Positions 1 through 64,000 of a stretch of DNA of 64,000 nucleotides are shown here, in pieces (the first letter of the stretch is position 1; every line of letters starts with the position of its first letter). The notes beneath the pieces are model-generated. The model was not told where the DNA came from. It saw nothing but the letters and a program-made list of their open reading frames with translations, and made no database searches. The stretch spans positions 736,001-800,000 of the forward strand of contig CAWFSF010000002.1 of assembly GCA_963818475.1 (NCBI GenBank), given 5' to 3'. The stretch comes from Nitrospirota bacterium (lineage in GTDB: Bacteria; Nitrospirota; UBA9217). Made by a program: the position numbers and the translations under genes.

Positions 1-590
1 TTGGTCTTACCTCGTCCTTGGCCTACAAATCTCAAGACTGCCACTTCATCTACTTTTAATTCCTTACATAACTCGGCCACCGCTCGAAAATCGGCATAGT
101 TCAACTTCATCGGAACAAAGTGTACACCTACCCATAAACCGGCATCTTTTGCATTTTTTATGCTGCTTATGACACTTGTATAACTGCCCTTAGCCCTGCT
201 GACTTTTTCGTGAATTTGGGCAGTCGAACCCTCCAAGTTAAAAATAATCCGGTCTAAGTGCAGGGCCTTAAATTGTATTAGCTGCTCCTTGGAAATGCCG
301 CTGTTCGACTTTCCTAAAAAACCAGAAGTATAAAGTCTAACTTTGAATTGACTAGATGCTTCTTGGATTAACGTGTTTATATCAGGATGGAGCAACGGCT
401 CTCCGCCCGATAGTTCAATAACATGCGTACCTAGGAGCTTTGCATCGTGAAGGATTTCTCTAAATTTGGGCAGGTCGATTTTTGAGGAGTTACTTATTGT
501 AGATGAGGATGAACAATGCACGCAGTTCATCATGCATTTTCCAGTTACTTCGATACATAATTCTTCCAGGCCAGTTATTAGTTTTGCCAT
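1..590 (-). CDS. Radical SAM protein (probably SPASM-type), 3' end outside window
   Basis: Hand-translated (not in ORF track): MAKLITGLEELCIEVTGKCMMNCVHCSS...IELSGGEPLLHPD; CxxxCxxC and GGEP motifs; open to position 1. Confidence 0.85.
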   Translation of the reverse strand, partial: MAKLITGLEELCIEVTGKCMMNCVHCSSSSTISNSSKIDLPKFREILHDAKLLGTHVIELSGGEPLLHPDINTLIQEASSQFKVRLYTSGFLGKSNSGISKEQLIQFKALHLDRIIFNLEGSTAQIHEKVSRAKGSYTSVISSIKNAKDAGLWVGVHFVPMKLNYADFRAVAELCKELKVDEVAVLRFVGQGRGKT

Positions 591-599
591 TTTATCAGC

Positions 600-1070
600 T
601 CATAATATTTGTCGCCTAGATGCTTTTACTCTCAGTGCCTTATCGGGTATTTCAAACTTGTTAAGTGTTAAAGATCTAACCAATGACTTTGTTTCCGCAG
701 TCGTGATGAGAGAGTACTGTCTAGTGACGGGATCGTAGTCTCGGCTGCCTTCAATTACATATGGAACATTTCCGATAACGTAGAACGATTTTTCACTCAA
801 AGGAGATTTTACTTCAGGAAAATCTTTTTTAAATTCCTGAACGGCCCTCTTAATTCTGTACGTACTGGCACCGGCCTCATTGAGTCTAAGAATAGTTTTG
901 ATAGTTACAAGATCAGTGAAAGAATATCTATAATGACCGCCCTTGCTCTTTTTGCTGAGATCAGGGGATAAAATCCCTATTTTTCTCCAGTATAGCAGAA
1001 CCTTCCTGTTGATACCAAGAATGGCCTCTATATGACTGCTTGTGAAGTATAAATTGATGTTTTCTTCCAT
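600..1070 (-). CDS. MerR-family HTH transcriptional regulator
   Basis: ILGINRKVLLYWRKIGILSP...GGHYRYSFTDL MerR HTH pattern; ATG at 1070 chosen within ORF 600..1115. Confidence 0.75.
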   Translation of the reverse strand: MEENINLYFTSSHIEAILGINRKVLLYWRKIGILSPDLSKKSKGGHYRYSFTDLVTIKTILRLNEAGASTYRIKRAVQEFKKDFPEVKSPLSEKSFYVIGNVPYVIEGSRDYDPVTRQYSLITTAETKSLVRSLTLNKFEIPDKALRVKASRRQIL

Positions 1071-1276
1071 GGTTATAGTTTCCCTATTGTTATCATTTTT
1101 AGACGATTTTGTCAACTATATTTCTGTTTTTCTTACGATAATGTCTAAAAAATAATTAACACAATAAATACACTTGAGAGCTCATCAAATTGTTAAAATT
1201 GAATTGTAATGCTAGCGTGATCTGAATATACTCAAGTTGATGAAAGCATTCTGAAACAATGCGAAGACTCAGGGAC

Positions 1277-2984
1277 ATCCTATAGCCCCCTTGTCAAGTG
1301 CAACTTGCTTTCGCTGAAATTCCAATACGATAACTGACGGTTTTTCTTGAAGACGCACTTCACCCATGCGTCCTGTTCGGACATCAGCATTTTCTTCGAC
1401 GACTTTCTCACGTAAAGCGAACTTGCTCTCTAAGCGTTATAAATATCCGGCGTGCCGTTGCCGCCAAGCATCCCTTATCCAGATTCTCAAGTTCTATGAG
1501 AGGCCCTGTATTGTCCCTCACGAGGTCATTCGCCTCAACGTTGTGTCCCGGGCTCTCTACGTCGAAATTCAATTTTCAGTCCGGCCTATGCCTTACTACC
1601 CCCCTGGCTGAGGTATTTCGGGTCGAATGTTTCTTTTTTCTTCATGAGCGTCCAAGCGATGATCAACAGTTTTGCTGCCAGTTTCACCCGCATCTTGGTG
1701 CCAATCCCTTTTTCCCGCTCCCGTCCCTTTATCTTATTCGTGTGGTAGACGATGAACTCTTTATAGTTGAGCGAACTGATGATCGCCGCCTGATACAGTG
1801 CGTAGCGGAGATCGGATTTTCCGTGTTTTGAGATCACAGGCGTGGAGCTGTTTGACGTTTTTCCGCTTCGGCTCGCGCACAGATCGAATCCGGCCATCTT
1901 CAATACCTGCTTACCGTTCGTAAAGCGTTCGGGATCGCCGATGGCAGCCAGGACCTTGGAAGACACATCCGGACCGAACCCGGGAATCATGAGAAGGAAC
2001 GAGTACTCCGGAAACTTCAGGCAAATATCCTCGATCTTATCTTCAACGGTCTTGATCGTCTCCCGGACTTGGTGAAGTCCCATCACCATGATCTGTGCTT
2101 CCACGGACACCGCTTCTCCGACGATGCAGCCAATGGACTGCTTGGCAGCCCGCCATATCTGCGTAAGCCGCCGCTGCTGCGCCATATTCACCTTGCCGGG
2201 CGATACCGTCCGGCAGAACTCGTCGTATTCCATAAGGGAGATAAGCGAGGGATCCATGCATCGCTGGACCACGTTCAGACTCGCTACCGAACCGAAGTGC
2301 TGGTCCATTTCCGGGAAGTACTGGGCCAGAAGCTGATTGCGGATGCGGACCCGGAGACCGTGCTCCTCTTTTTTGAGCCGTTTCTTTAAGGACAACAGCC
2401 CCCGCAAGGACCGCAGATCCTCCCCCGGGCAGTCGTAGTACAGGCATTTTCCCAGGGAGATTAGGTCGGCGACATTCGCGGCATCTTTGGTGTCGTGCTT
2501 ATCCCATCGGCCATCCATAAGCTCACGGTTCTTTGACGTGGCTGCAGCAGATACCAGAACAACCAAGTGTCCGCCCTTGATGAGATATTCTCCCAGGGGT
2601 TTATGATAATTGGCCGTGGGTTCCAGTCCGAAAACTACTTTGCGCAGGCCATGCTGCACCTTGAGCGCGTCCGTTTGGATCAGGAGCTTTTGGAAACCAT
2701 CGTACGTATTATCAAAGAACATCCCTTTGTGCAGTGTCCTACCGGTCGCGGTGCCAAAGAAGGCATTATGCCGTTCCTTGGCGACATCAAGTCCTACGAC
2801 CAAATACTGCGTCGAACCGCGAATCTCTTTCTTGAATTGACAAAATTCCTGCAGCCTGATACCATCTGAATCATTCATGAGAGGCCTCCTGTGCGAGAAT
2901 TTAGTTTCGGGATAAACTTATTCTTAGCAGGAGGCTTCTCTTTTTGCTAGCTTATAAGATAATTTTCTTTCAGCTATACTGATC
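1277..2984 (-). mobile_element. IS110/IS1111-family insertion sequence, predicted full element
   Basis: Transposase flanked by short subterminal inverted TATAGC (1281-1286) / GCTATA (2973-2978) and a shared ATC core at 1277-1279 and 2982-2984; ends inferred. Confidence 0.65.
1586..2878 (-). CDS. IS110-family transposase/recombinase
   Basis: DEDD residues GLDVAK, LEPT, KHDTKDA; IPGFG HhH; SRSGK serine motif; GKSDLRYALY; AGGAGG RBS. Confidence 0.95.
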   Translation of the reverse strand: MNDSDGIRLQEFCQFKKEIRGSTQYLVVGLDVAKERHNAFFGTATGRTLHKGMFFDNTYDGFQKLLIQTDALKVQHGLRKVVFGLEPTANYHKPLGEYLIKGGHLVVLVSAAATSKNRELMDGRWDKHDTKDAANVADLISLGKCLYYDCPGEDLRSLRGLLSLKKRLKKEEHGLRVRIRNQLLAQYFPEMDQHFGSVASLNVVQRCMDPSLISLMEYDEFCRTVSPGKVNMAQQRRLTQIWRAAKQSIGCIVGEAVSVEAQIMVMGLHQVRETIKTVEDKIEDICLKFPEYSFLLMIPGFGPDVSSKVLAAIGDPERFTNGKQVLKMAGFDLCASRSGKTSNSSTPVISKHGKSDLRYALYQAAIISSLNYKEFIVYHTNKIKGREREKGIGTKMRVKLAAKLLIIAWTLMKKKETFDPKYLSQGGSKA

Positions 2985-3452
2985 GTTTGATCTATTCGCT
3001 TAATGATATATAACGTTGACACGCGACGAACCCTAATATACGACTCAGTGCGACGTTCATGCGCAAGTTACAGCTACAATATCACACCTCTTCCAGTCGA
3101 TCATGTCTGCACAGTTGTAGGTGAAGCTCGGAGTACCTGGATTACTGATGACGCGACTAATTCCGTCCATCTAATAACGGCAGCTTGAATCGTCGGGAAT
3201 CGGAGCGAGCACGATGAGTAGCCCACGCACCATCATCTTTACGCAAGACAGCCCGTTCTTCTAAATGGTCACGGCATTCCTGGCGGCAACCGCGGGAATA
3301 GGGTCCGTTTTCGAAAAGGATGCCTTCAAATATGAAGCACAGCAAGCCCTGACCTCAAACCAGCCAAATTATCAAACCCCTTGACAACCTGCACCCGGTA
3401 TAGGTATATATAGTCTGCTTCAAAAGCACAACAACACAGAACGAGGTGACCC

Positions 3453-5360
3453 ATGGCTGTAGAAAAAATGGAGTTCAAGACCGAAGTAAAAGAGCTGCTG
3501 GACCTCATGATCCACTCGCTCTATTCCCATAAGGAGATCTTCCTGCGGGAGCTCATCTCGAACGCTTCCGACGCCATCGACAAGGCGCGCTACGAATCGC
3601 TCACGAACAAGGAGATCTTCGGGAACACGGGCGAATGGAAGATCAAGATCATCGTGGACAAGGCCGCCGGCACGCTTACGGTGAGCGACAACGGCATCGG
3701 CATGACCCACGACGAAGTGATCGCCGAGCTCGGCACGATCGCGCACTCGGGCACCAAGGACTTTCTGCGGGCGCTCAAGGGCAAGGAGCTGAAGGACAAG
3801 CCCGAGCTGATCGGGCAGTTCGGCGTGGGCTTCTATTCCTCCTTCATGGTGGCCGACAAGGTGACGGTGATCACGCGCAAAGCGACCGAGAAGACGAAGA
3901 AGGCGGTGAAATGGGAATCCACGGCTGACGGTTCCTTCATCATCGACGAGGCTGAAAAGGAACGTGCCGGGACCGACGTGGTCCTGCACCTCAAATCAGA
4001 GGACAAGAACTATCTGAACGAGTGGGAGATCAAGACGATCATCCGCAAATACTCCGACTACATCGAGCATCCCGTGGTCATGGACATCGAGCGGGAAAAG
4101 GAAGACCCGGCTGACAAGGACAAAAAGATCAAGGTCTCCGAAGAAGAGACCATGAACGCGGGCAAGGCCATCTGGCTGAAGGACCCGTCGGAGGTCAAGG
4201 CCGATGAATATAATGAATTTTACAAGCACATCTCGCATGATTTCGGCGACCCGGCAAAGGTCATCCATTTCCGCGCCGAGGGCACGTCGGAGTTCACGGC
4301 GCTGCTCTATGTTCCGTCCAAGGCGCCCTACGGCATCCTGTACAAGGACTACAAGATCGGGCCGACCCTGTATGTCAAACGGGTCCAGATCATGGACCAC
4401 TGCGAGCAGCTCATTCCCGAGTATCTGCGCTTTGTAAAGGGCGTGGTGGACTCATCGGACCTTCCGCTGAACGTATCGCGCGAGATCCTGCAGTCCAACA
4501 AGCACGTGGAGGTCATCAAAAAGAACGTCGTGAAAAAGGTCCTCGACACCCTGGCGGACATGAAGAAGAACGACCCTGACGCCTACCTCAATTTTCACAA
4601 GGAGTTCGGCAGGGTCCTGAAGGAAGGCATCCATTTCGATTTTTCCCGCAAAGAGCAGATCGCGGACCTGCTCCTGTTCCCGTCCATCAAGACCGAGGCG
4701 GGCAAATTCACGACCTTCGACGACTATGTGAAGAACATGCCGCTGGCGCAGACCGAGATCTATTACATCACGGGCAAACCCGACGAGAACGTGCTGCAGT
4801 CGCCCTACCTCGAAGCGTTCCGCGGCAAGGGCTACGATGTTCTGATCATGACCGATGACATCGACGACATCATCATGAGCGGGCTGCAGGAGTACAAGGG
4901 CAAGAAGATCAAGTCCGTGATCAAGGGCGACATCAGCCTCGACAAGACCGAGCAGGCTGAGAAGGAAAAGTCGAAGGAGAAGTTCGAGAAGCTGCTGGCC
5001 CGGATCAAGGAACAGTTGAAGGACGAGGTAAAGGACGTGCGGCTTTCGGGGAGGCTCACGGACTCCGCCTGCTGCCTGGTCGCCGACGAAGGCGGCCTCG
5101 ATCCGCAGATGGAAAAAATGCTGCGCGCCATGGGGCAGGACGTTCCGTCCAGCAAGCGGGTCCTGGAGATCAACCCTACCCACGGAGTCTTCGAGGTCAT
5201 GAACAGGATCCTTGAAAATGGCGGGCAGGACGACATCATAAAGGAATATACGGACCTGCTGTACAACCAGGCGCTGCTGCTCGAAGGATCGAAGCTCAAA
5301 GACCCGGCAGGCTTCGCAAAATCAGTAGCAAAGCTGATGCTCGATAATGTGACGCGGTAA
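3453..5360 (+). CDS. htpG: Molecular chaperone HtpG (Hsp90)
   Basis: SLYSHKEIFLRELISNASDA, IGQFGVGFYS, DLPLNVSREILQ. Confidence 0.98.
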   Translation: MAVEKMEFKTEVKELLDLMIHSLYSHKEIFLRELISNASDAIDKARYESLTNKEIFGNTGEWKIKIIVDKAAGTLTVSDNGIGMTHDEVIAELGTIAHSGTKDFLRALKGKELKDKPELIGQFGVGFYSSFMVADKVTVITRKATEKTKKAVKWESTADGSFIIDEAEKERAGTDVVLHLKSEDKNYLNEWEIKTIIRKYSDYIEHPVVMDIEREKEDPADKDKKIKVSEEETMNAGKAIWLKDPSEVKADEYNEFYKHISHDFGDPAKVIHFRAEGTSEFTALLYVPSKAPYGILYKDYKIGPTLYVKRVQIMDHCEQLIPEYLRFVKGVVDSSDLPLNVSREILQSNKHVEVIKKNVVKKVLDTLADMKKNDPDAYLNFHKEFGRVLKEGIHFDFSRKEQIADLLLFPSIKTEAGKFTTFDDYVKNMPLAQTEIYYITGKPDENVLQSPYLEAFRGKGYDVLIMTDDIDDIIMSGLQEYKGKKIKSVIKGDISLDKTEQAEKEKSKEKFEKLLARIKEQLKDEVKDVRLSGRLTDSACCLVADEGGLDPQMEKMLRAMGQDVPSSKRVLEINPTHGVFEVMNRILENGGQDDIIKEYTDLLYNQALLLEGSKLKDPAGFAKSVAKLMLDNVTR

Positions 5361-5393
5361 AAACCGGAAGCGCGGCTGGTACCATTGAAAACA

Positions 5394-5437
5394 AAAGCAC
5401 CTCTTCGCGATCAGCATGGCAGGGGTGCTTTTCTTTT
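5394..5437 (+). terminator. Intrinsic terminator after htpG
   Basis: AAAAGCACC...GGTGCTTTTCTTTT stem plus U tract. Confidence 0.6.
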
Positions 5438-5613
5438 GTCTTTATGTAACTATTCAGCACATCTGAACCTGGAAGGGTATTACGTCGGAGAAAAACCGTT
5501 TATCCGCAGATTTCCGAAGCAGATTCAGGCCTGGTTTAATCTGTGAAATCTGCGTAATTTGGAATTTTTAAGTAAGGGCGGGTTTCAAAACCCGCCCAAG
5601 CGAAAACGGAAGG

Positions 5614-6201
5614 ATGGTAAACATGTTGCCCGAGATCTGCGTCAGTCTGCCACCTTGGGTCGAACAGTTCATTGCCGCGTCTCCGGGCGTGTACCGGGAT
5701 GCGGAAGAGCAGATGCGCTTTGTCATCGCGCTGGCCCGTGAGAATGTGCGGCATGGGACCGGCGGCCCTTTCGCCGCGGCGGTCTTTGACGGGAAGGGCC
5801 GTCTCGTTGCACCGGGGATAAACCTGGTGACTGCCGCGAACTGTTCCGTGCTCCATGCGGAGATCGTCGCGCTTATGCTTGCTCAAAAATCCCTTGCACG
5901 GTACGACCTGGGCGACGGCGGCAAACAGCGCTTCGACCTGGTGGCAACCACGGAACCCTGCGCCATGTGCTTTGGGGCAGTGCCCTGGTCGGGCGTGCAG
6001 CAGTTGGTCTGCGGAGCGCGTGACGAGGATGCGCGGGCCATCGGTTTTGATGAAGGGCCTAAACTTCCGGACTGGGTGTCCGCGTTGAACAGCCGCGGGA
6101 TCACGGTGCAGTGCGATGTGCTCAGGGAGGAAGCAGCAGCAGTGCTTCGGGAATACGTTGCCGCTGGCGGGGTGATCTATAATGCCGGGCGTCCTACTTA
6201 A
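5614..6201 (+). CDS. Nucleoside/guanine deaminase-family protein
   Basis: GGPFAAAVF, HAE and EPCAMC zinc deaminase motifs, IGFDEG. Confidence 0.9.
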   Translation: MVNMLPEICVSLPPWVEQFIAASPGVYRDAEEQMRFVIALARENVRHGTGGPFAAAVFDGKGRLVAPGINLVTAANCSVLHAEIVALMLAQKSLARYDLGDGGKQRFDLVATTEPCAMCFGAVPWSGVQQLVCGARDEDARAIGFDEGPKLPDWVSALNSRGITVQCDVLREEAAAVLREYVAAGGVIYNAGRPT

Positions 6202-7796
6202 TCCGCTTCTTCGGTATCAAGAAGTTCTTTTCGCGAAGGTATCATATCGTTCTTCTTCCTTACGACCACAACGGTCTCGGCGGCAAGATCTCCAAGCCGC
6301 TGCCACTTGAGCGTCCCTGCCAGGCAAACCGCTGACACCAGATAATAAAAAAAACCGTCCACGATGCGCAGCAGGTTCCGGAGAAATCCCGCGCCGATCC
6401 CGTTGGGGGTGAAGTCCGCTTTCAGGACCATGATATTGCACAGGCGTTTGCCCAGGGTCGCGCCGAGCATGCCCTCCAGCAGGGAGTGGTACAGGAAGCC
6501 GCCGATAAAATAGAACAGCACGGTACTGAAGATCAGAATGATGAACCGGACAGGATGGTGCGACATCCCGTCCCTGGTCACGAACAGCGCGATCGCGAGT
6601 GCGGGCGGAAGCAGGAGGAATAGCGTGTCCAGCAGAAAGGCCGCGAACCTGCGGAACAGGCTGGCAAACTCATACTCGATGCCGTTCTCCGTCCAGGTGC
6701 GCTTCTTGTACCGGCGGATCAACGTCGAGAAACCGAAGATGGCAAGGATGACCATCAGATTCGCGCAGACAACGATCAGCGCCACAATGCGCATGATGCG
6801 GGACGGGTTGAAAGCGCCATCGAGACGGACCGGATCCACGAGTACGTTGTTCTCGACCGTGTACAGGTTCTGGGAGAAAGGCTGCTGCAGAAGAAGCATC
6901 GGCTTTCCCTGATGCAGGAATGCGTTCCAGGTTGTGAGGCCGTTCTTGACAGGAAGCTGTGTCGGGCCGGACCAGGAGTTCTTCTCAAAAACATAGTAGT
7001 TGAGCGCCTGGTCAACGCCGCCCTGTTCGCGGCTGAAAAAATGGATCCGCTGCTCGTCCGCGGCCACCTGAAAGGATCCGGAAAAAGGTGCGAAGGCAGC
7101 AGGCGACCAGGTCGAGCCGTTCCAGATAGTCCAGGCGATGGTATTCCGGCCGGACCAGAAAAGACAGAGCCGTCCCTGGTGCCAGGCGAGCTCCATCTGC
7201 TGGAACAGCGGCTCCTGGCCGCCCTGGAGCAATTCGTCCGGGAAGGGGATGGTCGCTGCGATGCTGTCCCGGATCTGCGTGATTGCGATCTTGTCGCTGA
7301 AGCTGCTGAGAACGAACAATCCGCCTGGCGTGGTGATCCCTTTGGGGCAGCTCCCGATGCCGTTGGTCCGCACCTCGGTCCAGGCGGTCCCGTCATAGGT
7401 CCGGTACATTCCGCTGCTGAACAAAACGATCCTGCCGCCGGAGCCGCTGGCGGACCCATAGGGAAGGATCTCCTCAGGCCGTACTGCATTTGCTCCTTCA
7501 AGAACAGAAAGAACGTGTCTGGTCTCGGGCTCCTGCTTGTTCTTTAGGGAGACCTTGCTCATGTCGATCTTCTGCGAAAGGAGATATATGCGGTTGCCGT
7601 CGGACAGGGCGCCCGTCGTCATGGATTGCAGGGGCAGCATGTTAAACAGGAGGCCGGGCCTGAAGATCATGGTGATGAAGAACAGGGCATAGAAGGCGCC
7701 GAAGGCTCCCAAACCGAGGACTCCCACAGCGATGGCAAGATTTCTGTTGGTCTGTTTTTCTTTTTCCTGTTCAGGCAGGGAAGGGTCTTCGTTCAT
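6198..7796 (-). CDS. RDD-family membrane protein with large extracytoplasmic domain
   Basis: C-terminal ASLFRRFAAFLLD...GATLGKR...QRLGDLAAETVVV; N-terminal TM helix. Confidence 0.8.
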   Translation of the reverse strand: MNEDPSLPEQEKEKQTNRNLAIAVGVLGLGAFGAFYALFFITMIFRPGLLFNMLPLQSMTTGALSDGNRIYLLSQKIDMSKVSLKNKQEPETRHVLSVLEGANAVRPEEILPYGSASGSGGRIVLFSSGMYRTYDGTAWTEVRTNGIGSCPKGITTPGGLFVLSSFSDKIAITQIRDSIAATIPFPDELLQGGQEPLFQQMELAWHQGRLCLFWSGRNTIAWTIWNGSTWSPAAFAPFSGSFQVAADEQRIHFFSREQGGVDQALNYYVFEKNSWSGPTQLPVKNGLTTWNAFLHQGKPMLLLQQPFSQNLYTVENNVLVDPVRLDGAFNPSRIMRIVALIVVCANLMVILAIFGFSTLIRRYKKRTWTENGIEYEFASLFRRFAAFLLDTLFLLLPPALAIALFVTRDGMSHHPVRFIILIFSTVLFYFIGGFLYHSLLEGMLGATLGKRLCNIMVLKADFTPNGIGAGFLRNLLRIVDGFFYYLVSAVCLAGTLKWQRLGDLAAETVVVVRKKNDMIPSRKELLDTEEAD

Positions 7797-8083
7797 GGCC
7801 GTCCTAGTAAGAGGTTCAGCTGCGCATTTTTACTGGAAAGACAGTACCGCACCTGCGAAGAAATTGCAAGAAATTCAGCAGGGTATTTTAAGGGTAATGG
7901 GCGCCTGAGCCCGGTGGCTTGAAAGTGAGGGGCACCGGGCCGCGAGGATGACGCTCATCATACTGATATGCATCATAACGTCGGCGCTCGAAAAGGCGGA
8001 TACTGTATACATCAACCGCTCATCAACACAGGCTGCGCGGATATCTGGTACACTAATACTATTCATAGAATCAGGGAGGGACC

Positions 8084-9547
8084 ATGGAACTGAGCCCAAA
8101 AACAAAGATCGACGACCTGCTGAAGGACTACCCTTTCCTGCTGGACTATCTTGTCAGCAGGTCTCCGTCGTTCAGTCTGCTCAAGAACCCGGTCATGCGA
8201 AAGACCGTGGGCAAAATGGCGACCCTGGCGCAGGCCTCGGCGCTCGGCGCTGTTCCGATCGAAACACTGCTTGCCGATCTTGCAGCGGAGATCAGGGCAA
8301 AGACCGGGTCAGAGGTCGTGGTCAACCGGGAGGGAGGCGGGACTGTCGAGGCGCTCGCTGATGACAAAGCGCGCCAGGCAGTGCTGAAGGGGATCATCCG
8401 CGACCTGCACAAGGGCGTTGATATGGCCGTGCTCAAGAAACGCTTCCACGAGCTCATCAAGGACATCGATGCCTCCGAGATCGCCCATATGGAACAGCAG
8501 CTCATGAACGAAGGCATGCCCGAGAGCGAAGTGCGGCGGCTCTGCGACGTGCATGTTGAGGTGTTCAAGGAATCGCTTTCCCAGCAGGATGTGCCTTCGC
8601 TGCCGCCGGGCCATCCGATCAACACCTTTATGCTCGAGAACCGTGCGGCCGAGGGAATCCTCCATGAGCTGGGCCACGCGATCGCGAAGCTCAATGATAC
8701 CCCTGACAAGGAATTCTTTCAGCAACACCAGGCGCAGCTCGCGACGCTTATTGAAAAGCTTTCGCAGATCGATCTCCATTATCTGCGAAAAGAGAACCAG
8801 CTTTTCCCGATCCTCGAAAAGCACAGCATTACCGCGCCGTCGCAGGTCATGTGGGCGCTCCATGACGATATCCGCACGGCGCTCAAGTCCAGCCGCGCAG
8901 GGGTCCGGGACGCGCAGGTGCCCGAGGTGTTCAACAGCATCAGATACGCCCTGAAAAGCATTGCAGACATGATCTATAAAGAGGAGCACATTCTCTTCCC
9001 CATGGCAAAAGATCTGCTGACCGATGAGGAGTGGCTCGCGGTCAGGAGCGGCGAGGCTGAGGTGGGGTACGCCTGGATCACGCCTGGCACAGGCTGGATG
9101 CCCGGTGTTACGACCCCGGCAACGAGCGCAGCGCCCCGGCAGGATCTGCCCCTCGATACGGGCCATCTTTCGCTTACGCAGCTGAACCTGATGTTGAAAC
9201 ACCTGCCGATCGATATCTCGTTCGTGAACGAGCAGGACGAGGTGCTCTACTATTCAGCGCTCAAAGAGCGGCTCTTTCCGCGGAGCCCCGGCGTGATCGG
9301 CAGAAAGGTCCAGAACTGCCATCCCCCGAAAAGCATGAACATGGTGCAGAAGATCCTGGACGAGTTCAAGGCCGGGAGGCGCGATACCGCGGACTTCTGG
9401 ATCCAGATGAAAGGCAAGTTCATCCTGATCCGTTACTTTGCCGTGCGCGACGACCAGGGTGCGTACCAGGGAACGCTTGAAGTAAGCCAGGACGTGACGG
9501 ACATCAAAAAGCTTGAAGGGCAGAAGCGGCTGCTGGACTGGGATTAG
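8084..9547 (+). CDS. DUF438/hemerythrin/PAS domain protein
   Basis: EQQLMNEGM..LCDVHVEVF, GHPINTFMLEN, HYLRKENQLFP, KEEHILFP, VQNCHPPKS. Confidence 0.88.
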   Translation: MELSPKTKIDDLLKDYPFLLDYLVSRSPSFSLLKNPVMRKTVGKMATLAQASALGAVPIETLLADLAAEIRAKTGSEVVVNREGGGTVEALADDKARQAVLKGIIRDLHKGVDMAVLKKRFHELIKDIDASEIAHMEQQLMNEGMPESEVRRLCDVHVEVFKESLSQQDVPSLPPGHPINTFMLENRAAEGILHELGHAIAKLNDTPDKEFFQQHQAQLATLIEKLSQIDLHYLRKENQLFPILEKHSITAPSQVMWALHDDIRTALKSSRAGVRDAQVPEVFNSIRYALKSIADMIYKEEHILFPMAKDLLTDEEWLAVRSGEAEVGYAWITPGTGWMPGVTTPATSAAPRQDLPLDTGHLSLTQLNLMLKHLPIDISFVNEQDEVLYYSALKERLFPRSPGVIGRKVQNCHPPKSMNMVQKILDEFKAGRRDTADFWIQMKGKFILIRYFAVRDDQGAYQGTLEVSQDVTDIKKLEGQKRLLDWD

Positions 9548-9577
9548 ATGCTCAACTGCACTAAGCCAAAACAGTTT

Positions 9578-9669
9578 TCCCGCAGAGACGCAGAGGCGCA
9601 GAGAAAGCTTGAGAAACGGTTGTCAATTCCTGAGACTCGTTTTCCCTGCGGCTCAGCGCCTCAGCGGGA
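9578..9669. repeat. Palindromic element with triplicated 8-nt arm units
   Basis: TCCCGCAGAGACGCAGAGGCGCAGAGAAA ... TTTCCCTGCGGCTCAGCGCCTCAGCGGGA. Confidence 0.7.
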
Positions 9670-9759
9670 GACAGGTCCTGTTTTTGGTCCCGGCCGGGTC
9701 AACAGCATCCTATGATCCAGATCATGGACGTCCTTTTCTTCAGGATGTATGATGGGAAC

Positions 9760-10014
9760 ATGAAAAACATTGTTCTCGCCAGCTCAGCCCTGATCGTCCT
9801 TCTCTGCGCGGCCCAACCCGCCGCAGCTGCCTGCACCGTCTGCCACAGCAAGAATCCGAAGATGGTCAGCATGCATAAGGCGCTGCAGTACAAGGACTGC
9901 TTCAAGTGTCATGGCCCGGCGTCGGACCGGAAAACACCGAACGCCAAAGACGAGATGACGACCGATCCGCTTTGCGCAGGCTGCCATGCAGCAGGAACCA
10001 GCGCCGGTAAGTGA
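9760..10014 (+). CDS. Small triheme c-type cytochrome
   Basis: Signal peptide; CTVCH, CFKCH, CAGCH. Confidence 0.85.
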   Translation: MKNIVLASSALIVLLCAAQPAAAACTVCHSKNPKMVSMHKALQYKDCFKCHGPASDRKTPNAKDEMTTDPLCAGCHAAGTSAGK

Positions 10015-10180
10015 TCGTCCCCAGACCGCCTTCCCGCCGGCACCCTCAAAATTTCTATTCTGAACCTTGCCTTTTGACGCAGCTTGTAGTACGTTCTTAA
10101 TAGGCATTACGGAGGCATCAAACCTATCTGAAGCCGGAAGCGCGCATATGACGATGAACGGAAAGAACAAAAGCGAGGAA

Positions 10181-10933
10181 ATGAACCGCTTCGTGGTGGT
10201 GGTGGACGGCGACACCAATGATCTGGTCTATACTGCCATCCTGCTCCAGCGCTTTGAGTTCCATGTCTGCACGGCCAGATCCGCGGCCGAAGCCCTGGAA
10301 ATAACCGCGGTCATGCCGCCCGTGCTCGTGGTCGCTTCGCAGGAAGTGCGGGACATGAGCGGCTACGACCTGGTCCTGCGGCTGAGGCTCGACCCGCGGA
10401 CCTCGGAGGTCCCGGTCATCGTCCTCACCCATCCAGGCGACCTGCTGACGGCGCAGCGGTTCCGCGAGGCAGGTGTTGCCGCCTGCCTTGACAAGCCGGT
10501 GCAGGCCGAAACGCTCTACACTGCGGTCCAGGCCGCTGTTGCCAAACCGCGCAAAAACCTGCGCATTACGACCGTGCTGCCGGTGACCGTGAACGGCGCG
10601 CTCCTGCGCAGCAGCGCCGGCGAGTGCGCGACCGTGATCTCGGAGCACGGCATGTACATTCGCACCCTCAAGCCCGCTGCCAAAGGCACCCGCCTTCCCG
10701 TAACGATCCTCATGAAGAACAGGATCATCACGGTGGAAACCATGGTGCTCTATACCTATGGACAGCTCCAGGGCCTGTTCAAGGAGCCGGGGATGGGGCT
10801 TGAGTTCGTCCGCATCGCTCCCGAGGACCGCGAGCTCATCAGACAGTACATTCACGAGGAGATAACGCAAGGCGTGGCGCCGAGCAGCATCGGCCGGCTG
10901 GTGCTCCCGAAGAGGGGCAGCGCCGGGCGATGA
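10181..10933 (+). CDS. Receiver-like plus PilZ domain protein
   Basis: REC fold (VVVVD, MSGYDL, PVIVLT, LDKPV); RKNLR and GMGLEF PilZ-like motifs; start uncertain. Confidence 0.8.
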   Translation: MNRFVVVVDGDTNDLVYTAILLQRFEFHVCTARSAAEALEITAVMPPVLVVASQEVRDMSGYDLVLRLRLDPRTSEVPVIVLTHPGDLLTAQRFREAGVAACLDKPVQAETLYTAVQAAVAKPRKNLRITTVLPVTVNGALLRSSAGECATVISEHGMYIRTLKPAAKGTRLPVTILMKNRIITVETMVLYTYGQLQGLFKEPGMGLEFVRIAPEDRELIRQYIHEEITQGVAPSSIGRLVLPKRGSAGR

Positions 10934-11054
10934 AGAATCTGCAGCCATCACCGATACCATGAACTCACCGGAACGAAATAAATAGTGCTGCATTCTGGGA
11001 AGCCCTTCTCACCCGCTCACCTGATAGCGCCCGCAGCGAAAGGGACCATAAACC

Positions 11055-11771
11055 ATGCAAAAGCTGTCAAAACAGGAGGTGCTGTTGCTCTCCTCCTCGA
11101 CCGGAGACGCGTCGAACTGCGATCTGTCGGGCGTGCGGTTGACCAATCTCGAACTTCTCGGCATGTGTTTCGACGGGTCGCTGTTCACGGGAGCGGACCT
11201 GAGCAGCTCCAACCTGAGCGGATCGAGCTTTCGGAACGCGGTTCTGTCGGGATGCAACCTGGGCAGCTCGAACTTTACGGGATGCTCTTTCGAGCATGCC
11301 CGCCTCGATAAGGCGGACCTTACGTTCTCGACCTTTGTCGGCGCGGATTTCGCGAACGCTGATCTTCGAGAAGCGAACCTGACGAATTCGAAGATCTCTG
11401 CCGCCCGCTTCGAGAATGCAGACCTTACTTCCGCGAACCTGCAGATGACCGACGCCGCCATGATCCGCTGCGCAGGAGCCGTGCTCAGATCGGTGCATGC
11501 GCGCAGCGCGAGCATGATCGGCGCCGATCTTTCCCGGGCCGGCCTGCAGGGCGCGAACCTGCACGGCACGGACCTGAGCAACGCCGGCCTGGCCTCGGCA
11601 GATCTGCGGGATGCGGACATCCTCGACGCTACGCTTACCGCCGCGGACCTGACGAACGCCGATATGCGCGGCGCACGCCTGAAACGGACCGACCTGACCA
11701 GGGCGAAGCTCGAGGGGCTGCAGCATGATGAGGGCTTGAGCGACCTGCTGTCCCGGTACCGGCGTAAGTAG
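11055..11771 (+). CDS. Pentapeptide repeat protein
   Basis: Tandem A(D/N)Lxx repeats. Confidence 0.92.
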   Translation: MQKLSKQEVLLLSSSTGDASNCDLSGVRLTNLELLGMCFDGSLFTGADLSSSNLSGSSFRNAVLSGCNLGSSNFTGCSFEHARLDKADLTFSTFVGADFANADLREANLTNSKISAARFENADLTSANLQMTDAAMIRCAGAVLRSVHARSASMIGADLSRAGLQGANLHGTDLSNAGLASADLRDADILDATLTAADLTNADMRGARLKRTDLTRAKLEGLQHDEGLSDLLSRYRRK

Positions 11772-11839
11772 TTCTGGTGCGGGCGTACCATCATCCTCAG
11801 GCACCGCTAAGTGATGCACAGTCGAAGGAGAGACGGATC

Positions 11840-12070
11840 ATGGCCAGTATTGTTGCGAAGCGGCCGGCTGTGGGCGTGGCGGCTGGAGTAATTTTTGCCG
11901 CACTGGGCAGACTGCTGATCAGCGTTGAAGGGGCGCAGCAGGGGATTGCAGGCGTCTTGAGCGGACTGTACATGGTGGCAGGCTATTTTATGCTGCTGGT
12001 CGCGTTGCTGTCGCTGATCGCCGGCGCAGCCGGAATATGGGGTGCGTACCGGTCGCGGCGATCCAGGTAA
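11840..12070 (+). CDS. Small membrane protein
   Basis: AAGGAG RBS; two hydrophobic segments. Confidence 0.55.
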   Translation: MASIVAKRPAVGVAAGVIFAALGRLLISVEGAQQGIAGVLSGLYMVAGYFMLLVALLSLIAGAAGIWGAYRSRRSR

Positions 12071-12192
12071 GAGCAGGGGGAAAGGTTCGGGTACAGGGTC
12101 AGGGGGGCAAGAAAGACGAACGAAGAAAAAGAAAAGCCTGAGAAGAAATTTTCTCAGGCTTTACTAGTTTGCAGCTGCTGTCAGTCAGGCGA

Positions 12193-12597
12193 TCAGTTCG
12201 CCGATGCCATGAGCCGTTCTTTGTCCTGGAAAAGCACGTCGCACTTGTTGGTATAGAGCTTCTGTACCACACCCTTGCCGAAGGTATCGTGGTTGACAAT
12301 ATCGCCGACGCGGTACTTTGAACCCATGCTGTAGGAGTGTTCCTTGCCCCGCGCACCGGCCATGCCGCTTTCCCAGAGCGAAGACGCGTTCTTTGCGCTG
12401 TCGGCCTTTTTTGCCCGCGGCGTCCTGACCTTCGGAGGGTCCGCAGGATTTCTGAACTTGTGCACACTGCCGCAGGTCTTGCACTTCACTTTGACGATCG
12501 CTTCTCCGTCCATGGCAACGATCGCATGGTCGAGATTCAATTTGCACTTGGTGCACAGCGACGCAATGTTTTCACCTGCCGAGTATTTTTCGAGCAT
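12193..12597 (-). CDS. Conserved hypothetical zinc-ribbon protein
   Basis: CTKC and CKTC pairs, HDTFGKGVV; AGGAGG RBS; terminator-like hairpin near 12134-12162. Confidence 0.8.
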   Translation of the reverse strand: MLEKYSAGENIASLCTKCKLNLDHAIVAMDGEAIVKVKCKTCGSVHKFRNPADPPKVRTPRAKKADSAKNASSLWESGMAGARGKEHSYSMGSKYRVGDIVNHDTFGKGVVQKLYTNKCDVLFQDKERLMASAN

Positions 12598-13067
12598 AAA
12601 CCCTCCTGTTAACTACGCGTGGTATTTGTTCCTGCTTTGTCGTCCCGATCGATACCCTGTTTCCCGGGAAACTATCAAGAAAGACCATTATACACCTATT
12701 TTGGGAAAAAAGCTTTAATTCTTTTAAGCAACTCTGCAACAATCGGTAAGGTTAGCAGGCGTAGGGTTTCCAACAGATAGATTCAGAAGATATCCGATCA
12801 AGTGGCTGATAAATATGGTTTAAATGCTGGCTAGGACTGTGCAAGGCGGTGGTCAGACGAAGAGGGGTTGGGAAGGAGCGTTGTCGGGACGGGAGACAAA
12901 AAGAAAATTCTGCAGAGAAGCGAAACTATAGGAAGCCTTTGTTTTCGAGCGGTTCAATGAAGGTCGTTGGGCTTTAACCGCCGAGGAGGCTCAGAGAAAA
13001 TCGTAACGCTCGGGTCCTCACCCAGAACCCCTGGGTGTTATTCCGCATTCCGAATTCCGCAATGCCT

Positions 13068-14740
13068 CTACTGTCCCATGCTCAGCGCCTGGCCGATGGC
13101 GGGGATAAAATCCTTTTTCCGCGACATGACGCGCGGCACGGTGCAGGTGTCGTTCACGACCTTCACGCCGAAGGCCTTCTCCACGATCCAGGCCTCTCCC
13201 CGGAGCAGGATGCGCTCCTGCCCCTTGCCGAGCGGGTTCAGCACCAGGAGCACCGTGAGGTCGTAATTGTTCGCCACGCGCAGGCGCTCGAGCTCCGCCA
13301 CCAGCTCCCGCTCCCGCGCGTCGATCTCGGCGCAGTCCAGCGACATCATCTGGCTCACGCCGAGCTTCTTCCCGCCGATCAGGAACTCCTTGAAGTCGGC
13401 CGCGATCAGCTCCGCGGCGCTCTTGTCCTCGAGGTTGATGCTCGCGTGCAGCAGCTCCCTGGCGAATAGGACGGAATGTCGACGCCGGCGATCTCGGCCA
13501 GGCGCTTCGCAGCCACATGGTCGCGCTCGGTCGTGGTCGAGAGCGTCAGCAGCAGCGTGTCCGAAAGGATGCCCGAGAGCAGGATGCCGGCGATCTCCTG
13601 CGGGAATGTGCGTCTGGTACAGGAACATGATGCCGGCCACGACCGTGCAGGTGCTGCCGACCGGGTCGTTGTACACGTAGATCGGCGCGGTGGTGGAGAT
13701 GTCGCCCACGCGGTGGTGGTCGATGATCTCGAGGATCTCGGCCTCCTCGATGCCGTCCACGGCCTGCGACAGCTCGTTGTGGTCGACGAGGATGGCCAGC
13801 TTGCGCACCGGTTTCAGCAGGTCCGTCCGGGTGATGAAGCCGATCAGGCGGCGGTCGCTGTCCACGACGACCACGGAGCGGTAGTCGGATTCGACGATCT
13901 TGTACGCGCACGTCCGAGATCGGCGTATACATCCCGACGGTCGGGCAGGTCGTGGTCATGATGGACGAGACCGGCTCGGACATGGTCATGAGCTGGACCG
14001 TGGCAAAGGCCGGGTGGGGGGACGAGAGCAGGAGCACGCCCTTTTCCGTCGCCGCGGCGATCACCTCGTTTGTCAGAACGGGCGTTGTCGGTCACGATCA
14101 CGGCGGAGCAGCCCGATCCGGATGAGCTCGAGCTGGATGTCGTTCTGGTCGCCCACGACCACGACGTCGCCCGGCCGCAGCCGGTTCAGCAGGGTGCCGC
14201 GCTGCATGGCCGCGATCAAGACCCGTGCCGGTGAGGACCGTGAGCTGCTTCGCATTGCTGATGACCCGGCCATCCAGGGTTTTGAGCAGGATGTCGAGCT
14301 CGATCGGCGCTTTCGAAAGGTCCGCGAAACCCACGCTGTCCATGTAGTGGCGGGCAATGTCCTTGAGCCCCACCACGCCCGCAAGCCTGCCGGAGTCGTC
14401 CACCACCGGCACGGACCGCACGTCCTGCTCGCGCATCATGAGCGCCAGGGCCTGGATGGAGTCCTGCACGTGGACGGCGATCGGCTTCTTGAGGTCAAGG
14501 TCGTTCACGGTCGCGACCAGGCTGTCGATCTCGGCCGAAGGGGGCACGCCGAACCGTTCGAGCACAAAGCTCGTTTCGTGGTTCAGCTTGCCGGCCCGCG
14601 ACCGGCGTGAAGACGTAGCGCTTGTCCGTGATGTTCTTAAAGTAGGCGTAGGCGATGGCCGAGCAGACCGAATCGGTGTCGGGCGTGGTGTGGCCGATGA
14701 CATACACATTTTTTATGCGGCTGGGGCTCATGAGGCGCAT
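13068..14740 (-). pseudogene. ppaC: CBS/DRTGG-type Mn-dependent inorganic pyrophosphatase, multiply frameshifted (likely sequence errors)
   Basis: IGHTTPDTDS, CBS pairs, LVDHNE, IIDHH, VGSTCT, DFKEF, VMSRKK spread over several frames. Confidence 0.88.
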
Positions 14741-14849
14741 CTCTCTTTCCGGATCGTAGTACTAGAAGTATTATCGTACTATGCCGGTCCTTGTCAAGCG
14801 CGGAATCGAGGAGGAACTGGAAAAGCCAAGGAAAACACCCTTTTTACCC

Positions 14850-14877
14850 TTGACACCCCCAGGGTTTTGTATATAGT
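14850..14877 (+). promoter_or_regulatory. Sigma70 promoter of the tRNA pair
   Basis: TTGACA-16 nt-TATAGT. Confidence 0.7.
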
Positions 14878-14896
14878 GCTAGCTCTGTCAACCGAC

Positions 14897-14970
14897 TGGG
14901 GGATCGTCCAGTGGTAGGACGACAGACTCTGAACCTGTTTACGGGGGTTCGAATCCTCCTCCCCCAACCA
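14897..14970 (+). tRNA. tRNA-Gln(CTG)
   Basis: TGGGGGA acceptor stem, loop CT-CTG-AA, GTTCGAATC T-loop, CCA end. Confidence 0.95.
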
Positions 14971-15080
14971 TAGATTTAGTACGGAATTGCAGAGTTGCAA
15001 GTTGCAGATTGCAACCTGTTGCAAGTTTCGACTTCCCAACTTCGAACTTTGCAATTCGGACGCCTCATTTCTTCACACAC

Positions 15081-15156
15081 GGTCCCATCGTCTAGCGGCC
15101 TAGGACGCTGGCCTCTCACGCCGGAGACACGGGTTCGATTCCCGTTGGGACCACCA
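15081..15156 (+). tRNA. tRNA-Glu(CTC)
   Basis: GGTCCCA acceptor stem, loop CT-CTC-AC, GTTCGATTC, CCA end. Confidence 0.95.
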
Positions 15157-15186
15157 TTTAAGTCCAACACTGTCACGCCACGACAC

Positions 15187-15212
15187 AAGCCCCTTTGAGA
15201 AAAGGGGCTTTT
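15187..15212 (+). terminator. Intrinsic terminator after tRNAs
   Basis: AAGCCCCTTT-GAGA-AAAGGGGCTT-TT. Confidence 0.8.
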
Positions 15213-15409
15213 TGTTTATGCCAATAACGAGCGAGGGCGCGCAGGAGGCCAAGGTTTCTCGCGCTCTTCGCTGCTTCGCGGTAAAATTGTTCCGCATTTT
15301 GCATGAGTCCACCTACTCTTGCCTGCCGAAACAGGAAAAAGTATTTACAAAAAGAAAAAAATATCGTAGTATGTTGCACTTTTATGAAACAAATAGGCGC
15401 GGACCCGGC

Positions 15410-16255
15410 ATGAAATTATCTTCCCGTTATAACCATAAAGCGCTGCATTGCAGCCTGGTTCTTGTCTTTGTCATCCTCGCAGCATTATCCGGATGCGCAA
15501 CAGGCGACGGCCCCGCGTCTTCAGCTTCAGCCGGTTCAGCCGGACCTTTTGCCGATATCCTAAAAAGCTATGCGCCGACCGCGGAACCGCTCAACATTAA
15601 AAAGCTGCCCGTGAGTTTGCCAGGAGCGCAGCTCCCGGTTGCGAGCGTTGACGACGTCTATATTATCGTCCACCCCGGCTATGGCGTCTTTTTCCAGAAC
15701 CTTGCCGGTGAAAAGTATGGGACGTCGAAATATCTCCTTCTCAACAAGCAATTCGAAAACGAGACGGCCTTCCTCTCTTCCAGGGCGGCATCGGGCGCAA
15801 CCATCATTCTGGTCCTGCCCGGGAATTTCATGACCGAGAGCGTGGCCCCTAAATCCTTCATCTCCTACCTGAACAAAACTGCTAGAGGCCCTTCCGTGTA
15901 CTATATGACTTCGAAGACGTCGAGCAGCGGCAGCATAACCCATGACGACACTCTCAGCCTCTTTGCGTTCCTTCAAAGCGTAAAGGCCGAGCGGATCATG
16001 GTCGGCGGCGGGTATGTCGGGCGCTGCCAGGGTGAATTCTACAACGAGCTGACCTCATACCGGGGTGCCGAGCGCACCTATATCGTGCCGGAAATATCAA
16101 CCATCTCTCCTGTGGACATTTCCGATCAGGAGGCTGCTGCGGCCTTTGAAGCCATGCAGTTCAAAAACTATACCCTGGTCCGCCGGTTCATCGGAAAAAA
16201 GTCCCGAAACGCAACAGCGAACATCCTTTCCATTCCCCCGCCATCAAAAAACTGA
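15410..16255 (+). CDS. Hypothetical lipoprotein
   Basis: Hydrophobic signal plus LSGC lipobox. Confidence 0.65.
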   Translation: MKLSSRYNHKALHCSLVLVFVILAALSGCATGDGPASSASAGSAGPFADILKSYAPTAEPLNIKKLPVSLPGAQLPVASVDDVYIIVHPGYGVFFQNLAGEKYGTSKYLLLNKQFENETAFLSSRAASGATIILVLPGNFMTESVAPKSFISYLNKTARGPSVYYMTSKTSSSGSITHDDTLSLFAFLQSVKAERIMVGGGYVGRCQGEFYNELTSYRGAERTYIVPEISTISPVDISDQEAAAAFEAMQFKNYTLVRRFIGKKSRNATANILSIPPPSKN

Positions 16256-16477
16256 AGCAATCTGCAGTGTTTGCTCATTCAACCATCTCTTTATCAGCCA
16301 TGCTCAGGACTTTCAGGTGGAACGAAAGGCCGAAGAACTAGGTTTCAGGAAATCCAAACGTGCCCTTCGTGCTGAAAAGGCTTTTTGGCTCCGCTTGTTC
16401 GGGTTCGCCTCCGAAGAGGTTCTCGATCTTTGATTTCGGTTTTATGAACTTTTAACTTCAATAAGAATGAACCACAG

Positions 16478-16604
16478 TTTACCACGAAGAACACGAAGTC
16501 CTCGAAGTTAAAGGCAATATTTTGATTTTATCTCTTCAATTTCTTCGTGATCTTCGTGCCCTTCGTGGTGAAAAGGCTTTTTGGCTCCGGTTTGTTCGGG
16601 TTAG
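16478..16604. repeat. Palindromic element plus TTTGGCTCCGG tail; close copy at 44472-44600, partial copy at 16360-16404
   Basis: TTTACCACGAAGAACACGAAG ... TTCGTGATCTTCGTGCCCTTCGTGGTGAAA shared with the 44.5 kb copy. Confidence 0.85.
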
Positions 16605-16806
16605 GAGAAATGAAGAAGGAATGGTGAAATGGGGACTAACCTCGTTATGAAAGACGATTACCCCCAGTCCCGAAAAGCACGTATTTTGTTGCATAAACAA
16701 CAATTTACTGTTTGTGCGGTTGCCTGTGCAAATGCCATCAGCCTGCGCATTCCCGCTCAGCGTTTTCAATCAACCAAGGTAATGCGATAAACAATATTTC
16801 CAATAA

Positions 16807-16841
16807 AATCAAATTATTGTCAATTTGGCATCCCTATTGCA
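16807..16841 (+). promoter_or_regulatory. IHF site and sigma54 (-24/-12) promoter
   Basis: AATCAA-ATTA-TTG matches WATCAANNNNTTR; TGGCATCCCTATTGCA (GG-N10-GC) at 16826-16841. Confidence 0.75.
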
Positions 16842-17072
16842 AAAGTAAGATACTAAAGCAGCACAAATTTGAATTATCAACTGCACGAACCCTATAACGA
16901 TAACGTTCCATAGTGAAAGGAGGCAGTGGCTGCCTGAAGCAGCAGAAGATGACCGCGACGAAAGATTTTTTCGAATTCGGTTCGGGGGGCGCGGTATTAA
17001 AAATTTAGGTAATTTGGTTTTTGGTTTGTAGTTAAATCGCAGTTAAATCTAGTAAAAAGGAGAAACAAAGCA

Positions 17073-17588
17073 ATGAAGAAGATTCTTGTAGCAGTACTGG
17101 TAGTAGCCATTGCGCTGATTGGCGTAACGGCGGCATTTGCAGCAAACCACACGTCCATGACTTGCAGAGTGTGCCATACGCCTCACGGTGGCCAGGCTAC
17201 TCCTCCCCTCTGGGATGCGGCTGGAGCTGCTGCCAGGGCTGCGCTCTCGGGTGCCGCTACTCCTGCTGGTGGTGCAGCGTCAATGGTGTGCATCAACTGT
17301 CATGATGGCGTTGGATATGCGCTTGCTGAAGCCTCGAGAACGGCTGTTTGGGCTGACGCTGGTATCAACGATCATCCGGTTGGCGTGGTCGGTGGCGGTG
17401 GTGGCGGAACGACGCTTGGTGTTTCTCAGGACGCGGGTCTTTATGCGACCGACAACACGGTGCAGTGTTTTTCTTGTCATTATGTACATAATGACCCCGC
17501 TATCACAGCACCTGGCACGACCTATGTAAGACTGACCCCTGTTGCTGGAGCTGGCAACCTCTGTCTTTCTTGCCATGTTGGCTGGTAA
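17073..17588 (+). CDS. Tetraheme c-type cytochrome, OmcE-like
   Basis: Signal peptide; CRVCHTPH..PLW, CINCHDG, NDHPV, CFSCHYVH, LCLSCH; AAGGAG RBS. Confidence 0.85.
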   Translation: MKKILVAVLVVAIALIGVTAAFAANHTSMTCRVCHTPHGGQATPPLWDAAGAAARAALSGAATPAGGAASMVCINCHDGVGYALAEASRTAVWADAGINDHPVGVVGGGGGGTTLGVSQDAGLYATDNTVQCFSCHYVHNDPAITAPGTTYVRLTPVAGAGNLCLSCHVGW

Positions 17589-17613
17589 TAGTTTATAAAC
17601 ATTGTTGAGTACT

Positions 17614-17643
17614 AAGAGGGGGAGATTCTCCCCCTCTTTTTTT
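17614..17643 (+). terminator. Intrinsic terminator after the tetraheme cytochrome
   Basis: AAGAGGGGGAGA-T-TCTCCCCCTCTT plus T tract. Confidence 0.85.
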
Positions 17644-18123
17644 GTGCCGAGCGTGTTCGGCAAAATCTATGGTTCTGGTTCTCTCTTTGTGCTGTAATCC
17701 GGATTCTTGCTGTTTCCCGATCAAGAAGAGAAACTCGTCTTCTCCAATGAGGTCCTAAAGCTCGCGGCCCGACAGGCAGGTGTGTTGGAGGGCACTCCAC
17801 GCAACTACCAGTCCACAAGACCTACAAAGCTCTTGACAAAAATCATCCAATTCCATTATTATGAAGTGATCGCTTAAGATATTTCGTTTGCGTGAGAGTC
17901 CGCTCTGCGTGACTGTTTTATAAACAGCCTCATAATATATAATATAATTGATACTAGAAACAACATTATTGCAGATGATGACCCTACCCCGTAATTCTTC
18001 CGTAGCCGTCGAGGTTTATCCCCGACGGTCTTGAATCGGGTAAAGGATGAGATTGCAGACATGTAAATACCATTGTGAGACTGTTCATATCTGGAATGCT
18101 TATGATACAAAGGAGACCGAGCT

Positions 18124-19251
18124 ATGGAAATCAAAACACACATAATATCAGTGGCCCTTTTTCTTGCCGCGGTCGTATCCGTGGCAGGTTGTGCAAAAGT
18201 GGTGGAAACTGACTATGCGCAGCGATACCCCGCTTATCCAGCTGAACCAAGAATCGCTTATATAAAGAGTTATTACGGCGTAGGTGATGAAGAATTCAGC
18301 AGCTTTGTGGAAACAATCGTCGGCTCTGCGGAGAACGAACTTATGGGAAAACCTTTTCAGGCCGTCTGGTCCCAGGATTCTCTCTATGTGACACTGCAGG
18401 CGGAAAAGGGAATTGGTGTTATAAATACTGTAAAAAAGAAATATGACATCATAAAAAATTTTGGAAACGTGACCTTTGAGATGGTCGCAGGTTTGGCTGT
18501 ATCTTCGGCAGGTGATATTTACGTTAGTGATTTCAGAGCGGGTAAGATCTACGTGGCTGATGGGAATTTCATGCTTAAAAAAACCATAGGTGCGGACCAG
18601 AAAGTGGTTACCCCGATTGCAATAGCGCTTGACGAGAAGCGGGACAGGCTGTATGTGCTTGATTCGGGGAGCAGGTCTATAAAAGCTTTCACCATGACAG
18701 GTGAGTTCCTCTTCGAGTTCGGAAAAAAAACTGCCGAGAATGCAGCAGAGCCCGAAGAACCCTATGGTTATTTCGGGATCGCGGTTGACAAGCGAAACGG
18801 AAGAATCGTGGCGTCGGATACCGCGAATTTCAAGATAAGGGTGTTTGACGATCAGGGCAAGCTCATCAGGGTGTTCGGAGAGGCGTCGGATGGGCCGATG
18901 GGTTTTGGAATGGTGCGGGGGGTGGGTGTCAACAGCGAAGGACATATTTATGCAACTGATTCGTTCACTCACTCGATATCCTTGTTTGACGAGGAAGGCG
19001 TTAGTCTCATGCTATTTGGCGGGTACGGTAACGGCCCCGGTCGTTTCAAAAATCCTCTTGAGCTTTCATTTGATGACAGCGACAGATTGTATGTAGCGGA
19101 CTCAATGAACGGCAGGGTCCAGATATTTCAGTATCTGAGCGACCGCTGGAAAAAAGATCATCCTGAAGAATATGCCAAGTATAAGGCAGAGCCGCCGGCT
19201 AAAAAACAAGTTATTAAAATGAAAGAAAAAAGTGTTCCGATAAAACATTGA
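18124..19251 (+). CDS. NHL-repeat beta-propeller lipoprotein
   Basis: VAGC lipobox; repeated IYVSD/LYVLD/IYATD/LYVADSMNGRVQIF. Confidence 0.88.
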   Translation: MEIKTHIISVALFLAAVVSVAGCAKVVETDYAQRYPAYPAEPRIAYIKSYYGVGDEEFSSFVETIVGSAENELMGKPFQAVWSQDSLYVTLQAEKGIGVINTVKKKYDIIKNFGNVTFEMVAGLAVSSAGDIYVSDFRAGKIYVADGNFMLKKTIGADQKVVTPIAIALDEKRDRLYVLDSGSRSIKAFTMTGEFLFEFGKKTAENAAEPEEPYGYFGIAVDKRNGRIVASDTANFKIRVFDDQGKLIRVFGEASDGPMGFGMVRGVGVNSEGHIYATDSFTHSISLFDEEGVSLMLFGGYGNGPGRFKNPLELSFDDSDRLYVADSMNGRVQIFQYLSDRWKKDHPEEYAKYKAEPPAKKQVIKMKEKSVPIKH

Positions 19252-19382
19252 TGCATACTCATTAAGCGGCAGACCAGATGGTCTTGGCAGTCCACGTGGT
19301 ATGGATAAGAAGTGGTAGGGAGGCGGATTTGCTGCGAACAGCTGGTAAGATCTGCCGAACACGAATGATAAGGAGATTTCCT

Positions 19383-20198
19383 ATGAGACCCGGACCCCGC
19401 ACAGTTGCCTTGCTTACGAGTTGCATCATGGTACTCTGCCTCTTCTCGACCCATGCCTCCGCAGCCGACATCGACTGCCTGAAGTGCCACAGTAAGCTGA
19501 CCAAGGGCTCCGTAGTGCACGCAGCGGTTTCGATGGGCTGTACCACCTGCCATTCGGGTATTGATGCGAAGACCGTTCCTCACAAAAAGAACGGGGCTGC
19601 AGGGCACGGGCTTTCCGCTGCGCAGCCCGACCTGTGCTACGGCTGCCATGCCAAAGAAGCCTTTGAAAAAAAGCACGTCCATGCCGCGCTCGGCATGGGC
19701 TGCACCTCCTGCCATAACCCCCACTCGTCGAATAAGGCGAAGCTGCTCCTGTCGGACGCGCCCGACCTGTGCTTTACCTGCCACGATAAGGCATTGTTCA
19801 GCAAAAAAAACGTGCATGCGCCTGTTGCCGGAGGCATGTGCCTAACCTGCCACACGCCGCACTCCTCTGACGAAGTGGCTCTCCTGGCGAACACCCCCTA
19901 CGACCTGTGCCTGACCTGTCACAGCGAGATTACGAAGAAGCCGCACGCAATATCGGGCAGAGGCCACCCCCTCGGACCGATAAAAAGGCCAAAACCAGGA
20001 AAAAAGAAAAAGAAGAAGGCGGCACAGGAGCTTGCCTCAGCTCCGTCGACTACGCCCGTCATGGACCCTGCGCGGCCGGGAAGAGAGTTCTATTGCGGCA
20101 GCTGCCATGAGCCCCACAGCACCGATTCACCCAAGCTCTTCAGGTTCAACACAAAAAGCGCCATGGACATCTGCGTCAACTGCCATAGGAATTTTTAG
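19383..20198 (+). CDS. Nonaheme c-type cytochrome (doubled-CXXCH type)
   Basis: Nine CXXCH motifs, repeated VH..CxxCHxPH..LC units, signal peptide. Confidence 0.92.
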   Translation: MRPGPRTVALLTSCIMVLCLFSTHASAADIDCLKCHSKLTKGSVVHAAVSMGCTTCHSGIDAKTVPHKKNGAAGHGLSAAQPDLCYGCHAKEAFEKKHVHAALGMGCTSCHNPHSSNKAKLLLSDAPDLCFTCHDKALFSKKNVHAPVAGGMCLTCHTPHSSDEVALLANTPYDLCLTCHSEITKKPHAISGRGHPLGPIKRPKPGKKKKKKAAQELASAPSTTPVMDPARPGREFYCGSCHEPHSTDSPKLFRFNTKSAMDICVNCHRNF

Positions 20199-20258
20199 CT
20201 CGCCGGTTGCCAGGGAATCCGGGGACAAGTGACCGCTCCACCCGATGGAGAATCAATA

Positions 20259-20297
20259 AATAAGGCCCATGGCATTTCATTGCCATGGGCCTTATTG
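20259..20297. terminator. Bidirectional terminator
   Basis: AATAAGGCCCATGGCA...TGCCATGGGCCTTATT between convergent genes. Confidence 0.8.
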
Positions 20298-20462
20298 TTT
20301 TCTGCGAGATTCGATGTTGATCATTTCAACGTCTCGCTTTATCTATGAGCCTTGTGCTTTTTGCGGCCAAAATTACAGTTCACAGGTTCATTCTATTCGG
20401 AGACGTCTACGCAGCCATAGCCGCGCTTGAACTGAGCGCATCCCAAAGACGCACCGAAACAC

Positions 20463-21275
20463 CTATCTGCTCTCTGCGCTACGCGACGAAAATTTCTTCA
20501 TCCGGGCCATGAAGGCCAGAGCATTCTGCCGCTGCAGCGGATCGGCCATCCTGGCTGCGGCCATGCTCATGTTCTTATATGCCAGGTCATACTTGCCCGT
20601 CTGTTCAAGGGCACTGGCAGCGTTGGCGTAGTACGTCGGAGAGTCCGGGTCAGCATTGACAGCGTCAAGAAAATATTTTGCCGCCTTGCCGTACTCTCTT
20701 TGTATCATACTGAGCCGCCCCAGCGCGTTCAGCAACTGGGGTATCGCTGGATTGGCCCTTAACGCAGCCTCGGCGTATGCCGCGGCTTCCTCGTAGCGTT
20801 GCTGCCGCATGAATGCAAGAGACAGATTGGTCATGAGCTCCGGATCGCCGGGGGCGTAAACAAGGCCTTTTCGCCACGCTGACACGGCCTCATCAAGCGA
20901 TCCCAGCTGAAAATGGACCACCCCGATCTCACGATAGAGATCACGAAGCGAAATACTTCCGTCGTCTTGCAGCGCCAGAGCCATATTGAACTGCTCCAGC
21001 GCCTCCTGCAGACGCCCTGCTGTGGAAAGCGCCTGCCCATAATTTTCGTGTGCCCGCCCTTTACTGGGAGAGGTTTCAGTAATGTTTTTCCACAAGGAGA
21101 TCGTTGAACGATACACATCGTTCCTGGCAAGCGTCGCCGTCACCAGGCTGATAATAACCGCCGCGATCAGGGATAGTGAAAAGATCCCTCGAGGTGTCTC
21201 ACGCTCCATTGCTATCCGCGGCACGGCGGCAGTGGCGCTGTGCTTTTTTTTGAAAGCAATCTGGTTTTTTTCCAT
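20463..21275 (-). CDS. TPR-repeat protein with N-terminal TM helix
   Basis: Several TPR repeats; RNDVYRSTISLW..SPSKGRAHENYG. Confidence 0.8.
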   Translation of the reverse strand: MEKNQIAFKKKHSATAAVPRIAMERETPRGIFSLSLIAAVIISLVTATLARNDVYRSTISLWKNITETSPSKGRAHENYGQALSTAGRLQEALEQFNMALALQDDGSISLRDLYREIGVVHFQLGSLDEAVSAWRKGLVYAPGDPELMTNLSLAFMRQQRYEEAAAYAEAALRANPAIPQLLNALGRLSMIQREYGKAAKYFLDAVNADPDSPTYYANAASALEQTGKYDLAYKNMSMAAARMADPLQRQNALAFMARMKKFSSRSAESR

Positions 21276-21495
21276 TGATCAATTCTCTTTTTTGACGATT
21301 ACGCGAAGCCGCATAAGCCGTGACAAGGGCACCTTATTCAGGATTCGGCAGCCTGCGCCGCTGGCGGTGAAAGGGTTTTCCGGGACAGAATCAGGAGATA
21401 TTATTGCCGATATAGTGGACGTAGTCAAGTACAATGCAACGGGATGGGCGGGACGGGCAACGGGGAAGACAAGAATAAACACGGCCTCACACCCT

Positions 21496-22581
21496 TCAGC
21501 CCATGTGGTCCGCACGTGCAAGCGGCCGGATCAGGACCCGGCCCTCCTCGCCTTCGCCTCCTTCCACCCGGACATCGATATCCATGAACTGCTGCAGCAC
21601 CCAGAGGTTCGTGAGCAGATGCCGGGTCACGCAACTGGTGGTGAACTCCGACGGGCCCTGACAGAAGGCGAGCCAAGGAACGATCTGGTCAGCCAGATGC
21701 GGATCGAGCGCTCCTTTTTTTTGCAGATAGGAAAGCAGTTCTCCGCACGCTTCGTCAGCCACTTCTTCTGCCCGCTTGCCGATGGCACCGAGGCTGCCGA
21801 ACCCTGCGGAGAGGTGTTCGAACTCGGCAGTAAGGAACAGGAAGGACCCCTTGCCTGCTGACGGCGCTGAAAGGATCTCGATGGATCCGTTGATGCCCTG
21901 TGTGCCGAGGATGGCAAGCGCTTGGTCGCGCTGGCGAACTGCAATGTGGCCCGGAAGGTTCGAGACCGCAGAGATGCCGGTGATGCGCAGAAGCCTGCCC
22001 CGGTCGGTCAGCGTAAGCGGCAGGAGAGTTTGCGTCGGTGCGATGCGGGCAAAGATCTGGCCGCAGCCAAGGGGGTACCAGCCCCAGTATGAGATGGAGA
22101 ATTCTGCACGTACGCAGAGGCGTGAGAGCAGGGGGCCGGCGACGGATCGGAGATAGTGGAACGGTGGGCTCCAGGGCACGTGGGTCCCGCCGTGCACCGT
22201 GACCTGTGACGCCTGGTCCGCTAAGCAGAGGGGCAGGAGGATGGTCTGGAGCACGAGGCTTGTGCTTCCGGCGCTGCCTGTTGTTTCAGCAACATCGAAG
22301 GCGTACGTCCCGCCCCTGGTTTCGTTCGGCCGGAACTGGATCGCTGTTGATTGGAGCTCCGCGCCCTGGACCTCGGCTCCGGAAATGGATGCCGCAACCT
22401 TGACCGCCGCGAGGTGTTGCGGTTGGAGTCCGGGTTTCTTCCTGGCCCTGCGGATATTCGTGATCTCAATCGGCCTGCTGAGCGCGCAGGACAGCGCGAG
22501 CGACGTGCGCAGGATCTGGCCCCCTCCTTCGCCAAAGGCGCCGTCGATGGGTACCATGTCAGGATCGGATGAGTGGTTCAT
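21496..22581 (-). CDS. rtcA: RNA 3'-terminal phosphate cyclase
   Basis: DGAFGEGGGQILRTSL, PGLQPQH, GGTHVPWSP, DPHLADQ, TRHLLTN. Confidence 0.95.
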   Translation of the reverse strand: MNHSSDPDMVPIDGAFGEGGGQILRTSLALSCALSRPIEITNIRRARKKPGLQPQHLAAVKVAASISGAEVQGAELQSTAIQFRPNETRGGTYAFDVAETTGSAGSTSLVLQTILLPLCLADQASQVTVHGGTHVPWSPPFHYLRSVAGPLLSRLCVRAEFSISYWGWYPLGCGQIFARIAPTQTLLPLTLTDRGRLLRITGISAVSNLPGHIAVRQRDQALAILGTQGINGSIEILSAPSAGKGSFLFLTAEFEHLSAGFGSLGAIGKRAEEVADEACGELLSYLQKKGALDPHLADQIVPWLAFCQGPSEFTTSCVTRHLLTNLWVLQQFMDIDVRVEGGEGEEGRVLIRPLARADHMG

Positions 22582-22693
22582 ATCCTTTGTGCAAACGTTT
22601 TTTCCTCCGTGCTTTCACCCCGATGCATCATCACTGACAACATAACGCGGGGTTGCCTGTCCTGCTGCGGACCAGCCATGCTATCATTATGGC

Positions 22694-23089
22694 ATGTCCC
22701 TGTTCTACCGCGTCCTCACCGACATCACCTTCATCATTCATCTCGGGTGGATATTCTTCCTGATCGCAGGCGCATACTGGGGAAGGAAGTCGCTGGTGAT
22801 CATGGCAGTCCACAGCCTCGGGCTTGCCTCCTCGCTCGCGATGCAGGTTTTCGGCTGGTACTGTCCGCTCACACACCTGGAGTTCTGGCTCAGACAGCAG
22901 CACGATCCCGGAACCGCCTACCCGGAGTCCTTCATCACGCATTACGCCGAGCGGCTGATCTATCTGAATATACCGTCCTGGCTTATCTTTGCCTGCACCA
23001 TTCTGCTCGTTCTGGTGAGCGGTTTGATCTATGGGAAGGCCCTTAGAGCATCATTGCGCCGGTCCCGCGAAAGCCGCGAAGGACGATGA
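22694..23089 (+). CDS. DUF2784 membrane protein
   Basis: GWYCPLTHLE..LR, FITHY..LIY. Confidence 0.85.
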   Translation: MSLFYRVLTDITFIIHLGWIFFLIAGAYWGRKSLVIMAVHSLGLASSLAMQVFGWYCPLTHLEFWLRQQHDPGTAYPESFITHYAERLIYLNIPSWLIFACTILLVLVSGLIYGKALRASLRRSRESREGR

Positions 23090-23136
23090 CAAGCATGGTC
23101 TGTCCTTCCGATCACGACGTCGGCGCCCGAAAATCC

Positions 23137-23919
23137 TCATGCAGTCCCGGCGTGATCGCTTCGAGCACGTCGATCCCACCGAGCGGCAGGATGACGATCC
23201 CTTCCCTGGCGCTTTCGCGTTCCTGATGCCGAGCTGCACAGAGATGGGACAGGACAGGCGTCGCAGGCCCTCTTCCGGCAGAAGTTCTTCCCGATGCGCA
23301 GCAGGGCTGACTCAAGATCAGGAAAATCCACCGCTCGCCCGCCGCTCTTCTTCCATCGGTCCTGCAGCAGGGCAAGGGCCTGTTCAGGCTTCGCGCTCCT
23401 GTTGGGAAGGATGCCGATGTTCCCGGCGGCCAGGAGGACCAGGTCTGTCGGAAGCGGCCGCGCTTTCTTCCATATCCCGCGCATCTCGCGCAGGAAAATG
23501 TTCGCAGTCACACTGCCGATGCCTTTTGCCAATGCAGTAAGCCGCTCCTCCAGGTCACGGGGGTCCGATGCTTCGGCATGCAGCAGATTGAGATCGCCCT
23601 GATAGCGCTCGCGCAGCGCCCGGCAGAGATCGAGCAGCTTGGTGGCGGTCTTGAAGTCGTACCGGGCGTAGCCGCCGCGGTCCAGGAGCTGCACCAGACC
23701 GTCCCATCCGGTCCGCTCGATCGCTTCGGGCGTCATGACGCCTGCCTGCTCAAAGGCTTGGAACGTATGCTTCACGATGGTCTCAGAGATGCGGGCGCCG
23801 AACAGGACCGAGGCGAGGAACCATTGAAAAATATCGTCTGGCCGCCCCGCTTCGAGCTCGATGCCGAGCTCCCGGGAGAACCTGCCGCCCGCAGCTGCAA
23901 CGATCTGGAGCGCGTTCAT
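23137..23919 (-). CDS. HhH-GPD superfamily DNA glycosylase-like protein
   Basis: FQWFLASVLFGARI, GGYARYD, KGIGSVTANIFLRE, C-terminal Cys cluster. Confidence 0.75.
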   Translation of the reverse strand: MNALQIVAAAGGRFSRELGIELEAGRPDDIFQWFLASVLFGARISETIVKHTFQAFEQAGVMTPEAIERTGWDGLVQLLDRGGYARYDFKTATKLLDLCRALRERYQGDLNLLHAEASDPRDLEERLTALAKGIGSVTANIFLREMRGIWKKARPLPTDLVLLAAGNIGILPNRSAKPEQALALLQDRWKKSGGRAVDFPDLESALLRIGKNFCRKRACDACPVPSLCSSASGTRKRQGRDRHPAARWDRRARSDHAGTA

Positions 23920-23920
23920 A

Positions 23921-24631
23921 TCATTTCCGTCCCAGAGGGATGAGGTAGAGGGGTTGCTGTCCTGCGATTCGAAGCAGGTTGACCACGTCCCGGTCGGAAA
24001 ATGCGCCGATCATCACGGACCCGAGCCCGAGCGCCACGGCCTGAAGGCAGATGTTTTGCGCGGCATGGCCTGCTTCGAGATGCACATACCGCACCCCGCG
24101 CTCGCCGTACTTGATCGTGGTCTTCCCATAGTCGGCGACAATGGCGATCACCAAGGGAGCTTTCCGGATGGAGGACTGGCCGAGGGCTGCGTTTGCCAGG
24201 TCCGGGCGCTGGTCACCTTCGGCGATCCTTACGAGGAGGTGGCCGTCAGGCTCGTACCTATAGGTCCCGGCAGGAAGCGCTGCTACGCTGCCGGCGACAA
24301 CGAAGAGCTCGAGGGGATAAAGGCCGCCGGCCGAGGGTGCGGTGCGAAATCCGCGGGGATGGGTGATCCCTTGAGCGGCCCAGAGCAGCTGCGAGAGCTC
24401 CTCGAGCGTGACAGGCTTGTCTGCAAAGGACCTGAGGGAGCGCCGCGCCGCAAGGGCGGCTTCAACAGAGGTCGTGCCGTCAAGGCGCGGCTGGGGCAGC
24501 CGGATGAGGGCGGGGTTAGAGGCACTGTCTGCACCGCGGTCTCCGCTAAAGCCGGACAGCGGCGATCCGGCAAGTCCGAAGGCTGCAAAGGTAAAGAGAG
24601 CGCGGACAAGATGGTTGACTGGCATCGTCAT
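23921..24631 (-). CDS. SagB/ThcOx-family dehydrogenase (nitroreductase fold)
   Basis: RRSLRSF, RTAPSAGGLYPLE, EAGHAAQN, IGAF. Confidence 0.92.
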   Translation of the reverse strand: MTMPVNHLVRALFTFAAFGLAGSPLSGFSGDRGADSASNPALIRLPQPRLDGTTSVEAALAARRSLRSFADKPVTLEELSQLLWAAQGITHPRGFRTAPSAGGLYPLELFVVAGSVAALPAGTYRYEPDGHLLVRIAEGDQRPDLANAALGQSSIRKAPLVIAIVADYGKTTIKYGERGVRYVHLEAGHAAQNICLQAVALGLGSVMIGAFSDRDVVNLLRIAGQQPLYLIPLGRK

Positions 24632-24888
24632 GACGCACACCCCAGATCGAAGTAGAGCGACGGAAAGCCTGCTGCTGTGATGCGTGCAGGCAGGGGCAGC
24701 ACTTTCCTCTTATGCAATTCTACCTCATCTTCCCGGGTCTGCAGGGAGGGGGACGCCGGAACCAAAAAACATCCCTCGTAATGACAAAGAAGAGGGCATT
24801 GCTCGAAGGCTGTTTCTTTTTGCACCAATCAAAAGACCGCGTGAGAAATGAGGTATGCTTGTATATAAAGCTAAAGAAGGAGGATGCC

Positions 24889-25290
24889 ATGAAGATATTC
24901 TCGTCCGTTTCGTTCGTTATACTGCCAGTTGCTCTTCTTGCTGCTGCGCCGGCGATCGCAGAACAAGTCGGGCACCACGGCTATACCGTTGAAGAAAAAG
25001 GAACAACAGAGAGCTGCCTGTCCTGCCACGATGGGTCGATTGGCAGGAATGTAATGGTTTGCACGGTAAAATGCGATTACAGAACCTCGCATCCGATAGA
25101 GAAAAGATATCCTCCTTCAGGCAAAGTGGCTTACTTTGCATCTCTTGCACAGGTGACTGCCAGGGGTGTCAGGATCGTGAACGGGAAGGTGACCTGCATA
25201 TCCTGTCATGATCTGAAAAAACAGACCGCACACCATCTGGTCCTGGATGAGAACGGCAGGAATTGCGAGATCTGCCATATCAGATACTGA
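24889..25290 (+). CDS. Small triheme c-type cytochrome
   Basis: AAGGAGG RBS; signal peptide; CLSCHDG, SHPI, CISCH, CEICH. Confidence 0.85.
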   Translation: MKIFSSVSFVILPVALLAAAPAIAEQVGHHGYTVEEKGTTESCLSCHDGSIGRNVMVCTVKCDYRTSHPIEKRYPPSGKVAYFASLAQVTARGVRIVNGKVTCISCHDLKKQTAHHLVLDENGRNCEICHIRY

Positions 25291-25304
25291 GGGGGAGGAC
25301 ACTG

Positions 25305-26192
25305 TTGCTCCTGGACGATCATGATGCAGAGGAGCTGGAGTTCCTGCGGGGGGAAGTAAAGCGTCTGCGGAGGACGCTGAACGTCCTCACGCCGTCGCTC
25401 GAGATGCTGCTCAAGCGGCGGGGCTTCCGGGTCTACAAAAAAGAGCCACCCGATGATCTGCTGGTCCCGGACGAACCCTTCTGCGATGGCTTCTACGCCG
25501 CTCTGCACAAGTACTCCTTCCGCCTTTTCCTCCGCGACGTTATCAAGCACCAGGAGCGGTTCACGCTCGAGCAGGTGACGCGCTACGCCTCGACGCGGGT
25601 CATCAAGTCCTACCTCGGCTATCTTCGCGACATCGGCATGATCAGAGAGGGGGCCGCAGGCTACATCCTGACGCACCGGCCGGTCACCAGCTTCGGGCCG
25701 ACGCTGGAATGGTACGTGGCGGAGCTGCTGAAACGGGAGTTCGGGGCGGAAGCGCTCTGGGGCGTAAAGTTCAGACGGCCGAAGGTGGGCGGAGATTACG
25801 ACGTGCTGGCGAAGCTGGACAATTCGCTCTTGTACGTTGAGGTGAAATCCTCGCCGCCCAAGCAGGTCGCGGACAGCGAGATCGCGGCGTTCCTGGACCG
25901 CGTCGACGACCTTGCGCCGGAGGCCGCCGTTTTCCTCATGGACACCGAGCTTCGGATGAAGGACAAGGTGGTGCCGATGTTCGAGCAGGAGCTGGCGAAG
26001 CGCACGGCCCAGCCGCTGCCTGTGCTCAGGATCGAGAGGGAACTTTTTCACCTGCAGGACCGCATCTTTATCGTGAACGCCAAGGAGAGCATCCGCAGGA
26101 ACATCGAAAAGATCGTGGCCCGGTTCTTTCAGAAGCATTGGGCCGGCAGTTCCAGCGGGACCAGTGATGGGATAAATAAACCTATAACCTAG
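25305..26192 (+). CDS. Hypothetical protein with C-terminal PD-(D/E)xK-like domain
   Basis: LEWYV..., GDYDVLA..LLYVEVKS; start uncertain. Confidence 0.65.
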   Translation: MLLDDHDAEELEFLRGEVKRLRRTLNVLTPSLEMLLKRRGFRVYKKEPPDDLLVPDEPFCDGFYAALHKYSFRLFLRDVIKHQERFTLEQVTRYASTRVIKSYLGYLRDIGMIREGAAGYILTHRPVTSFGPTLEWYVAELLKREFGAEALWGVKFRRPKVGGDYDVLAKLDNSLLYVEVKSSPPKQVADSEIAAFLDRVDDLAPEAAVFLMDTELRMKDKVVPMFEQELAKRTAQPLPVLRIERELFHLQDRIFIVNAKESIRRNIEKIVARFFQKHWAGSSSGTSDGINKPIT

Positions 26193-26346
26193 AACGGCAG
26201 TTGGCCGCAGATTTACGCAGATTCACGCAGATAAAATCAGGCATTCAGCATTCAGGATAAAGAAGTCACAAACACAGGCACTTGATGTTTATGTGATTTC
26301 TGTGCATTTTGTGGGTAAACTGCTCTTTTAGGATAAACCGCTTGAG

Positions 26347-26387
26347 AAAAAAAGCCGGCGAAAATGAACTTACCTTTTCAGCCGGCT
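26347..26387 (-). terminator. Intrinsic terminator
   Basis: Minus strand AGCCGGCTGAAAA...TTTTCGCCGGC plus T7. Confidence 0.75.
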
Positions 26388-26498
26388 ATAGGTACGAATA
26401 GACACCGCAAAGGCAGGATGCTCATTCCCACGTTCGCAGCCCTCGTCCAGCGTCAAGCCAAAATAGCATGAGGCAGAGGGCGCAAGACAAGCGGTCTT

Positions 26499-28418
26499 CT
26501 ACGCCGTCCCCCGTTCCCCGCCGAACATTTCTATGATCTTTCTTACTAAGGCAGGCAGCGAGGGGTCCCTCGCTCCCATGAGAAGAACGCAGTCTTCTGG
26601 CTTCGCATCGGCCTGTAATCTGGCCAGGAGCTCATCGCGATCGCTCACTGCCTGCGCTTTGAATGCCACGGGGCCAAGGCCCGTGATGATGTCTGCGGAG
26701 GAGATGTTTTTCTGCGCCGTGCCGCCGGCATAATAGATCGGCAGGAGATAGAGCGAGTCCTGCTGCCGGAAAGCGGTCCGGAAGGTCGCGATGTATTCAT
26801 CTTTCAAGAATCGGGTCGGACCGAATCCATGCGGCTGGTACACGGCAAGAATGCGCTCCGAAAGGCCCCGGCTGGCACTGACCGCAGCCGCGATCTTTGC
26901 CGGGTTATGCGCAAAGTCGTCGACTACCTGCACGTTCTGTTTTGTTCCGGTCACGGAAAAACGACGCGCCACACCGTCATACTGTTGTACCGCATGGGCA
27001 AGCGCTGCAGGTTCGCACCCGTACTGCTCGCACACACAGAGCGCAGCGCAGAGGTTTTCCAGATTGTGCTCACCCGGCAGCGGCAGATGATACTCAACGT
27101 TGTTCCTGAAAAGCTTGACCGAGGTCGGCAGAAGCTCTTCCCGGTCCGGCCGCCACGAGCTGGAACCATTCCGGCCGAAGCGCAGGGTTGCTGGAAGGGA
27201 AGCAAGGACCGGGTCGTCGGCATTGGATGCTGTCCAGGAAGATTGCGAAGCCAGCGTTTTGAAAAGCGCTGTGATCTCGTCAACGCTTTTGTGGTCCTTC
27301 GAAACATTCAGGATGACCGAGGCGTCGGGACAATACTTGACCAGCGTTCCGTCGCTTTCGTCCGCCTCCACCACCAGAAGATCGGAACCGCCGCTGTAGG
27401 CATTGCCGATAAGCCCCTTTTTTTCAAGCCTGCGCAAACCAGCGCCGCTCAGGAGGGAGGGCGACTTGCCGCAGGCGGTCAGGAATTCGAATATCATCGC
27501 GGTCACCGTGGACTTGCCGCTCGTGCCCGCAACGGCGATCGTCTTCTTTGCGGCGATGAGCGCGGCGAGCACGTCTGAGCGATGGACGATCGGAATGCCG
27601 CGCCTCCTGGCAGCGGCGATGTCGGGATTCGAGTCTTCTATTGCCGTTGAGATGCAGACGACATCCGTGTTCGCACGCACACCCGAACCGTCCTGAGGCG
27701 CGATGGCGCATCCGAGCCCTTCAAGCGATCGCCGGATCGCGGCGGTGTCATCGCTTGCATGGAAGCGGTCGGAACCCGAGACCGTGATCCCCTGAAAGCG
27801 CAGGTATTGCGCCAGCGCGCTCATGCCGCTGCCGAATATGCCGGTGAAATGGACGCTGCGGCACCGGCCTCCGCTGATAACGATCGGCGGAGGGTCGATG
27901 TAGACGAGCGTGCCTTCCTTCACTGTTTCGAACAGGCGGGCGATGTCGAGGTTGCGCAAACAGACGCACCCGTGAGAGAGAGGAGTGCCGATCAGGTCCT
28001 CCCGGCCGGTGCCGTGGATATAGATGTAGCGTTCGTAGGAATCCACGCTCCCGCCCTTGTTGATCCCCTCCTCCAGGCCTTCGAGCCGCAGGATGCGGGT
28101 CAGGATCAGGTTGTCCCCGGTCTGGCTGTGGTCCCAGTCCTCGCCCGTGTCCTCGCGGTCCCTGAAGACGCGGCCGGGAGGCGCGCCTGCTCCGAACTTC
28201 TCCCTGATCCGGTGGAGACCGACCGGTGTTTTAAGCGAGTTTTCCCGATTGCCGATGCCGAACCGGGAGGTCGATGCGTCGTAGCGCTCGACAATGGTGT
28301 CGTTCGAACAGACGAAAAGCGTCTGCGTCTCGATCGATACCACTAGATAGTGGTCTTGCGGATTGGTTAAAAAGGGACCTACTCTTTTGAGAATACGATG
28401 TAGTCGAGCTGTTTCCAT
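26499..28418 (-). CDS. YkuD (L,D-transpeptidase-fold) domain fused to MurC/Mpl-like ligase
   Basis: YIYIHGT..SHGCV then HFTGIFGSGMSALA, GSD, AGTSGKST, VEADESD, GVARRF, DDFAHNP, QPH. Confidence 0.88.
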   Translation of the reverse strand: METARLHRILKRVGPFLTNPQDHYLVVSIETQTLFVCSNDTIVERYDASTSRFGIGNRENSLKTPVGLHRIREKFGAGAPPGRVFRDREDTGEDWDHSQTGDNLILTRILRLEGLEEGINKGGSVDSYERYIYIHGTGREDLIGTPLSHGCVCLRNLDIARLFETVKEGTLVYIDPPPIVISGGRCRSVHFTGIFGSGMSALAQYLRFQGITVSGSDRFHASDDTAAIRRSLEGLGCAIAPQDGSGVRANTDVVCISTAIEDSNPDIAAARRRGIPIVHRSDVLAALIAAKKTIAVAGTSGKSTVTAMIFEFLTACGKSPSLLSGAGLRRLEKKGLIGNAYSGGSDLLVVEADESDGTLVKYCPDASVILNVSKDHKSVDEITALFKTLASQSSWTASNADDPVLASLPATLRFGRNGSSSWRPDREELLPTSVKLFRNNVEYHLPLPGEHNLENLCAALCVCEQYGCEPAALAHAVQQYDGVARRFSVTGTKQNVQVVDDFAHNPAKIAAAVSASRGLSERILAVYQPHGFGPTRFLKDEYIATFRTAFRQQDSLYLLPIYYAGGTAQKNISSADIITGLGPVAFKAQAVSDRDELLARLQADAKPEDCVLLMGARDPSLPALVRKIIEMFGGERGTA

Positions 28419-28593
28419 ACGTGATCCGCTGCTTTCCTTGCAGAATATTTTTGTAAAAGCCCAGCGACAATATAAAGGTAGCCATGGTGTATTGTCAAGT
28501 CGATAGAGACCCTCGCCGTCATTGCGAGCCAAAGGCGAAGCCTCAGATTTTTGCCCCTTTTTCTGATCAACCTCACAAACATGCTAAAACAGG

Positions 28594-28622
28594 TTGACAT
28601 GGTTGCAATTTGCAACTATCAT
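28594..28622 (+). promoter_or_regulatory. Sigma70 promoter with palindrome in the spacer
   Basis: TTGACA-17 nt-TATCAT; GTTGCA-ATT-TGCAAC at 28602-28616. Confidence 0.65.
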
Positions 28623-28718
28623 AAAGCTGGTGCATCAATATGTGAGCTGCCACAAAATGCTGCGTGACGCTTTCTTTAACAAAAAACGAAGGCTAATCCT
28701 ATATAGCAGGAGGTCATC

Positions 28719-29651
28719 ATGGTAGAGATTTGTCCGGTCAATAATACAGAGAAATTGCTTTTAGCCACAGACGGCTCACCATTCAGCGAAGGCGCGATAC
28801 GGGAAGCGATCCGCCTGGCAAAAAAGTGCTCAAGCAAACTTTCGGCAATATCCGTGATCGAAACGAATCCCGAGTATGAGACGATCGCGCCCCAGCTTCT
28901 TGAAAGGTCCGAGAAAACGGCGCGGGAGCATCTCGAGTCCGTGAAGGCGCAGGCAAAGAAGGAGGGAGTCGACTGCAGCACCAGCATTCTTGAAGGGCAG
29001 GACTCCTATAATTATATTTCCGAGGAAGCGGCGAAAAGTAAAATATCGATGATCATCATGGGCAGGCGCGGCCGGACCGGCCTCAAGCGGCTCATGATGG
29101 GAAGCACGACCGCGCGGGTCATCGGCCATGCGCCCTGCAATGTGCTGGTCGTGCCGCGCGCGGCAGTCGTTGAGTTCAAGAGCATTGTCATTGCAACGGA
29201 CGGTTCTCCCTATTCGACAGCAGCGGCATCAGAGGCCATCGGCATCGCCAAGAGGAACGGCAGCAAGCTGACGGTCATCTCGGTGGTCCCTGCCGAGCTC
29301 GCGACGCCGACGGACATTGATTTCGCCGCGACCCAGCGCGAACTCCTGGCGGACAAAGAGATGCAGGCTGCCGAGAAGAACGCGAAAGCGGTGAAGGAAG
29401 CGGCGCAGAAAGAGGGTGTCGCGGTGCAGGCCTTTGTCATGACCGGCAAGCCGGCCGATGCCGTTATCGAGACCGCGAAGGAGAAAAGCGCCGACCTCAT
29501 CATCGTGGGCAGCCACGGACGAACGGGCATCGAGCGGCTCCTGATGGGCAGCGTGGCGGAGCGGGTGATCGTGATGGCCGTCCTGCGCGGTGCTGGTGGC
29601 GAAAGCAGGAAAGTAACAGAACAAAGCATTGCCCGCAGATTACTCAGATGA
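28719..29651 (+). CDS. Tandem universal stress protein (probable frameshift near C-terminus)
   Basis: Two ATDGS...G.RG/HG.TG..RLxMGS domains. Confidence 0.92.
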   Translation: MVEICPVNNTEKLLLATDGSPFSEGAIREAIRLAKKCSSKLSAISVIETNPEYETIAPQLLERSEKTAREHLESVKAQAKKEGVDCSTSILEGQDSYNYISEEAAKSKISMIIMGRRGRTGLKRLMMGSTTARVIGHAPCNVLVVPRAAVVEFKSIVIATDGSPYSTAAASEAIGIAKRNGSKLTVISVVPAELATPTDIDFAATQRELLADKEMQAAEKNAKAVKEAAQKEGVAVQAFVMTGKPADAVIETAKEKSADLIIVGSHGRTGIERLLMGSVAERVIVMAVLRGAGGESRKVTEQSIARRLLR

Positions 29652-29990
29652 CGCAGATCAGAACGGACCTGACCTATTTTAGGTTCATTCGTATTTAAGT
29701 TGAAATACTCATAAAACTGAAATTCAAGATCAAGAACCTCTTTGGAGGGGAAAGGGGGAAGTTGGGAGAAAAGGGGTAACTGCCTTTTAATAAGAATTAA
29801 TCCCCATTTCACCATTCTTCTCCATTTCTCCTCACAAGGTTCTTCTTCGAGTTTCGAACCTAAATCCGTTTCTTCAACTGTTATACGAAAGAGCCTTTAT
29901 TAAATCTGCGTCCATTTGCGAAATCTGCGGACAAAGATTTTTCTCTGATGAAATATTCTTCTGAGAAATGTGTCACCACCGTGGAAATTT

Positions 29991-31297
29991 ATGCTGAACA
30001 TCCTCATCATATCCGATGAAGCGAAGACCATCGCTTCCCTGTTCAAGGCGGCGGGGTTCAGTTCCGACACCCGGAACCCGTCAAAGCCGAACAGCGTTTC
30101 TGAATCAGCTCCGCCCAGGGCGGAAGGCTACGATATCGCCTTTCTGGACCTCGACACCGAGGACTGGCAGCAGCGGCTGCTCGACGTGCGTCACAGCATG
30201 CCGGTCATCGCTTTTTCTCTTCCTGACCTGAAGAAGGCCGTAGAGGCCATGAAGCTCGGCGCCAGCGATTATCTGGAAAAGCCGCTGACCGGCGAGGTCC
30301 TGAGCCAGGCCATCGAGACGGCACAAGAAGCGGATCCTGACCCACAAGTACGGATTCGACGAGATCATCGGGATGAGCAGGCCCATGCAGGATGTCTTCG
30401 GCCTGATCAAAAAAGCCGCGGCCAGCGAGAGCAACGTGCTGATCACCGGCGAGAGCGGCACGGGCAAGGAGCTGATCGCCCGGGCGATCCACCGGTGGAG
30501 CCCGCGCAGCGAGAAGTCCTTCATGACCATCAACTGCAGCGCCATCCCGGACACGCTGCTCGAATCGGAGCTCTTCGGCTTCGAAAAGGGCGCTTTTACC
30601 GGCGCACAGTACCTGAAGAAGGGCCTCCTCGAGCAGGCTGACGGCGGCACGGTCTTCTTCGACGAGATCGGCGATGTGTCGCCGCTGTTCCAGACCAAGG
30701 TCCTGCGGGTGCTGCAGGAAGGCGAGATCATGCGCATCGGCGGGATGCGGCAGATCAAGGTGGACGTGCGCTATATTGTCGCCACCAACGTCGACCTCAA
30801 GACAGCGTGCCAGCGCGGCGCCTTCCGGGAAGACCTCTTCTACCGCTTGAACGTGATCAACATCCATCTGCCGCCGCTCCGGGACCGGATGGAGGATGTG
30901 CCGCTGCTGGCAAAGCATCTGATCCAGGAGCATGCGGTCAAGCGGAAGGACATCATGATCAAGTGCATCAGCGGCGATGCCCTGAATATCCTCATGAACC
31001 ACTCCTATGCCGGCAATGTGCGGGAACTGGAAAACATCATCGAACGGGCCATATCCTTTGCAAACACCTCGGACATCCTGCCGGCAGACCTTCCCCCTTA
31101 TCTCCTGCAGGCAACGCCTGCCAAACCCCGGCCCGCGGCCCAGCGGCTTCGCGACGCCATCGACACGGCCGAACGGGAAACGATCGCTGCCGCTCTTCTC
31201 GAATCACAGGGCAACATTTCCCGCGCAGCAACCAGCCCTCGGCATTTATCGCCAGCAACTCCAGCGCAAGATCAAGCAGTATAAAATAGCAACATAA
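29991..31297 (+). pseudogene. Sigma54-dependent response regulator, frameshifted
   Basis: REC in one frame; [34 protein letters not shown] in another; HTH split. Confidence 0.85.
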
Positions 31298-31435
31298 CAG
31301 ATCACAACGCAACATATTACTGCACCTAATACCTGCCTAAGCAGCAGCTTTTTCGTCAATCTAAGCGCAACATTAAATTGCCCCACAATTAATCAACAAG
31401 CTAAAAACATCGTTAATTTCAATAGCGTTGTATTA

Positions 31436-31451
31436 TGGCACGCCTCTTGTA
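31436..31451 (+). promoter_or_regulatory. Sigma54 promoter
   Basis: TGGCACGCCTCTTGTA upstream of ORF 31485. Confidence 0.7.
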
Positions 31452-31484
31452 ATACATATGTGCAAAACATAACGGAGGCTACCA

Positions 31485-31745
31485 ATGAAAAAACTCATGA
31501 AGAAGCTTGAAGACATCATGGTAGCAATCACGTTTGCAGAGGCAGGAGAGTTTGACGAGGCGAACAGGATCGCGGGCAACGAGACTGATCCAGGAAGAAA
31601 AGACAGCAACTCCTGCACCTGCGACCGGAAGATAGCAGGCGGCAGCAGGAACAGATCTTCGTTCTGCAACTTGCCGGGCAGGCTGGCGCTTCGGGCCCCT
31701 GAAAAGGGAACCCGGAATTTTTTTGACCAATTAAAAACATTATAA
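31485..31745 (+). CDS. Small hypothetical protein (C-terminal frame unreliable)
   Basis: GGAGG RBS; LEDIMVAITFAEAGE N-terminus. Confidence 0.55.
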   Translation: MKKLMKKLEDIMVAITFAEAGEFDEANRIAGNETDPGRKDSNSCTCDRKIAGGSRNRSSFCNLPGRLALRAPEKGTRNFFDQLKTL

Positions 31746-31765
31746 CAATCTGACGAGATGACCTT

Positions 31766-32521
31766 ATGTTGACAGAAAAAACGGTTGACCGGGAGAGCCA
31801 GCAAAAACTGTACGTCCAGATGTTCTCCATTATCAAGGAGAAGATCGAGACAGCGGGAATGGCCGGTGGGTTCGCAGATCCCGACCGAGGATGAGCTCTG
31901 CAGGACCTACGATGTGAGCAAGGCGACGGTCCGAATGGCCATGGCCGATCTGGTGCGGAGCGGTTATCTCAAGAAACAGCAGGGCAAGGGCACGTTCGTG
32001 ATGCACGCAATGCCGGACCTGGGCATGACCATGAAGACGAAATTGACCGAAGACATGTTCGGGGAGGGGGTGAACGCGAGCAAGGAGCTTCTCGTAAAGG
32101 GGATGAAGGTGCCGCCGGAGGACGTGAAAGCGGTACTCGGCAAGGACACGAGCAGACGACATCTACTATATCCTCTGCAAGCGGGTCGTGAACGGCGAAC
32201 CGGCATACCTCGAGGAATCGTTATGTCCGCTCGATCGCGTGCTCCCCGAGATCGAGGAGGAGGATGTCTGCTCAGACCCCTTCTATGAACTGATCCAGGA
32301 AAAAGGCGGTTAAAGAAGATCTTCAAGGTCGTCCAGACGATCGAGGTCTCCGAAATGAGCGACGACGCCGCATCGCTGCTCAAGACGCCAGAAGGCACGC
32401 CGGCGCTGCTGCTGCACCGGCTCCTGATCGGGGCCGACTGGCAGCCCATCGCCTATACGCGGCTTATGGGAAGCGGCAAGAAGTACAAGATCAGACGGAG
32501 TTCGAACGACTGATCAAATAA
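31766..32521 (+). pseudogene. GntR/UTRA transcriptional regulator, frameshifted
   Basis: IPTEDELCRTYDVSKATVRMA..QGKGTFV. Confidence 0.8.
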
Positions 32522-32556
32522 CGAAAGTACCATATACAATACAAGGAGGGTATTGC

Positions 32557-33820
32557 ATGAGACATATGCACGAAGGATGTACGAATTTTTGAAAGCTGTC
32601 GTCGATCGCGCACGCACAATGGGACTACGAGGTCTCCATGAGCATCATCAAGAACCGGAAGAAGATGCTGGATCCTGCTCGCTGCTGCTGCTGCCGATCG
32701 TGGCGGTATCGTTGGCCGAGGCGGGCGAGCATGATCGGCAGCAAGACCGCCTACGCGCCGGCCTTCTATTCGACCAACATCTTCCTGGTCTCCATCGCCA
32801 TCGGCCTGGCGGCCGGGCTCATCACCGGCTGCATCGGCGCGGGCGGCGGCTTCATCATCACCCCGGCGCTCATGGCGGCGGGCGTCAAGGGCATCCTGGC
32901 CGTCGGCACCGACGTGTTCCACATCTTCGCCAAGGCCATCATGGGCACGACGGTGCACAAGAAGCTCGGCAACGTGTCCGCGAAGCTGGCCGTCGCGTTC
33001 CTGGTCGGCTCCGGCGGCGGCACCTTCATCGGCGGCTCCATCAACAAGTCGCTCTACGACAAGGACCCGCTCCTGTCCGAGGCCTTCATCAGCCTGGTCT
33101 ATGCCGTCCTGCTCGGCTTCCTCGGCTTCTACGCCATGGTCGGACTTCCTGGAAGTCGCGCAATGCAACGGACGCGGCGACGCCCACGGCGGCTCCTCGG
33201 GCATGACCGACCTTTGCGCTGAAAGCTCCAGAACATGAAGATCCCGCCCATGATCACCTTCGACGAGGACTATGTCGCCCGGCGGCAAGAAGATCTCCGG
33301 CGTGTTCGTCGCCATGGGCGGCGTGATCGTCGGCATCCTGGCCGCCATCATGGGCGTGGGCGGCGGCTTCGTCACCTTCCCCATGTTCGTGTACGTCTTC
33401 GGCGTGTCCTCGCATGACCACCGTCGGCACCGACATCCTGCAGATCATCTTCACCGCCGGCCTGGCCTCCATCGCCCAGTACGCCATCTACGGCTACGTG
33501 TTCTACACCCTGGCCATGGGCATGCTGCTCGGCTCGCTGATCGGCATCCAGGTCGGCGCGCTGACCACCAAGGTGGTGAAGGGCATCCACATCCGCGGCT
33601 TCTACGCCGTCTCCATCATCGCCGGCTTCATCAACCGCGCCTCCACGCTGCCCAAGAAGATGGTGGAGCTCGAGATGATCAACATGTCCAAGCCCACGCG
33701 TCAACGACCATCGAGATCCGTCGGCAACGTCATCTTCTGGATCGTGGTCGCCGTCTTCGGGTTCTGGATCATCAGCAAGTTCTTCGCGAACATCAAAACA
33801 CTCAGGCGAGGAGGCATAGC
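32557..33820 (+). pseudogene. TauE/SafE-family membrane protein, frameshifted
   Basis: ITGCIGAGGGFIITPALM, AVGTD, IMGVGGGF, TVGTDILQIIFTAG across frames. Confidence 0.85.
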
Positions 33821-33821
33821 C

Positions 33822-34552
33822 ATGATCGCAAAGAAATAAATACAACATTTTTCAATCGGAGCACTCCTCGCATTGGCGTTTCCTCGGCATGCTGCGCTTG
33901 ATCTTCTCGCCGGTCTTCGGCGAAGGGAAAGAACGGGCTCGTAGTACGCCGACGACATGTTCAACAAGCTCTCCAAGGGGTCGTCCTACTTCATCCCCAA
34001 GGTGGCGAAGAGCAATGAACAGTTCAACGACCACAGACCATTGCCATGACCGTGAAGCTCGAGACAAGCCGCGAGCGAGAACGACCTGACGATCGAAACT
34101 TCTGGCCAGCCGCAGGCGCCGACGCCAGAACAGCCAGCCCCGAGCTGCAGATCAAGGGCGAACCTGGGCGGTGCTCATGTCCAAGGTCCTGCAGGACGCC
34201 GACGATATGTACAAGAACGACGGCGACGAAGCTCGTCGACCGCTACGGCGTCGACGAAAAGGAGGCCATGGCCTCCTGGTGGAATGTTCTGACGGTCATG
34301 GACAAGGAGCTGAAGAAGCAGGGCAAGATCGACGAGGCGAAGATCGTCTCCGACGTGATGAAGAAGGCCGTCGAGCCGGCCTACAACTACTACAAGATCG
34401 ATGCGCAGAAGGTCACCGACAAGGCCGTCATCATGACCGGGCTGCTCGTCTTCTACGTGGTCTACACGATGTGGTGGGGTTTTGCCATCTTCTACATGTT
34501 CGACGGCATCGGCCTCACCATGAAGAAAGCCAAAGTGAAAAAAGAGGTCTAG
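33822..34552 (+). pseudogene. TauE-associated membrane protein, frameshifted
   Basis: LIFSPVF, KAVEPAYNYY, FYVVYTMWWGFAI. Confidence 0.65.
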
Positions 34553-34560
34553 GGGGCGAC

Positions 34561-35004
34561 ATGAAAGTATTGGTACCGGTTGACGGGTCCAAACACTCAT
34601 CAGAAGGCATCAGGGTGGCGTCGCATTACGCAACGACAAAAAATGCGCAATTGCACCTCATCACGGTCATTCCGTCGGTGGCGGACATCGACCTTGAACT
34701 TTCCGCATCAGACCGCGACCGGCTGCTCGAAAGCATGAAGAGCCGGGGCGAGGATCTTCTGGCAAAGGCGAAGGAGCAGATGAGGTCCCTGGGCGTAAGC
34801 AACGTCAGCACGGTCCTGGCGACGGCGCCCTCGCCCGCGCAGGAGATCGTATCCTATGCAGAAAAGGAAAAGATCGATCTCATCGTGATCGGGGGCAGGG
34901 GGCGAAGCGCGAACCAGCGCTTCCATCTCGGGAGCGTGGCGGAGAATGTGGTGCGCCACAGCCCAACCTGCGTGTACGTGGTCCGGGAGCCGGCCTGGAT
35001 ATAA
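34561..35004 (+). CDS. Universal stress protein
   Basis: KVLVPVDGS, LIVIGGRG, LGSVAENVVRHSP. Confidence 0.92.
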   Translation: MKVLVPVDGSKHSSEGIRVASHYATTKNAQLHLITVIPSVADIDLELSASDRDRLLESMKSRGEDLLAKAKEQMRSLGVSNVSTVLATAPSPAQEIVSYAEKEKIDLIVIGGRGRSANQRFHLGSVAENVVRHSPTCVYVVREPAWI

Positions 35005-35016
35005 GGAGCTCCGCTA

Positions 35017-35057
35017 CACAGGGGTTCGGTGGAAACATCGAACCCCTGTTTCTTTTT
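35017..35057 (+). terminator. Intrinsic terminator
   Basis: ACAGGGGTTCG...CGAACCCCTGT plus T tract. Confidence 0.8.
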
Positions 35058-35085
35058 ACCACCGCTTACGCTATAATGGCGCTCT

Positions 35086-36756
35086 ATGAAGATACGGGAC
35101 AAACTCTTCCTCGGTTTCGGACTCTACATCCTCCTTGCGGTCGTTCTCGGTTTTTTCGCCTATAAAGAGCTCCGCACGATCTCCACGAGGCTGGTCCTGG
35201 TCGAGACGGCGGACGACATCACCAATACCATCCTCGAAGTGCGCCGCTACGAAAAGAACTTCCTCCTGTTCAAGGACAGCGCAAGCTTCGAGGAACTGAA
35301 ACAGTATCTCGGCGATCCTTAATGACCAGCATCGCGGACATCCAGTCGGAGATCGTTCTCGAGATCGGCAACGACAACTACGGATGATGCAATCGGACAT
35401 CACCGAGTACGAGCGGCTGATCACGGCCATCGCCGGAAACTTTACGGCGCAGGAAGAGCTGGAGGTCCTGGTCCGGAAGCCGGGCCGTGAGACGGAGCGG
35501 CAGTCACTGGCGCGGAGCTGCAGTCGCTTCTGGTGCTCCGGCGGTACGAGAAGAACGTCATGCTCTACAAGAACAGGCAGGCCTACGACGTGTTCAGGCG
35601 GACCTACGATGCTTCACGGCTCAGTTCCCACCCCGAGGTCCGGCACTATCAGGACATCGTGACCAGGCTCTACAGTCTCTACGAGGCGGAAAAGCAGTCA
35701 CTGGACAGGATGCGGCTCGTCGCGCGGGAGATCCAGGCCTTTACCCAGAACCTCTCGAAGAAGGAGCGGTCTGGACATCGCGACCACGATCAAGATGTCC
35801 ATCAATCTGCAGGTCCTGGCGCTCGCGCTGGTCGTCGGTGCTCGGGACGTTCATCAACATCAAGCTGGCCACGAGCATTGCCACGCCGATCCGGAACCTG
35901 CAACGGATCACCAAAAAGATCAGCCGCGGCGATTTTTCCGAGACCATCGAGGTCAAGGGCAGGGACGAGATCGCGCTTCGCTCGAGACTCCTTCAACCAG
36001 ATGGAGGACAAGCTCAAGCCACGCCATGACCGTCGCTGGAGGAGATCATCGAGAAGCTCCGGGAGAAGCAGGACCAGCTCGTGGAGGCGGAGAAGCTGGC
36101 GCCTGGTCGGCAAGCTTGCCGCGGGCATCGCGCACGAGATCAACAATCCGCTCACGTCGGTGCTCACCTTCTCGAACCTCATGCTGGAGCAGTGCCCGCC
36201 CGGCGATCCCCGCCACGAAAAGCTGAAGCTCATGGCGCGGGAGACGAACCGGGCGCGGACCATCGTGCGGCAGCTGCTCAACTTCGGGCGCGAGACCGTG
36301 ATCAAGCCGGAGAAGATCAATATCAACCAGCCGGTCTCGGAGATCGCCGACTCGCTCGTCGCGCAGGACGCGTTCAAGGGCATCGGGCTCGAGCATGAAG
36401 CTCGGCGACGACCTTCCCGCAGGTCAATGCAGACCCCGCCCAGATCGGCCAGGTGGTCATGAACCTGCTGCTGAACGCCATCCATGCCATCACGCCGCCG
36501 GGCAGGATCGAGGTTGCCACGCGACGGACCGGAAAAAACGTCGAGATCGTGTTCACGCGACACCGGCGCGGGCATCCCCGAGGAGAACATCCACAAGATC
36601 TTCGACCCCTTCTTCACGACCAAGGACGCGACCAAAGGGACCGGGCTTGGGCTGGCGGTAAGCTATGGTATCATCAAGAAGCACGGCGGCGACATCGAGG
36701 TCGCCAGCACCGTGGGCAAAGGAACGACGTTTACGGTGAGGCTGCCGATCGGATGA
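35086..36756 (+). pseudogene. HAMP sensor histidine kinase, frameshifted
   Basis: AHEINNPL H-box, [26 protein letters not shown]. Confidence 0.88.
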
Positions 36757-38160
36757 AGAGCGGGGATAAGTTCAAGAGCGGTTGTCGTTGACGACGAAGC
36801 CGAGCGTGTGCGAGGCGGTGAAGGCCATCCTCGAGCTCGAAGGGATCGACGTGACCACCTTCACGGACAGCGTGGCTGCTGCCGAGGACATCAAGAAGAA
36901 CGCCTACGACCTCATCATCTCGGACCTGAAGATGCCGAAGATGACCGGGCTCGAGCTGTACGACGCTGTCAAGGACGCGGCGTCGGAGAGCATCTTCATC
37001 ATCATCACCGCCTTCGGCACCATCCCGTCGGCCGTGGATGCGGTCAAAAAGGGCATCTACGACTATATTCCCAAGCCCTTCACGCCGGACGAGGTCCGGG
37101 CTGCCGCTCCGGCGGGCGCTGGAAAAACGAAGGCTCGAACAGGAGAACATCGTGCTCCGGTCGCAGGTCGAGACCCGCTATTCCTTCCAGAGCATCATCG
37201 GCAACAGCCCCGAGATCCGCGAGACCTTCCGGGTCATGCGCCATGCCGCATCGAGCGAGTGCAACGTGCTGGTCACCGGCGAGAGCGGCACGGGCAAGGA
37301 GCTGGTCGCCCGGGCCATCCATTCGAACAGCGTGCGGGTGCGCAGGAAGTTCGTGACCGTGAACTGCGGCGCCATCCCCGACGGGCTGATCGAGTCGGAG
37401 CTGTTCGGCCATGTGAAGGGCTCCTTCACCGGCGCCATCGCGGACAAGAAGGGGCTGGTGGAGGAGGCGGACAAGGGGACGCTGTTCCTGGACGAGATCG
37501 GCGAGCTGTCCGCCGCCGCTCGCAGGTCAAGCTCCTGCGCGTGCTGCAGGAAGGGGAGTTCACGCGCATCGGCGACACCCAGACGCGGAAGGTGAACGTG
37601 CGCGTCGTGGCGGCCACGAACAAGGACCTGAAGAAGGCGATCGCCGACAAAACTGTTCCGGGAGGACCTCTACTACCGCTTGAACGTGATCCCCATCGAG
37701 CTGCCGCCGCTCCGGAGACGGCAGGAGGACATCCCGCTGCTCGTGAACCACTTCATCGAAAAGCACAAGACCAAGGCGGCGGAAAAGAACATCACCGGCA
37801 TCGCCAAAGACGCCATGCAGGCGCTCCTGAGCTACCACTTCCCGGGCAACGTGCGCGAGCTCGAGAACTCCATCGAGTACGCCATCGCCTTTACCGCCGG
37901 GCCGGAGATCGAGAAGGACGACCTGCCCAAGTATCATCCTGGAGGACCAGAAGCTGGACCAGGAGGCGCAGAAGATACCGATCATGCCGCTCAAGGACGC
38001 CAAGGGCCAGTTCGAAAAGAGCCTCATCATCGCCGCGCTCGTCGAGTCAGGCGGAAATATCTCCGAGGCCGCGCGGCTCCTGAACGTCCATCGCCAGAAC
38101 CTGCAGCAGAAGATCCGGCTGCTCGGCATCGACCTTGCGTCGATCTCGCCGGTGCGGTAA
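36753..38160 (+). pseudogene. NtrC-type sigma54 response regulator, frameshifted
   Basis: DLKMP REC; [30 protein letters not shown]. Confidence 0.88.
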
Positions 38161-38194
38161 CTTCCTCAGCAACAAAAAAGTACTGAGCGTAAAG

Positions 38195-38587
38195 ATGAAA
38201 ACGATAACTGAGCTGTGCGACAAGGTGCGTGAAACATCGTACGCGATACACGTCTATCATGGACAGGGCCACCTGGAAAAAGTGTATGAAAATGCGCTTG
38301 CACATAGACTGCGGAAATACGGTGTCGAAGTAAAGCAACAACATCCTCTGACGGTTTACGATGAAGACGGGGCCGTTCTTGGCGAATATTTTGCCGACCT
38401 CCTGGTTGGAGAACAACTGATAGTCGAGCTGAAAGCATGCCGAGCGCTTGCGACCGAACATACAGCGCAGCTCCTGGGTTATCTAAAGTCAGCGCGCATC
38501 GAGCATGGGTTGCTGATCAACTTTGGAAGTTATAAGTTTGAAATCAAGAAATACGCACTGAGTCGGAACAGGCGAGAAGACCTGTAG
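38195..38587 (+). CDS. GxxExxY protein
   Basis: GHLEKVYENAL, ADLLV..IVELKA, AQLLGYLK, GLLINFG. Confidence 0.93.
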   Translation: MKTITELCDKVRETSYAIHVYHGQGHLEKVYENALAHRLRKYGVEVKQQHPLTVYDEDGAVLGEYFADLLVGEQLIVELKACRALATEHTAQLLGYLKSARIEHGLLINFGSYKFEIKKYALSRNRREDL

Positions 38588-38810
38588 CCGCAAAGGAACG
38601 CAGAGAACACAAAGAAAGGCAGGGTCTGGACAAAACTCTTTTGCGCTCTTTGTGTTCTTTCGCGGCAAAAAAGATTCGGAAGTTCAAGAAGTACGCACTG
38701 CGTCGGAACAGGCGAGAAGACCTGTGGCCGCAAAGGAACGCAGAGAACACAAAGAAGGACAGGATCTGGACCTAAATTCTTTGCGCTCTTTGCGTTCCTT
38801 CGCGGCAAAA
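38544..38810 (+). repeat. Tandem 140-bp duplication of the GxxExxY 3' end plus palindrome
   Basis: 38544-38670 resembles 38684-38810; each holds GCCGCAAAGGAACGCAGAG...TCTTTG(T/C)GTTC(T/C)TTCGCGGC. Confidence 0.9.
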
Positions 38811-38944
38811 TGATTTGGACACGGAAGCTTTTTTCACCAGCCACCCCCGGTACATCCCTACCAACACAACCATCTTGCAATAATTCTTTCCTTGAGGTAC
38901 TTTGTTCAGGCGACCATTTCCTGACTGCGAGGTTCCCTGCTCCG

Positions 38945-39766
38945 ATGACCAGACTGAAAACACCCCTGGAGGTCTATAAGCTGCTGCCGAAGTCCAATTG
39001 CGGGCAATGCGGGATCGCGACCTGCATGGCCTTTGCCGCGGCGGTCATCAAGCAGGAGAAGCGGCTTGCCGACTGCCCGCACCTGGATGCGGATGTTCTC
39101 AGCCGGTATGACGGGAATATCGAGCTTCAGGTGAACATCGAGAAGATCCAGGAAAAAACATTCAGGGACCTGCAGGAGCAGATCAAGGCGATCGATATTG
39201 CTGCGCGTGCTGAACGCCTGGGAGCGCGGAGCACGGGCAGCACCATCGTGGTCACCTGCCTAGGCAGGGACTTCGAGGTCGATGCGCAGGGCCGGGTCCT
39301 GTCATCCTGCCACAGCCATGCCTGGTTCTCCATTCCGCTCCTTACCTATGTTCTGTACGGCAAGGGGGCGCCTATTTCCGGAAGATGGGTGCCGTTGCGG
39401 GAGCTGGAGAACGGAAGCAGGTGGGAGCGGTTGTTCGAGCGGCGCTGCGAGGCCCCGCTGAAGCGGATCGCCGATGCCCATGCCGAGCTCTTCGAAGACC
39501 TCATCAGCATGTTCAGCGGCGTCTCTGCCCCTGATCGGTTCTCTTCGGACATCTCGGTGGTCCTCTTCCCGCTTCCGAAGGTGCCGATCCTGATCTGCTA
39601 CTGGAAGCCCGAGGAAGGCATGGGATCGAAACTGCATGTTTTCTTCGATGATTCGGCGGAGCAGAACCTGACCATGGATTCGCTTTTCACGCTCGGGACC
39701 GGGCTTGTCCGCATGCTTGAAAAGATCATGCAGAAGCATACGAACGGCAAAAACGAACTGTCCTAG
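38945..39766 (+). CDS. FeS-domain plus DUF3786 protein
   Basis: LPKSNCGQCGIATCMAFA..CP; PLPKVP..YW. Confidence 0.82.
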   Translation: MTRLKTPLEVYKLLPKSNCGQCGIATCMAFAAAVIKQEKRLADCPHLDADVLSRYDGNIELQVNIEKIQEKTFRDLQEQIKAIDIAARAERLGARSTGSTIVVTCLGRDFEVDAQGRVLSSCHSHAWFSIPLLTYVLYGKGAPISGRWVPLRELENGSRWERLFERRCEAPLKRIADAHAELFEDLISMFSGVSAPDRFSSDISVVLFPLPKVPILICYWKPEEGMGSKLHVFFDDSAEQNLTMDSLFTLGTGLVRMLEKIMQKHTNGKNELS

Positions 39767-39964
39767 AAAAGCGACCCTACAACCCGAAACACAAAGTAAT
39801 TTGACACGGATAACGTCGGATAGAGCTATGATTTTCACGGAGAGGTCAAGGTCATATCAGGTTTTATCATAATAAATCCGTAGTGATCAGTGTCAAAAGT
39901 CTTAGCACTCAGATTCGCCTCATTCAATGGTATCAAGCCGGGGTTTCCTGCGGAACTGGTGATT

Positions 39965-41305
39965 ATGCAGAGTGGATCATACATCGAAAAAGCTGCGGAG
40001 CGCATGAGGCTCCTGATGCGCGCACTGCAGAGCCGGAACTACCGTCTGTTCTTCGGCGGCCAGACCCTGTCGCTCATCGGCACCTGGATGCAGCAGGTGG
40101 CCATGAGCTGGCTGGTGTACCGCCTGACGGGTTCCGCGCTGCTTCTGGGCGTGGTGGGGTTCGCGGGCCAGGTGCCGTCATTTCTGCTCTCCCCTGTGGC
40201 AGGCGTGCTTGCCGACCGGTGGAACAAGCATCGCGTGCTGCTCTGGACGCAGTCGCTTTCAATGCTCCAGGCCGCGGTCATGACCGCGCTGGTGTTTGCC
40301 GACCTGGTGCAGGTGTGGCACATCGTCGCGCTCAGCCTTTTCCTCGGCACGGTGAACGCCTTCGACATTCCGGCGCGCCAGTCCTTCCTCATTGAAATGA
40401 TCGAGAAGCGGGAGGACCTGGGGAACGCCATCGCCCTGAACTCCTCAATGGTGAACGGCACGCGTCTCATCGGCCCGTCCCTTGCGGGCATCGTGATCGC
40501 CGCATTCGGCGAGGGCATCTGTTTTCTGCTGAACGCCGCAAGCTTTCTGGCGGTCATCGCGGCACTGGCGGCAATGCGCGTGAAGAAGAAGGCGGCGCCG
40601 GCCGTGAGAATGTCGGTGCTGCACGAGCTGCGCGAAGGCTTCGCCTATGCGTACCACTTCCCGCCGATCCGGACTATCCTTCTCCTGATGGCGCTGGTGA
40701 GTTTGATGGGCGTGCCCTACACCGTGCTGCTGCCCGTGTTCGCCCGGGACGTCCTGCACGGCGGTGCCAACACCTTCGGCTTTCTCATGGCAGCAGCAGG
40801 CCTGGGCGCGTTCGTCTGCGCCATCCTGCTTGCGTCGCGAAAGAGCGTGGTGGGCCTCAGCAGGGTCATTCCCCTTGCCGCAGGCTCGTTCGGCATCGCG
40901 GTCGCCGCTTTTTCGTTCTCGCGTTCGCTCTGGCTTTCGCTCCTGCTGCTGTTCATTGCCGGCCTCGGCATGATGGCCCAGATCGCTTCGAGCAACACCA
41001 TTTTGCAGACGATCGTGGATGACGACAAGCGCGGCCGCGTCATGAGCCTCTTTACCATGTCGTTCATGGGCGTGGCGCCCTTTGGCAGCCTGCTGGCCGG
41101 CGCGCTGGCAGGCAGGATCGGCGTCACTGCCACGATGTTCCTGGGCGGCACGATCTGCCTGGCGGGATCGCTCGTCTTTGCGCGCAGACTCCGCAGCCTG
41201 CGGGAGCACATCCTTCCCGTCTATCGGAAGAAGGGGATCATACCCGAGGTCGCCGCCGGCATCCAGACCGCAACAGAACTGGGGGTCCCGCCGGAGGAGC
41301 AGTAA
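39965..41305 (+). CDS. MFS transporter
   Basis: RNYRLFFGGQ..GTWMQ, GVLADR, RGRVMS; many TM helices. Confidence 0.92.
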   Translation: MQSGSYIEKAAERMRLLMRALQSRNYRLFFGGQTLSLIGTWMQQVAMSWLVYRLTGSALLLGVVGFAGQVPSFLLSPVAGVLADRWNKHRVLLWTQSLSMLQAAVMTALVFADLVQVWHIVALSLFLGTVNAFDIPARQSFLIEMIEKREDLGNAIALNSSMVNGTRLIGPSLAGIVIAAFGEGICFLLNAASFLAVIAALAAMRVKKKAAPAVRMSVLHELREGFAYAYHFPPIRTILLLMALVSLMGVPYTVLLPVFARDVLHGGANTFGFLMAAAGLGAFVCAILLASRKSVVGLSRVIPLAAGSFGIAVAAFSFSRSLWLSLLLLFIAGLGMMAQIASSNTILQTIVDDDKRGRVMSLFTMSFMGVAPFGSLLAGALAGRIGVTATMFLGGTICLAGSLVFARRLRSLREHILPVYRKKGIIPEVAAGIQTATELGVPPEEQ

Positions 41306-41626
41306 GGTTGGACACAGGAGACGCAGTATGTGCACACTGTGTTTGGTTCGCTGGTCGGCGGGTTTTGGTTCACGGGAGGGAGGTAAAGATCAAATAACTT
41401 TGATGGACTCGCAATAAAGTCTGATTTAACCGTGGAGACGCTGAGCCAGAAGTAGGCGCTCCCAAGCGACGCAGAGAAAAGCTTTCAAGGTGCCTTTCTC
41501 CGCGCCTCCGCGTCTCGGCGGTGAATTATTAGTTTTTACGGCTTCATCAACGTTGGACGGTCCCGGTCAACTGGGATAAAACGCAACTTCAGCGATGAGG
41601 GCCACAGAACCCGCATGCATCTGATA

Positions 41627-42076
41627 TCACTGGTAGCCGATCCCGGCGATATACTCTTCCAGCTCCTCGATCGTCGATGCCTGCTCAGAGATAATGGCAT
41701 TGACCGCATCTCCGATGCTGATAACACCCATGATCGTGTCGTTATTCAAGACCGGCAGATGACGCACACGGTTCCTGGTCATCAGCACCATGCAGTCCTG
41801 CAGGGTCTGGTCCGGTTTTACCGCAATAGGCGGTCCGCTCATGATGTCCCGCACGGTGGTCGTCTTTGACGATCTCCCTTTCAGGACCACCTTTCGCGCA
41901 TAATCACGCTCAGAGAACACGCCGAGAAGAGCTCCGGACTCGACCACCAGGAGCGCGCCCACGTTCTTCTCCTCCATAAGCTGCAGGGCATGATAGGCTG
42001 AGGCGTCGGGTCCAATGCCGTGGAAACCGTACCCTTTCACTTTCAATACCTGGCCAACCGTCATTGTCGTAGTCAT
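41627..42076 (-). CDS. CBS-domain protein
   Basis: VGALLV, GVFSERDYARKV, RHLPV, GVISIGD; AAGGAGG RBS. Confidence 0.92.
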   Translation of the reverse strand: MTTTMTVGQVLKVKGYGFHGIGPDASAYHALQLMEEKNVGALLVVESGALLGVFSERDYARKVVLKGRSSKTTTVRDIMSGPPIAVKPDQTLQDCMVLMTRNRVRHLPVLNNDTIMGVISIGDAVNAIISEQASTIEELEEYIAGIGYQ

Positions 42077-42110
42077 GCGCTGTACCTCCTTGGTCTGATT
42101 GACTTGGATG

Positions 42111-42227
42111 AAAAAAAAGCCGGGCATACCAAAGAAATCATCCTTTGGCAGCCCGGCCATCTTTCAGGGTCAAAGATCCGAAGCTTTCCGCGCCCTTCTC
42201 GCGAAGGGGTAGGCTTTATCAGGATCG
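42111..42227 (-). ncRNA. c-di-GMP-I riboswitch with overlapping terminator
   Basis: GATAAAGCCTACCCCTTC-GCGA-GAAGGGCGCGGAAAGC..CGGATCT..AGATGGCCGGGCTGCC then hairpin and T tract. Confidence 0.88.
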
Positions 42228-42447
42228 TATGCTCATACCTGCATTATCTATAACACCCGGGCAGCAACCTGTCAAAGTCTAATTCCGCACAGCAGTTCTT
42301 CTCAAATTACTTTTTGCGTCACTATTCGTAACGGGGATCAAGGCCGCAGGCCGAGAGTGCGGCGTATTCCGCGAAATCATAATTATTTACATCTCCGCCC
42401 TATACCAGTATAATGACCAAATAATAAATCAGGAGAGGAGTACCACG

Positions 42448-42588
42448 TTGGCGAAACCGAATTTCGATTTTCAAAAGCGTCAGAAGGAACTGGCAAAGAA
42501 AAAGAAGAACGAGGAAAAAAAGCAGCGCAAGCTGGAGAAAAAATCGGAAAGCGGGGAACAAACCGAGCCGCAGCCGGAACCGCGTTAA
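42448..42588 (+). CDS. Small basic protein (46 aa, TTG start)
   Basis: GGAGAGGAG RBS; MAKPNFDFQKRQKELAKKKKNEEKKQRK; below ORF-track length cutoff. Confidence 0.7.
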   Translation: MAKPNFDFQKRQKELAKKKKNEEKKQRKLEKKSESGEQTEPQPEPR

Positions 42589-43097
42589 CCGCTTTCCGGG
42601 TTGTCAAGGCCCGCTTCCTGGGAGATGCTGTTCAGATAGCGAAATAATTCCCGCGATGCCTTGGGCGAGGGCGCATTCCTGCTCCGCTCGTCCCGGGCTT
42701 TCCGGACCAGGGCGAGCAGCTTGCGGCGGTCCGCATGGGGCCTTTCCGCCAGGACCGTTTCGAGCACCTGGTCATTTCCGGCAACCAGTTCGTCCCGCCA
42801 CGCCTCTATCTGCTTGAACGCCAGCGTCCGCTTGTGATTGCCCTCCTCGATGGTGTGAAGGAGTTCCCGTATAGCCGCAGTGTCATATTTCCGCATTAAT
42901 GTACCGATATACTGCATCTGCCGCAGGAGCGGCACATGTTTGGTGGTCTTCTTTGCCAGTTGAACTGCAGTGAGCAGGTTTTCCGGCAGATCGATGCTCA
43001 ACAGCTGCTCGTTCGACAGCTTCACCAGCTGCTCGCCCAGGTCCTGAAGCGACAGCGCTGCTTTTTTCTTCTCAGTTCTGCTTAACGGTTCTTCCAT
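42585..43097 (-). CDS. yjgA: Ribosome biogenesis factor YjgA/DarP
   Basis: SRTEKK..LQDLGEQL, RQMQYIGTLMR, WRDEL, RELFRYL. Confidence 0.9.
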   Translation of the reverse strand: MEEPLSRTEKKKAALSLQDLGEQLVKLSNEQLLSIDLPENLLTAVQLAKKTTKHVPLLRQMQYIGTLMRKYDTAAIRELLHTIEEGNHKRTLAFKQIEAWRDELVAGNDQVLETVLAERPHADRRKLLALVRKARDERSRNAPSPKASRELFRYLNSISQEAGLDNPESG

Positions 43098-43172
43098 AGC
43101 GTTTCATTCCTGCCACAAGCCTGCGGGCATAGTTTGTCGTGCGCTGCTCCGTGCCCCGCGCACCCGGACGGT

Positions 43173-43682
43173 TTAGGACTCGCCCTTCTGTCCCACAAAA
43201 AAATCCTGCTTGTCCCTGAACAGAACATTAAAGGTCGTGAAGGAACCATAGATGCGCGTGATGTATTGCTGCAGCTCCACCTTCTCCGTGTCGGAAAGGA
43301 CCTTATGGGCGTTGATCTGCGCCTCCATGACCCGCAGCCGGTCGCGGGCCATCACGATCTTGTGGAAAAAGGTCTCGATCGGTATGCTCTTTGAGGCCAG
43401 ACCCGCATCGCCCGGTTTCAGGACCATCTCTCCGTTCTTCCAGCGGGGGGCCAGCTCTATCCTCGGCAGCTCCTCGCGGTTCACCTCGAAGGCGGCAAGC
43501 TTCATCATCTCGTAGGCCGTGGTCTCCGCTTCGGAAAGCATCTGGAGCTCGTCCTCGATCACCTGCGACTGTTTATCGCGCCGCGGGAAATAGACCGTGC
43601 AGTCGCCGCCGGACGCCTCCAGGACACGCCCGATCCCCTGTTCGTCGTGGCGCACCAGATCACCTTTTACAAAGTCGGTCAT
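43173..43682 (-). CDS. Conserved hypothetical protein
   Basis: [42 protein letters not shown]; AGGAGG RBS. Confidence 0.75.
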
Positions 43683-43741
43683 AATGGTCCTCCTGGGAAG
43701 TGCGGTATCAATCAAAGCGAAGAATAAAATTCAAAAAAATA

Positions 43742-43851
43742 TTGCCACGAAGGCACGAAGACACAAAGAACATCTTTCTAGAAAAATTGAGGTAATAAAA
43801 CCCCAAAGAAGCGCCCAGGCTTTTCTTCGCGACTTCGTGTCTTCGTGGCAA
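43742..43851. repeat. Palindromic element with triplicated arm units
   Basis: TTGCCACGAAGGCACGAAGACACAAAGAA ... TTCTTCGCGACTTCGTGTCTTCGTGGCAA. Confidence 0.85.
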
Positions 43852-43864
43852 ATTTGTTCCGCTA

Positions 43865-44197
43865 TTAAAAATCCGGGAACATCCGCAGGGAGATCTCTCT
43901 GCCATCCGCAGATTTCGCCTGCGCCTGGAGAATGCCGCCTTCGATGTAGGCGAGCTTGAAATTGGTGAACCCGCGGGAAACGAAGTTCTGCGCGTCGGCA
44001 GGACAGCCGCCCTCGCACCCGGCAATGCCTTTTACCAGCTTCGGCACCAGTCCGCGAAAATCAAGCCCTGTTGTTGCCGCGCCCTGAGCAGAAAGAAAGG
44101 TCTCGATCTTGACCACGGTGGATTCAACATCCAGCCGAAAGGGATCGGGGATCGGGATGGATAAGGACTTGCCGGCAACTTTTACATCGAGCTCCAT
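43865..44197 (-). CDS. Hypothetical protein
   Basis: GGAGG RBS; GCEGGCPADA. Confidence 0.6.
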   Translation of the reverse strand: MELDVKVAGKSLSIPIPDPFRLDVESTVVKIETFLSAQGAATTGLDFRGLVPKLVKGIAGCEGGCPADAQNFVSRGFTNFKLAYIEGGILQAQAKSADGREISLRMFPDF

Positions 44198-44471
44198 TCA
44201 GCAACCTCCAAAGGTATGTCACATCACATCATCACGAATTGAAGAAATCGCAACAAACCTATTTTCACCACAGCGGTACAGCGAAAACAGTAGCGTTCTC
44301 AGATCGATTATCTTCGTGTCTCTGTGCAGGTTTTGACTTTTTACGATTCATCTTTATTGATAATACAGAAAAACGCAGCATATTGCAACTGATGTCCGTG
44401 TCGGGTCGATTTACAGCAGACTGGGCCGTTAGTAACTAAAGAATAAAATTCTTCTCAAAATGGCAAGAAAG

Positions 44472-44600
44472 TTTACCACGAAGAACACGAAGCGCGCGAA
44501 GTAAAAAATCAATATTTTTGTTTTGTCTTTTTCACTTTTTCGTGATCTTCGTGCCCTTCGTGGTGAAAAGTCTTTTTGGCTCCGGCATGTCCGGATCAGG
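44472..44600. repeat. Copy of the 16478-16604 palindromic element
   Basis: Shared arms and TTTTTGGCTCCGG tail. Confidence 0.85.
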
Positions 44601-45741
44601 AAGTGTGGAGTATGCCATCAATTGCCGCGAACAGCTTGTTGATGTCACGCTCGTTGTTATAAAAATGGGGTGACACCCGGATGCCGCCTCCCCGGACGTT
44701 CACCATGATAGCTTTCTCGCGCAGCGCATCCTTCATCATCGCGGGATCGAATGTTCCTGAGAACGTGATGATCCCGCCCCGCGCCCGCCTGTCCTTTGGC
44801 GTCAGGACCGCAAAGCCTCTTGCTTCAGCCTCGTGAATGATCAGGTCACCAAGGCCAAGGACCTGTTCTTCTATCGCGCTGATCCCGATCTCGAAAAGAA
44901 GCTCGATCGCCGCTCCAAGGCCGATGATGCCCATGAGGTTCTGGGAGCCTTCCTCGAACCGCAGGGCGTCGGTCTTGAGCTTGAGGGCCGTGTGCTCGAA
45001 GGCGAACTCGTTCTGCACGCTTTTCCATCCGATAAGCGGAGGAGCAAGCTGCTCTGCCAGTTCTTTTCTGCAATAGAAGATGCCGATGCCTTCAGGCCCG
45101 AGCAGCCATTTGTGCGCGTCAGCTGAAAGAAAGTCGATGGTGTATTCCTGAACATCCATGGGCAGCACGCCAAGGCTCTGGATCGCGTCAACACAGAGGA
45201 GCACCTTATGTGCCTTACAGAGTTCTCCGAGCTGCTTGAGGTCGATCCGGAACCCGTTTACGAACTGGACCGATGACAGGGCGAGCAGCCGCGTTTTCTG
45301 ATCCATGAGCTTCTCGATGTCCTCGGTAAGGATCCTGTTGCCGCGGGACGGGATCATCCGGACCTCGACGCCACGCGCCTTAAGGTTCAGCCAGGGGTAG
45401 AGGTTGGAGGGGAATTCTTTTTCATAGACAAGGACGTTGTCGCCCGGCTTCCAGTCAAGACCGTCCGCAACGAGCGAAAGCCCGTGGGACGTGCTTTTCA
45501 CGAAGGCGATCTCTTCAGCCTCGGCATTGATCAGCCGTGCACAGGCGCGCCTGACCTCGACCACCTGCTGCGCCCATTTCGGGTAATGGAATGCCCCGCC
45601 ACCAGTAGCTTCTCTCAGGAACAGCTCGACAGCCGACTGCACCCTGAGCGACAGAGGCGCAACACCTGCGTGATCAAGATAGAGATGTTTTTCCGTGACG
45701 GGAAATTCCCGGCGATAGGGTTCGAGGCGTTCGTTGTTCAT
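44596..45741 (-). CDS. Class V PLP aminotransferase (cysteine desulfurase-like fold)
   Basis: YLDHAG, EFPSN, VDAIQ, DAHKWLLGP, IRVSPHFYN. Confidence 0.9.
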   Translation of the reverse strand: MNNERLEPYRREFPVTEKHLYLDHAGVAPLSLRVQSAVELFLREATGGGAFHYPKWAQQVVEVRRACARLINAEAEEIAFVKSTSHGLSLVADGLDWKPGDNVLVYEKEFPSNLYPWLNLKARGVEVRMIPSRGNRILTEDIEKLMDQKTRLLALSSVQFVNGFRIDLKQLGELCKAHKVLLCVDAIQSLGVLPMDVQEYTIDFLSADAHKWLLGPEGIGIFYCRKELAEQLAPPLIGWKSVQNEFAFEHTALKLKTDALRFEEGSQNLMGIIGLGAAIELLFEIGISAIEEQVLGLGDLIIHEAEARGFAVLTPKDRRARGGIITFSGTFDPAMMKDALREKAIMVNVRGGGIRVSPHFYNNERDINKLFAAIDGILHTS

Positions 45742-45782
45742 GGGTTTCCAATGCTGATGTTTCGTAAAAAGTTCCCCGTGCG

Positions 45783-45921
45783 GTCATTGCGAGGAGCGGA
45801 GCGACGCGGCAATCCCGGGAAGTTACGAACGGCGAGATTGCTACGCTCGCAAGATCGGCTTAACAGACCTATTCCGAATACAACACTATTCGTCACTCCC
45901 GAAAGGTGCTATCGGGGGTCC
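45783..45921. repeat. GTCATTGCGAG- and GTCACTCCCG-type palindromic repeats
   Basis: GTCATTGCGAGGAGCGGAGCGACGCGGCAATCCC..GAGATTGC; GTCACTCCCGA..TCGGGGGTCC. Confidence 0.6.
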
Positions 45922-46247
45922 AGAGGTTTCGTTCCATCCTTCTTTCGAGCGGCAAGGGTTCTTTTTTTCCTGCTTTTCACCAGCCGTTCCTTCTCTTCCC
46001 GCGTCAGTTTCTTTATCGCACATTCCCGCTTCAGCGCTTCGCCGCGGTCCGCACAAGGCTCCTGATAGACCCTCACGACCGGCAGCCGGCTGCGGGTGCA
46101 GCGCGAAGCGGTGCCGTTGTTATGCTGATCCAGTCTGCGTTCGAGGTCCGTGGTGATGCCGGTATAAAAGGTGTTGTCCCTGCACCTGAGGATGTAGAGG
46201 AACCATCGGGTCTCCGTCTTTTTTGTTACGCGCTCCCTGCCTGCCAT
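45909..46247 (-). CDS. Small GIY-YIG nuclease (UPF0213-like)
   Basis: LYILRCRDNTFYTGITTDLERRLDQHN, ALKRE..IKKL. Confidence 0.9.
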   Translation of the reverse strand: MAGRERVTKKTETRWFLYILRCRDNTFYTGITTDLERRLDQHNNGTASRCTRSRLPVVRVYQEPCADRGEALKRECAIKKLTREEKERLVKSRKKRTLAARKKDGTKPLDPR

Positions 46248-46267
46248 GACGGAAATACTATCCAACT

Positions 46268-46591
46268 GTGCAGGTAATAGCAAGCAATTTCGCTTCTAAA
46301 GAATTAGACGGCCTATATAGTGTTACTACCAGCAACCTGAATAAAGCGGTCAACAGAAACAAAGAGCAATTCCCTGAAGATTTTATGGTTCAATTGAGTC
46401 TTGAGGAGTTCAACAACTTGAAATTCCATTTTGGAACATCAAGTTGGGGCGGGACGCTGAAACCACCGCGCGCTATCACGGAACAGATGATCGCAATGCT
46501 TTCTAGCTTGCTGAACAGCAAACGAGCAATTCAGGTCAACATCGAAATTATGAGAGCTTTCGTGAAGCTGCGGGAGATGATGATCTCATAA
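46268..46591 (+). pseudogene. ORF6N-domain protein remnant
   Basis: LYSVTTSNLNKAVNRN..FPEDFM, TEQMIAMLSSLLNSKRAIQVNIEIMRAFV; truncated at both ends. Confidence 0.75.
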
Positions 46592-46670
46592 GAATCTTCC
46601 GCGCAAGTTGAGAGGCGGGGTACCTGCGGATACCTATACGAATCCCTCATTTTGCTGCAGGGATCTTCAG

Positions 46671-47243
46671 TTAATCACGGCCCAGATAGTTTATGAGCAG
46701 GGGAAAGAACCGGAGAAAATGGGCGTTCAAAACATGATAATGTATCTCCAATTCCTCAACGGCCGAGCACAGGTTATTTTCTCTTCTCAGTCTTGCTGAT
46801 ATTCTTTTGAACGCTTTATCTATGCCTTCTATGGATCCATAGGAGCTCAGCCAGTCTTCTTTTATCATCCTTTCAATACACAGCGCAGCTGCGGGAGGAA
46901 TGCCGCTCTTTTGGTTCTGCAGGTTTTTATAAACAATTTCAATAAAATCATCCAGACCGGTTTTGGTGTACCGGTTCCAGTTCCTGGATAAAAAATGGTC
47001 ATATAGGACGTCAATGATGATACCTGAAAACCTGCATCGGGCTTCGCTGATTAATTTCTTGCTGGATGAAACGACAGGGTGTGTGTCGGTAAAATGATCT
47101 ATTCTGCGGTGACGAATGATCCCGTCGACGATCTCCTGCGGAAATTTGCCCTCTGCATTTCCTTTGACGAAATCCCCCATAAAATTCCCGAGCATCGAAA
47201 GAGGGGTATTGTCGGACAAGAACATATGGGCGAGGTAATTCAT
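46671..47243 (-). CDS. acpH: ACP phosphodiesterase
   Basis: MNYLAH, GNFMGDFVKG, HRRIDHFTDTH, DVLYDHFL. Confidence 0.88.
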   Translation of the reverse strand: MNYLAHMFLSDNTPLSMLGNFMGDFVKGNAEGKFPQEIVDGIIRHRRIDHFTDTHPVVSSSKKLISEARCRFSGIIIDVLYDHFLSRNWNRYTKTGLDDFIEIVYKNLQNQKSGIPPAAALCIERMIKEDWLSSYGSIEGIDKAFKRISARLRRENNLCSAVEELEIHYHVLNAHFLRFFPLLINYLGRD

Positions 47244-47346
47244 ATTCTTGATGCCTCGGTCATTTCACCTTTAGGTGGGATGTATGACAGGGGCGACGAG
47301 GGAACGCCCCTGCGATGCACCTCCGCGCCGATCGCGGAAAAGGGAG

Positions 47347-47994
47347 TCACGCTGCTGCCCGGCGCTGGAAGTTCTGGAGGATCTGCATCACGTCCGCATC
47401 GGTCACCTGCCGAAAATTCTCGTAGTAGCTGCCGACAGACATGAAATCCCCGGGCATGTCCAGGCAAACAAAGACGCCGATCATCCGTTGCAGTTCCGCT
47501 GCGGTCTCGCGCGGGGCAACCGGTACGGCGACGATGAGCTTCCCGACCTGTTCGCGCTTCACCGTTTCCACGGCCGCCTTCATCGTAGCGCCGGTGGCAA
47601 CGCCGTCATCGACGAGAATAACGGTCTTGCCCCGAAGGTCCACGAGCCTTTGTCCGCTTCGGTACAGCTGCCGCATGCGGGCAATCTCCTCCTGTAGTCG
47701 CGCTGCCTCGCCGCGCAGATACTCCTTGGTGACGCCGTCCGATGCAACAAGGTCTTCGTTATAGACAATGCTGCCCGTTTCAGAAATCGCGCCGACGGCG
47801 AGCTCGGTCTGCCAGGGGTGTCCTATTTTCCGAACAATGAGGACGTCCAGGGGGGCCCTTAGGCGATTTGCGATCTCGACAGCGGTGACGACCCCGCCCC
47901 GGGGAAGCGCGAGTACGAGAATGTTCTCCTGCCCGATATATTCCTTTAAACTCTCCGCAAGCTGTGTTCCGGCATCTTTTCTGTCTTTGAACAT
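47347..47994 (-). CDS. Phosphoribosyltransferase
   Basis: FKDRKDAG, LPRGGV, ILVDDGVATG. Confidence 0.9.
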   Translation of the reverse strand: MFKDRKDAGTQLAESLKEYIGQENILVLALPRGGVVTAVEIANRLRAPLDVLIVRKIGHPWQTELAVGAISETGSIVYNEDLVASDGVTKEYLRGEAARLQEEIARMRQLYRSGQRLVDLRGKTVILVDDGVATGATMKAAVETVKREQVGKLIVAVPVAPRETAAELQRMIGVFVCLDMPGDFMSVGSYYENFRQVTDADVMQILQNFQRRAAA

Positions 47995-48134
47995 GGTCAA
48001 TTCTCCTGATACCTAATATAATATTATCAAAGAAGGTTCTGAAGCGTGGCCTTTATATATGCGAATCACCGCAAATTACGGGTCATAAGTATTAGTGATT
48101 TTCGCAAGTAACGTCATTACTATTGTTCAAAAAA

Positions 48135-49058
48135 ATGATTGATTCGAACTTCATACCAGCCTATCTCAAACTCCCTTCCCGCATATTGACGCACAAGGCG
48201 GAACGTGCGGAAGAAATGCTGAAGAGCTGTAAACTCTGCCCGCGTGAGTGCAAGGTCGACAGGACCACGCGCAAGCGGGGATTCTGCAGAACAGGGGACA
48301 AGCCCTTTGTTTCGAGCTGGGGGCCCCACTTCGGAGAGGAGCGTCCGCTCGTCGGCCGGCACGGCTCGGGCGCCATCTTCTTCGGGTACTGCAATCTCGG
48401 CTGCCTTTTCTGCCAGAATTATGAAATCAGCCACCTGGGCGAAGGAAGAGAGATGTCCGTTGAGCAGCTCGCCGGGATAATGCTCGAACTCCAGCAGGAC
48501 CGCTGCCACAACATCAACCTCGTCACGCCGACCCACCAGATGCCCATGATCCTTCGCGCCCTATCCATAGCCGCAGGGCAAGGCCTTGCTGTTCCGATCG
48601 TGTACAACTGCGGGGGGTACGAGTCGCTCGAAGCCATCAAGCTCCTGGATGGGGCCATAGATATCTACATGCCGGACTTCAAGTATGCTGATCCTGAAAT
48701 GTCCTTAAAATATTCAAAGGCCAAAGATTATCCTGCTGTGGCAAAGGCAGTTATTAAAGAGATGCATCGCCAGGTAGGAGATCTGGTGATGGATGAGACG
48801 GGCCTGGCGCTGCGAGGTCTTCTGCTGCGGCATCTCGTCCTGCCCAAAGGGATCGCCGGGACCGGGGAGGTCGTACGGTTCATCGCTGAAGAACTATCAA
48901 AGAACACGTACGTGAACATCATGGACCAGCACCGTCCGTGCTACAAGGCATTCGGCAATCCGCCTCTCGACCGGAGGATCACGGAAAGAGAATTCGCCGA
49001 GGCCGTTAAGCTCGCCCGGGAAGCAGGCCTGAGCCGGCTCGACAGCGTGACCGTGTGA
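48135..49058 (+). CDS. PflX-like radical SAM protein
   Basis: CKLCPREC, HFGEE, CNLGCLFCQN, HNINLVTP, YMPDFKY, RHLVLP. Confidence 0.9.
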   Translation: MIDSNFIPAYLKLPSRILTHKAERAEEMLKSCKLCPRECKVDRTTRKRGFCRTGDKPFVSSWGPHFGEERPLVGRHGSGAIFFGYCNLGCLFCQNYEISHLGEGREMSVEQLAGIMLELQQDRCHNINLVTPTHQMPMILRALSIAAGQGLAVPIVYNCGGYESLEAIKLLDGAIDIYMPDFKYADPEMSLKYSKAKDYPAVAKAVIKEMHRQVGDLVMDETGLALRGLLLRHLVLPKGIAGTGEVVRFIAEELSKNTYVNIMDQHRPCYKAFGNPPLDRRITEREFAEAVKLAREAGLSRLDSVTV

Positions 49059-49305
49059 GCGCCTATCCCCCGGAACTGTGTGAAGGAGCGGGGACGCCTT
49101 ATCATCGCGGTCATTTCCCTGCTCTCCTTTTGTCCCGCTTCTGTTTATTTTATTCACGATCGCCGTGATGCTTGCGGCGCTCGTCACGTGGACAAAAACA
49201 TCGTGCTGCACTATCGTTGCCGTGCTTCCGGGAATTCCGGCATTCCTTGTCCGGGAGCGGATCACGCGGAAAAGGTCATCGCAGCCGCGAGGAGACAGTC
49301 CTGTC

Positions 49306-50148
49306 ATGAATGACCGAGATTGCGTCGAGTTCCTCCAGTGGTCGCTCCCGCTGCTCCGCATGCGATGGCAGGGGTTCCGGAAGGTCCGCGGACAGGTCTG
49401 CAAGCGCATCGACCGCCGCCTGCGCGAACTGGGGCTTCCGGACGTTGCGTCGTACCGGATGTTCCTGGAAACGAACGACGCCGAATGGGCAACGCTCGGT
49501 TCCCTCTGCAACATTACGATCTCGCGTTTCTACCGGGACCGTGAAGTATTCCAGTTTATCGAACAGGAAGTGCTCGGGACCTTGTCCGAAGACGCGCTGG
49601 CGCGGGGGGAGAACGAGCTTCGGTGCTGGAGCATCGGCTGCGCCTCCGGCGAAGAGCCTTACACGCTGGCGCTTTTGTGGGACCTGGTCATGACACGCCG
49701 GTTCCCTGCCCTTTCGTTCACGATCCTGGCGACCGATTTCGACCCCGTGATGATCAGGCGGGCTGAGGAAGGGTGTTACAAGTCCGGCAGCTTCACGGGC
49801 CTGCCCGCGGGATGGCACAAGCTCGCATTTTTCCGCAAGGAGGAGCTTTCGTGCATCAGGGAGGAAGAGCGAAGCAGAGTGAATTTTCTCGTCCAGGACA
49901 TAAGGAATGCCGCGCCAGAAGACCGGCACCATCTCATTCTCTGCAGGAACCTGGCCTTCACCTACTTTGATCCTTCATTACAGCAGGAGGTTCTTGAGCG
50001 TATCAATGACAGGTTGCTGCCCGGCGGCGCGCTCGTTATCGGCGTCCATGAATCATTGCCTGACGCAGGCCGCGCCCTTGAGCCCTGGCCCGGAGGCCGG
50101 GGAATTTTCCGGAAAGCGTCGTCGAAACAGCATACCAGGGTATCATGA
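49306..50148 (+). CDS. CheR-family methyltransferase
   Basis: ISRFYRD, WSIGCASGEEPY, ILCRN..YF; GAGGAG RBS. Confidence 0.88.
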   Translation: MNDRDCVEFLQWSLPLLRMRWQGFRKVRGQVCKRIDRRLRELGLPDVASYRMFLETNDAEWATLGSLCNITISRFYRDREVFQFIEQEVLGTLSEDALARGENELRCWSIGCASGEEPYTLALLWDLVMTRRFPALSFTILATDFDPVMIRRAEEGCYKSGSFTGLPAGWHKLAFFRKEELSCIREEERSRVNFLVQDIRNAAPEDRHHLILCRNLAFTYFDPSLQQEVLERINDRLLPGGALVIGVHESLPDAGRALEPWPGGRGIFRKASSKQHTRVS

Positions 50149-50892
50149 CGATTCCGGAGAAGATTGTGAACCTGAAGATTTCTCCGGGGCGAAGTCGGCG
50201 CTCATTTTTCTGAGCCGCTCCTCGACAACCGGATAGAGAATAAGCTCTTCCTCCTCGAACTCCCCGAAGGTCGGATGGATCGCCGCGAGCCTCGTGCGCA
50301 GGGCCTGGATACGTTCTTTCGTGCTGAAGCTCACCATGCATGCGGGATGGACATCGACTCCGTACCGTGCGAGATGTTCGAGGGCCTTGAGCTGCAGGCC
50401 GAATGCAGCGGGCTGCGCGCCCGTGAGTCGGGAGAACTCCTCCTCGCAGGTCCCCTTGAGGCTCACGCGCACGTGGAGATGGGAAAATTGCGCAAGGTCC
50501 CGGGCGTAGGTTTCGTCATGCCCGATGAGGATGCCGTTCGTCTCCAGGATGAAGAGGTACTCTTCCGGGATCAGTTCGAGAACTTTGAGAAGATGCTCGC
50601 GGCAGAGGGTGGGCTCGTTCCCGCTGATCCTGAGCCTCGTGAGCTTCTTTGCCTTCGCAATCCCGATGAGCCGGTGCGCAACGTCCCGGGGCGCGTAGAA
50701 GGAGCCGACTATCTCCGGACGGGTGGTCACGTTCCATGACCAGCAGAAGACGCACCGGAGGTTGCAGCCCACGCAGTCCGCAGTCGCTATGCCTCCGTAG
50801 AACTTTGCCGGCCTGAAGCGGTAGTATTTCCTCCGGTCTCCGCTGCAGACGATCGATTGGGTTGCTTCCGCTGTCTTCAGGGGATCGTACAT
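50143..50892 (-). CDS. Radical SAM protein
   Basis: FYGGIATADCVGCNLRCVFCW, RISGNEP, LETNG. Confidence 0.88.
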   Translation of the reverse strand: MYDPLKTAEATQSIVCSGDRRKYYRFRPAKFYGGIATADCVGCNLRCVFCWSWNVTTRPEIVGSFYAPRDVAHRLIGIAKAKKLTRLRISGNEPTLCREHLLKVLELIPEEYLFILETNGILIGHDETYARDLAQFSHLHVRVSLKGTCEEEFSRLTGAQPAAFGLQLKALEHLARYGVDVHPACMVSFSTKERIQALRTRLAAIHPTFGEFEEEELILYPVVEERLRKMSADFAPEKSSGSQSSPESS

Positions 50893-51117
50893 TGCACCCC
50901 CATTTCTTTGGAGATAGTCGGTGCATAATCTGCACCTTGCCATAGAGCATCTTCCAGAATACGGCTATGACTATGATTTTATCACGGGAAAAAGAAGAGA
51001 GACCGAAGGATTGTCCTCCCAATAACTTTCGAGAGACCGGAAAAATGCCTGTGCTATGATAGAAGAGGAGAACGGACCGTCCAGCTGAAGATGGCGGTGA
51101 ACGTCAAAGAGGACACC

Positions 51118-51657
51118 ATGCAGGAATGGAACGCGCTCATCAGCGTAAAGGAGCACGGCTTCAGGCAGGCCCTCGATGTGTTCGGCGAGTTCGGCGAGGT
51201 AAAGCGCACCGAATTCTATAATATTATACTGCTTCGGGCCAGGGACGTCGCGCACATGCTCGAAACACTGCGCGAGCGCTCGCAGAAGTCACCGGAGTTC
51301 CTTGCTTTTCTCGCCAGGCTCATTCCCATAACCAGGACATTCATCTTCAATTCGCCGGAAGAGTTCGAAGACCGTGCACGGAGCGCGGTCCTCGGCTGGA
51401 CGCCGCAGCTTTCAGGCAAATCGTTTTTCGTGCGCATCCACCGGCGCGGCTTCAAAGGCAGGCTCTCGACCATGGACGAGGAACGGGCACTCGACACCCT
51501 GCTGTTGGAAGAACTGGAAAAAACAGGCAACCCCGGAAGGATCGCGTTCGAGGACCCTGACATGGTCATCGCCATAGAGACGGTGGGCCAGTGGGCCGGG
51601 CTTTCCCTCTTCACCAGGGAAGAGGGAAAGCGATATCCGTTTGTTCGCGTCGAATAA
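51118..51657 (+). CDS. Stand-alone THUMP-domain protein
   Basis: SFFVRIHRRG, IAFEDPDMVIAIET. Confidence 0.75.
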   Translation: MQEWNALISVKEHGFRQALDVFGEFGEVKRTEFYNIILLRARDVAHMLETLRERSQKSPEFLAFLARLIPITRTFIFNSPEEFEDRARSAVLGWTPQLSGKSFFVRIHRRGFKGRLSTMDEERALDTLLLEELEKTGNPGRIAFEDPDMVIAIETVGQWAGLSLFTREEGKRYPFVRVE

Positions 51658-52043
51658 TCGGAACCCGTGCCTTACTGTTCGGCCGGTTCCAAACGTCCTT
51701 CGTCCCTTTCTCTTTGCCTGACCGGTGAAGCAGCGTAGGGTCAGCTTTTTGGGCCATTCGCGGGAGAGGCATCGTCTCGCAGAGTGACAGCGGGAAGTCT
51801 TAAACTCTGGAGTTCCTGTGGCATGATTTGCAGAATGCTGCATGAAATAGTGATTCTCTGATATGTTCATTTCGCATTCACTTCTTCCTGTAGTCTGCGA
51901 TCGATGCCGGTGATCAGATTGCGCACCTTACAAACTGTATCAGCGAATAGGTCGGCACTTGACGACGTGAATCATGGGTTGTGGTAAACTTTCCGTGTCT
52001 CACGAGAAATCTTATAATAACTTGTTCGCAAAGGAGACTCAAT

Positions 52044-52760
52044 ATGAACAAGGTTAGACGATTGTCAACAGCGACAGAGCAATTCGGACAAACAGCTGTG
52101 AAGATGTATAAGGGCCCTCTTGGCATTATTGCGCTCTTCATTGTCTTGATTCATGGCTTCGCTAGTATGGTGCTTGGATTCGCAGAGAACATCGGAGAGG
52201 AGAATCGCTCCATTCTAGTCTGGTTTCTGGTGCTGTTTCCCGTGTTTGTCTTCACGGTCTTCGCATGGCTTGTGAGTACTCGTCACCAGAAACTGTATCC
52301 CCCAGGAGCTTTTCGGAATGAGGAGCTTTTCCGCGATCTGGCCTTGCCTTGGGGTGAGTCTGCTTTTGATATGCGGAACTCTTTAGCAAGCCCTCCTGAG
52401 AAAGCCACCTTGATTCCGAGCTATCTGGTGAACAGTGCGACGGGCAATTTGTATTGGCTGGGTCACGATCTCATGTGGACCGCGGACACGCTGCTGCGAC
52501 AAGGCCCGGCGGAACAAGTCATTATCGGACTGGACCAAGCCTTACACCACCTAGTCCACGTGGGACTGGGGGAAACGCCATTCGAACTCGATCTACAGGC
52601 CTTGCGTGCACAAATCCAGTCCTCGAAAGAGCTTTCGGCTTCGCTCCGAGACGAGTATGCAAACAAGATTGGCGCAATCATCGACAGAATAGGAGCGACA
52701 CTGGAAGCGGCGCAGAGCGATTTCCAAGTGCCCCCGCATTGGAATCGCGTTCGAAGCTAG
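52044..52760 (+). CDS. Hypothetical membrane protein
   Basis: AAGGAG RBS; two TM helices, HQKLYPP. Confidence 0.7.
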   Translation: MNKVRRLSTATEQFGQTAVKMYKGPLGIIALFIVLIHGFASMVLGFAENIGEENRSILVWFLVLFPVFVFTVFAWLVSTRHQKLYPPGAFRNEELFRDLALPWGESAFDMRNSLASPPEKATLIPSYLVNSATGNLYWLGHDLMWTADTLLRQGPAEQVIIGLDQALHHLVHVGLGETPFELDLQALRAQIQSSKELSASLRDEYANKIGAIIDRIGATLEAAQSDFQVPPHWNRVRS

Positions 52761-53029
52761 TTGCCATTTGCTGGATAGGGCGAAGGAGGCTAGCGTCGTA
52801 CGGGGACGGCCTCTGCAATCCCCTCATCCTCTCTCCTTCAGTTGCGTGAGCAAAGCAGGGTCCCTTTTCTCGGACATCGGGCGGGTGTTCCTGAACATCT
52901 GTGCAAGGTTCAGCCAACGAGGGTCGGCCATGATCTCCTCCAAGAAAGCGGGGCCTTAGTTGGGGTTATATGTGGGAGGTATATGTTAAGTAAAGAAAGA
53001 GTGGGAGAGAAGGAGGGGAGGGAGGGGGG

Positions 53030-53353
53030 GAGAGGTGACCTCCAGGATAAGCGTGATCTCCGTTGCCTGCTCCTTGCCCTCGGCTAGCGCGAGATGCACG
53101 GCCAGGCTGTGCGGCTGGCTATGGACCGAAATGATCGTTACGGGGTCAAGTACAGCATGCCATTGCCGAGTTTTTATTTCTCGACCTCCCGGGCAACCTC
53201 CTGGACAGTGCCGATGTGTAAGCCCATTGCCGACAGGATTGCCATTCTCGATTCTTTCGAGATGAGGTGTCTCGTCCCGAAGATGTCGTAATACTCGGGT
53301 ATGATGCCGACAAGTTCGGAGAGCTCGGCTATTATCTTATCGTAGTGTTCCAT
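53030..53353 (-). pseudogene. 5' fragment resembling 4-alpha-glucanotransferase
   Basis: ELSELVGIIPEYYDIFGTRH..AILSAMG resembles the MalQ N-terminus; in-frame stop at 53174. Confidence 0.6.
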
Positions 53354-53599
53354 ATAAAGAAAATAGTACCACGTCCTATCAAAATATGCTGACCAGGCGC
53401 GTTGCAAAAAAAGCGCTGCCGCTTCCCCCGGCGCATCCCCTGGGCCTGGGCGGCCTACGGCTGCTTCTCCGTGCTTGCCCGATCCTCGCGATCATGCTTG
53501 CCTTGGCAGGGTACCAATACGTGCTGCTCTGCGGCGCAGCGGCTCCAGGCCATCAAATATTAGCCAAAAATGGTATAATCACCGTCAAAGGAGAAACTT

Positions 53600-54013
53600 A
53601 TGAAAACAACAGCGGGTTTGTGGATTGACCACAAAAAAGCAGTGATCGTGGTGGTTACAGCCAAAGGAGAGGAAATAAAACTGATAATATCAAAGGTTGA
53701 AAAACAGCCCGGACGTTCTGGTGGTGTACGTACTACGGCTCCCTATGAACAGCAAGTTCTGGCAGATGACAGTCTGGAGAGAGTGTTTAGGGGACATCTT
53801 AACGTTTACTATGATGCAGTAATTGCGTGTATTCGTGGCGCAGAGGCTATCCTGATATTTGGTCCAGGTGAGGCAAAGGGCGAATTGAAAAAACGTATCC
53901 AGAGAAGTAAGCTCAGCGGACGCATCGTAGGAATTGAAACTGTTGACAAGATGTCTCATCGTCAAATTTCAGCTAGAGTTCGACAGCACTTTTCAAATAG
54001 AGTTCGGCAATAG
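53600..54013 (+). CDS. Release-factor-like / host-attachment-family small protein (cassette)
   Basis: GLWIDHKKAVIV, ILIFGPGEAK; followed by attC-like site. Confidence 0.7.
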   Translation: MKTTAGLWIDHKKAVIVVVTAKGEEIKLIISKVEKQPGRSGGVRTTAPYEQQVLADDSLERVFRGHLNVYYDAVIACIRGAEAILIFGPGEAKGELKKRIQRSKLSGRIVGIETVDKMSHRQISARVRQHFSNRVRQ

Positions 54014-54027
54014 GATCGAGATAGAAG

Positions 54028-54090
54028 AACCGACGAGGAACTGCAGTGGACGCGAATAGGCCGTGCCGCTGAACGTTCCAGTCGTTGATC
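54028..54090 (+). mobile_element. attC-like site (degenerate)
   Basis: GAC..CAGTGGACGCG..CGTGCCGCTG..GTCGTT imperfect palindrome after a stop codon. Confidence 0.6.
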
Positions 54091-54362
54091 GTCAATGATT
54101 TAAAATCCTCGAAATCGCTCGGCAGTAAGTGTTTATCATAAATCCAAACAGAATCTATCAGAAGTGAAAAATACCGGCTGAAGTATGTAGCGCATTATCC
54201 TTCCTGGACTCGGTATAGATGCATTTCTTTGAAACATATCGCGTTACATTCTGCACTAGTTGGAATTCCTTTAAAATACTCATTGCTGACGATGATATAC
54301 GCTTAAATAAGACGTATAGCTTATCGCCTCTCGCGGTTCTGAAGGTCATCGGAGGAATACTA

Positions 54363-55040
54363 ATGAAACTTATTCTGTCATCTATCGTTGCTTTATCTTT
54401 TTTATGCCTAACCATGGAACTACAAGCACAAGAAAATCATTTATTTTATAATTGTATTAAAGATGCATATAGGGACTCAAATTTAAACTATAATTTAAAA
54501 AGTAGAACGCACATTGTATAGTAAGAGGCCAAAACCACAAGATTCACTTGATCAGAGCGGCCTGAATGCGGAAATTCCCACTCCAAAAAACAAAGAAGAA
54601 GAACTAATCCAAAGACAAACCATTGAAGCTTTGTACCGCCAATTTTTTAGAAACGTTAAAGCAGGAAAACAATATTATCCTATCAGTGAGATAAAAAAAC
54701 TGTATGGTATGACACCGGAAGCACGTATAGGTGTTTCTTCGGGAGGATACTACCGATTATTTGTTGCATACTGGACATTAAAGGCTAAGTTAAGGGAATA
54801 TCAAGAAACAAATATTGAAAAGAATGGATACGCTAATATTTACTATGTTGACAATTTACTCTTTTTTGTAGAGTCAACCTTGGCTGGAGCTTTTTTCCCA
54901 ACTCTGGTCCTGCGCAGATTCCTGAGTCTTTACGCCGTCAAGGAATTCAACAGATGTTAAATGCCTTTGCCCCGAATATGACAATAAAGGAACTCTATGA
55001 AGGGGCAGATGCTCAAAAGGCTAGATGGCCGGTTCTAAAA
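54363..55040 (+). pseudogene. AT-rich hypothetical exported protein, frameshifted cassette
   Basis: GGAGG RBS, MKLILSS signal; overlapping ORFs ending 54521 and 54960. Confidence 0.5.
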
Positions 55041-55224
55041 TAATAAGCAGATAACCAATTACTACACTGAATGCAGTGAGTGCATCATTGAGTCTGTAGA
55101 ATAAATCATTTTGGACGAAATAAGCCTTAAGAACATCAAATACTTATGAACCACAAAAATGTGAATCTTGGGCTTTTTCTGCAGACTCGTTGGGCAACAC
55201 TCACGCTCACGAAAGGATAACCGT

Positions 55225-55422
55225 ATGTCTTTGCCGCAAGACTTCTGGGAACAACTACCAGAGAGGACGGATGAGGAATTGTATGGCATGCTTGCTCACC
55301 CAGACGACTACCGGCCAGAAGCTCTCGAAGCGGCGAAAGAGGAGCTTCGTAAACGCAATCTCGCGCCGGTGCGGACGGCCCAGCTTGAAGCCGTTGCTCA
55401 GTCACAAAAGACAGTGAGGTAG
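55225..55422 (+). CDS. Short hypothetical cassette ORF or fragment
   Basis: AAGGA RBS; TDEELY..DYRPEALEAAKEELRKRNL; stop abuts attC. Confidence 0.5.
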   Translation: MSLPQDFWEQLPERTDEELYGMLAHPDDYRPEALEAAKEELRKRNLAPVRTAQLEAVAQSQKTVR

Positions 55423-55424
55423 GG

Positions 55425-55547
55425 GCACAACAAAGTTGGTTTAGCGAACCGCTGCCTATCTTTTTCGTTCGACGCCGGGCAGTAATTTGAGAGTGTATGC
55501 GCTCCACCGTCCCTTTTGGCGGCGGTCGCTCACCCCTATCGTTCTTG
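55425..55547 (+). mobile_element. attC-like site
   Basis: GCACAAC..AGCGAACCGCTGCC ... GGCGGCGGTCGCT..CGTT. Confidence 0.6.
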
Positions 55548-55564
55548 CCGTCGCTTCGCGTCGA

Positions 55565-55679
55565 CAAGAACCCCCGGGTGATCGGCTGAACCGTTCTTTC
55601 TGGAAAACAGCGCGGAGGAGCAACCGGTTCGATACCGCCTTTGCTCCTGCCGGGCAAGCCGATCACCCGGGGGTTAGTG
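55565..55679 (+). mobile_element. attC site
   Basis: AACCCCCGGGTGATCGGC ... GCCGATCACCCGGGGGTTAG. Confidence 0.7.
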
Positions 55680-55913
55680 TTTCATACCGGTGATTCTGGC
55701 TAAAAATGAGGAGGCATGCCAATGGAATTTCGTCACGGTCCCTTTTGGAAGGACTTTTTTTTTATGCTGGCGATTGGCGTGGCTGTCACTATAATCAGAT
55801 CAATATATTAGAGTGCGAGAAAGAAATCGGAGAATGAAAAAGAACACAATTACGTAGGTAAATCAGGAATAGGTCTGACGCTGAGAAATATATTGGAAGA
55901 CTAATTAGCACGC

Positions 55914-56480
55914 ATGAATATGAGAAGAAACCCAAAAGGACAGGAAGGTTTAACCGAGAAGCAAAAAGCACTTTATGATACTATCAAATCCATCGACAAC
56001 GACCATCCTGGTGAATTGATCAGTAATAAGCAAATTACAGAAAAATATCAACGCAGTCACGGTCCACTTAACCTCCTACCGACGGATTTTTGCTATAACT
56101 TAGTAAATGTAGGTCCCGATTTTGTAGCAAAATTTTTGATGAGCGTTGAAAAAGGAATGTTTAGATTTGTTGATTTTCAGTGGCAAGCAAAAGATGATCA
56201 TGTGGATATAACATGGACGCCCAAGGGCAAAGATGTGCCTGAAGAACTGAAGGGGAAATTTTTTTCGGTAGGCATGTACCACAAAGGTGAATATAGCTGG
56301 AACTTTTCGGATCTTACCAGTCAATTCCAACACTCCCCCCGTTACGCAGACTCTATAAAAGTCGATAAAGAAATTAAGGCACAGACAAAACCCTCATCTT
56401 GTGAACAGTGCGGTCATACTGATTTTACATTCGATGGCTTTGAATATTCTTGCGTCAAATGTGGATGGAAAACTATATAG
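55914..56480 (+). CDS. Hypothetical cassette protein with C-terminal zinc ribbon
   Basis: PTDFCYN; CEQCG..CVKCG; AT-rich. Confidence 0.7.
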   Translation: MNMRRNPKGQEGLTEKQKALYDTIKSIDNDHPGELISNKQITEKYQRSHGPLNLLPTDFCYNLVNVGPDFVAKFLMSVEKGMFRFVDFQWQAKDDHVDITWTPKGKDVPEELKGKFFSVGMYHKGEYSWNFSDLTSQFQHSPRYADSIKVDKEIKAQTKPSSCEQCGHTDFTFDGFEYSCVKCGWKTI

Positions 56481-56507
56481 TTAATAGGTATGTCCAAAAA
56501 GATTATG

Positions 56508-56570
56508 TTCTAACGAAAACGTTCGAGAGGGTCGGTCAAGAAACGCCCGCCCCTCAACTCATTGTTATCT
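56508..56570 (+). mobile_element. attC site
   Basis: TTCTAAC..GTTCGAGAGGGTCGG..CCGCCCCTCAAC..GTTAT. Confidence 0.8.
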
Positions 56571-56586
56571 TTGAAAGGAATGGGGC

Positions 56587-57919
56587 TTGCGTCTTCACTA
56601 TTCAGCTTGTGATGATGCAGCAAAGCAAGTGAAACGAAGCGACTACTTAAAAACAATTGAAGGTCAGGTCGGCCTTAGGCGAAAGCGCAGGATGCACAGA
56701 TTGCACTTCATGCTTGATGGTCAGGAACCGCAAAGCAAGAAAGCTATTTCTGAAGCAGAGAAAGAAGCTTTTCAAAATGCCATCCTGAATAAAATGGTAG
56801 AGCGGAAACGCAGGCACTTCAAGGCTCCAGTAGCAATTGAATTCGACTTTTTTCCAACCAAAAATAATCCACCTGCTTTACATACAATGCCAAAAAATTA
56901 TCTCGACCTGCTTGAGGGACCCCGCGCAGGTGTCGCTTCTAAACGCAAACGAATTGTTTTTGAAAATGATAGGCAGGTCAGTTACTTGGCGGCAAAGTAC
57001 CACTTACCCATAGACCAGTCTGGACCAAGCATCTGGTTAAAGGTGGCACCTTACCGGAATTTTGTTGCTGACATTGCATTACTAGACAAGATTCAGCGAG
57101 AGGAGCTGAAATCAGCGTCGGGTGGGCATGTTAATCAAAGACCATCATGGGGTGATCTGCTTGAGAATGACGACGATGCCAGGCAGAACTATGATCCTGT
57201 TGAACAATTGCGGGAGCATGAAAATAATAAACAATTCTGGGTCTCACGTTTCGGCCAGGATGTTTATGAAGCATGGCGTGAGATGCATATGCGGGACGTT
57301 CAGGATCAACTTTTAAAAACACTTGCATTGACTCCTGGCAAATTTATCAGCTTATTGTCACCTCTTTTTTCCGAACAACCGCCGGAACTTGAGAGGATGC
57401 ATGGGATAGACTGAACTCGATCAAGTGAACCTTTTGCTATTGATTTGAAGCATTCAAATCTTGCAGAAGGTGAATCGTCACAGTACAAGGCTTTCGTAAA
57501 ACGCACAATGGCTTCCTATAGAGAAAAACACAGCGGCCTGTTTCCGCTAATAGCTCAAGTTGGCATAACAATACTTTTCAGCCACCCGCAACGGGCGGCA
57601 TCGATCTCGACAATCTCGCTCGAAGAATTGTACCCTTTGTAAACGAAGAGTTAAAGCCGCCAGCAGTCTCCTAATGACCGTTAATTCTGACCGATGTACA
57701 GATTCCAATCTGAGGCAGTGGTATCAGGAAAAGCAGAGCGCGATTAAGAAAATGCCCAAGCACTCGATCACCCATTACCAAGTTGTTCAACTGCCACGTC
57801 TCACCACTGATAGTCAGAATGGTTTTGTTCGACTCATTTTAGAGCCAGGTGAACACGTCGAGAGCCTCTGGAGCAAAGTAGAGAACTTGGCAGATAAGTG
57901 GCTGGACAATTTCACTTGA
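56587..57919 (+). pseudogene. Hypothetical cassette protein, interrupted
   Basis: Consecutive ORFs 56587-57414, 57445-57642, 57674-57919. Confidence 0.55.
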
Positions 57920-58014
57920 TAATTCACTTGATAGTAGACAAAATAATTCAGTTTTTTCAATGTTGATAACTTGGAGTGGAAGGATTGGCAGAACCAAGTA
58001 GAACCCGACAATAA

Positions 58015-58074
58015 TTCTAACCATTCGGCTTGAGAGGGTCGCGAAAACCGCGTCCCTCAGCTGTGCCGTTCTTC
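58015..58074 (+). mobile_element. attC site
   Basis: TTCTAAC..GGCTTGAGAGGGTCGCG-AAAAC-CGCGTCCCTCAGCT..GTT. Confidence 0.78.
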
Positions 58075-58122
58075 ATGTTTCAAGCCGGAACTCTTATTCC
58101 GCCATTCTATCGCGTAGGGGAC

Positions 58123-58198
58123 CTTGGGGACGTTGTTACTTAGCTTGCATAACTGAGTTCTATACACTGAAAGCAATGTAAGTAACAACGTCCCCAAG
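58123..58198. repeat. Perfect 20-bp inverted repeat (REP-like)
   Basis: CTTGGGGACGTTGTTACTTA ... TAAGTAACAACGTCCCCAAG. Confidence 0.9.
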
Positions 58199-58310
58199 TC
58201 TCCGAAAATATTTGGTCAACAAAATTCAGCGACAAATAGACCGAATAATAAGAACAGGTGAATGGTTGTCAAAAATAAATCAACCACCTGATTAGCACTA
58301 GTGGGTTTGC

Positions 58311-58369
58311 TAATAACCAGCGGCTCAAGACCGACGCGCAGAAACGCGCGTCTTAGCCGCGCGTTCATG
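58311..58369 (+). mobile_element. attC site
   Basis: ATAAC..GCGGCTCAAGACCGACGCG..CGCGCGTCTTAGCCGC..GTT. Confidence 0.78.
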
Positions 58370-58645
58370 TGCAATTTACAACCTGTAGTTGTTGGTTGTT
58401 TCGCTTAATGGAAATTACAACCTTGTGCTGTTTGGATCGACGAGGCTAGCGAGAAAGCGGTGAATACCGTTTGAAGTGTACAGTCGAAAGTCCATCCTGT
58501 TCCTTTTGTATAGAGGTTGGTAAAATTCTTGTGGAGTACAAACTGAACTTAGCAAAGAGGGGACCGCTGCTAAGCGGCTCACACGTGCGCTAGACACTGA
58601 TCTCCGGAGCATGGCAACGGTCGTAAATTGTGGGAGGAAAGAGCA

Positions 58646-59077
58646 ATGAATACAAAAGAGACGCTCGATTACGGATGGCGTTGGTTCGAGTACCACGCGG
58701 GGCAGAGAATGGCTGCGTTTCGATTCTTCCTTATTCTGTTAGCAGCTCTTGTGCTGGGTGTTACAACTGCGTTCAAAGATGGAGAATTCCATCTAATGTC
58801 GACGCTCGCAGCGTTTGGATCTTTCATATCCTTCGCCTTTCTGATGCTAGAAATTCGAAACGAAAACTTGGTCAATATAGGGCGGAAAGCCTTGATCCAT
58901 ATCGAGGCTTCTGACGAATCTCTTAAATCAACTCCGATACTCCAGCTATTCCACATTGACCAAAAGCGGAAATTTTTTATAAGCCACAAGTGCTGGTTTA
59001 GGGTGATCTATTTGGTGTGCATAGTGCTTTTCTTATTAATTGCTGTAGACCCGGCAATCGTTATCTCGCCGCGGTGA
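58646..59077 (+). CDS. Small membrane protein (cassette)
   Basis: GGAGG RBS; WFEYHAGQRMAAFRFF, three hydrophobic segments. Confidence 0.75.
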   Translation: MNTKETLDYGWRWFEYHAGQRMAAFRFFLILLAALVLGVTTAFKDGEFHLMSTLAAFGSFISFAFLMLEIRNENLVNIGRKALIHIEASDESLKSTPILQLFHIDQKRKFFISHKCWFRVIYLVCIVLFLLIAVDPAIVISPR

Positions 59078-59155
59078 AGCCAGCGAACTGTACCGTGCGG
59101 CTGACATGTTTAGAGCCCATCACCCGTATCAACTATGCGGAGAAGATGTGGATTC

Positions 59156-59439
59156 AAGTGAACACGCCGAAGAGGGAAAATCTTGCCTGGCGAGGCGAAA
59201 GGTCCTTTTCCCGTGACCCGTCTTAGTGCGTGTGTTTTGCAAAGATCTCTTCGAGCCCGATGTACTGGTCGAATGTCTCTCTCATTTCGGCCGCCAGATC
59301 AGCCGAAGACAACAGGCCTACTACTTTTCCGCTCTCCGTCACCGGCAGCCTGTGGATATGAGCCTTGTTCATCACTCTCAGGGCGGTCTCAACATCTGCA
59401 TCGGAATTGATCGTTACAGGGTTCGGTCATGACGTCGCG
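59156..59439. repeat. Direct copy of 60932-61218 (3' half of CBS gene plus flank)
   Basis: Near-identical sequence with scattered substitutions and small indels. Confidence 0.92.
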
Positions 59440-59695
59440 AAAATATAAATCCTTCATACTGTCGATGGTTGAGGGCATCAAGACAGACTCTAAGTGCAGT
59501 GAACCGTAAACAATCTAACTTTGCGGCCAAGCGGACGCCATGTTACAGTCTTCCGGATGTACCCGGCATCACCACACAATATAGAAAGATCGGTGTGAGA
59601 TGCAGGCTCGGCTGCTTTGCATGAAGAGCTGGTGAGAAAGGAGCAAAATTATGAAAAGACAATCGGCAGTCGATCAAAAAGGCGGCGCTCGTTAT

Positions 59696-60400
59696 ATGAA
59701 GAGCCTATTGACATTTCTGATCGTTATGATCTTTCTTGTTCTTACCGGGTGCGCTACGATGACGGGCGCCGATTTTGTGAAGCCCATCGCGCTTAATGAT
59801 AAAACAAATGCGCTGGATCTCCAGAAGGAGTCCGTAGCCCTCTTAACGCTAAAGACTTCGAATCAGTACAAGCCGGGATACCAGCCGGATGTGTGGGGAA
59901 TTTACGTTCTCACTAACGATGGAAAAGAGAAAAAAGAAATTTACAGATTCGGCCCCAAAGTTTATAGCTTAACACCATATGACAAAGTTAAGAAGGAGTT
60001 CAATGAATATCTGGTCAGCATTAGTCTTCCTGCCGGAAAATATAAGCTGAGACATATAAACGGCACGGGCGGAGTTGTTCCTGTCCGCGGGAACTTTGTC
60101 ATTCCTGTGTACTCCGATTTCGATCTAGCGCCGAACAAAGTAATTTACCTGGGCAGGATCGAGGCAACGCTTAGAGAGAGAAAGAGCGACGACGAGTTGA
60201 GAGCGGGTCTTGCAATGCCGCTCATTGATCAGGCGGCGTCGGGTTTTTACTCAGGGACGTTCGATATCAACATCTACGATAATTATGAAAAGGACGTTTC
60301 CCTGTTTAAGAAGGAGTATCCTATACTCAATAGCTTTACCATTGAGAAGCTTGTCCTCTCTCCCTGGAAGAAACCGACGGAAGAAGAGTTGAAGAATTAG
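59696..60400 (+). CDS. Hypothetical lipoprotein
   Basis: LTGC lipobox; LPAGKY, VIYLGRI. Confidence 0.78.
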   Translation: MKSLLTFLIVMIFLVLTGCATMTGADFVKPIALNDKTNALDLQKESVALLTLKTSNQYKPGYQPDVWGIYVLTNDGKEKKEIYRFGPKVYSLTPYDKVKKEFNEYLVSISLPAGKYKLRHINGTGGVVPVRGNFVIPVYSDFDLAPNKVIYLGRIEATLRERKSDDELRAGLAMPLIDQAASGFYSGTFDINIYDNYEKDVSLFKKEYPILNSFTIEKLVLSPWKKPTEEELKN

Positions 60401-60998
60401 GGGAGCCAGCTTTTTCCCGTCCCACCAATCTGCTTTGAGAAGGGATTTACTCGGGACTATGAGCTGTGGTTTTTTTGGGATAGGTAAAAATGCGAAGAGA
60501 GAATATTTTCACCCATTTAAAGGGCACCGTCAAGCGAAAAAAGCTATTACCCCAAAGTTCCCTTAAAAGCCAACCTCTTCGCTCTCTAAAAACGCTTTTC
60601 TGAACCACAAGTTGAGTGCGTAAATCAATGTTTATTTTTCGGCCCATAATGTCTCTTGCCTTTTTTGAATTTGTGATAACGTTTCTGTAAACCAGAGAGT
60701 TTGTCTGTGACGCTCCTCGCCCGCGGCACCCCGCGCCTCAAGCCTGAAGTCTGCGAAGGATCTCTTCCAGCACTGCGACCTTGTCGTTCCGGTCCTTCAA
60801 ATCCCTGGCAACTACGACGAGCGAGGCGGTGTTGGCGTCCTCGACCACGAGAACCTTCCCCTCCCTTAATTCCCAAGTATGTGACATGGCTGCCACCTCC
60901 TTCGCACGCAACCAATCCGCCCCCAACCTTTAAGTGAACACGACGAAGAGGGAAAATCGTGCCTGGCGAGGCGAAAGGTCCTTTTCCCGTGACCTGTC

Positions 60999-61425
60999 TT
61001 AGTGCGTGTGTTTTGCAAAGATCTCTTCGAGCCCGATGTACTGGTCGAATGTCTCTCTCATTTCGGCCGCCAAATCAGCCGAAGACAACAGGCCTACCAG
61101 TTTTCCGCTCTCCGTCACTGGCAGCCTGTGGATATGCGCCTTGTTCATCACTCTCAGGGCGGATCTCAACGTCTGCATCGGAATTGATCGTTATAGGGTC
61201 TGCGGTCATGACGTCGCGGACGCTGATCGTTCTTGGATCTTTCGTGTCTGCGGCAACCGTCATGGCAATGTCCCTATCGGTCAGGATCCCTTTCAGTTTC
61301 CAACCCTCCTCAACAACGAGAACCGATCCGACATGATGCTCTTTCATCTTCACCGCTGCGTCGAACATGGTAGAAGAGGGGAGGATCGTGATAAGGTCCT
61401 TCTGCATGAGTTGTCTCGCTAGCAT
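60999..61425 (-). CDS. CBS-domain protein with a +1 frameshift near 61162
   Basis: AAGGAGG RBS; HHVGSVLV, GILTDRDI; continues in another frame as HRLPV..GLLSSADL; span is 427 nt. Confidence 0.82.
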
Positions 61426-61473
61426 GGCGCCCTCCTTTCTTCGGGCTGTGGCCTCGCCAGGAATCCTTAAAAC

Positions 61474-61582
61474 GAAAAGCCGGACTTGCCGATACATGTT
61501 CCTTCGGCAGCCCGGCTGTCTTCTTCTCAAGACCCGTCGCTTTCCGCGCCCTTCTCGCGAAGGGTTCGGCTTTATCGGGAAT
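61474..61582 (-). ncRNA. c-di-GMP-I riboswitch with overlapping terminator
   Basis: GATAAAGCCGAACCCTTC-GCGA-GAAGGGCGCGGAAAGCGACGGGTCT..AGACAGCCGGGCTGCC then hairpin and TTTT. Confidence 0.88.
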
Positions 61583-61677
61583 GGATCATACTTCAAGTAT
61601 GATACCGGTGAACGGTTCTGTCAACGGGGTAATTAGTTGCACTTTCTGACAGACGAATACCGGTGAAGAGAATCGAG

Positions 61678-62694
61678 CTAAGGCGCAAACCTCCCGGGAA
61701 TTATTGTGCCGCACGCCGGGCACGTGCCGTTCTTGATCTTATTCTGCCTGACGTCGAATATATACCGCTCGATCAAAAGCTCGCCGCATCCATGGCACCA
61801 GGTATTCTCCCATCGATGGCCGGGCACGTTGCCGAGGTACACGTACCAGAGCCCCGCTTCTTTTCCCAAGGTCCTTGCTTTCTCCAGCGTGCGGATCGGC
61901 GTCGGCCGGATATCAAGCAGTTCATGATGAGGATGGAACCTCGTCACATGCCACGGCGTAGCAGGGCCGAGGCTGTTCTTGATCCATGCCGCGATGTCCC
62001 GGAGCTCCTTTTCATCATCGTTGTATGCCGGGATGATGTTCGTAACGACCTCCACATGCATCCCGAGCTTCTGCGCCTTTTCCGCGGCTTCAAGTATGCC
62101 CTTGAACTTCTGAATATTCCCGATCCTCAGGTACGTCCTGTCGGAAAACCCTTTGATGTCCACCCGGTAGACGTCGAGGTACGGGGCAATCATGTCGAGC
62201 GCCTCTTTCGTGATATACCCGTTCGTTACATAATTGGTACGGAGCCCTCGTGCTTGGGCGATTTTTGCCGAGTCGAGGGTATATTCGAACGAGAGCGCGG
62301 GCTCGTTGAATGTCCACGATATGCCGAGGCAGGCTGAATTTTTGGCCTGATCAACCGCGTTTTCCGGCGAGATGTATTCGGTGTCCATGGGCCCTTCTTT
62401 CCAGTGGGCAATGTCCCAGTTCTGGCAGCCCGGACACCGGAAGTTGCATCCCACGCTTCCGAGGGAAAGCCACCGCGAACCCGGATAGTAGTGGAAGACC
62501 GGCTTTTTTTCAATGGGGTTGATCGAGATCGACGAGACTTCGCCGTAGATCAGGCTGTACAGCACGCCGCTTTCATTTATCCGTGTTCGGCACCAGCCCG
62601 TCTTGCCTTCCGGGATGATGCATTCGCGCTGGCAGGTGTGGCACCTGATCGCATTATCGCGGAGTACGGTATATATATATGCTTCTTTTTTCAT
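61678..62694 (-). CDS. amrS: AmmeMemoRadiSam system radical SAM enzyme
   Basis: CHTCQREC, PIEKKPVFHY, GCNFRCPGCQNW, TFNEP, WHVTRFHP, YVYLGNV. Confidence 0.92.
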   Translation of the reverse strand: MKKEAYIYTVLRDNAIRCHTCQRECIIPEGKTGWCRTRINESGVLYSLIYGEVSSISINPIEKKPVFHYYPGSRWLSLGSVGCNFRCPGCQNWDIAHWKEGPMDTEYISPENAVDQAKNSACLGISWTFNEPALSFEYTLDSAKIAQARGLRTNYVTNGYITKEALDMIAPYLDVYRVDIKGFSDRTYLRIGNIQKFKGILEAAEKAQKLGMHVEVVTNIIPAYNDDEKELRDIAAWIKNSLGPATPWHVTRFHPHHELLDIRPTPIRTLEKARTLGKEAGLWYVYLGNVPGHRWENTWCHGCGELLIERYIFDVRQNKIKNGTCPACGTIIPGRFAP

Positions 62695-62793
62695 GTTCGT
62701 TGTAATGCGAATTGACCGCGAATATGAAATGAGGGTTTAAGAAGAACCAACCGGCCGGCATGTCCGGTATTTCCCTCAATATTTTGCTGATGA

Positions 62794-63096
62794 TCACTCC
62801 TTGTGCTGTCCAAGATAATCCAGTACAACGACAACGGCGTGTGCGCGCCTGTTAATCACGCCGAGAACATTGTCGAACTTCTCGATGGGATCGGTAAGAG
62901 AGGGGTCGATGAATTCCTCGGCTGCTTCTTCGACGGTCTTCAGGACTCGGAGCCCCTCGGGCGTCTTGCGCAGCGCATCCTTCCACGCATCCTTGGCCAG
63001 GAGCAATGACCCCAGCAGCATTTTCCTGATCTGCTCCGCCTTGATTTCGAGGAACATGAACCGGTCATCCTGCATCGTATCGTGATAATTCCTCAC
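62794..63096 (-). CDS. Hypothetical protein
   Basis: AGGAG RBS, GTG start, plausible helical protein. Confidence 0.6.
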   Translation of the reverse strand: MRNYHDTMQDDRFMFLEIKAEQIRKMLLGSLLLAKDAWKDALRKTPEGLRVLKTVEEAAEEFIDPSLTDPIEKFDNVLGVINRRAHAVVVVLDYLGQHKE

Positions 63097-63397
63097 CTGC
63101 GCTGTCTCCTGTCTTTGCGGGGTTTAGTGAAGCAGGTGGACATTTCTAATTTTACATTCGTAAGTGAGATGGTCAATGATTTCGTATGGCACAAGCTGCA
63201 CTCTGCCATGAGCCTCCGCTCTCCAGCACAGCATCGGAGCAGATACGTTTAAAGTCCGTCGAATTGAAGCAGTCTATGAATAGATTGTACCACTGGAAGG
63301 AAGGGGGCGAAGCACTGAAGCATTACACCAATGTAATTGCGACTAAAAGTCTTATTCAAGCTCATCCTGATTTAATTGCTTTGAATTGCGGCCTTCT

Positions 63398-63426
63398 TTG
63401 ACAACGCACATATCCGTTGTTATAGT
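63398..63426 (+). promoter_or_regulatory. Sigma70 promoter of cooS with internal inverted repeat
   Basis: TTGACA-17 nt-TATAGT; ACAACG-N8-CGTTGT at 63401-63420. Confidence 0.75.
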
Positions 63427-63502
63427 TGTTATATGAACAATGCGTGATAACCATCAACTGGGGATGTTTTTTTTAGACGTTCAACATGAGGAGGCAGCTA
63501 TC

Positions 63503-64000
63503 ATGGATCAATACCAGGAATTTTCCATCGCGCCCGATGCGCAATCAATGCTGAAAAAGGCCCATGACGACGGCGTGGTGACCGCCTGGGACCGGGCCAG
63601 ATTGCAACAACCGCAGTGCCAGTTCTGTAAATCAGGGTTGTCATGCCGTGTATGCGCCATGGGTCCCTGCCGGATCGATCCCCACGGTAAAGGCGCGCAT
63701 TACGGCGTATGCGGAGCTGACGCCGATATCATTGCGGCGAGAAACCTGTCACGGATGGTTGCGGCCGGTTCCGCGTCCCATTCGGATCACGCCCGCGAGC
63801 TTGTCGAGGTGCTGTATAGCGTGGGCAAAGGCAAGGCAGCGGGATATGAGATAAAAGACCCGGAAAAGCTGAAGAGGGTAGCTACTGAATACGGCATTGC
63901 GATCAACGGTCTCAGCGACAAGGAGCTCGCGGTCAAGCTGGCGGAATCAATGATGGAAGATTTCGGGATGAAAAAAGGACGGGTGACCTTTGTCAGCAGG
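63503..64000 (+). CDS. cooS: Anaerobic Ni,Fe CO dehydrogenase catalytic subunit, 5' part
   Basis: Hand-translated: TAWDRARLQQPQCQFCKSGLSCRVCAMGPCRI..GVCGADADIIAARN..AGSASHSDHARE; GAGGAGG RBS. Confidence 0.93.
   Translation, partial: MDQYQEFSIAPDAQSMLKKAHDDGVVTAWDRARLQQPQCQFCKSGLSCRVCAMGPCRIDPHGKGAHYGVCGADADIIAARNLSRMVAAGSASHSDHARELVEVLYSVGKGKAAGYEIKDPEKLKRVATEYGIAINGLSDKELAVKLAESMMEDFGMKKGRVTFVSR

Follow-up and report, generated by a model that had tools for sequence, protein, structure and literature searches.

A conserved YkuD–Mur ligase fusion in Nitrospirota as a candidate trim-and-ligate enzyme of cell-wall peptide recycling

A single gene of a Nitrospirota genome joins a YkuD domain, which by model scores resembles the L,D-carboxypeptidase ElsL, to a complete Mur ligase, and this fusion is not an assembly artefact. 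The ligase half, as judged from its sequence and modelled fold, is placed in a large third clade next to MurC and Mpl that is so far undescribed and appears closer to MurC. Members of this clade are tied to two unrelated families of L,D-carboxypeptidases, whether fused to them, encoded in an overlapping pair of genes or lying next to them. The best reading of the fusion, to which we give slightly better than an even chance, is a recycling enzyme that would trim a cell-wall stem peptide and then ligate it. No published description of the fusion, or of a second MurC-like peptide ligase, was found; a mention in work on the Novosphingobium LdcA is possible.

The fusion gene and its conservation

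The features of the gene are collected in Table 1, with positions counted in the window, which is the whole stretch of 64,000 nucleotides that was analysed. The gene translates without an internal stop as a single ORF of 639 aa. Its start is taken to be the ATG at 28418, since homologues are 635–640 aa long and stand-alone YkuD proteins align with it from residue 1. The Gly-rich motif GIFGSGMS stands at residue 193. A structure model of the whole protein (pLDDT 92.9, pTM 0.91) holds the domains in a single confident rigid arrangement, and even the linker is predicted with confidence (pLDDT about 94). Inspection of the translation found no hydrophobic segment at the N-terminus, where residues 3–16 are modelled as a helix, and the fusion to an ATP-dependent ligase would place the YkuD domain in the cytoplasm.

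Table 1. Positions of the fusion gene, its domains and its motifs in the window
Feature	Positions	Strand	Basis or remark
Whole fusion gene	26499..28418	(-)	639 codons; stop codon 26499-26501
Upstream in-frame extension to TTG	28419..28532	(-)	677 aa from TTG; probably untranslated
YkuD catalytic domain, ElsL-like, residues 23-174	27897..28352	(-)	PF03734, 75.1 bits
Catalytic stretch HGTGREDLIGTPLSHGC	27966..28016	(-)	translation; His135 and Cys151
Linker, residues 175-188	27855..27896	(-)	gap between Pfam domains, ~14 residues
Mur_ligase, UDP-MurNAc-binding N-terminal domain, residues 189-291	27546..27854	(-)	PF01225, 55.8 bits
Mur_ligase_M, ATP-binding middle domain, residues 296-463	27030..27533	(-)	PF08245, 48.1 bits
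P-loop GTSGKST	27507-27527	(-)	in Mur_ligase_M, which also holds EADESDG
Mur_ligase_C, incoming-substrate domain, residues 485-617	26568..26966	(-)	PF02875, 59.2 bits
Clade signature 1, DDFAHNPAK	26895..26921	(-)	translation and column counts, 154 clade sequences
Clade signature 2, QPHGFGP	26817..26837	(-)	translation; alignment to 1gqq/1p3d

A preliminary description of this DNA had seen one clean ORF outside any mur or dcw cluster and had suggested a search by domain architecture. The frame is indeed clean and is kept in relatives, and the search returned a real and conserved fusion, with the four-domain Pfam architecture common to all 120 of the 120 relatives listed. The location was also read correctly. 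The neighbours in the window are RtcA, DUF2784, a nitroreductase, a small cytochrome c, Usp and a sigma-54 regulator, with no cell-wall gene and no functional hint among them, and on this contig some 300 kb separate the fusion gene from the dcw cluster with its canonical murC. Among 201 sampled genomes of the phylum, 39 carry the fused frame, the source genome counted, and the bearers all belong to one family (38 of 44 genomes, and the source genome). Two of the other copies are cut by contig ends, and the frame runs unbroken at full length in about 37–38 sampled genomes besides the source. Metagenome proteins of several different origins, numbering in the hundreds, have the fusion as well, and fused forms outside the phylum sample share 63% and 47% identity with it, one of them coming from a Chitinispirillaceae MAG. 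A search of sequencing runs for the gene gave DNA runs only, with at most 0.09 of the words matched, and no RNA run.

An artefact of assembly or gene calling, or a gene in decay, could be argued from the in-frame TAA in the fusion gene of one relative (G005) and from the source assembly itself, which has 7 contigs and an estimated contamination of 6.2%. The uninterrupted frame across the other sampled genomes and the metagenome proteins speaks against any such origin, as do the catalytic residues kept in both halves and the high pLDDT of the model, and we regard it as extremely improbable.

A YkuD half resembling ElsL

The YkuD domain lies well above the Pfam gathering threshold of 23.4 bits and has both the catalytic His and the catalytic Cys. 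The motifs picked out in the preliminary description, YIYIHGT (with His135), SHGC (with Cys151) and ILTRILRLEGLEEGIN, are all present with the His/Cys pair intact. An alignment of 89 rows has 45 with a YkuD domain (17 fused and 28 stand-alone); at least 95% of these 45 retain His135, and the same holds for Cys151. The ElsL model NF040925 scores 130.3 bits with the whole protein and 134.3 with the domain alone, covering model positions 7–159 of 164, whereas the best periplasmic L,D-transpeptidase (Ldt) model reaches 28.8 bits, some 100 bits lower. The same model was the top match in all eight fused or stand-alone relatives tested (126–158 bits, against 28–38 for Ldt). The comparison of ElsL with Ldt models thus bears out the earlier assignment, and by these scores the domain is classed as ElsL-like rather than Ldt-like. 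Since its score falls under the curated NF040925 cut-off of 270 bits, it is a distant relative of ElsL and a non-member by the NCBI rule.

The ElsL protein (LdtK) of Acinetobacter baumannii is a short cytoplasmic YkuD protein with a single domain. Among curated models the one for ElsL matches fusion residues 24–175 best, and by a wide margin. In the part of its description available to us, ElsL is a cytoplasmic L,D-carboxypeptidase by experiment that feeds Mpl, cutting recycled tetrapeptide to tripeptide ahead of the UDP-MurNAc peptide ligase step, and without it Mpl yields a toxic tetrapeptide precursor (PMC8649774). Unlike ElsL, the YkuD domain studied here is covalently joined to a ligase, or, in the split form described below, has a gene of its own that overlaps the ligase gene, and the partner is not Mpl.

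A ligase half that is neither MurC nor Mpl

All three Mur domains of the ligase are above their Pfam thresholds, and GTSGKST, EADESDG, GSD, DH and other conserved positions match MurC. It had been described as a complete MurC/Mpl-type ligase, and it is a complete three-domain enzyme; the comparisons do not make it an Mpl orthologue, and assign it instead to the third clade, closer to MurC. Against the MurC model TIGR01082 it scores about 290 bits (290.1–291.1) and does not reach the cut-off of 335.1, and against the Mpl model TIGR01081 it scores 101.3 bits, in two stretches, where the cut-off is 388.7. Likewise, 55 of 60 clade proteins are under the MurC cut-off. The separate murC that the preliminary description thought should be sought is the canonical gene of the dcw cluster, which scores 561.5 bits where the fusion scores 291.1. 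In the phylogeny it proposed, made with six canonical MurC sequences, a thin sample from E. coli and five genomes of the phylum, and three Mpl sequences, the 154 clade sequences are all set apart from a group of canonical MurC and Mpl (support 0.997), so that the ligase is distinct from housekeeping MurC and does not group with Mpl.

The modelled fold is also nearer to MurC, with a TM score of 0.87 to MurC 1p3d and 0.67 to Mpl 3hn7, and the best matches were 1p31 and 1p3d at 0.85–0.87. The ligase shares with MurC (H. influenzae 1p3d, E. coli 2f00) the three-domain fold (TM 0.83–0.87, rmsd 2.5–3.1 Å) and all the UDP-MurNAc, ATP and Mg residues. Unlike a MurC, the fusion is encoded outside the dcw cluster, accompanies a true MurC in its genome and has the L-Ala arginines replaced.

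This replacement is a feature of the whole clade. The P-loop Lys, which is Lys302 in the fusion, the Mg-binding Glu, the His and the UDP and ATP residues are conserved there as in MurC, and the clade-specific substitutions cluster in the C-terminal domain. Five residues of the L-Ala site were checked, namely His376, Arg377, Arg380, Tyr346 and His348 in H. influenzae numbering, of which Arg377 and Arg380 touch the incoming L-Ala according to the accessible text of the source (PMC3060825). In the ligase His376 and His348 are retained, Tyr346 is changed to Phe, and Arg377 and Arg380 correspond to Gly531 and Pro534. The position of Arg377 is Gly in 153 of the 154 clade sequences and that of Arg380 is Pro in 151, while Arg380 is retained in canonical MurCs from four further phyla. 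The resulting family signatures are DD[FY]AHNPxK and QPHG[FY]xP. The first reads DDFAHNPAK in the fusion, DDYGHHPTE in canonical MurC and DDFAHHPTA in Mpl, and the second, QPHGFGP in the fusion, stands in the C-domain at the place of the EPRSxT of Mpl. The motif (S/T)AFFDKRSK, which is Mpl-specific in the portion of PMC3060825 that was available, does not occur in the fusion protein, where AFF and FFD are both absent. One sequence remains ambiguous: an Elusimicrobiaceae MAG (L044) is clade-like by one motif, yet it has QPHAFTS and the only MurC-like gene found there.

Coupling of the clade to L,D-carboxypeptidases

The YkuD fusion is one of several arrangements that bring a ligase of this clade together with an L,D-carboxypeptidase. 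On two metagenome contigs the fusion is split, and a 175-aa YkuD gene, 54% identical to the N-domain of the fusion and ending at the residue aligned with 175, overlaps the beginning of a gene for a clade ligase. In three clusters of 742–764 aa, with a mutual identity of 45–85% and one of them on a 42.5-kb contig, the domain fused to the clade ligase is an S66 LdcA. Among 20 clade loci, 10 have an S66 gene as the immediate neighbour of the ligase, and these are all 10 of the proteobacterial ones, a count in which the S66 genes of L041, L047 and L050 were found with a further search and an HMM built from seven S66 sequences, this HMM being tuned to proteobacterial S66 and the non-proteobacterial loci being covered by a Pfam scan of picked ORFs. 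In all three such genomes searched, the ligase-adjacent S66 gene is the only S66 gene of the genome. A cultured example of an unfused clade ligase with a neighbouring S66 gene is Altericroceibacterium indicum DSM 18604 (L045).

The pairing is not a strict one. An adjacent carboxypeptidase is absent from the other 10 of the 20 loci, which were taken from outside the phylum, and where the clade ligase is unfused within it, in 23 sampled genomes, this YkuD (E <= 1e-8) and S66 are both missing, so the ligase is not always paired with a trimming enzyme. No shared partner was found at eight unfused-ligase loci of the phylum (L015–L022); two of these loci have a SPOR protein, one has NamZ in its vicinity and one has an MFS transporter. 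In the other phyla, four of five genomes hold a clade ligase and a canonical MurC without Mpl, as do genomes of the phylum. Mpl itself was found in 2 of the 201 phylum genomes, and in both the true mpl adjoins an S66 gene. In being linked genetically to an L,D-carboxypeptidase, the clade resembles Mpl (E. coli; Psychrobacter arcticus 3hn7), which together with LdcA has the same reaction and pathway position as those proposed for the fusion. In the tree, however, the fusion falls outside the branch that holds Mpl, and in fold it resembles Mpl less than MurC.

Proposed function and alternatives

The source genome, which is 91% complete, gave no Mpl above the cut-off and no S66 LdcA. It does have an AmpG-like permease of full length (185.6 bits, divergent from the family, whose cut-off is 350), a GH3 NagZ-like protein (262.5 bits) and an Amidase_2 AmpD-like protein (61.9 bits); AnmK gave a partial match only, at 27.6 bits. 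An AmpG-like gene is present in 53 of 62 genomes with the clade ligase and in 64 of 137 without it, a co-occurrence that is only moderate and phylogenetically confounded, as related genomes are not independent.

From these elements a pathway can be proposed in which the fusion would act as a cytoplasmic two-enzyme protein for the re-use of stem peptides. Muropeptides would be imported and stripped of their sugars, for which the AmpG-like, NagZ-like and AmpD-like proteins are candidates. The ElsL-like YkuD domain, by homology to ElsL, would use His135 and Cys151 to take the terminal D-Ala off L-Ala-D-Glu-mDAP-D-Ala, and the ligase would then activate UDP-MurNAc with ATP and attach the tripeptide as Mpl does, leaving D-Ala-D-Ala to be added by MurF. 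Joining the two activities would stop untrimmed tetrapeptide from becoming UDP-MurNAc-tetrapeptide, a dead-end toxic precursor, and the YkuD domain may also repair this compound once formed. The clade would in that case be a functional analogue of Mpl of independent origin. This trim-and-ligate function had been suggested in the preliminary description, whose proposed checks, as far as computation can make them, all favoured it, and it gains support from the genome without Mpl or S66 and from the coupling of the clade to two carboxypeptidase families. Several observations count against it. The ligase is nearer to MurC than to Mpl and retains His376, His348 and an aromatic residue at 346; the YkuD and ligase parts each score too low for curated membership of the families to which they are most similar; the ligase also occurs without a trimming enzyme; the AmpG-like gene is divergent and its co-occurrence with the clade moderate; the AnmK match is partial; and the neighbours in the window give no hint.

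The same comparative evidence would fit a reversed order of events, in which the ligase takes the tetrapeptide too and the YkuD domain mainly proofreads UDP-MurNAc-tetrapeptide to the tripeptide form for MurF, and sequence alone does not separate the two step orders. The LdcA of E. coli acts on UDP-MurNAc-tetrapeptide as well, and the rigid confident arrangement of the domains in the model (pTM 0.91) would suit an enzyme of this kind. Mpl enzymes take tetra- and pentapeptides at low rates (available part of PMC3060825), and the toxic tetrapeptide precursor made by Mpl when ElsL is missing (available part of PMC8649774) belongs to the same line of argument. We hold this order to be unlikely. 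A second MurC isozyme, which would add L-Ala, Gly or L-Ser next to a separate or regulatory YkuD domain, is suggested by MurC being both the best curated family (290.1 bits) and the best structural match (TM 0.85–0.87), by the JGI name of UDP-N-acetylmuramate--alanine ligase and by the retained His376, His348 and aromatic residue at 346. Odd MurCs can moreover be housekeeping enzymes, since the Elusimicrobiaceae MAG appears to hold a single MurC-like gene, and an atypical one. Frankia is reported to have two copies of murC, where in the accessible text murC1 and murC2 represent a replacement of the housekeeping enzyme, a case related to the present one by description only (PMC7231273). Such an isozyme would, however, work beside a full canonical murC in the source genome and in four of five other genomes tested, it would have lost both L-Ala-holding arginines across the clade, and it leaves the repeated fusion and adjacency to two unrelated L,D-carboxypeptidase families unexplained; its probability appears low.

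The YkuD domain might alternatively be a cytoplasmic transpeptidase or exchange enzyme that edits precursors, for example by swapping in a non-canonical D-amino acid. Its fold and His/Cys pair are typical of L,D-transpeptidases, some of which catalyse exchange reactions. The ElsL carboxypeptidase model is far ahead of all Ldt models, though, and in other lineages the same place is filled by S66 LdcA, a hydrolase that works by another mechanism. This suggests that the function in common is trimming by hydrolysis, and an exchange reaction appears very unlikely.

Implications for peptidoglycan recycling

Most of what is known of peptide recycling by way of LdcA (or ElsL) and Mpl comes from Gammaproteobacteria. 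A broader and more tentative proposal, for which we put the chance a little short of even, is that the ligase half represents a widespread and unrecognised family of murein-peptide ligases that descends from a MurC-like ancestor and evolved separately from Mpl. In that case, stem-tripeptide re-use would extend to Nitrospirota, Fibrobacterota, Sphingomonadales and other Alphaproteobacteria, Bacteroidota, Acidobacteriota and Lentisphaerota, and lineages that have so far been read as lacking the Mpl route would have direct tripeptide re-use. A second kind of peptide ligase would change the picture of recycling for several phyla, and hundreds of proteins would prove to be mislabelled as MurC or L,D-transpeptidase by annotation pipelines. 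The change of two residues in the MurC pocket offers a simple candidate rule for how a Mur ligase comes to use a peptide in place of an amino acid. Recycling enzymes influence beta-lactam susceptibility in the organisms studied, as far as the available part of PMC8649774 describes, and the family may therefore matter beyond environmental bacteria.

On the broader proposal, the repeated fusion to one or other of two unrelated kinds of L,D-carboxypeptidase would serve as an inbuilt guard against toxic UDP-MurNAc-tetrapeptide, and the YkuD fusion would be a natural case of consecutive recycling steps joined so as to avoid a toxic side product. That a MurC-type ligase can be fused to an enzyme of the same pathway has a precedent in the bifunctional MurC-Ddl (PRK14573), whose model scores 173.9 bits on the ligase. 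The fusion has no Ddl domain, and the partner in MurC-Ddl serves D-Ala-D-Ala synthesis, not trimming.

An Intact Fusion Gene in One Family of the Phylum

The preliminary description proposed that one gene joins a YkuD domain to a complete Mur ligase, and the fusion is real. The same four-domain architecture is common to all 120 relatives among the matches listed (80-88% identity, drawn from JGI, ENA, NCBI and Logan), and a full-length fused frame is carried by 39 of the 201 sampled phylum genomes, source genome counted. All 39 belong to one family, as 38 of its 44 sampled members together with the source genome. More distant fused forms, sought among 1.84 billion proteins reduced to representatives at 50% identity, comprise a protein of 645 aa from a Chitinispirillaceae MAG (63% identity), another of 657 aa (47% identity) and one fragment. 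An AlphaFold model of the fusion, with an 89-sequence input, is confident overall (mean pLDDT 92.9, pTM 0.91).

The proposed ATG start is likely, since it is where both the 635-640-aa relatives and the stand-alone homologues of the YkuD domain start. The motifs quoted earlier were recovered from the translation (YIYIHGT with His135, SHGC with Cys151, and ILTRILRLEGLEEGIN), and about 14 residues separate YkuD from the first Mur ligase domain in the Pfam assignment. Among the 39 genes, two are interrupted by contig ends and one, in genome G005, has a single in-frame TAA, perhaps a sequencing error or the mark of a pseudogene. No cell-wall-related gene is found among the flanking genes in the window; a sigma-54-dependent response regulator there apparently lies in two overlapping frames, for which a frameshift or an error in sequencing may be the cause.

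Coordinates of the fusion gene, its domains and other features (window positions unless a genome, locus or residue range is named)
Feature	Position	Remark
Fusion gene	26499-28418 (-)	639 codons in one open frame
Upstream limit of the same frame	28532	TTG
YkuD domain	residues 23-174	Pfam
Three Mur ligase domains	residues 189-291, 296-463, 485-617	Pfam
Flanking genes		RtcA, DUF2784, nitroreductase, small cytochrome c, family-less protein, Usp, sigma-54 regulator
Apparently split sigma-54 regulator	29970-31284 (+)	two overlapping frames
Receiver domain of the regulator	29970-30641 (+)
AAA+/sigma-54 interaction domain of the regulator	30373-31284 (+)
Low G+C	1-2000 and 54001-58000	down to 0.43; most of the window 0.52-0.63
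Fusion orthologue with in-frame TAA	G005:C4:716627-718537
mpl-ldcA pairs	G171:C27:267209-269022 and G108:C43:208190-210003	only two sampled phylum genomes with true Mpl
Clade ligase after bactofilin-domain genes	L033 (Lentisphaerae MAG), 1225-7344	two bactofilin-domain genes, one of 1309 aa
Atypical MurC-like gene	L044 (Elusimicrobiaceae MAG), 6007-7341	preceded, in the same direction, by dapA, amino-acid kinase, asd, dapB

A Third Clade of MurC-like Ligases

The ligase had been called MurC/Mpl-type; it misses the model cut-offs of both families. Model scores show that the housekeeping MurC is another gene: the fusion reaches 291.1 bits against a cut-off of 335.1, whereas the canonical murC of the source genome reaches 561.5. 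That gene adjoins other Mur ligase genes on the contig of the fusion, at a distance of about 300 kb, so that a separate murC does exist. By the same measure it is not Mpl, the murein peptide ligase (101.3 bits; cut-off 388.7), which was not found in the source genome and was found in only two of the 201 sampled phylum genomes.

An exhaustive protein search places the ligase half in a large group instead. Of the best 150 representatives listed, all those ranking below the fused forms are ligases, for the most part unfused and of about 450 aa, and the fusion's ligase as query gives 263-588 bits for the listed group members against about 190 for the source genome's own MurC. A tree of 164 sequences, with MurD as the root and few references (canonical MurC from E. 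coli and five phylum genomes, Mpl from E. coli and two genomes), groups canonical MurC with Mpl and sets the other 154 sequences apart from both with a support of 0.997. The MurC cut-off is missed by 55 of the 60 clade members scanned, and four of five other-phylum genomes hold a canonical MurC (396-535 bits) alongside the clade ligase, without Mpl.

All MurC positions that bind UDP-MurNAc, ATP or Mg are conserved in the clade (among them the Gly-rich motif, GSD, the P-loop Lys, EADESD, DH, two Asn, RR and DD). Changes specific to the clade are concentrated in the C-terminal domain, where the incoming substrate is held. The clade signatures there are DD[FY]AHNPxK and QPHG[FY]xP; the corresponding sequences are DDYGHHPTE and QPHR[YF]TRT in canonical MurC, and DDFAHHPTA and EPRSxT in Mpl. 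According to the Mpl structure paper (PMC3060825), the incoming L-Ala is bound in MurC by Arg377, Arg380, His376, Tyr346 and His348. In the alignment, Arg377 of H. influenzae MurC is replaced by Gly in 153 of the 154 clade sequences and Arg380 by Pro in 151; canonical MurC from four additional phyla retains the Arg380 position. The modelled ligase part matches the closed, product-bound form of MurC (1p3d; TM 0.87, rmsd 2.5 A), with a poorer predicted match to Mpl (3hn7; TM 0.67). Since the fold and the UDP, ATP and Mg residues are kept while both arginines are replaced, activation of UDP-MurNAc looks fully possible and the anchors for the carboxylate of free L-alanine look lost, the pattern one would expect if alanine comes as the first residue of a peptide.

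An ElsL-like Domain and Other Carboxypeptidase Partners

The claim that the YkuD domain resembles ElsL, a YkuD L,D-carboxypeptidase, was borne out, as ElsL is by far its top NCBI curated model: it scores 130-134 bits across positions 7-159 of the 164-position model, whereas no periplasmic L,D-transpeptidase model exceeds 29 bits. Since the score lies under the narrow ElsL cut-off of 270 bits, the domain is classed here as a distant relative and a non-member by NCBI's rule. Thousands of stand-alone YkuD proteins (170-180 aa) are 52-65% identical to it; ElsL is the best model for all seven tested as well (126-158 bits, the fusion's domain included), and of the 45 sequences compared, fused and stand-alone, at least 95% retain His135 and Cys151. 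Many stand-alone proteins of about 175 aa bear the JGI name 'UDP-N-acetylmuramate--alanine ligase', presumably inherited from fused relatives. Two of these match members of the ligase cluster of P0122 in the length of their longest contig (76141 and 262160 bases), which hints at further split pairs.

A split form is found on two metagenome contigs, where a 175-aa YkuD gene overlaps the start of a clade ligase by 17 bases; its product aligns gap-free with the fusion's YkuD domain at 54% identity. That ligase shares 88% identity with a Fibrobacter-type clade member, which in turn shares 58% with the ligase of the fusion. In the tree, this Fibrobacter-type and split-form group is the sister of the fusion's ligase, whereas the unfused paralogues from the phylum of the fusion branch elsewhere; transfer into the family, of the gene pair or of the fusion, is therefore probable.

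Peptidase S66, the LdcA family, is a second partner and is unrelated to YkuD. Three protein clusters of 742-764 aa (45-85% mutual identity, clade signatures in all, one on a 42.5-kb alphaproteobacterial contig) have a clade ligase followed by both S66 domains. An S66 gene directly adjoins the clade ligase in 10 of 20 loci from other-phylum species genomes, once co-directionally and nine times head to head; these are all ten proteobacterial loci, including that of cultured Altericroceibacterium indicum, and the neighbour is the sole S66 gene in all three such genomes searched whole. The known Mpl-LdcA pair shows a like arrangement: each of the two phylum genomes with true Mpl carries an LdcA-like S66 gene next to mpl, on its downstream side and in the same orientation.

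The source genome (91% complete) yielded no S66 gene. It holds an AmpG-like permease (a full-length match of 185.6 bits, where the cut-off is 350), a GH3 NagZ-like protein (262.5 bits), an Amidase_2 protein (61.9 bits) and a weak, partial match to AnmK. AmpG-like genes occur in 36 of the 39 fusion genomes, in 17 of 23 with the unfused clade ligase and in 64 of 137 phylum genomes without clade ligase or Mpl, a moderate signal, and related genomes are not independent.

Proposed Function

We lean towards a bifunctional recycling enzyme as the best explanation of the fusion. [quoted passage not shown] ElsL of Acinetobacter baumannii is cytoplasmic and converts recycled tetrapeptide to tripeptide, and its loss is harmful because Mpl then ligates tetrapeptide (PMC8649774); the accessible part of that paper does not mention a natural ElsL-ligase fusion. 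A close rival reverses the order, with ligation first and proofreading after.

Several observations speak against the recycling reading. Sequence and fold are nearer to MurC than to Mpl, few canonical MurC sequences are in the tree, 23 phylum genomes with the unfused clade ligase lack both this YkuD and S66, and half of the 20 other-phylum loci have no adjoining carboxypeptidase. Unusual MurCs can also be housekeeping enzymes, as is shown by the Elusimicrobiaceae MAG (1.3 Mb), in which the sole MurC-like gene found has the motif QPHAFTS, neither the MurC nor the third-clade pattern.

No account of either the fusion or the ligase clade turned up in literature searches. A 2026 paper (PMC13046382) equates a lack of LdcA and Mpl homologues with a lack of tripeptide re-use in many bacteria, an assumption that would have to be revised if the clade works as proposed.

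Other Settings of the Clade Ligases

Clade ligases are also found in other company. In the Lentisphaerae locus L033, the ligase lies directly downstream of the bactofilin-domain genes. At two phylum loci (L015 and L022, in genomes G190 and G169) the gene immediately upstream of the unfused ligase encodes a protein with a peptidoglycan-binding SPOR domain and, at L015, also a response-regulator receiver domain; at a third (L017) a NamZ exo-muramidase gene is one gene away. P0265, a 754-aa protein from a 34.5-kb contig (NCBI), has a third-clade ligase with a C-terminal EpmA-type EF-P lysine aminoacylase domain (TIGR00462, 290.2 bits, above cut-off); as this cluster is the only one of its kind and contains just this protein, a merger of two genes during gene calling could explain it.
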